In this document: positions 1 to 64,000 of the stretch, in pieces
Position numbering within the stretch: position 1 is the stretch's first letter
Layout: the number at the start of each line of letters is the position of its first letter
Origin: Escherichia coli
GTDB taxonomy: Bacteria > Pseudomonadota > Gammaproteobacteria > Enterobacterales > Enterobacteriaceae
Strand: one strand, 5' to 3'
DNA: 64,000 nt
Assembly: GCF_046105845.1 (NCBI RefSeq)
Contig: NZ_CP151004.1
Notes under the pieces: model-generated
What the model was told of the DNA's origin: nothing
Databases searched by the model: none
What the model saw: only the letters and a program-made list of their open reading frames with translations
Position numbers and translations under genes: made by a program

Positions 1-504
1 CAGTGCGCCGATGGATTCTGAAAGTACCCATATCAAAAATGCCCTGAGAGGATCGTCTCCGGGCGTCAGCAGGACAACCAGAACACCCCCCAACAGAGGC
101 GGAACAATGGCGCTGCCGAGTGCCAGACGCAGCCAGTCAGCCAGATTTTGCAATGGGTTATACCACGGCAGCAATTTACGCAGTAGCACTGCCCCGACCA
201 CGGCTTCAACAATATTGATGGTCGTCCAGGTCATGTTCAGCGAGCTGGTGGAAAAAAGCAGGATGGATGCGGCGATATTTCCCAGCGAGCAGCTCAGCGC
301 AATCCCCGGCCACATGCGCCCGGCATGGCGATAAAACGCCACCATCATGATGGACGTCGGGAACCACAATGGGGCGAGTTGGGTGCCAAACTGCGAAAGC
401 TCAAGCGAGAAAAGGGTAAAGATAAACGAGACTAAACCTAAACTGACCAGGTGAAGCAGCGGGTGGGGCAGGGCAATTAATACATGCTGTGATTGTTTGC
501 TCAT
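1..504 (-). CDS. dgcE: Diguanylate cyclase DgcE (YegE), N-terminal MASE1 membrane domain; 5' partial gene running off the window
   Basis: Manual reverse-complement translation gives an uninterrupted 168-codon frame from ATG at 504 (MSKQSQHVLIALPHPLL...) to position 1, hydrophobic and TM-rich; position divergent from udk matches E. coli synteny. Absent from the ORF track because it has no in-window stop. Confidence 0.7.
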   Translation of the reverse strand, partial: MSKQSQHVLIALPHPLLHLVSLGLVSFIFTLFSLELSQFGTQLAPLWFPTSIMMVAFYRHAGRMWPGIALSCSLGNIAASILLFSTSSLNMTWTTINIVEAVVGAVLLRKLLPWYNPLQNLADWLRLALGSAIVPPLLGGVLVVLLTPGDDPLRAFLIWVLSESIGAL

Positions 505-821
505 TACCGCTTTATCCGCAAGACCAGGTCGCCAGTATTCGTTTCTGTGTTTATGCTAGTACAAAAGTTTTACATTTTATATGCGAATTGCTCATAAAGT
601 GACGTAAAGGCGGATAATTTGCGCAACTTCGTATAACAATTTTTACCTTGCATTAAAACTGAACAACGTAATTTGCCACCGGGAATTATTCGTCAACAAT
701 TACTCTGAGCGCGCGGCAACGCTATTCGACTGGTATCAGGCGGATGAAATCCCTATAATTGCCGCGTTTGGCGCTTCGTCGCCCCCTTCCTAACATCCAG
801 GTTAATCAGGTCGCTAAATAT

Positions 822-1463
822 ATGACTGATCAGTCTCATCAGTGCGTCATTATCGGTATCGCTGGCGCATCGGCTTCCGGCAAGAGTCTTATTGCCAGTA
901 CCCTTTATCGTGAATTACGTGAGCAAGTCGGTGATGAACACATCGGCGTAATTCCCGAAGACTGCTATTACAAAGATCAAAGCCATCTGTCGATGGAAGA
1001 ACGCGTTAAGACCAACTACGACCATCCCAGCGCGATGGATCACAGCCTGCTGCTTGAGCATTTACAAGCATTGAAACGCGGCTCGGCCATTGACCTGCCG
1101 GTTTACAGCTATGTTGAACATACGCGTATGAAAGAAACGGTGACGGTTGAGCCGAAGAAAGTCATCATTCTCGAAGGCATTTTGCTGCTAACGGATGCGC
1201 GTTTGCGTGATGAACTTAACTTCTCAATTTTCGTTGATACCCCGCTGGATATCTGCCTGATGCGCCGCATCAAGCGTGACGTTAACGAGCGTGGGCGTTC
1301 AATGGATTCAGTGATGGCGCAATATCAAAAAACCGTGCGCCCGATGTTCCTGCAATTCATTGAGCCTTCTAAACAATATGCGGACATTATCGTGCCGCGC
1401 GGCGGGAAAAACCGCATCGCGATCGATATATTGAAAGCGAAAATAAGTCAGTTCTTTGAATAA
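822..1463 (+). CDS. udk: Uridine/cytidine kinase
   Basis: Translation [22 protein letters not shown] contains a P-loop and matches Udk (213 aa); the track ORF starts 21 codons upstream of the likely ATG. Confidence 0.93.
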
Positions 1464-1554
1464 GCTTGATAAATTGTGTACCGTTCAGTGATAACCTGGT
1501 ATGCCCTTGACGTAATTGGCGTTAAGGGAGTGATGCACGAAAGGAGAAAATGCC

Positions 1555-2136
1555 ATGCGTCTGTGTGACCGAGATATTGAAGCCTGGCTTGATGAAGGCC
1601 GTTTGTCGATCAACCCACGTCCGCCAGTGGAGCGTATTAATGGCGCGACGGTGGATGTACGCCTGGGCAATAAATTTCGTACCTTCCGTGGTCACACGGC
1701 AGCGTTTATCGATCTGAGCGGTCCCAAAGATGAAGTGAGCGCCGCGCTTGACCGCGTGATGAGCGATGAGATCGTACTCGATGAAAGCGAGGCGTTTTAT
1801 CTTCACCCAGGAGAGCTGGCGCTGGCGGTGACGCTGGAGTCGGTGACGCTGCCAGCCGATCTGGTGGGATGGCTGGACGGTCGTTCCTCACTGGCGCGTC
1901 TGGGGCTTATGGTGCACGTCACCGCGCACCGTATCGATCCGGGCTGGTCTGGCTGCATTGTGCTGGAGTTCTACAACTCCGGTAAGTTGCCGCTGGCGCT
2001 GCGTCCGGGCATGTTAATTGGTGCGCTGAGCTTTGAGCCGCTTTCCGGCCCGGCGGCGCGACCTTACAACCGCCGTGAAGATGCGAAATATCGCAACCAG
2101 CAGGGCGCGGTAGCCAGCCGAATCGATAAAGACTAA
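1555..2136 (+). CDS. dcd: dCTP deaminase
   Basis: 193 aa, [17 protein letters not shown]..., same length as Dcd; follows udk as in E. coli. Confidence 0.93.
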
Positions 2137-2157
2137 TTCAGGCCCATTGAGGATACC

Positions 2158-4011
2158 ATGAGACGATTTCTGACGACGCTGATGATACTCCTGGTCGTGC
2201 TGGTGGCCGGGTTATCTGCGTTAGTGTTGCTGGTGAATCCGAATGATTTCCGCGACTATATGGTCAAGCAAGTTGCTGCACGTAGCGGTTATCAATTGCA
2301 GCTCGACGGGCCACTGCGTTGGCACGTCTGGCCGCAGCTTAGTATCCTCTCCGGGCGAATGTCTCTCACCGCCCAGGGCGCGAGCCAGCCACTGGTTCGC
2401 GCCGACAACATGCGTCTGGACGTGGCGCTTTTACCACTACTGAGTCATCAACTGAGCGTTAAGCAGGTGATGCTAAAAGGGGCAGTGATCCAACTGACGC
2501 CGCAGACGGAAGCGGTGCGCAGTGAAGACGCTCCGGTTGCACCGCGCGACAATACCTTGCCGGATCTGTCAGACGATCGCGGATGGTCGTTTGATATATC
2601 CAGTCTTAAGGTGGCGGACAGCGTGCTGGTGTTCCAGCATGAAGATGACGAGCAGGTGACAATCCGCAATATCCGTCTGCAAATGGAACAAGATCCCCAA
2701 CATCGTGGCTCATTTGAGTTCTCCGGGCGGGTTAATCGCGATCAGCGCGATCTCACGATATCCCTTAACGGTACGGTAGATGCTTCTGATTATCCGCATG
2801 ATTTAACGGCGGCTATTGAACAAATTAACTGGCAGTTGCAGGGTGCAGATTTACCAAAACAAGGTATTCAGGGGCAGGGGAGTTTCCAGGCCCAGTGGCA
2901 GGAGTCACATAAACGCCTTTCATTTAACCAAATTAGTTTGACCGCCAATGACAGTACGCTGAGCGGGCAAGCACAGGTCACGCTGACAGAGCAACCGGAA
3001 TGGCAGCTGAGACTGCAATTTCCGCAACTGAATCTTGACAACCTCATCCCGCTTAATGAAACAGCGAACGGTGAAAACGGTGCCGCGCAGCAGGGGCAGA
3101 GCCAATCAACGTTGCCGCGCCCGGTCATTTCTTCGCGTATTGATGAACCGGCCTATCAGGGACTGCAAGGCTTTACGGCTGATATTTTGTTGCAGGCCAG
3201 TAACGTGCGCTGGCGCGGAATGAATTTTACAGATGTTGCCACGCAAATGACCAACAAGTCGGGTTTGCTGGAAATTACTCAACTGCAGGGCAAACTTAAC
3301 GGTGGACAGGTTTCACTGCCGGGCACGCTGGACGCGACATCAATAAATCCGCGGATAAACTTCCAGCCACGGCTGGAAAACGTTGAGATTGGTACCATTC
3401 TGAAGGCGTTTAACTATCCGATTTCGTTGACCGGAAAGATGTCACTGGCTGGTGATTTCTCCGGTGCTGACATAGATGCCGACGCATTCCGCCATAACTG
3501 GCAAGGACAGGCACATGTCGAAATGACCGACACGCGCATGGAAGGGATGAACTTCCAGCAGATGATTCAGCAAGCGGTAGAACGTAATGGTGGTGATGTG
3601 AAGGCCGCTGAAAACTTCGATAACGTAACGCGTCTTGACCGCTTTACCACCGATTTGACGTTGAAGGATGGCGTCGTGACGTTAAACGACATGCAAGGTC
3701 AATCGCCCATGCTGGCGCTTTCCGGGGCTGGTACGTTGAATCTGGCGGAGCAAACCTGTGACACCCAGTTTGATATTCGGGTCGTGGGGGGCTGGAACGG
3801 GGAAAGCAAACTGATTGATTTCCTCAAAGAAACGCCAGTACCGCTGCGGGTTTATGGCAACTGGCAGCAACTCAATTACAGTCTGCAAGTGGATCAGTTA
3901 CTGCGCAAACATCTACAGGACGAAGCGAAACGTCGCCTGAATGACTGGGCCGAGCGGAATAAAGATTCCCGCAATGGCAAAGATGTGAAGAAGTTGCTGG
4001 AGAAGATGTAG
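2158..4011 (+). CDS. asmA: Outer membrane assembly protein AsmA
   Basis: 617 aa with N-terminal signal/TM anchor; length and position after dcd match AsmA. Confidence 0.9.
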   Translation: MRRFLTTLMILLVVLVAGLSALVLLVNPNDFRDYMVKQVAARSGYQLQLDGPLRWHVWPQLSILSGRMSLTAQGASQPLVRADNMRLDVALLPLLSHQLSVKQVMLKGAVIQLTPQTEAVRSEDAPVAPRDNTLPDLSDDRGWSFDISSLKVADSVLVFQHEDDEQVTIRNIRLQMEQDPQHRGSFEFSGRVNRDQRDLTISLNGTVDASDYPHDLTAAIEQINWQLQGADLPKQGIQGQGSFQAQWQESHKRLSFNQISLTANDSTLSGQAQVTLTEQPEWQLRLQFPQLNLDNLIPLNETANGENGAAQQGQSQSTLPRPVISSRIDEPAYQGLQGFTADILLQASNVRWRGMNFTDVATQMTNKSGLLEITQLQGKLNGGQVSLPGTLDATSINPRINFQPRLENVEIGTILKAFNYPISLTGKMSLAGDFSGADIDADAFRHNWQGQAHVEMTDTRMEGMNFQQMIQQAVERNGGDVKAAENFDNVTRLDRFTTDLTLKDGVVTLNDMQGQSPMLALSGAGTLNLAEQTCDTQFDIRVVGGWNGESKLIDFLKETPVPLRVYGNWQQLNYSLQVDQLLRKHLQDEAKRRLNDWAERNKDSRNGKDVKKLLEKM

Positions 4012-4031
4012 GTTACCAGGTGACCTGTCCT

Positions 4032-4068
4032 GTAGGCCTGATAAGACGCGTAAAGCGTCGCATCAGGC
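4032..4068. repeat. REP (repetitive extragenic palindromic) element
   Basis: GTAGGCCTGATAAGACGCG...CGTCGCATCAGGC imperfect palindrome typical of enterobacterial REP, just after the asmA stop. Confidence 0.7.
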
Positions 4069-4303
4069 GTTCGTGGCGGCACCATTATATTCTGAATATG
4101 TAAGATCGAAGGCTGTTCCGTTCACTTGATGTTCCTCGCTACTATGGAACGCTCAAGCCGGTGAACGTGCCAGGGTGGCTCAATCTCCACCACCCTGGCA
4201 ACCCGGACCCACACCCCCGCTGTGATGTCCGTTTACCACAGACAATGCTTCATTGCTGAAGTTGTAAGGCGTTACGCAGCATTGGGTAAAATGGCCGATA
4301 CCA

Positions 4304-5887
4304 TCACACCTCGTACTCTATCTCGCTATCCTTACGCAGCGGTATAATCTGCACCTTCTGCACGCGATGGCTTTCCACCTGCAACGTTTTAAGCAAATAA
4401 TCCCCCACCTGAACTTCTTCGCCAGGTTTTGGAATACGCTGCAAATATTCCATCAGCAGCCCGGCAATGGTGTGATATTCGCGTTTCTCATCCAGCGGTA
4501 GCGGCACATATTGCACCAGATCTTCCAGTGGCATATGACCATTCGCCGTCCAGGAACCGTCGGCGTTTTTCTGAATATCATGGCGGGCGTCGATCTCTTC
4601 CACTTCGTTCGGCAAGTTACCGGCAATAGTTTCCGTGACGTCACTTAATGTCACAATCCCTTCCACCGAGCCAAACTCATCCACTACAAAAGCAAAGTGC
4701 GTGCGGGCATTACGGAACTGCTCCAGGGCAGGTAACAACGGCAAGGTTTCCGGGAACACCAGCGGCTGGCGAATCAACACCCGCAGGTTGAGCGGTTCGC
4801 CGCGCAGTGACTGTTGTAACAGGTCGATAACGTGAACAACACCGAGCAAATCTTCTGCGTCATCACCGTCGGTAACCACCAGCCGCGTATGCTGATTTCG
4901 CTCCAGCAACTGGCGGATTTCTTCTTCCGGCGCGTTGAGATCGATATGCTCAATATCGTGGCGCGACGTCATAATGCTGCTGACGGTACGCTGATTAAGA
5001 TTAAGTACCCGCTCAATCATCCGCCGTTCCTGCGGATTAAAGATCTGCTGGTTACCATGATCCACCAGCATGGACGCGGTTTCGGCGTCCAGTTCCGCAT
5101 CTTCTTTTTGCCCGCTAAGCAGGCGCATTACCGCTTCGGTAGTCCGCTGGCGCAGTGTCTGGTTAGCGGAAAGAAAACGTCGACGGTTAAAGATAGCCAA
5201 CTGATTGAGCGCCTCGATCATCACCGAGAAACCAATGGCAGCGTACAGGTAGCCTTTCGGAATGACGAAGCCGAAACCTTCTGCCACCAGGCTAAAGCCA
5301 ATCATCAACAGGAAGCTTAAGCAGAGAATAACGATGGTCGGGTGACTGTTAACAAATTGCGTTAACGGCTTGCTGGCCATCAACATCAGGCTGATAGCGA
5401 TAACCACGGCGGCCATCATGACCAGTAAATGGTCGACCATCCCGACGGCGGTAATCACTGAGTCGAGTGAGAAGATGGCGTCCAGTACCACAATTTGTGT
5501 CACCACCCCCCAGAACTTCGCACCTTTGCGTTGCGTGGGGTTATTGCTGTCTTTCCCTTCCAGCCGTTCGTTCAGCTCCATCGTGGCTTTGAACAGCAGG
5601 AAGAAACCACCAAACAGCATGATTAAGTCGCGGGCGCTAAAGGTAAACGAGCGAAAGCTGAATAGCGGTTGTGTCAGGGTGACCAGCCAGGAGATTGACG
5701 CCAGCAGTAACAGGCGCATTAACATCGCCAGCAGCAGCCCGGTAACCCGTGCGCGGTCGCGCTGCTTCGGCGGTAGTTTTTCGGCGAGGATGGCAATAAA
5801 GACCAGGTTATCAATGCCGAGGACCAGTTCGATCACAATCAGCGTGATTAACCCGGCCCAGATAGACGGATCGGCAATCCATTCCAT
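4304..5887 (-). CDS. yegH: TerC/CBS/CorC-domain inner membrane protein YegH
   Basis: Translation from [32 protein letters not shown] (TerC-like membrane domain) with C-terminal CBS/CorC region; the track ORF is extended 22 codons upstream. Confidence 0.88.
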
Positions 5888-6328
5888 AGTAAGTACAAAA
5901 CCTATTCGTTGTATGACAAATGTCACAATTCGATCATGGATAAATCGGGGCAAAAATGCAATGTTGCAGCACTATTTATCTCATATTATTTGAGGTTTAT
6001 AACCTCACATTATCCCTGAATTAAAAGTGGTAATAATAAAACATTATTTAAGAAATATCGCATGTGGAGACACTATATTAAATATTGTCAACCTAAAGAA
6101 ACTCCTAAAAACCATATTGAATGACACTTAATATAATTCTTAAAAATAGCCAATTGCCGAATTGTTACCTTGCCTGCTATTCCGTTAGCTGTAACACTTC
6201 CTCCTGCATTATTGGAGAGCCAATATTCAATTACCATAATGTCACCTTATATTCGGAAGTTAATTTCCGCAATAACCCTTTCTCATCAACGACTGCATGC
6301 TGAGAGGGTGTAAAAACTAAACTAAATC

Positions 6329-6366
6329 AGTGTATTGGTAGCTAAAAAGCCAGGGGCGGTAGCGTG
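6329..6366 (+). promoter_or_regulatory. JUMPstart element with ops (GGCGGTAGCGTG) upstream of the colanic acid operon
   Basis: CAGTGTATTGGTAGC...GGCGGTAGCGTG; exact ops 12-mer at 6355-6366 in the leader about 180 bp upstream of wza. Confidence 0.85.
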
Positions 6367-6544
6367 TCTGGATGCCTGAAAGACCAGTCTGAATTATTCT
6401 GTCAATAGCCTGCGGATGAAATCAATTTTTTTAGGACTGATGCCAGTTAAATTTTTATTCAATTAACTGCAAGGTAAATGTGCATGGCGACATTGCTATT
6501 AATAGTGCACAGGATAATTACTCTGCCAAAGTGATAAATAAACA

Positions 6545-7684
6545 ATGATGAAATCCAAAATGAAATTGATGCCATTATTGGTGTCAGTAACCTTGATAAG
6601 CGGTTGCACAGTACTTCCGGGCAGCAATATGTCGACGATGGGTAAAGACGTCATCAAACAGCAGGACGCTGATTTCGATCTCGACAAAATGGTGAATGTT
6701 TATCCGTTGACCCCGCGCCTGATTGATCAATTACGACCACGCCCGAATGTAGCGCGCCCCAATATGACGCTGGAAAGTGAGATCGCGAATTATCAGTATC
6801 GCGTCGGGCCGGGGGACGTTCTTAATGTCACCGTCTGGGATCACCCGGAACTCACCACGCCAGCCGGTCAGTACCGCAGCTCCAGCGACGCCGGCAACTG
6901 GGTACAGCCTGACGGCACTATGTTTTACCCGTATATCGGCAAGGTTCACGTCGTGGGGAAAACGCTCGCTGAAATCCGCAGTGATATTACCGGGCGCTTA
7001 GCGACGTACATCGCTGACCCGCAGGTGGACGTTAATATCGCCGCCTTCCGCTCGCAAAAAGCCTATATCTCCGGTCAGGTGAATAAATCCGGTCAACAGG
7101 CCATCACCAACGTGCCACTGACCATTCTTGATGCCATCAACGCCGCAGGTGGCCTGACCGACACCGCTGACTGGCGCAACGTAGTGCTAACACACAATGG
7201 TCGTGAAGAGCGCATTTCTTTGCAGGCGCTGATGCAAAACGGCGACCTCAATCAGAACCGACTGCTTTACCCCGGCGATATTCTCTACGTGCCGCGTAAT
7301 GATGATCTGAAAGTGTTTGTGATGGGTGAAGTGAAGAAACAGAGCACCCTGAAAATGGACTTTAGCGGCATGACCCTGACTGAAGCCCTTGGTAATGCTG
7401 AAGGCATCGACATGACCACCTCCAACGCCAGCGGCATCTTTGTCATTCGTCCGCTGAAAGGCGAGGGTGGGCGTAACGGCAAGATTGCCAATATCTACCA
7501 GCTGGATATGTCCGATGCCACGTCGCTGGTGATGGCGACAGAATTCCGCCTGCAACCTTATGACGTGGTGTATGTCACCACCGCCCCGGTTTCCCGCTGG
7601 AATCGTCTGATCAATCAGTTGCTGCCAACTATTAGCGGTGTCCGTTACATGACGGATACAGCCAGCGACATTCATAACTGGTAA
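6545..7684 (+). CDS. wza: Outer membrane polysaccharide export lipoprotein Wza
   Basis: 379 aa with lipoprotein signal (..[10 protein letters not shown]); first gene of the colanic acid cluster. Confidence 0.95.
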
Positions 7685-7689
7685 TCGTC

Positions 7690-8133
7690 ATGTTTAACAA
7701 CATCTTAGTTGTCTGTGTCGGCAATATTTGCCGTTCCCCGACGGCGGAACGCTTACTGCAACGTTATCACCCGGAGCTGAAAGTGGAGTCCGCTGGACTC
7801 GGCGCGCTGGTCGGTAAGGGCGCTGACCCTACTGCTATCAGCGTCGCCGCAGAACATCAACTGTCTCTGGAAGGTCACTGTGCACGGCAAATCAGCCGTC
7901 GCCTGTGTCGCAACTACGACCTGATTTTGACCATGGAAAAGCGCCATATCGAACGCTTATGCGAGATGGCACCCGAGATGCGCGGCAAAGTGATGCTGTT
8001 TGGTCACTGGGATAACGAATGTGAAATCCCCGATCCGTATCGCAAAAGCCGGGAAACGTTTGCAGCGGTGTACACATTACTTGAACGGTCTGCCCGCCAG
8101 TGGGCGCAGGCATTGAACGCAGAGCAGGTATAA
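7690..8133 (+). CDS. wzb: Low-molecular-weight protein-tyrosine phosphatase Wzb
   Basis: 147 aa with CVGNICRSP active-site motif (C-X5-R). Confidence 0.95.
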   Translation: MFNNILVVCVGNICRSPTAERLLQRYHPELKVESAGLGALVGKGADPTAISVAAEHQLSLEGHCARQISRRLCRNYDLILTMEKRHIERLCEMAPEMRGKVMLFGHWDNECEIPDPYRKSRETFAAVYTLLERSARQWAQALNAEQV

Positions 8134-8135
8134 GA

Positions 8136-10298
8136 ATGACAGAAAAAGTAAAACAACATGCCGCTCCGGTAACGGGCAGTGATGAAATCGATATTGGTCG
8201 CCTGGTCGGCACCGTCATTGAAGCGCGCTGGTGGGTGATTGGCATCACCGCCGTATTTGCCCTCTGTGCCGTGGTTTACACCTTCTTCGCCACGCCGATT
8301 TATAGTGCCGACGCACTGGTACAAATCGAGCAAAACAGCGGCAATTCGTTAGTGCAGGACATTGGTTCGGCATTAGCCAACAAACCGCCAGCATCGGACG
8401 CCGAGATCCAGTTGATTCGTTCGCGTCTGGTGCTTGGTAAAACGGTGGACGATCTCGACCTCGATATTGCGGTGAGCAAAAACACGTTCCCGATTTTCGG
8501 TGCGGGCTGGGATCGCCTGATGGGACGTCAGAACGAGACGGTGAAAGTGACCACCTTTAACCGCCCGAAAGAGATGGTGGATCAGGTGTTTACGCTTAAT
8601 GTGCTTGATGACAAAAACTACACCCTGAGCACTGATGGCGGCTTTAGCGCCCGTGGGCAAGCGGGCCAGATGCTGAAAAAAGAAGGCGTCACGCTGATGG
8701 TTGAAGCCATTCACGCCAGCCCGGGGAGTGAGTTTACCGTCACCAAATACTCCACGCTGGGGATGATCAACCAACTGCAAAACAGCCTGACGGTAACGGA
8801 GAACGGCAAAGACGCAGGCGTACTGAGCCTGACTTATACCGGTGAAGATCGTGAACAGATCCGCGACATTCTTAACAGCATCGCTCGTAACTATCAGGAA
8901 CAAAATATTGAGCGCAAATCGGCGGAAGCGTCGAAAAGCCTCGCTTTCCTCGCGCAACAGTTACCGGAAGTACGTAGCCGCCTTGATGTTGCCGAAAACA
9001 AACTGAATGCCTTCCGTCAGGATAAAGATTCTGTTGATCTGCCGCTGGAAGCGAAAGCGGTGCTCGATTCGATGGTGAACATCGACGCGCAGTTGAACGA
9101 ACTGACCTTTAAAGAAGCGGAAATCTCCAAGCTATACACCAAAGTTCACCCGGCGTATCGCACGCTGCTGGAGAAACGGCAGGCGCTGGAAGACGAAAAA
9201 GCCAAACTTAATGGTCGCGTAACGGCGATGCCGAAAACCCAGCAGGAAATTGTCCGTCTGACCCGCGATGTCGAGTCTGGGCAGCAGGTCTATATGCAAC
9301 TGCTGAATAAAGAACAGGAGCTGAAAATCACCGAAGCCAGCACCGTCGGCGATGTGCGCATTGTTGACCCGGCAATCACCCAGCCTGGTGTGCTGAAACC
9401 GAAGAAAGGGCTGATTATCCTCGGGGCGATTATCCTCGGCCTGATGCTCTCTATCGTGGGTGTGCTGCTGCGCTCTTTGTTCAATCGCGGCATTGAAAGC
9501 CCGCAGGTGCTGGAGGAACATGGCATCAGCGTCTATGCCAGCATCCCGCTGTCGGAGTGGCAGAAAGCGCGCGATAGCGTCAAAACCATCAAAGGGGTTA
9601 AACGCTATAAACAGAGCCAGCTACTGGCGGTGGGGAATCCAACCGATCTGGCGATTGAAGCCATCCGTAGTCTGCGTACCAGTCTGCACTTCGCGATGAT
9701 GCAGGCACAGAACAATGTGTTGATGATGACCGGGGTTAGCCCGTCAATCGGTAAAACCTTTGTCTGCGCCAACCTGGCGGCGGTGATCAGCCAGACCAAT
9801 AAACGGGTGTTGTTGATCGACTGCGATATGCGCAAAGGCTACACCCACGAGCTGTTGGGCACCAATAACGTCAATGGCCTGTCGGAAATTCTGATTGGTC
9901 AGGGCGATATTACTACCGCTGCTAAACCGACCTCTATTGCCAAATTTGACCTGATCCCGCGCGGTCAGGTACCGCCAAATCCTTCTGAACTGTTGATGAG
10001 CGAACGCTTTGCCGAACTGGTGAACTGGGCGAGTAAAAACTACGACCTGGTGTTGATTGATACGCCGCCGATTCTGGCAGTGACCGATGCGGCAATTGTT
10101 GGTCGTCATGTCGGAACCACGTTAATGGTGGCGCGTTATGCGGTCAACACATTGAAAGAAGTGGAAACCAGTCTGAGCCGCTTTGAGCAAAACGGTATTC
10201 CGGTGAAAGGGGTGATTCTGAACTCCATCTTCCGCCGCGCCAGCGCGTATCAGGATTATGGCTATTACGAATACGAATATAAGTCGGATGCGAAATAA
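8136..10298 (+). CDS. wzc: Tyrosine autokinase / polysaccharide co-polymerase Wzc
   Basis: Starts MTEKVKQHAAPVTG, Walker A (GVSPSIGKT), C-terminal tyrosine-rich tail (YGYYEYEYKSDAK); the track ORF is extended 12 codons. Confidence 0.95.
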   Translation: MTEKVKQHAAPVTGSDEIDIGRLVGTVIEARWWVIGITAVFALCAVVYTFFATPIYSADALVQIEQNSGNSLVQDIGSALANKPPASDAEIQLIRSRLVLGKTVDDLDLDIAVSKNTFPIFGAGWDRLMGRQNETVKVTTFNRPKEMVDQVFTLNVLDDKNYTLSTDGGFSARGQAGQMLKKEGVTLMVEAIHASPGSEFTVTKYSTLGMINQLQNSLTVTENGKDAGVLSLTYTGEDREQIRDILNSIARNYQEQNIERKSAEASKSLAFLAQQLPEVRSRLDVAENKLNAFRQDKDSVDLPLEAKAVLDSMVNIDAQLNELTFKEAEISKLYTKVHPAYRTLLEKRQALEDEKAKLNGRVTAMPKTQQEIVRLTRDVESGQQVYMQLLNKEQELKITEASTVGDVRIVDPAITQPGVLKPKKGLIILGAIILGLMLSIVGVLLRSLFNRGIESPQVLEEHGISVYASIPLSEWQKARDSVKTIKGVKRYKQSQLLAVGNPTDLAIEAIRSLRTSLHFAMMQAQNNVLMMTGVSPSIGKTFVCANLAAVISQTNKRVLLIDCDMRKGYTHELLGTNNVNGLSEILIGQGDITTAAKPTSIAKFDLIPRGQVPPNPSELLMSERFAELVNWASKNYDLVLIDTPPILAVTDAAIVGRHVGTTLMVARYAVNTLKEVETSLSRFEQNGIPVKGVILNSIFRRASAYQDYGYYEYEYKSDAK

Positions 10299-10323
10299 CG
10301 ACGCCTGCATTCGCACCGCCCCG

Positions 10324-10355
10324 TAGGCCGGATAAGGCGTTCACGCCGCATCCGG
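10324..10355. repeat. REP element
   Basis: GTAGGCCGGATAAGGCGTTCACGCCGCATCCGGC palindrome between wzc and wcaA. Confidence 0.75.
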
Positions 10356-10390
10356 CAAGCAAACCAGCTCATAAGTCGGGAGAACAACCT

Positions 10391-11230
10391 ATGAAAGACA
10401 ATCCGCTGATCTCAATCTATATGCCGACCTGGAATCGCCAACAACTGGCGATTCGGGCGATAAAATCGGTCCTGCGCCAGGACTACAGTAACTGGGAGAT
10501 GATCATCGTGGATGATTGCTCCACCTCCTGGGAACAGCTGCAACAGTACGTCAGCGCCCTCAACGATCCGCGTATCACCTACATTCACAACGACATTAAC
10601 AGCGGGGCGTGCGCGGTACGTAACCAGGCGATTATGCTGGCGCAAGGGGAATACATCACCGGGATCGATGATGATGATGAATGGACACCCAACCGCCTGA
10701 GCGTCTTCCTCGCCCATAAACAGCAACTGGTCACACACGCCTTTTTGTACGCTAACGACTACGTTTGCCAGGGCGAAGTCTATTCCCAACCGGCAAGTTT
10801 GCCGCTGTATCCCAAATCGCCGTATTCACGCCGCCTGTTCTACAAACGCAATATCATTGGCAATCAGGTCTTTACCTGGGCGTGGCGTTTCAAAGAGTGT
10901 TTGTTCGATACCGAACTGAAAGCGGCACAGGATTACGACATCTTCCTGCGGATGGTGGTGGAGTACGGCGAACCGTGGAAAGTGGAAGAGGCGACGCAGA
11001 TCCTGCATATCAATCACGGCGAAATGCAGATCACCTCGTCACCGAAAAAATTCTCCGGATACTTCCACTTTTACCGCAAGCACAAAGACAAATTTGACCG
11101 CGCCAGCAAAAAATATCAGCTGTTTACCCTCTACCAGATCCGCAATAAAAGTATGACCTGGCGCACTTTGCTGACGCTGCTGTCGGTGCGTAACGGCAAA
11201 CGTCTGGCTGATGGTATTCGGGGGCGCTAA
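10391..11230 (+). CDS. wcaA: Colanic acid GT2 glycosyltransferase WcaA
   Basis: 279 aa, GT2 signature (IYMPTWNR..., DDCS); position in cluster. Confidence 0.9.
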   Translation: MKDNPLISIYMPTWNRQQLAIRAIKSVLRQDYSNWEMIIVDDCSTSWEQLQQYVSALNDPRITYIHNDINSGACAVRNQAIMLAQGEYITGIDDDDEWTPNRLSVFLAHKQQLVTHAFLYANDYVCQGEVYSQPASLPLYPKSPYSRRLFYKRNIIGNQVFTWAWRFKECLFDTELKAAQDYDIFLRMVVEYGEPWKVEEATQILHINHGEMQITSSPKKFSGYFHFYRKHKDKFDRASKKYQLFTLYQIRNKSMTWRTLLTLLSVRNGKRLADGIRGR

Positions 11231-11232
11231 AG

Positions 11233-11721
11233 ATGCTGGAAGATCTGCGCGCCAACAGCTGGAGTTTACGCCCGTGCTGCATGGTTCTTGCCTATCGCGT
11301 CGCTCATTTTTGTTCGGTGTGGCGCAAAAAGAACGTCCTCAACAATATTTGGGCGGCCCCGCTGCTGGTGCTGTATCGCATTATCACCGAAGGCTTTTTC
11401 GGTTATGAAATCCAGGCTGCCGCGACCATTGGCCGCCGCTTTACTATCCATCACGGTTACGCCGTAGTGATCAATAAAAACGTGGTAGCGGGGGATGATT
11501 TCACCATTCGCCACGGCGTCACTATCGGCAATCGTGGTGCCGATAACATGGCATGTCCACACATTGGCAACGGCGTCGAGCTCGGTGCCAACGTCATTAT
11601 TCTTGGTGATATCACGCTTGGTAACAACGTCACCGTGGGCGCGGGCAGCGTGGTGCTCGACTCTGTCCCGGACAACGCGCTGGTGGTGGGAGAAAAAGCG
11701 CGAGTGAAGGTAATTAAATGA
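11233..11721 (+). CDS. wcaB: Colanic acid acetyltransferase WcaB (hexapeptide repeat)
   Basis: 162 aa with left-handed beta-helix hexapeptide repeats; synteny. Confidence 0.9.
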   Translation: MLEDLRANSWSLRPCCMVLAYRVAHFCSVWRKKNVLNNIWAAPLLVLYRIITEGFFGYEIQAAATIGRRFTIHHGYAVVINKNVVAGDDFTIRHGVTIGNRGADNMACPHIGNGVELGANVIILGDITLGNNVTVGAGSVVLDSVPDNALVVGEKARVKVIK

Positions 11722-12935
11722 ATATTCTGCAATTTAATGTGCGATTGGCGGAAGGCGGGGCGGCAGGTGTGGCGTTAGATCTCCACCAGCGTGCGCTGCA
11801 ACAGGGGCTGGCGTCACATTTTGTCTACGGTTACGGCAAAGGCGGCAAAGAGAGCGTCAGCCATCAGAACTATCCGCAGGTCATCAAACATACGCCGCGG
11901 ATGACCGCGATGGCGAACATTGCCCTGTTTCGTCTGTTTAATCGCGATCTGTTTGGCAATTTCAATGAGTTATATCGCATCATTACTCGCACAGCGGGTC
12001 CGGTGGTCCTGCATTTTCATGTGCTGCACAGCTACTGGCTAAATCTTAAGAGCGTGGTGCGCTTTTGCGAAAAAGTGAAATACCATAAACCGGATGTCAC
12101 TCTGGTCTGGACGCTGCACGACCACTGGAGCGTTACCGGACGCTGCGCCTTTACCGACGGTTGTGAAGGCTGGAAAAAGGGCTGCCAGAAATGCCCGACC
12201 TTAAATAATTATCCGCCGGTGAAGATTGATCGCGCGCACCAACTGGTGGCGGGCAAACGCCAGTTATTCCGCGAGATGCTGGCACTGGGCTGTCAGTTTA
12301 TTTCCCCCAGCCAGCATGTGGCTGATGCTTTCAATAGTCTGTACGGTCCAGGGCGTTGCCGGATTATCAATAATGGCATTGATATGGCAACCGAAGCGAT
12401 TCTGGCGGATCTGCCTCCGGTGCGCGAAACTCAGGGCAAGCCGAAAATCGCGGTGGTAGCGCATGACCTGCGTTACGACGGCAAGACTAACCAGCAACTG
12501 GTGCGTGAGATGATGGCGCTGGGCGACAAAATCGAACTGCATACCTTTGGTAAGTTCTCGCCGTTCACCGCTGGCAACGTGGTTAATCACGGCTTTGAAA
12601 CTGACAAGCGCAAGTTGATGAGCGCGCTCAATCAGATGGATGCGCTGGTATTCAGTTCTCGCGTCGATAACTACCCGCTAATTTTGTGTGAGGCGCTATC
12701 GATTGGCGTGCCGGTGATTGCCACCCATAGCGACGCGGCGCGGGAAGTGCTGCAAAAATCCGGCGGTAAAACCGTCAGTGAAGAAGACGTGCTGCAACTG
12801 GTCCAGTTAAGCAAACCGGAAATCGCGCAGGCGGTATTTGGTACCACGCTGGCTGAGTTCAGCCAACGCAGCCGTGCCGCCTACAGTGGACAACAGATGC
12901 TGGAGGAGTATGTCAACTTCTATCAGAATCTGTAG
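11718..12935 (+). CDS. wcaC: Colanic acid GT4 glycosyltransferase WcaC
   Basis: 405 aa; synteny; 4-bp overlap with wcaB. Confidence 0.9.
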   Translation: MNILQFNVRLAEGGAAGVALDLHQRALQQGLASHFVYGYGKGGKESVSHQNYPQVIKHTPRMTAMANIALFRLFNRDLFGNFNELYRIITRTAGPVVLHFHVLHSYWLNLKSVVRFCEKVKYHKPDVTLVWTLHDHWSVTGRCAFTDGCEGWKKGCQKCPTLNNYPPVKIDRAHQLVAGKRQLFREMLALGCQFISPSQHVADAFNSLYGPGRCRIINNGIDMATEAILADLPPVRETQGKPKIAVVAHDLRYDGKTNQQLVREMMALGDKIELHTFGKFSPFTAGNVVNHGFETDKRKLMSALNQMDALVFSSRVDNYPLILCEALSIGVPVIATHSDAAREVLQKSGGKTVSEEDVLQLVQLSKPEIAQAVFGTTLAEFSQRSRAAYSGQQMLEEYVNFYQNL

Positions 12936-14127
12936 CTACCTGCTGCTGCCGCTGATCTACCTGCTGGTTAACGTCAAAATCGCCCAGCTTGGCGAAAGTT
13001 TTCCCATCACCATCGTCACTTTTTTACCTGTCTTGTTACTGCTTTTTTTAGAGCGCATCAGCGTTAAAAAATTGATGATTGCCTTAGGGATTGGTGCGGG
13101 ACTCACGGCGTTTAACTACCTGTTTGGTCAGTCGTTGGATGCCAGTAAATACGTCACTTCAACCATGCTGTTTGTCTATATTGTGATCATTATTGGCATG
13201 GTGTGGAGTATTCGCTTTAAAACGATTTCGCCCCACAACCACCGCAAGATATTACGCTTTTTTTATCTGGTGGTCGGGTTGGTGGTGGCGCTGGCGGCGG
13301 TGGAGATGGCGCAAATTATCCTCACCGGTGGCAGCAGTATTATGGAGTCGATTTCGAAATATCTGATTTACAGCAACAGCTATGTGCTGAATTTCATTAA
13401 ATTCGGCGGTAAGCGCACGACAGCACTTTATTTCGAACCGGCATTTTTCGCTCTGGCATTAATCTCAATTTGGCTCAGCATCAAACAGTTTGGTATCAAA
13501 ACGCCTAAAACCGATGCTATGATTCTCGCAGGGATAATATTATCCGGATCGTTTTCAGGGGTTATGACCTTTATCCTGTTTTATTTGCTGGAGTGGGCAT
13601 TTCAATATCTGAATAAAGAGGCGATTAAGAAAAAGTTACCGTTAGCATTGATTTCTCTGGCTGTATTCCTGGTTGGTGTGGTAATTGCATTTCCTTATAT
13701 TTCCACCCGTCTGGGCGATTTAGGTACGGAAGGATCGTCATCATATTATCGTATTGTCGGTCCGCTGGTGATGGTCGGTTATTCTTTGACCCATATTGAC
13801 GGTGTAGTCAGATTTGGCTCACTTTATGAATATGTCGCATCATTCGGAATATTTAACGGTGCGGATGTCGGAAAAACCATAGACAATGGTTTGTATCTGC
13901 TGATTATTTATTTTTCCTGGTTCGCGGTGTTTTTATCACTGTGGTACATAGGGAAAGTGATAAAAATGATGATCAACGCTTTTGGTGATAACCGCAATTT
14001 TCGCGTGCAATTATATCTTTTTACTCCGGTATCGCTGTTTTTTACCGGTTCGATATTTAGCCCGGAATATGCATTTTTAATCGTCTGTCCGTTTATTTTG
14101 CGAAAAGCGTTAAATATTACGAGGTAA
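12910..14127 (+). CDS. wcaD: Colanic acid polymerase WcaD (Wzy-like)
   Basis: Polytopic membrane protein from [19 protein letters not shown]; the track ORF has a 24-codon extension overlapping wcaC. Confidence 0.88.
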
Positions 14128-14137
14128 GAATAAGAAC

Positions 14138-14884
14138 ATGTTGCTTAGCATAATCACTGTCGCGTTTCGTAACCTCGCAGGGATAGTCAAAACACACGCC
14201 TCGCTGGCGCATCTGGCGCAGGCGGACGATATCAGCTTCGAATGGATTGTTGTCGATGGCGGTTCCAATGACGGCACCCGTGAGTACCTGGAAAATCTCA
14301 AGGGTATCTATAACCTACGCTTTGTCAGCGAGCCAGATAACGGTATCTACGACGCCATGAACAAAGGCATTGCGATGGCACAAGGCAAGTTCGCGTTGTT
14401 TCTCAACTCAGGTGATATTTTTCATCAGGATGCCGCAAATTTTGTCCGTAAGTTAAAAGTACAAAAAGATAACGTGATGATCACTGGCGATGCGCTGCTG
14501 GATTTTGGCGACGGGCATAAAATTAAACGTAGCGCCAAACCGGGCTGGTATATTTATCACAGCCTGCCCGCCAGTCATCAGGCGATATTTTTCCCGGTAT
14601 CCGGCTTGAAAAAATGGCGTTATGACCTGGAATATAAAGTTTCTTCCGATTACGCGCTGGCAGCCAAAATGTATAAAGCCGGTTATGCATTTAAAAAACT
14701 CAATGGCCTGGTGTCTGAATTTTCTATGGGTGGAGTATCTACCACCAATAATATGGAATTGTGTGCTGACGCCAAAAAAGTCCAACGGCAGATATTACAT
14801 GTGCCTGGCTTCTGGGCAGAATTATCCTGGCATTTACGCCAGCGTACGACGGGTAAGACTAAAGCCTTATATAACAAAGTCTAA
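14138..14884 (+). CDS. wcaE: Colanic acid GT2 glycosyltransferase WcaE
   Basis: 248 aa GT2 ([10 protein letters not shown]); synteny. Confidence 0.9.
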
Positions 14885-14899
14885 ATATAAGGAATACCA

Positions 14900-15448
14900 A
14901 TGCAAGATTTAAGCGGTTTCTCGGTGCCGAAAGGGTTCCGGGGCGGCAACGCTATTAAAGTGCAATTGTGGTGGGCAGTACAGACAACATTATTTGCCTG
15001 GTCGCCACAAGTATTGTATCGCTGGCGGGCTTTTTTATTACGTTTATTCGGCGCAAAAATAGGAAAAAACGTAGTTATTCGTCCGTCAGTAAAAATTACC
15101 TATCCGTGGAAATTAACCTTAGGTGATTACGCGTGGGTCGGCGATGAGGTCAATTTATATACCCTCGGTGAAATAACCATTGGCGCACATTCGGTGATAT
15201 CGCAAAAAAGTTATTTATGCACCGGGAGCCACGACCATGCAAGTCAACATTTCACCATTAACGCCACGCCTATTGTGATTGGCGAGAAATGCTGGCTGGC
15301 GACAGATGTTTTTGTTGCCCCAGGCGTCACGATTGGCGACGGCACCGTCGTGGGTGCACGAAGCAGTGTTTTTAAATCGCTTCCGGCAAATGTGGTTTGC
15401 CGGGGGAATCCCGCAGTGGTGATACGCGAACGCGTTGAAACTGAATAA
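14900..15448 (+). CDS. wcaF: Colanic acid acetyltransferase WcaF (hexapeptide repeat)
   Basis: 182 aa with hexapeptide repeats; synteny. Confidence 0.9.
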   Translation: MQDLSGFSVPKGFRGGNAIKVQLWWAVQTTLFAWSPQVLYRWRAFLLRLFGAKIGKNVVIRPSVKITYPWKLTLGDYAWVGDEVNLYTLGEITIGAHSVISQKSYLCTGSHDHASQHFTINATPIVIGEKCWLATDVFVAPGVTIGDGTVVGARSSVFKSLPANVVCRGNPAVVIRERVETE

Positions 15449-15474
15449 ATTCAAAAAATATAGAGGAATAAGAC

Positions 15475-16596
15475 ATGTCAAAAGTCGCTCTCATCACCGG
15501 TGTAACCGGACAAGACGGTTCTTACCTGGCAGAGTTTCTGCTGGAAAAAGGTTACGAGGTGCATGGTATTAAGCGTCGCGCATCGTCATTCAACACCGAG
15601 CGCGTGGATCACATTTATCAGGATCCGCACACCTGCAACCCGAAATTCCATCTGCATTATGGCGACCTGAGTGATACCTCCAACCTGACGCGCATTTTGC
15701 GTGAAGTGCAGCCGGATGAAGTGTACAACCTGGGCGCAATGAGCCACGTTGCGGTTTCTTTTGAGTCACCGGAATATACCGCAGACGTCGATGCGATGGG
15801 TACGCTGCGCTTGCTCGAGGCGATCCGCTTCCTCGGTCTGGAAAAGAAAACCCGTTTTTATCAGGCTTCTACCTCTGAACTGTACGGTCTGGTGCAGGAA
15901 ATTCCGCAGAAAGAAACCACGCCGTTCTACCCGCGATCTCCGTATGCAGTCGCCAAACTGTACGCCTACTGGATCACCGTTAACTACCGCGAATCCTACG
16001 GCATGTATGCCTGTAACGGTATTCTCTTCAACCATGAATCCCCGCGCCGCGGCGAAACCTTCGTTACCCGCAAAATCACCCGCGCAATCGCCAACATCGC
16101 CCAGGGGCTGGAATCGTGCCTGTACCTCGGCAATATGGATTCCCTGCGTGACTGGGGCCATGCCAAAGACTACGTAAAAATGCAGTGGATGATGCTGCAA
16201 CAGGAACAACCGGAAGATTTCGTAATTGCTACCGGCGTTCAGTACTCCGTGCGTCAGTTCGTAGAAATGGCGGCGGCACAGTTGGGTATCAAACTGCGTT
16301 TTGAAGGCACGGGTGTTGAAGAGAAGGGCATTGTGGTTTCCGTCACCGGGCATGACGCGCCGGGCGTTAAACCGGGTGATGTGATTATCGCCGTTGATCC
16401 GCGTTACTTCCGTCCGGCTGAAGTTGAAACGCTGCTCGGTGACCCGACCAAAGCGCACGAAAAACTGGGCTGGAAACCGGAAATCACCCTCAGAGAGATG
16501 GTGTCTGAAATGGTGGCTAATGACCTCGAAGCGGCGAAAAAACACTCTCTGCTGAAATCTCACGGCTACGACGTGGCGATCGCGCTGGAGTCATAA
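15475..16596 (+). CDS. gmd: GDP-mannose 4,6-dehydratase
   Basis: 373 aa, [34 protein letters not shown] Rossmann fold, canonical Gmd. Confidence 0.96.
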
Positions 16597-16598
16597 GC

Positions 16599-17564
16599 AT
16601 GAGTAAACAACGCATTTTTATTGCTGGCCATCGCGGGATGGTCGGTTCCGCCATCAGGCGGCAGCTCGAACAGCGCGGTGATGTGGAACTGGTATTACGC
16701 ACCCGCGACGAGCTGAACCTGCTGGACAGCCGCGCTGTGCATGATTTCTTTGCCAGCGAAAGCATTGACCAGGTCTATCTGGCGGCGGCGAAAGTGGGCG
16801 GCATTGTTGCCAACAACACGTATCCGGCGGATTTCATCTACCAGAACATGATGATTGAGAGCAACATCATTCACGCCGCGCATCAGAACGACGTGAACAA
16901 ACTGCTGTTTCTCGGATCGTCCTGTATCTACCCGAAACTGGCAAAACAGCCGATGGCAGAAAGCGAGTTATTGCAGGGTACGCTGGAGCCGACCAACGAG
17001 CCTTACGCCATTGCCAAAATCGCCGGGATCAAACTGTGCGAATCTTACAACCGCCAGTATGGACGCGATTACCGCTCGGTCATGCCGACCAACCTGTACG
17101 GGCCACACGACAACTTCCATCCGAGTAATTCGCATGTGATCCCTGCATTGCTGTGTCGCTTCCACGAGGCGACGGCACAGAATGCGCCGGACGTGGTGGT
17201 GTGGGGCAGTGGTACACCGATGCGCGAATTTCTGCATGTCGATGATATGGCGGCGGCGAGCATTCATGTGATGGAGCTGGCGCATGAAGTCTGGCTGGAG
17301 AACACCCAGCCGATGCTGTCGCACATTAACGTCGGCACGGGCGTTGACTGCACTATCCGCGAGCTGGCGCAAACCATCGCCAAAGTGGTGGGTTACAAAG
17401 GTCGGGTGGTTTTTGATGCCAGCAAACCGGATGGCACGCCGCGCAAACTGCTGGATGTGACGCGCCTGCATCAGCTTGGCTGGTATCACGAAATCTCACT
17501 GGAAGCGGGGCTTGCCAGCACTTACCAGTGGTTCCTTGAGAATCAAGACCGCTTTCGGGGGTAA
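16599..17564 (+). CDS. fcl: GDP-L-fucose synthase
   Basis: 321 aa, [19 protein letters not shown]...; follows gmd. Confidence 0.96.
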
Positions 17565-17566
17565 TG

Positions 17567-18046
17567 ATGTTTTTACGTCAGGAAGACTTTGCCACGGTAG
17601 TGCGCTCCACTCCGCTTGTCTCTCTCGACTTTATTGTCGAGAACAGTCGCGGCGAGTTTCTGCTTGGCAAAAGAACCAACCGCCCGGCGCAGGGTTACTG
17701 GTTTGTGCCGGGAGGGCGCGTGCAAAAAGACGAAACGCTGGAAGCCGCATTTGAGCGGCTGACGATGGCGGAACTGGGGCTGCGTCTGCCGATAACAGCA
17801 GGCCAGTTTTACGGTGTCTGGCAGCACTTTTATGACGATAACTTCTCCGGCACGGATTTCACCACTCACTATGTGGTGCTCGGTTTTCGCTTCAGAGTCG
17901 CGGAAGAAGAGCTGTTACTGCCGGATGAGCAGCATGACGATTACCGCTGGCTGACGCCGGACGCGCTGCTCGCCAGTGACGATGTTCACGCTAACAGCCG
18001 CGCCTATTTTCTCGCTGAGAAGCGTGCCGGAGTACCCGGATTATGA
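17567..18046 (+). CDS. gmm: GDP-mannose mannosyl hydrolase (Nudix)
   Basis: 159 aa Nudix protein ([12 protein letters not shown]...), synteny with fcl and wcaI. Confidence 0.92.
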
Positions 18047-19266
18047 AAATACTGGTCTACGGCATTAACTACTCGCCGGAGTTAACCGGCATCGGCAAAT
18101 ACACCGGAGAGATGGTGGAATGGCTTGCGGCACAAGGTCATGAGGTGCGGGTCATTACCGCACCGCCTTACTACCCGCAGTGGCAGGTGGGCGAGAACTA
18201 TTCCGCCTGGCGGTACAAACGAGAAGAGGGGGCCGCCACGGTGTGGCGCTGCCCGCTGTACGTGCCAAAACAGCCAAGCACCCTGAAACGCCTGTTGCAT
18301 CTCGGCAGTTTTGCCGCCAGCAGTTTCTTTCCTCTGATGGCGCAACGTCGCTGGAAGCCGGATCGCATTATCGGCGTGGTGCCAACGCTGTTTTGCACGC
18401 CGGGAATGCGCCTGCTGGCGAAACTCTCTGGTGCGCGTACCGTGCTGCATATTCAGGATTACGAAGTGGACGCCATGCTGGGGCTGGGCCTTGCCGGAAA
18501 AGGCAAAGGCGGCAAAGTGGCACATCTGGCGACGGCGTTCGAACGTAGCGGACTGCATAACGTTGATAACGTCTCCACGATTTCGCGTTCGATGATGAAT
18601 AAAGCCATCGAAAAAGGCGTGGCGGCGGAAAATGTCATCTTCTTCCCCAACTGGTCGGAAATTGCCCGTTTTCAGCATGTCGCAGAGGCCGATGTTGATG
18701 CCCTTCGTAACCAGCTTGGCCTGCCGGATAACAAAAAAATCATTCTTTACTCCGGCAATATTGGTGAAAAGCAGGGGCTGGAAAACGTTATTGAAGCTGC
18801 CGATCGCCTGCGTGATGAACCGCTGATTTTTGCCATTGTCGGGCAGGGCGGCGGCAAAGCGCGGCTGGAAAAAATGGCGCAGCAGCGTGGACTGCACAAC
18901 ATGCAATTTTTTCCGCTGCAATCGTATGACGCTTTACCCGCACTGCTGAAGATGGGCGATTGCCATCTGGTAGTGCAAAAACGCGGCGCGGCAGATGCCG
19001 TATTGCCGTCGAAACTGACCAATATTCTGGCGGTAGGTGGTAACGCGGTGATTACCGCAGAGGCCCACACAGAACTGGGGCAGCTTTGCGAAACCTTTCC
19101 GGGCATTGCGGTTTGCGTAGAACCGGAATCGGTCGAGGCGCTGGTTGCGGGGATCCGTCAGGCGCTCCTGCTGCCCAAACACAACACGGTGGCACGTGAA
19201 TATGCCGAACGCACGCTCGATAAAGAGAACGTGTTACGTCAATTTATAAATGATATTCGGGGATAA
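18043..19266 (+). CDS. wcaI: Colanic acid GT4 glycosyltransferase WcaI
   Basis: 407 aa; synteny. Confidence 0.9.
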
Positions 19267-19268
19267 TT

Positions 19269-20705
19269 ATGGCGCAGTCGAAACTCTATCCAGTTGTGAT
19301 GGCAGGTGGCTCCGGTAGCCGCTTATGGCCGCTTTCCCGCGTACTTTACCCCAAGCAGTTTTTATGCCTGAAAGGCGATCTCACCATGCTGCAAACCACC
19401 ATCTGTCGCCTGAACGGTGTGGAGTGCGAAAGCCCGGTGGTGATTTGCAATGAGCAGCACCGCTTTATTGTCGCGGAACAGCTGCGTCAACTGAACAAAC
19501 TCACCGAGAACATTATTCTCGAACCGGCAGGGCGTAACACTGCACCTGCCATTGCGCTGGCGGCGCTGGCGGCAAAACGTCATAGCCCGGAGAACGACCC
19601 ATTAATGCTGGTGCTGGCGGCGGATCATGTGATTGCCGATGAAGACGCATTCCGTGCCGCCGTGCGTAATGCCATGCCGTATGCCGAAGCGGGCAAGCTG
19701 GTGACCTTCGGCATTGTGCCGGATCTACCTGAAACCGGATATGGCTATATTCGTCGCGGTGAAGTGTCGGCGGGTGAGCAGGATACGGTGGCCTTTGAAG
19801 TGGCGCAGTTTGTCGAAAAACCGAATCTGGAAACTGCGCAGGCCTATGTGGCAAGCGGCGAATATTACTGGAACAGCGGTATGTTCCTGTTCCGTGCCGG
19901 ACGCTATCTCGAAGAACTGAAAAAATATCGCCCGGATATTCTCGATGCCTGTGAAAAAGCGATGAGCGCCGTCGATCCGGATCTCGATTTTATTCGTGTG
20001 GATGAAGAGGCGTTTCTGGCCTGCCCGGAAGAGTCGGTGGATTACGCGGTCATGGAACGCACGGCAGATGCCGTTGTGGTGCCAATGGATGCGGGCTGGA
20101 GCGATGTCGGTTCCTGGTCTTCATTATGGGAGATCAGCGCCCACACCGCCGAGGGCAACGTTTGTCACGGCGATGTGATTAATCATAAAACTGAAAACAG
20201 CTATGTGTACGCCGAATCTGGCCTGGTCACCACCGTCGGGGTGAAAGATCTGGTGGTGGTGCAGACCAAAGATGCGGTGCTGATTGCAGACCGTAACGCG
20301 GTACAGGATGTGAAAAAAGTGGTCGAGCAGATCAAAGCCGACGGTCGCCATGAGCATCGGGTGCATCGCGAAGTGTATCGCCCGTGGGGCAAATATGACT
20401 CTATTGACGCGGGCGACCGCTATCAGGTGAAACGCATCACCGTGAAACCGGGCGAAGGCTTGTCGGTACAGATGCATCATCACCGCGCGGAACACTGGGT
20501 GGTTGTCGCAGGAACGGCAAAAGTCACCATTGATGGTGATATCAAACTGCTTGGTGAAAACGAGTCGATTTATATTCCGCTGGGGGCGACGCACTGCCTG
20601 GAAAACCCGGGGAAAATTCCGCTCGATTTAATTGAAGTGCGCTCCGGCTCTTATCTCGAAGAGGATGATGTGGTGCGCTTCGCGGATCGCTACGGACGGG
20701 TGTAG
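19269..20705 (+). CDS. manC: Mannose-1-phosphate guanylyltransferase
   Basis: 478 aa, nucleotidyltransferase N-terminus ([16 protein letters not shown]) plus C-terminal cupin domain. Confidence 0.95.
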
Positions 20706-20806
20706 CAGTTGCATAATCAACCGGATTAATTCTTCGGTAAATAACGACAAAAACAAAATTGGCCGCTTCGGTCAGGGCCAACTATTGCCTGAAAAAGGGT
20801 AACGAT

Positions 20807-22177
20807 ATGAAAAAATTAACCTGCTTTAAAGCCTATGATATTCGCGGAAAACTAGGCGAAGAACTGAATGAGGATATTGCCTGGCGCATTGGTCGCGCTT
20901 ATGGCGAATTTCTCAAACCGAAAACCATTGTGTTAGGCGGTGATGTCCGCCTCACCAGCGAAACCTTAAAACTGGCGCTGGCGAAAGGTTTACAGGACGC
21001 GGGCGTCGATGTGCTGGATATTGGCATGTCCGGCACCGAAGAGATCTATTTCGCCACGTTCCATCTCGGCGTGGATGGCGGCATTGAAGTTACCGCCAGC
21101 CATAACCCGATGGATTACAACGGCATGAAACTGGTGCGCGAAGGGGCTCGCCCGATTAGCGGCGATACCGGACTGCGCGACGTCCAGCGTCTGGCAGAAG
21201 CCAATGACTTCCCTCCTGTCGATGAAACCAAACGCGGTCGCTATCAGCAAATCAATCTGCGTGACGCTTACGTTGATCACCTGTTCGGTTATATCAACGT
21301 CAAAAACCTCACGCCGCTCAAGCTGGTGATCAACTCCGGGAACGGCGCAGCAGGTCCGGTGGTGGACGCCATCGAAGCCCGCTTTAAAGCCCTCGGCGCA
21401 CCGGTGGAAATGATCAAAGTGCACAACACGCCGGACGGCAATTTCCCCAACGGTATTCCTAACCCGCTGCTGCCGGAATGCCGCGACGACACCCGTAATG
21501 CGGTCATCAAACACGGCGCGGATATGGGCATTGCCTTTGATGGCGATTTTGACCGCTGTTTCCTGTTTGACGAAAAAGGGCAGTTTATCGAGGGCTACTA
21601 CATTGTCGGCCTGCTGGCAGAAGCGTTCCTCGAAAAAAATCCCGGTGCGAAGATCATCCACGATCCGCGTCTCTCCTGGAACACCATCGATGTGGTGACT
21701 GCCGCAGGCGGCACCCCGGTAATGTCGAAAACCGGACACGCCTTTATTAAAGAACGTATGCGCAAGGAAGACGCCATCTACGGTGGCGAAATGAGCGCCC
21801 ACCACTATTTCCGTGATTTCGCTTACTGCGACAGCGGCATGATCCCATGGCTGCTGGTAGCCGAACTGGTGTGCCTGAAAGGAAAAACGCTGGGCGAACT
21901 GGTGCGCGACCGGATGGCAGCATTTCCGGCAAGCGGTGAGATCAACAGCAAACTGGCGCAACCCGTTGAGGCGATTAACCGCGTGGAACAGCATTTTAGC
22001 CGTGAGGCGCTGGCGGTGGATCGCACCGATGGCATCAGCATGACCTTTGCCGACTGGCGCTTTAATCTGCGCTCCTCCAACACCGAACCGGTGGTGCGGT
22101 TGAATGTGGAATCGCGCGGTGATGTACCGCTGATGGAAGCGCGAACGCGAACTCTGCTGACGTTGCTGAACGAGTAA
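20807..22177 (+). CDS. manB: Phosphomannomutase
   Basis: From [17 protein letters not shown]; phosphohexomutase active-site TASHNP; the track ORF is extended 16 codons. Confidence 0.95.
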
Positions 22178-22230
22178 TGTCGGATCTTCCCTTCCCCCAC
22201 TGCGGGTAGGGGCTAATAACAGGAACAACG

Positions 22231-23625
22231 ATGACAAATCTAAAAAAGCGCGAGCGAGCGAAAACCAATGCATCGTTAATCTCTATGGTGCAACGCTTTT
22301 CAGATATCACCATCATGTTTGCCGGACTATGGCTGGTTTGCGAAGTGAGCGGACTGTCATTCCTCTACATGCACCTGTTGGTGGCGCTGATTACGCTGGT
22401 GGTATTCCAGATGCTGGGTGGCATCACCGATTTTTATCGCTCATGGCGCGGTGTTCGGGCAGCGACAGAATTTGCTCTGTTGCTACAAAACTGGACCTTA
22501 AGCGTGATTTTCAGCGCCGGACTGGTGGCGTTCAACAATGATTTCGACACGCAACTGAAAATCTGGCTGGCGTGGTATGGGCTGACCAGCATCGGACTGG
22601 TGGTTTGCCGTTCATGTATTCGCATTGGGGCGGGCTGGCTGCGTAATCATGGCTATAACAAGCGTATGGTCGCCGTAGCGGGGGATTTAGCCGCCGGACA
22701 AATGCTGATGGAGAGCTTCCGTAATCAGCCGTGGTTAGGGTTTGAAGTGGTGGGCGTATACCACGACCCAAAACTGGGCGGCGTTTCTAACGACTGGGCG
22801 GGCAATCTGCAACAGCTGGTCGAGGATGCGAAAGCGGGCAAGATTCATAACGTCTATATCGCGATGCAAATGTGCGACGGCGCACGAGTGAAAAAACTGG
22901 TCCATCAACTGGCGGATACCACCTGTTCGGTGCTGCTGATCCCCGATGTCTTTACCTTCAACATTCTCCATTCACGTCTCGAAGAGATGAACGGTGTTCC
23001 GGTGGTGCCGCTTTACGACACGCCGCTTTCCGGGGTTAACCGCCTGCTCAAACGTGCGGAAGATATTGTGCTGGCGACGCTTATTCTGCTGCTGATCTCC
23101 CCGGTGCTGTGCTGTATTGCTCTGGCGGTAAAACTCAGTTCACCAGGGCCGGTTATTTTTCGCCAGACTCGCTACGGCATGGATGGCAAACCGATCAAAG
23201 TGTGGAAGTTCCGTTCGATGAAAGTGATGGAGAACGACAAAGTGGTGACTCAGGCGACGCAGAACGATCCGCGCGTCACCAAAGTGGGGAACTTTCTGCG
23301 CCGCACCTCGCTGGATGAACTGCCGCAGTTTATCAATGTGCTTACCGGGGGGATGTCGATTGTGGGTCCACGTCCACACGCGGTGGCGCATAACGAACAG
23401 TATCGCCAGCTCATTGAAGGCTACATGCTGCGCCATAAGGTGAAACCGGGCATTACCGGCTGGGCGCAGATTAATGGCTGGCGCGGCGAAACCGACACGC
23501 TGGAGAAAATGGAAAAACGCGTCGAGTTCGACCTTGAGTACATCCGCGAATGGAGCGTCTGGTTCGATATCAAAATCGTTTTCCTGACGGTATTCAAAGG
23601 CTTCGTTAACAAAGCGGCATATTGA
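22231..23625 (+). CDS. wcaJ: UDP-glucose:undecaprenyl-phosphate glucose-1-phosphate transferase WcaJ
   Basis: 464 aa, N-terminal TM segments and C-terminal sugar-transferase domain (PGITGWAQ). Confidence 0.93.
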   Translation: MTNLKKRERAKTNASLISMVQRFSDITIMFAGLWLVCEVSGLSFLYMHLLVALITLVVFQMLGGITDFYRSWRGVRAATEFALLLQNWTLSVIFSAGLVAFNNDFDTQLKIWLAWYGLTSIGLVVCRSCIRIGAGWLRNHGYNKRMVAVAGDLAAGQMLMESFRNQPWLGFEVVGVYHDPKLGGVSNDWAGNLQQLVEDAKAGKIHNVYIAMQMCDGARVKKLVHQLADTTCSVLLIPDVFTFNILHSRLEEMNGVPVVPLYDTPLSGVNRLLKRAEDIVLATLILLLISPVLCCIALAVKLSSPGPVIFRQTRYGMDGKPIKVWKFRSMKVMENDKVVTQATQNDPRVTKVGNFLRRTSLDELPQFINVLTGGMSIVGPRPHAVAHNEQYRQLIEGYMLRHKVKPGITGWAQINGWRGETDTLEKMEKRVEFDLEYIREWSVWFDIKIVFLTVFKGFVNKAAY

Positions 23626-23626
23626 T

Positions 23627-25105
23627 ATGAGCTTACGTGAAAAAACCATCAGCGGCGCGAAGTGGTCGGCGATTGCCACGGTGATCATCATCGGCCTCGG
23701 GTTGGTGCAGATGACCGTGCTGGCGCGGATTATCGACAACCACCAGTTCGGCCTGCTTACCGTGTCTCTGGTGATTATCGCGCTGGCAGATACGCTTTCT
23801 GACTTCGGTATCGCTAACTCCATTATTCAGCGAAAAGAAATCAGCCACCTTGAACTCACCACGTTGTACTGGCTGAACGTCGGGCTGGGGATCGTGGTGT
23901 GCGTGGCGGTGTTTTTGTTGAGTGATCTCATCGGCGACATGCTGAATAACCCGGACCTGGCACCGTTGATTAAAACATTGTCGCTGGCGTTTGTGGTGAT
24001 CCCCCACGGGCAGCAGTTCCGCGCGTTGATGCAGAAGGAGCTGGAGTTCAACAAAATCGGCATGATCGAAACCAGCGCGGTGCTGGCGGGCTTCACTTTT
24101 ACGGTGGTTAGCGCCCATTTCTGGCCGCTGGCGATGACCGCGATCCTCGGTTATCTGGTCAATAGTGCGGTAAGAACGCTGCTGTTTGGCTACTTTGGCC
24201 GCAAAATTTATCGCCCTGGTCTGCAGTTCTCGCTGGCGTCGGTGGCACCGAACTTACGCTTTGGTGCCTGGCTGACGGCGGACAGCATCATCAACTATCT
24301 CAACACCAACCTTTCAACACTCGTGCTGGCGCGTATTCTCGGCGCGGGCGTGGCAGGGGGATACAACCTGGCGTACAACGTGGCCGTTGTGCCACCGATG
24401 AAGCTGAACCCAATCATCACCCGCGTGTTGTTTCCGGCGTTTGCCAAAATTCAGGACGACACCGAAAAGTTGCGCGTCAACTTCTACAAGCTGCTGTCGG
24501 TGGTGGGGATTATCAACTTTCCGGCGCTGCTGGGGCTGATGGTGGTGTCGAATAACTTTGTACCGCTGGTCTTTGGTGAGAAGTGGAACAGCATTATTCC
24601 GGTGCTGCAATTGCTGTGTGTGGTGGGGCTGCTGCGCTCAGTGGGTAACCCGATTGGTTCGCTGCTGATGGCGAAAGCGCGGGTCGATATCAGCTTTAAA
24701 TTCAACGTATTCAAAACCTTTCTGTTTATTCCGGCGATTGTTATTGGTGGGCAGATGGCGGGCGCAATCGGCGTCACGCTTGGCTTCCTGCTAGTGCAGA
24801 TTATCAACACCATTCTGAGCTATTTCGTGATGATTAAACCGGTGCTCGGTTCCAGTTATCGCCAGTACATCCTGAGTTTACGGCTGCCGTTTTATCTCTC
24901 GCTGCCGACGCTGGTGGTCAGTTATGCGCTGGGCATTGTGCTGAAAGGGCAACTGGCGCTGGGGATGCTGCTGGCGGTGCAAATAGCCGCGGGCGTGCTG
25001 GCGTTTGTAGTGATGATTGTGCTGTCGCGCCATCCGCTGGTGGTGGAAGTGAAGCGTCAGTTTTGTCGCAGCGAAAAAATGAAAATGCTTTTACGGGCGG
25101 GGTGA
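23627..25105 (+). CDS. wzxC: Colanic acid repeat-unit flippase WzxC
   Basis: 492 aa polytopic membrane protein; synteny. Confidence 0.9.
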   Translation: MSLREKTISGAKWSAIATVIIIGLGLVQMTVLARIIDNHQFGLLTVSLVIIALADTLSDFGIANSIIQRKEISHLELTTLYWLNVGLGIVVCVAVFLLSDLIGDMLNNPDLAPLIKTLSLAFVVIPHGQQFRALMQKELEFNKIGMIETSAVLAGFTFTVVSAHFWPLAMTAILGYLVNSAVRTLLFGYFGRKIYRPGLQFSLASVAPNLRFGAWLTADSIINYLNTNLSTLVLARILGAGVAGGYNLAYNVAVVPPMKLNPIITRVLFPAFAKIQDDTEKLRVNFYKLLSVVGIINFPALLGLMVVSNNFVPLVFGEKWNSIIPVLQLLCVVGLLRSVGNPIGSLLMAKARVDISFKFNVFKTFLFIPAIVIGGQMAGAIGVTLGFLLVQIINTILSYFVMIKPVLGSSYRQYILSLRLPFYLSLPTLVVSYALGIVLKGQLALGMLLAVQIAAGVLAFVVMIVLSRHPLVVEVKRQFCRSEKMKMLLRAG

Positions 25106-25176
25106 ATGGTTGTTTTAGGCTACGGCAATAAAAACAACAACATAACCTCACCTGGCATCAAATTTATGAGGAAAAA

Positions 25177-26457
25177 ATGAAATTACTTATTCTGGGTAAC
25201 CACACTTGCGGCAACCGCGGCGACAGCGCCATCCTGCGCGGCTTACTTGATGCCATCAACATCCTCAATCCACACGCCGAAGTGGACGTAATGAGCCGCT
25301 ATCCGGTCAGTTCTTCCTGGCTGCTCAACCGCCCGGTGATGGGCGATCCGCTGTTCCTGCAAATGAAACAACACAACAGCGCGGCGGGCGTTGTCGGGCG
25401 CGTTAAAAAAGTCCTCCGTCGCCGCTATCAGCACCAGGTATTGCTCTCACGCGTCACCGACACTGGCAAGCTGCGTAATATCGCGATCGCCCAGGGATTC
25501 ACTGACTTCGTGCGCCTGCTGTCAGGTTACGACGCCATTATTCAGGTCGGCGGATCGTTTTTTGTCGATCTCTACGGCGTGCCGCAGTTTGAGCACGCGC
25601 TTTGCACATTTATGGCGAAAAAGCCGCTGTTTATGATTGGTCACAGCGTCGGCCCCTTCCAGGATGAGCAATTTAACCAACTGGCGAACTACGTTTTTGG
25701 TCACTGTGACGCGCTGATCCTGCGCGAGTCGGTTAGCCTCGATCTAATGAAACGCAGCAATATCACCACTGCAAAAGTGGAACATGGCGTCGATACCGCG
25801 TGGCTGGTCGATCACCACACCGAAGATTTCACCGCCAGCTATGCCGTTCAACACTGGCTGGACGTTGCCGCACAACAGAAAACGGTGGCAATTACCCTGC
25901 GCGAACTGGCACCGTTCGACAAACGCCTCGGCACCACTCAACAAGCGTATGAAAAAGCCTTTGCCGGGGTGGTCAATCGCATTCTCGATGAAGGGTATCA
26001 GGTGATTGCGCTTTCCACCTGTACGGGCATCGACAGCTATAACAAAGACGACCGCATGGTGGCGCTCAACCTGCGCCAGCACATCAGCGATCCTGCCCGT
26101 TACCACGTGGTGATGGATGAACTCAACGATCTGGAAATGGGCAAAATTCTTGGTGCCTGTGAACTCACCGTCGGTACGCGCCTGCACTCCGCCATTATCT
26201 CAATGAACTTTGCCACTCCGGCGATTGCCATCAACTATGAACATAAATCCGCCGGGATTATGCAGCAGCTGGGGCTGCCAGAGATGGCGATTGATATCCG
26301 TCATTTACTGGACGGCAGCTTACAAGCGATGGTTGCGGATACCTTAGGCCAACTTCCGGCGCTGAACGCACGACTTAGCGAAGCCGTCAGTCGCGAACGT
26401 CAGACGGGAATGCGGATGGTGCAATCTGTGCTTGAACGCATTGGGGAGGCGAAATGA
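25177..26457 (+). CDS. wcaK: Colanic acid pyruvyl transferase WcaK
   Basis: 426 aa; synteny. Confidence 0.88.
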   Translation: MKLLILGNHTCGNRGDSAILRGLLDAINILNPHAEVDVMSRYPVSSSWLLNRPVMGDPLFLQMKQHNSAAGVVGRVKKVLRRRYQHQVLLSRVTDTGKLRNIAIAQGFTDFVRLLSGYDAIIQVGGSFFVDLYGVPQFEHALCTFMAKKPLFMIGHSVGPFQDEQFNQLANYVFGHCDALILRESVSLDLMKRSNITTAKVEHGVDTAWLVDHHTEDFTASYAVQHWLDVAAQQKTVAITLRELAPFDKRLGTTQQAYEKAFAGVVNRILDEGYQVIALSTCTGIDSYNKDDRMVALNLRQHISDPARYHVVMDELNDLEMGKILGACELTVGTRLHSAIISMNFATPAIAINYEHKSAGIMQQLGLPEMAIDIRHLLDGSLQAMVADTLGQLPALNARLSEAVSRERQTGMRMVQSVLERIGEAK

Positions 26458-27674
26458 AGGTCGGCTTCTTTTTACTGAAATTTCCGCTGTCTTCGGAAAC
26501 CTTCGTCCTCAACCAAATCACTGCGTTTATTGATATGGGCTTTGAGGTGGAGATTGTCGCGCTGCAAAAAGGCGATACAGAGAACACCCACGCGGCATGG
26601 ACGAAATACAACCTTGCCGCCAGAACCCGCTGGTTACAGGACGAACCTACGGGCAAAGTGGCGAAGCTGCGCCACCGAGTCAGTCAGACCTTACGCGGCA
26701 TTCATCGTAAAAATACCTGGCAGGCGCTCAACCTCAAACGCTATGGCGCAGAGTCGCGGAATCTGATTTTGTCTGCCATTTGCGGCCAGGTCGCAACACC
26801 GTTTCGCGCCGATGTGTTCATCGCTCATTTTGGTCCAGCGGGGGTAACCGCAGCAAAACTCCGCGAACTGGGTGTCATTCGCGGCAAAATTGCCACTATC
26901 TTCCACGGCATTGATATCTCCAGTCGGGAAGTTCTCAACCACTACACCCCCGAATATCAACAACTGTTTCGCCGTGGCGACCTGATGCTACCGATAAGCG
27001 ATCTGTGGGCCGGAAGGCTGCAAAAAATGGGCTGCCCGAGGGAAAAAATCGCCGTATCGCGCATGGGCGTGGACATGACGCGCTTTAGCCCGCGTCCGGT
27101 GAAAGCGCCCGCAACACCGCTGGAAATCATTTCCGTCGCACGCTTAACCGAGAAAAAAGGCCTGCATGTGGCGATCGAAGCCTGCCGTCAGTTGAAAGAG
27201 CAGGGCGTGGCATTTCGCTATCGCATCCTCGGCATTGGCCCGTGGGAACGACGCCTGCGCACCCTCATCGAACAATATCAACTGGAAGATGTGGTAGAGA
27301 TGCCAGGCTTTAAACCGAGCCATGAAGTGAAAGAGATGCTCGATGACGCGGATGTCTTCCTGTTGCCATCGGTAACGGGCGCGGATGGCGATATGGAAGG
27401 TATTCCGGTGGCACTAATGGAAGCGATGGCGGTCGGCATTCCGGTTGTTTCCACTCTGCATAGCGGAATACCGGAACTGGTGGAGGCCGATAAATCCGGC
27501 TGGCTGGTGCCTGAGAACGATGCTCGCGCACTGGCGCAACGACTGGCGGCGTTTAGCCAACTGGACACCGACGAATTGGCTCCGGTCGTCAAACGCGCGC
27601 GCGAAAAAGTTGAACACGATTTTAACCAGCAGGTGATCAATCGAGAACTCGCCAGCTTGCTGCAGGCTTTATAG
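26454..27674 (+). CDS. wcaL: Colanic acid GT4 glycosyltransferase WcaL
   Basis: 406 aa; 4-bp overlap with wcaK; synteny. Confidence 0.9.
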
Positions 27675-27684
27675 AGGAGAACGT

Positions 27685-29079
27685 ATGCCATTTAAAAAAC
27701 TCTCCCGACGCACCTTCCTGACGGCAAGCTCGGCGCTTGCCTTCCTCCATACCCCTTTCGCTCGCGCACTTCCCGCCCGACAAAGCGTTAACATTAACGA
27801 CTACAACCCTCACGACTGGATCGCCTCATTTAAACAAGCCTTCAGCGAAGGGCAAACGGTCGTCGTGCCTGCCGGATTCGTTTGTGACAATATCAACACC
27901 GGCATCTTCATCCCTCCCGGCAAAACGTTACACATTCTTGGAAGCTTGCGCGGCAACGGCAGAGGGCGATTTGTCTTACAGGACGGCAGCCAGGTGACAG
28001 GGGAGGAGGGCGGCAGTATGCATAACATCACCCTGGATGTGCGTGGTTCTGACTGCACCATCAAAGGGCTGGCGATGAGCGGCTTTGGTCCGGTAACGCA
28101 GATTTATATCGGCGGCAAAAACAAACGGGTCATGCGCAACCTGACCATCGATAACCTGAACGTTAGCCACGCTAATTACGCCATCTTACGCCAGGGATTT
28201 CATAACCAGATTATCGGTGCCAACATCACCAATTGTAAGTTCAGCGACTTACAGGGCGACGCCATTGAATGGAACGTGGCAATTAACGACAGTGATATTT
28301 TGATCTCCGACCACATCATCGAGCGCATCAACTGTACTAACGGAAAAATCAACTGGGGCATCGGCATAGGCCTTGCGGGGAGTACTTATGATAATAACTA
28401 CCCGGAAGACCAGACAGTGAAAAACTTTGTCGTGGCGAATATCACGGGATCGGATTGTCGGCAGTTGATACATGTTGAAAATGGTAAACATTTTGTTATT
28501 CGTAATATCAAAGCCCGCAATATCACACCGGATTTCAGTAAGAAAGCAGGTATTGATAACGCCACGGTCGCTATTTACGGTTGTGACAATTTCGTGATTG
28601 ATAATATTGAAATGATTAATAGCGCCGGGATGTTAATCGGCTATGGGGTAATTAAAGGCAAATATCTCTCGATACCGCAAAATTTCCGAGTGAATAATAT
28701 TCAACTGGATAATACCCACCTTGCTTATAAATTGCGCGGCATCCAAATCTCTGCCGGGAATGCCGTCTCCTTTGTGGCACTGACTAACATTGAGATGAAG
28801 CGTGCCTCGCTTGAGCTACACAATAAACCGCAACACCTTTTTATGCGTAATATCAAAGTGATGCAGGAATCCTCTGTTGGACCAGCATTGAGCATGAACT
28901 TCGACATGCGCAAAGACGTACGAGGTGTCTTTATGGCGAAAAAAGAAACACTGCTGTCACTTGCAAATGTTCATGCGGTGAATGAAAGAGGGCAAAGCTC
29001 AGTCGATATCGACAGGATTAATCACCATATTGTTAATGTGGAAAAGATTAACTTTAGATTGCCGGAACGGAGGGAGTAG
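27685..29079 (+). CDS. wcaM: Colanic acid biosynthesis protein WcaM (secreted beta-helix protein)
   Basis: 464 aa with twin-arginine-like signal ([14 protein letters not shown]); last gene of the colanic acid cluster. Confidence 0.88.
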
Positions 29080-29253
29080 ATTTGCGACCATTCCTGGAAA
29101 AATGGAGCCATACTTAGGAACAATGCTACAGCAATCCACAACGAAGCGGCGTAACATCACAAGTAATTCAGTAATCAATTCAGGGTAATTGATGCTGGCG
29201 AAAAAAATCGAACAAGCTATAATTCAGCAACCATTTTACAGGTGGATGAAATA

Positions 29254-30147
29254 ATGACGAATTTAAAAGCAGTTATTCCTGTAGCGGGTCTTGGGATGCA
29301 TATGTTGCCTGCCACTAAGGCGATTCCCAAAGAGATGCTACCGATCGTCGACAAGCCAATGATTCAGTACATTGTTGACGAGATCGTGGCTGCAGGGATC
29401 AAAGAAATCCTCCTGGTAACTCACGCGTCCAAGAACGCAGTCGAAAACCACTTCGACACCTCTTATGAATTAGAATCTCTCCTTGAACAGCGCGTGAAGC
29501 GTCAGCTGCTGGCGGAAGTACAGTCCATTTGCCCGCCGGGCGTGACCATTATGAACGTGCGTCAGGGCGAACCTTTAGGTTTGGGCCACTCCATTTTATG
29601 TGCACGACCTGCTATTGGTGACAACCCATTTGTCGTGGTGCTGCCAGACGTTGTGATTGACGACGCCAGCGCCGACCCGCTGCGCTACAACCTTGCTGCC
29701 ATGATTGCGCGCTTCAACGAAACGGGCCGCAGCCAGGTGCTGGCAAAACGTATGCCGGGTGACCTCTCTGAATACTCTGTCATCCAGACCAAAGAGCCGC
29801 TGGACCGCGAAGGTAAAGTCAGCCGCATTGTTGAATTCATCGAAAAACCGGATCAGCCGCAGACGCTGGACTCAGACATCATGGCCGTTGGTCGCTATGT
29901 GCTTTCTGCCGATATTTGGCCGGAACTTGAACGCACTCAGCCAGGTGCATGGGGACGTATTCAGCTGACTGATGCCATTGCCGAACTGGCGAAAAAACAG
30001 TCTGTTGACGCCATGCTGATGACTGGTGACAGCTACGACTGCGGTAAAAAAATGGGCTATATGCAGGCATTTGTGAAGTATGGACTACGCAACCTCAAAG
30101 AAGGGGCGAAGTTCCGTAAAGGGATTGAGAAGCTGTTAAGCGAATAA
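29254..30147 (+). CDS. galF: UTP-glucose-1-phosphate uridylyltransferase regulatory paralogue GalF
   Basis: From [30 protein letters not shown], 297 aa; classic left flank of the O-antigen locus. Confidence 0.95.
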
Positions 30148-30405
30148 TGAAAATCTGACCGGATGTAACGGTTGATAAGAAAATTATAACGGCAGTGAAG
30201 ATTCGCGGCGAAAGTAATTTGTTGCGAATATTCCTGCCGTTATTTTATATAAACAATCAGAATAACAACGAGTTAGCAATAGGATTTTAGTCAAAGTTTT
30301 CCAGGATTTTCCTTGTTTCCAGAGCGGATTGGTAAGACAATTAGCGTTTGAATTTTTCGAGTTAAGCGCGAGTGGGTAACGCTCGTCACATCGTAGACAT
30401 GCATG

Positions 30406-30444
30406 CAGTGCTCTGGTAGCTGTAAAGCCAGGGGCGGTAGCGTG
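30406..30444 (+). promoter_or_regulatory. JUMPstart element with ops (GGCGGTAGCGTG) in the O-antigen operon leader
   Basis: CAGTGCTCTGGTAGCTGTAAAGCCAGGGGCGGTAGCGTG; exact ops 12-mer at 30433-30444, about 75 bp upstream of rmlB. Confidence 0.88.
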
Positions 30445-30519
30445 CATTAATACCTCTATTAATCAAACTGAGAGCCGCTTATTTCACAGCATGCTCTGAA
30501 GTAATATGGAATAAATTAA

Positions 30520-31605
30520 GTGAAAATACTTGTTACTGGTGGCGCAGGATTTATTGGTTCTGCTGTAGTTCGTCACATTATAAATAATACGCAGGATAGT
30601 GTTGTTAATGTCGATAAATTAACGTACGCCGGAAACCTGGAATCACTTGCTGATGTTTCTGATTCTGAACGCTATGTTTTTGAACATGCGGATATTTGCG
30701 ATGCAGCTGCAATGGCGCGGATTTTTGCTCAGCATCAGCCGGATTCAGTGATGCACCTGGCTGCTGAAAGCCATGTTGACCGTTCAATTACAGGTCCTGC
30801 GGCATTTATTGAAACCAATATTGTTGGTACTTATGTCCTTTTGGAAGCGGCTCGCAATTACTGGTCTGCTCTTGATGGCGACAAGAAAAATAGCTTCCGT
30901 TTTCATCATATTTCTACTGACGAAGTCTATGGTGATTTGCCTCATCCTGACGAAGTAAATAATAAAGAACAATTACCCCTCTTTACTGAGACGACAGCTT
31001 ACGCGCCTAGTAGTCCTTATTCCGCATCAAAAGCATCCAGCGATCATTTAGTCCGCGCGTGGAAACGTACCTATGGTTTACCGACCATTGTGACTAATTG
31101 CTCTAACAATTATGGTCCTTATCATTTCCCGGAAAAATTGATTCCACTAGTAATTCTTAATGCTCTGGAAGGTAAGGCATTACCTATTTATGGCAAAGGG
31201 GATCAAATTCGTGACTGGCTGTATGTTGAAGATCATGCGCGTGCGTTATATACCGTCGTAACCGAAGGTAAAGCGGGTGAAACTTATAACATTGGTGGGC
31301 ACAACGAAAAGAAAAACATTGATGTAGTGCTCACTATTTGTGATTTGCTGGATGAGATTGTACCGAAAGATAAATCTTACCGCGAGCAAATTACTTATGT
31401 TGCCGATCGTCCGGGACACGATCGCCGTTATGCGATTGATGCTGAGAAGATTGGTCGCGAATTGGGATGGAAACCACAGGAAACGTTTGAGAGCGGGATT
31501 CGGAAGACAGTGGAATGGTACCTGTCCAATACAAAATGGGTTGATAATGTGAAAAGTGGTGCCTATCAATCGTGGATTGAACAGAACTATGAGGGCCGCC
31601 AGTAA
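30520..31605 (+). CDS. rmlB: dTDP-glucose 4,6-dehydratase
   Basis: 361 aa, GTG start, [20 protein letters not shown]...; canonical RmlB. Confidence 0.96.
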
Positions 31606-32504
31606 TGAATATCCTCCTTTTTGGCAAAACAGGGCAGGTAGGTTGGGAGCTACAGCGTGCTCTGGCACCGCTGGGTAATTTGATTGCTCTTGATGTTCAC
31701 TCCACTGATTGCTGTGGTGATTTTAGTAATCCTGAAGGTGTAGCTGAAACCGTAAGAAGCATTCGGCCTGATATTATTGTCAACGCAGCCGCCCACACCG
31801 CAGTAGACAAAGCAGAATCAGAACCGGAGTTTGCACAATTACTTAACGCGACGAGTGTCGAAGCGATCGCGAAAGCAGCCAATGAAGTCGGCGCCTGGGT
31901 TATTCACTACTCTACTGACTACGTATTTCCGGGAACCGGTGAAATACCATGGCAGGAGGCGGATGCAACCGCACCGCTGAACGTTTATGGTGAAACCAAG
32001 TTAGCCGGAGAAAAAGCATTACAAGAGCATTGTGCGAAGCACCTTATTTTCCGTACCAGCTGGGTCTATGCAGGTAAAGGAAATAACTTCGCCAAAACAA
32101 TGTTGCGTCTGGCAAAAGAGCGTGAAGAATTAGCTGTTATTAACGATCAGTTTGGCGCACCAACTGGCGCAGAGTTGCTGGCTGATTGTACGGCACATGC
32201 TATTCGTGTTGCACTGAAAAAACCAGAAGTCGCAGGCTTGTACCATCTGGTAGCCAGTGGTACCACAACCTGGCACGATTATGCTGCGCTGGTTTTTGAA
32301 GAGGCGCGCAAAGCAGGCATTCCCCTTGCACTCAACAAGCTCAACGCAGTACCAACATCAGCCTATCCTACACCAGCTCGTCGTCCACATAACTCTCGCC
32401 TTAATACAGAAAAATTTCAGCAGAACTTTGCGCTTGTCTTGCCTGACTGGCAGGTTGGCGTGAAACGAATGCTCAACGAATTATTTACGATTACAGCAAT
32501 TTAA
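31605..32504 (+). CDS. rmlD: dTDP-4-dehydrorhamnose reductase
   Basis: 299 aa, [20 protein letters not shown]...; stop/start overlap with rmlB. Confidence 0.96.
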   Translation: MNILLFGKTGQVGWELQRALAPLGNLIALDVHSTDCCGDFSNPEGVAETVRSIRPDIIVNAAAHTAVDKAESEPEFAQLLNATSVEAIAKAANEVGAWVIHYSTDYVFPGTGEIPWQEADATAPLNVYGETKLAGEKALQEHCAKHLIFRTSWVYAGKGNNFAKTMLRLAKEREELAVINDQFGAPTGAELLADCTAHAIRVALKKPEVAGLYHLVASGTTTWHDYAALVFEEARKAGIPLALNKLNAVPTSAYPTPARRPHNSRLNTEKFQQNFALVLPDWQVGVKRMLNELFTITAI

Positions 32505-32561
32505 TAGTTTTTGCATCTTGTTCGTGATGATGGAGCAAGATGAATTAAAAGGAATGATGAA

Positions 32562-33437
32562 ATGAAAACGCGTAAAGGTATTATTTTAGCGGGTGGTTCT
32601 GGTACACGTCTTTATCCTGTGACTATGGCTGTCAGTAAACAGCTATTACCTATTTATGATAAGCCGATGATCTATTACCCGCTCTCTACACTGATGTTGG
32701 CGGGTATTCGCGATATTCTAATTATAAGTACGCCACAGGATACTCCTCGTTTTCAACAACTTCTGGGTGACGGGAGCCAGTGGGGCCTGAATCTTCAGTA
32801 CCAAGTGCAACCGAGTCCGGATGGACTTGCACAGGCATTTATCATTGGTGAAGAGTTTATTGGTGGTGATGATTGTGCTTTGGTACTTGGTGATAACATC
32901 TTTTACGGTCACGACCTGCCGAAGTTAATGGACGCAGCTGTTAACAAAGGAAGTGGCGCAACGGTATTTGCTTATCATGTAAATGATCCTGAACGCTATG
33001 GTGTCGTTGAGTTTGATAAAAAAGGTACGGCAATTAGCCTGGAAGAAAAACCGCTACAGCCCAAAAGTAATTATGCGGTAACCGGGCTTTATTTCTATGA
33101 TAACGACGTTGTCGAAATGGCGAAAAACCTTAAGCCTTCTGCCCGTGGTGAACTGGAAATTACCGATATTAACCGTATCTATATGGAACAGGGGCGTTTA
33201 TCTGTTGCCATGATGGGCCGTGGTTATGCATGGCTGGACACGGGGACACATCAAAGCCTAATTGAGGCAAGCAACTTCATTGCTACAATTGAAGAGCGTC
33301 AGGGCTTGAAAGTTTCCTGTCCGGAAGAAATTTCTTACCGTAAAGGATTTATTGATGCTGAGCAGGTTAAAGTATTAGCTGAACCGCTGAAAAAAAATGC
33401 TTATGGTCAATATCTGCTGAAAATGATTAAAGGTTAG
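32562..33437 (+). CDS. rmlA: Glucose-1-phosphate thymidylyltransferase
   Basis: 291 aa, [16 protein letters not shown] motif. Confidence 0.96.
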
Positions 33438-33444
33438 TAATAAA

Positions 33445-33996
33445 ATGAACGTAATTAAAACAGATATTCCAGACGTATTAATTTTCGAACCGAAAGTTTT
33501 TAGGGATGAGCGCGGTTTCTTTTTCGAGAGTTTTAACCAAAAGGTTTTTGAGGATGCGGTAGGTCGCAAAATTGAGTTTGTCCAAGATAATCATTCGAAG
33601 TCATGTAAAGGGGTTTTACGTGGACTGCATTATCAGTTAGAACCTTATGCACAAGGAAAATTGGTGCGCTGTGTTGTTGGTGAGGTTTTTGATGTTGCGG
33701 TGGATATTCGTAAGTCTTCGCCTACGTTTGGTAAATGGGTTGGGGTGACTTTATCTGCGGAGAATAAGCGTCAGTTGTGGATCCCTGAAGGATTTGCACA
33801 TGGATTTATAACATTGTCAGAGTTTGCAGAGTTTCTTTATAAAACAACTAGTTTTTATTCCCCAAAACATGAAGTTTGTATTCGGTTTGATGATGAAAAA
33901 ATAGGGATAGAGTGGCAGTGTGCAGAGTATATGAAACTCTCAGAAAAAGATTCAAAAGGGATATCTCTCGATGAATACGTGCGCACGGTGGTATGA
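33445..33996 (+). CDS. rmlC: dTDP-4-dehydrorhamnose 3,5-epimerase
   Basis: 183 aa cupin; synteny; marks the end of the conserved rml block and start of the AT-rich cassette. Confidence 0.95.
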   Translation: MNVIKTDIPDVLIFEPKVFRDERGFFFESFNQKVFEDAVGRKIEFVQDNHSKSCKGVLRGLHYQLEPYAQGKLVRCVVGEVFDVAVDIRKSSPTFGKWVGVTLSAENKRQLWIPEGFAHGFITLSEFAEFLYKTTSFYSPKHEVCIRFDDEKIGIEWQCAEYMKLSEKDSKGISLDEYVRTVV

Positions 33997-34002
33997 TAGA
34001 TT

Positions 34003-34917
34003 ATGAACAAAGTTAGCATATTAATGCCTGTTTATAATGTAGAAAAATATATTAGAGCTGCGATTGGTAGTATATTAAACCAAACATATCCGAATATAGA
34101 GTTAGTAATTGTAGACGATGCGTCTACTGACAATACATTACTCATTATAGATGAAATTGCGCAAAAAAATAATAACATAATTATTGTTCGCAATGATGTA
34201 AACTCTGGAATAACCGTAGCGCTAAACAAAGGTCTTAAATATTGTAGCGGTGATTATATAGCTCGAGCTGATGGTGATGACATACAAGATCCTTTACGAA
34301 TTCAAAAGCAAATAGACTTTCTAAAGGAGAATCAAGAATATGGATTGGTTGGATGTTGGATAAAAAACATAGATGAGTCAGGAAAACAAATAGCTTCATG
34401 TAAATATCCGGTTTCAGACTTAGAAGTGAGACAATGCGTTAGCTATACATCTCCCGTACTTCATATATGGTTAGCAAAGAAAGAAGTTTACGAAAAACTG
34501 AATGGATACAGGAATACAAATCCAGCTGAAGATTATGATTTTATTTTAAGATGTTTGGATTATGGTATAAGAATAGGGAACGTTCCGTATTATGGTTCAA
34601 TGATACGTTTACGTTCAGGGAGTACATTAACTGAATCTTCTTTAAAACAACGGGTTATATCAAACTATCTGTGTAAAAAATTTAAAAAAGGCATTATTAA
34701 TACAATTGATATCGAATCTGAACTACCTAAAACAAATGAACTTAAAATTATTACTAAATTGCATTCTTGGTCATGTTTCTTTTTAAAAAAAGCAATAGAG
34801 AACAAAAGGTCGTTAAAAGGGGCAGCTTATTTATGTTTGTCGCTTATAAGTCCTTTTACAGTTCAAAATATAATAAAGAGGCAGATTTTTAAAAGAAAAT
34901 GTAACAAGGGTTATTAA
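34003..34917 (+). CDS. O-antigen GT2-family glycosyltransferase
   Basis: 304 aa; N-terminal GT-A signature SILMPVYNVEKYI...LVIVDDASTDNT and DGDD motif; AT-rich codon usage. Confidence 0.8.
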   Translation: MNKVSILMPVYNVEKYIRAAIGSILNQTYPNIELVIVDDASTDNTLLIIDEIAQKNNNIIIVRNDVNSGITVALNKGLKYCSGDYIARADGDDIQDPLRIQKQIDFLKENQEYGLVGCWIKNIDESGKQIASCKYPVSDLEVRQCVSYTSPVLHIWLAKKEVYEKLNGYRNTNPAEDYDFILRCLDYGIRIGNVPYYGSMIRLRSGSTLTESSLKQRVISNYLCKKFKKGIINTIDIESELPKTNELKIITKLHSWSCFFLKKAIENKRSLKGAAYLCLSLISPFTVQNIIKRQIFKRKCNKGY

Positions 34918-34918
34918 A

Positions 34919-35962
34919 TTGATAAAAATAGCAATAATATTACCATCATTGAAAAACGTTGGACCGAATAGAGTTGCACATACTCTTATTAACAAACTAA
35001 GTGATAAAGAAGGTGTATACCTAAAGGTTTTTTATATAAAAAAAGAATTAGGATTAAATTTTACTTGTGATACAGAACTTTTGACTTTAGTTAATGTACG
35101 AAAATTATATGCCTTCGATGTCTTGCATTCACATATGCTTAGGCCAGATGTCTTGGTTGGGCTACTTCCATTTTACAAAGGCCTTAAAATAAGCACAATC
35201 CATAATATAGTGACAGAAGATATACAATATACACATGGTAGTGTGATATCTAAAATTGTCTCTGAATTATGGTTTAGGATTTGGAATAGATTTGATAAGA
35301 TAGTCGTGCTATCAAAAGTAGCAAAAAAATACTATCTGGGACATGGGCTAAAATCTAAAAAATTAGAGATCATATATAATGGAATTGATCTGGATATAGG
35401 AAGTAATATCAATTATGAAGATAAGAAAATAATAGAGGAGTTTAAAGGAGACAGTACTCTTCTGGGAACACTTTGTTTAGCAAATCACAGGAAAGGTATA
35501 GAACAGATTCTTTATGCCTTGCCATTCTTACCTAATTATAAATTTATAATTATTGGTGATGGACCTGTAAGAGAATATTTAGAAAATTTAGCTATAAGTC
35601 TGAATGTAAGAGATCGATTTTTTATTCTGGGCTATAGAGAAAACGCTAAAGATTTACTAAAATATATCGATATTTATCTAATGCCAAGTAGATCGGAAGG
35701 ATTTGGTCTCGCATTGCTTGAGGCTGTTGCAGCAAAAATAACAGTAGTTTGCTCAAATATTCCAATATTTAAAGAAATCTTTACTGAACGACAAGTGTCT
35801 TTTTTTGAATTGGATAATACAAACTCACTTATTCAAGCGATACAGAACTCAATAAGTAATGATATAAATGACGCGTATATAAGGCTAAAACAAAATTATA
35901 GCTCAGATACGATGGCTCGATTATATCATGAATTATATATGACTTGTAAGGAAGTAAAATGA
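34919..35962 (+). CDS. O-antigen GT4-family glycosyltransferase
   Basis: 347 aa; C-terminal E-X7-E motif (SRSEGFGLALLEAVAAK); apparent TTG start, so the exact start is uncertain. Confidence 0.75.
   Translation: MIKIAIILPSLKNVGPNRVAHTLINKLSDKEGVYLKVFYIKKELGLNFTCDTELLTLVNVRKLYAFDVLHSHMLRPDVLVGLLPFYKGLKISTIHNIVTEDIQYTHGSVISKIVSELWFRIWNRFDKIVVLSKVAKKYYLGHGLKSKKLEIIYNGIDLDIGSNINYEDKKIIEEFKGDSTLLGTLCLANHRKGIEQILYALPFLPNYKFIIIGDGPVREYLENLAISLNVRDRFFILGYRENAKDLLKYIDIYLMPSRSEGFGLALLEAVAAKITVVCSNIPIFKEIFTERQVSFFELDNTNSLIQAIQNSISNDINDAYIRLKQNYSSDTMARLYHELYMTCKEVK

Positions 35963-64000: not shown

Follow-up and report, generated by a model that had tools for sequence, protein, structure and literature searches.

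JUMPstart elements with consensus ops sites ahead of the colanic-acid and O-antigen operons of an Escherichia coli genome

Gene context of the two operon leaders

The window analysed here is a 64-kb stretch (64,000 nucleotides) of Escherichia coli contig NZ_CP151004.1 (assembly GCF_046105845.1). The colinear map in a 99.4%-identical genome reads udk-dcd-asmA-yegH(-)-wza-wzb-wzc-wcaA...wcaL, and the ORF map of the window continues onward through wcaM, galF, rfbBDAC, the O-unit genes, gnd, ugd, wzzB and the his operon. Two polysaccharide operons lie on the plus strand, and ahead of the first gene of each cluster an intergenic JUMPstart element is found on the sense (non-template) strand. The features discussed below are listed with the evidence for each in brackets.

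6128-6145, plus strand: conserved block TTAATATAATTCTTAAAA upstream of the cps JUMPstart, RcsAB-box-like (footprint over 12 Enterobacteriaceae leaders)
6167-6200, plus strand: conserved blocks CTTGCCTGCTATT..TTAGCTGTAACA upstream of the cps JUMPstart, promoter-like (footprint over 12 Enterobacteriaceae leaders)
6328-6366, plus strand: JUMPstart of the colanic-acid (cps/wca) operon leader, yegH/wza intergenic (RF01707, 57.3 bits)
6335-6353, plus strand: stem-loop of the cps JUMPstart, arms TTGGT 6335-6339 and GCCAG 6349-6353 (Rfam consensus structure and covariation)
6355-6366, plus strand: cps ops 12-mer GGCGGTAGCGTG, non-template strand, same strand as wza (exact match)
6545-29079, plus strand: colanic-acid operon wza-wzb-wzc-wcaA...wcaM, about 22.5 kb (ORF map and colinear RefSeq annotation of the 99.4%-identical genome)
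30406-30444, plus strand: JUMPstart of the O-antigen (rfb) operon leader, galF/rfbB intergenic (RF01707, 60.0 bits)
30413-30431, plus strand: stem-loop of the rfb JUMPstart, arms CTGGT 30413-30417 and GCCAG 30427-30431 (Rfam consensus structure and covariation)
30433-30444, plus strand: rfb ops 12-mer GGCGGTAGCGTG, non-template strand, same strand as rfbB (exact match)
30520-42110, plus strand: O-antigen operon, rfbBDAC with glycosyltransferase, flippase/polymerase-like, ATP-grasp and galE genes, about 11.6 kb (ORF map, NCBIfam and related-genome annotation)

The 3' end of ops lies 178 nt from the wza ATG (6545) in the first leader and 75 nt from the rfbB start codon, a GTG (30520), in the second. 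RefSeq carries no annotation at either 39-mer site. A BLAST search with both copies, which covered 5426 complete E. coli genomes, placed the first in the yegH/wza spacer and the second in the galF/rfbB spacer. Clear intrinsic terminators were located only after gnd, ugd and wzzB; scans for intrinsic terminators and sigma-70 promoters inside the operons gave nothing above shuffle expectation, Rho-dependent termination being outside the scope of these scans.

Several further features were observed in these operons and their surroundings. The O-antigen cluster (30520-42110), which includes an ATP-grasp ORF at 37896-38933 and has galE as its last gene, is matched at about 99% in only 2 of the 5426 complete genomes (JNEC-KY203 and 2017.17.01CC), and four further genomes with wzx/wzy annotated as 'O48 family' match at 85.6%. 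Between ugd and wzzB, a minus-strand gene (45105-46109) encodes a 334-aa SDR-family sugar epimerase/dehydratase-like protein; it is convergent with ugd, with which it has in common a bidirectional terminator-like hairpin at 45056-45091. Within the colanic-acid operon, the cpsB-cpsG spacer holds the Rfam algC RNA motif RF02929 (20753-20802, plus strand, 77 bits), and the wzc-wcaA spacer holds a REP-like GC-rich palindrome, gccggataaggcgttcacgccgcatccggc, at 10300-10365, possibly an internal stem-loop that an antiterminator would need to read through. Farther downstream, the His operon leader RF00514 (54690-54813, minus strand, 131.6 bits) heads the minus-strand his operon, and the enterobacterial sRNA STnc240 (RF02074, 69.3 bits) is found at 57111-57185 on the plus strand.

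Identification of the JUMPstart elements

A whole-window Rfam scan identified exactly two full-length matches to RF01707 (JUMPstart RNA), both spanning model positions 1-38 of 38 at E-values of 1e-10 to 1e-11, the curated gathering score of this family being 35 bits. An earlier sequence-only reading of this DNA had placed the first element at 6329-6366; the end of that span agrees with the Rfam match, but the match begins at 6328. In both elements the ops consensus GGCGGTAGnnTG is matched exactly by GGCGGTAGCGTG, and the two copies are separated by 24,078 bp. The exact 12-mer occurs nowhere else in the window on either strand, non-leader positions included, and it appeared in none of 100 dinucleotide-preserving shuffles of the window, which bears out the claim of two exact ops copies 24 kb apart. 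Looser searches returned four extra sites with up to two mismatches, a number at chance level, and two further copies of the 8-nt core GGCGGTAG at 5769 and 19029, both within coding sequence. For these reasons the extra ops-like sites were rejected as functional candidates.

The flanks of the two copies had also been described as near-identical, and alignment confirmed this over the JUMPstart, in which 34 of 39 nt are identical. Both copies follow the pattern CAGTG...TGGTAGCT..AAAGCCAGGGGCGGTAGCGTG, with a 21-nt exact block that ends at the 3' end of ops, and the similarity stops directly 3' of that point. A chance repeat of a functionless 12-mer can be dismissed in view of the shuffles, the Rfam E-values and the conservation of the element at the same position across genera. 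Each copy is a JUMPstart element that includes a consensus ops site and lies in a polysaccharide operon leader, that of colanic acid in one case and that of the O-antigen in the other, an arrangement that is already known and is textbook material. The placement of the elements at the head of these two operons, as first proposed from the sequence, agrees with the RF01707 matches, the gene context and the literature (PMC9976346, PMC9765446, PMC2864571).

Conservation across genomes and covariation of the hairpin

The exact 39-mer of the cps copy is present in 4140 of the 5426 complete E. coli genomes and that of the O-antigen copy in 2178, K-12 derivatives being included in both counts. The window therefore carries the common E. 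coli alleles of both 39-mers, which are the experimentally characterised elements. A query with the yegH-wza leader found no match in about 590 of the 5426 genomes; these possibly have group-1-capsule or deleted cps loci, or they may reflect a limit of the search.

For a wider comparison, one genome per species was scanned with the pattern GGTAGC-N(9-14)-GGCGGTAGCGTG, which returned at least 120 stretches. Among the matches listed, about 90 came from Enterobacterales and the rest from Shewanella, Aeromonas, scattered high-GC phyla, in which the matches were without JUMPstart-like flanks, and a few misfiled enterobacterial sequences. The enterobacterial matches listed showed three recurrent contexts. 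In the first (yegH/wza), a divergent yegH is followed by the JUMPstart and a wza-type EPS cluster; in the second (galF/rfbB), galF is followed by the JUMPstart and rfbB or other O-antigen genes; and in the third, the element lies in E. coli between waaA and waaQ, at the classical RfaH-dependent LPS-core operon. Two copies on one contig were also seen, among the matches listed, in Salmonella, Citrobacter, Kluyvera, Pseudocitrobacter and Superficieibacter. In an alignment of 94 sequences (A2), whose members were picked by organism name alone, positions outside the search pattern were also conserved (CAGTG, AGCC and GGG), the conservation of GGTAGC and ops being partly by construction as the pattern required both. 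Multi-genus spacer alignments gave identities of 0.9-0.98 over the JUMPstart, with GGTAGC and ops fixed by the search, compared to 0.2-0.5 in the flanks.

Among the misfiled sequences, the record labelled 'Arthrobacter sp. GMC3' (L056, NZ_PJIO01000035.1), a 4155-bp contig at coverage 2, carries an O-antigen JUMPstart identical to that of the window and encodes a GalF stretch with 100% identity to that of the window; E. coli DNA contaminating an actinobacterial assembly is almost certainly its source. Metagenome-assembled genomes labelled 'Erysipelotrichia' (L069) and 'Proteobacteria' (L021) likewise contain enterobacterial JUMPstart loci.

Comparative analysis supported the hairpin that precedes ops. 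Across 84 distinct Enterobacterales sequences, 97.6% of the cells of the 5-bp stem were paired and 33 cells were changed on both sides, whereas slid 3' partners paired at 22-60% and none of 500 shuffles reached the observed pairing or covariation score. The two variable stem pairs are compensatory, with C-G/U-A/U-G at one and U-A/A-U/G-C/G-U at the other. The cps copy pairs as U-G/U-A/G-C/G-C/U-G and the O-antigen copy as C-G/U-A/G-C/G-C/U-G. The stem-loop that Weinberg et al. 2010 had described for JUMPstart (PMC2864571) is reproduced by this covariation. Single-sequence RNA folds of the 39-mers were no better than shuffles (z = -0.03), and the minimum-free-energy fold of the cps copy picks a stem other than the consensus one, so the support for the stem comes from comparative analysis only.

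The covarying stem also bears on the proposal that the transcribed hairpin and ops act in addition as an RNA element, with three operon leaders titrating or competing for scarce RfaH. RirA, an RfaH-binding RNA from the waaQ leader, contains JUMPstart and ops (PMC5736990), which makes it conceivable that the cps and rfb leaders also act at the RNA level. A structured RNA would fit the use of G-U pairs, which are workable on the sense strand only, and both Rfam and Weinberg et al. 2010 list JUMPstart as a candidate structured RNA. However, a hairpin in the non-template DNA would fit a sense-strand signal equally well, and the single-sequence folds described above count against an RNA element. 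On balance, a RirA-like role might exist at these leaders, and we consider it unlikely. The ops-DNA mechanism does not account for what the 5' half of JUMPstart, with its hairpin, does.

Recombination between the two copies

The sequence-only reading had suggested that the two copies offer a substrate for recombination between the colanic-acid and O-antigen loci, and this suggestion was not supported. A 21-nt exact direct repeat at a distance of 24 kb, with one copy at the edge of the hypervariable O-antigen cluster, is what makes such exchange conceivable. Efficient RecA-dependent exchange, however, needs a minimum length that 21 nt at best just reaches. Chimeric queries were designed for a deletion (yegH side, JUMPstart and rfbB side) and for a duplication (galF side, JUMPstart and wza leader) and searched in the 5426 genomes. 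In the roughly 4830 E. coli genomes that matched the query halves, no site covered 80% or more of either chimera, the deletion query being able to detect only genomes whose O-antigen cluster begins with a similar rfbB, about half.

Homogenisation of the copies was likewise not observed. In six two-copy genomes, the cps and O-antigen copies had an identity of 0.64 at variable positions within a genome, the same value as between genomes (0.64), compared to higher values for positional orthologues (0.77 for cps and 0.86 for O-antigen). Across genera, the two loci also retain distinct signatures, ATTGG...AAAAAGCC at cps against (C/A)CTGG...GTTAAGCC at the O-antigen locus. These locus-specific signatures, together with the lack of excess identity within genomes, indicate that the shared 21-mer reflects functional constraint on an old element and not exchange. 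With neither junctions in the roughly 4830 genomes, the deletion query covering rfbB-first clusters, nor homogenisation in the six two-copy genomes, we rejected recombination or gene conversion as something that the copies serve or are kept by, and regard it as highly improbable.

The cps control region and transcription initiation

Upstream of the cps JUMPstart, the blocks at 6128-6200 are putative cps control elements, RcsAB-box-like and promoter-like in sequence, and lie about 130-240 nt 5' of the element. No match to the RcsAB-box consensus with up to three mismatches was found in the cps control region, and block 6128-6145 matches the consensus as used here only with four mismatches. Activation of the wca operon by RcsA/RcsB has been described (PMC9976346). 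Within the same yegH-wza control region (about 6088-6237), RefSeq genomes have a minus-strand ORF annotated as a 49-aa 'hypothetical protein'; this ORF overlaps the conserved RcsAB-box-like and promoter-like blocks and is probably an over-call.

The presence of these conserved blocks 5' of the cps JUMPstart fits a leader position of the element. It also bears on the view that JUMPstart is part of a promoter and acts at initiation, for which one review describing JUMPstart as including 'a proposed promoter region' (PMC5399914) could be cited. Sigma-70 consensus scans of both leaders gave only weak, chance-level candidates, and no sigma-70-like hexamer pair overlaps either JUMPstart; in the cps spacer, the conserved promoter-like blocks instead lie 130-200 nt 5' of it. 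Action after initiation is stated in the title of Leeds & Welch 1997, as cited in PMC9765446, and in its account of delta-hns delta-stpA cells the latter paper describes apparent sigma-70 peaks upstream of wza with RfaH associating downstream. Taken together, a role of JUMPstart at initiation and not after it appears extremely improbable.

The leader between the cps ops site and wza

Translation signals at the first genes of the two operons are weak. The anti-SD duplex energies were -2.3 kcal/mol for wza and -3.3 kcal/mol for rfbB, compared to about -6 kcal/mol for most internal genes, a comparison that is approximate as some internal gene starts were taken from a mechanical ORF list. Such weak pairing at wza and rfbB is consistent with contact between RfaH and S10 compensating for a missing Shine-Dalgarno sequence.

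Across genera, the 178-nt stretch between the cps ops site and wza shows strong conservation. It reads TTTTTTAGGACTG from 6427 and then contains a mini-ORF of eight codons (MPVKFLFN*, ATG 6440 to TAA 6466), which starts about 72 nt after ops and is preceded by AGGA at 6434-6437. A second invariant block, GCACAGGATAATTACTCTGCCAAAGTGATAAATAA, lies shortly before the wza ATG (6505-6543). No colanic-acid-type leader examined has an indel in the mini-ORF, and all of them preserve its ATG, frame, length and stop; some Leu and Phe codons carry synonymous changes, and TAA is replaced by TAG in one leader. More distant yegH-linked EPS leaders, those of Pantoea, Serratia and Pectobacterium, lack the mini-ORF. 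No relevant publication came up in a search for a leader peptide of wza.

We tentatively propose, as a quite unlikely but specific idea, that the mini-ORF is functional, serving as a first-ribosome loading site for RfaH-S10 or as a translational attenuator before the SD-less wza, and/or that the cps and rfb leader RNAs are RirA-like and titrate RfaH. Neither a functional mini-ORF nor RirA-like cps/rfb leader RNAs were found in the searchable literature. If true, titration of RfaH by these leader RNAs would make the output of O-antigen and LPS core depend on the induction of colanic acid. The one item here that possibly deserves follow-up is the conserved segment from ops to wza, with its mini-ORF and leader block.

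Probable RfaH-dependent antitermination and comparison with known systems

Each copy is very probably a JUMPstart/ops element in a transcribed 5' leader that directs RfaH antitermination of a long surface-polysaccharide operon, and no sequence evidence against this reading was found in the window. According to the mechanism reviewed for ops and RfaH (ops pause, non-template hairpin, RfaH opening, NusG/Rho exclusion and S10 contact; PMC6391919), RNA polymerase initiated upstream would pause at ops, and initiation at cps is expected to be activated by RcsA/RcsB and silenced by H-NS. Within the bubble, the 12-nt ops would lie exposed on the non-template DNA strand and form a small hairpin recognised by RfaH. 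RfaH would then open and its N-terminal domain lock onto RNA polymerase, suppressing pausing and excluding NusG, and hence preventing Rho-dependent termination. The refolded C-terminal domain would bind S10 and aid translation of first genes that have no good Shine-Dalgarno sites. The expected outcome is read-through of the wza-wcaM operon of about 22.5 kb and the rfb operon of about 11.6 kb.

For this strain, we infer transcription of the two sites, the pause, RfaH binding and antitermination from published work. Use of JUMPstart-RfaH antitermination by the wca operon is stated in PMC9976346, which cites Stout 1996 and Hobbs & Reeves 1994 on this point. In the strain CFT073, the sections of PMC9765446 on RfaH ChIP place wza-wcaM among eight loci with a signal at the leader ops, the wza signal being reported only with H-NS/StpA silencing removed (delta-hns delta-stpA); the locus is accordingly called a cryptic RfaH-regulated one under standard conditions. 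The same sections describe an RfaH ChIP signal at the CFT073 O-antigen operon (wzx) and 34 other ops-like sites, all intragenic, without RfaH binding, and Navasa 2014 is cited there for RfaH dependence in other E. coli strains. Control of O-antigen expression by RfaH via JUMPstart is attributed to Wang et al. 1998 in the background given by PMC2864571. Correct annotation is the one point on which the two sites matter: they would show where the RfaH-dependent transcription units of two major surface polysaccharides begin, which is useful for engineering colanic-acid or O-antigen expression.

The two elements agree with the known JUMPstart (Hobbs & Reeves 1994; RF01707, Weinberg et al. 2010), a 39-nt element with the consensus CAGYG..YUGGUAGCU...AGCCAGGGGCGGUAGCGUG, in which a 5-bp stem-loop is followed by ops just 5' of gamma-proteobacterial polysaccharide clusters. 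Both copies in the window have this arrangement, and no difference was noted: these are the prototype loci, with identical 39-mers in K-12 derivatives. They also resemble the general ops/RfaH system (Bailey, Hughes & Koronakis 1997; Artsimovitch & Landick 2002; PMC6391919), in which a non-template ops lies in the untranslated leader of a long operon whose first genes have no strong Shine-Dalgarno sequence, as is the case for wza and rfbB. However, the cps ops differs from the general system in being reported as 'cryptic', H-NS-silenced and Rcs-dependent, in the wza account of PMC9765446.

The waaQ (rfaQ) leader with RirA represents the third class of JUMPstart with ops, found between waaA and waaQ in E. 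coli and relatives (L054) and located outside the window. It has the same 3' half as the window copies, but its stem reads AGG...CCU in place of UGG...CCA, a compensatory change, and it is the only one of the three leaders from which an RfaH-binding sRNA has been described (PMC5736990). Finally, in group 1 capsule (K30) and Klebsiella cps loci, galF and JUMPstart lie 5' of the RfaH-dependent wzi-wza-wzb-wzc genes (PMC6128206). The galF-linked JUMPstart thus heads the capsule genes in K30 and Klebsiella, whereas in the window the galF-linked copy heads the O-antigen operon and the yegH-linked copy heads the colanic-acid operon.
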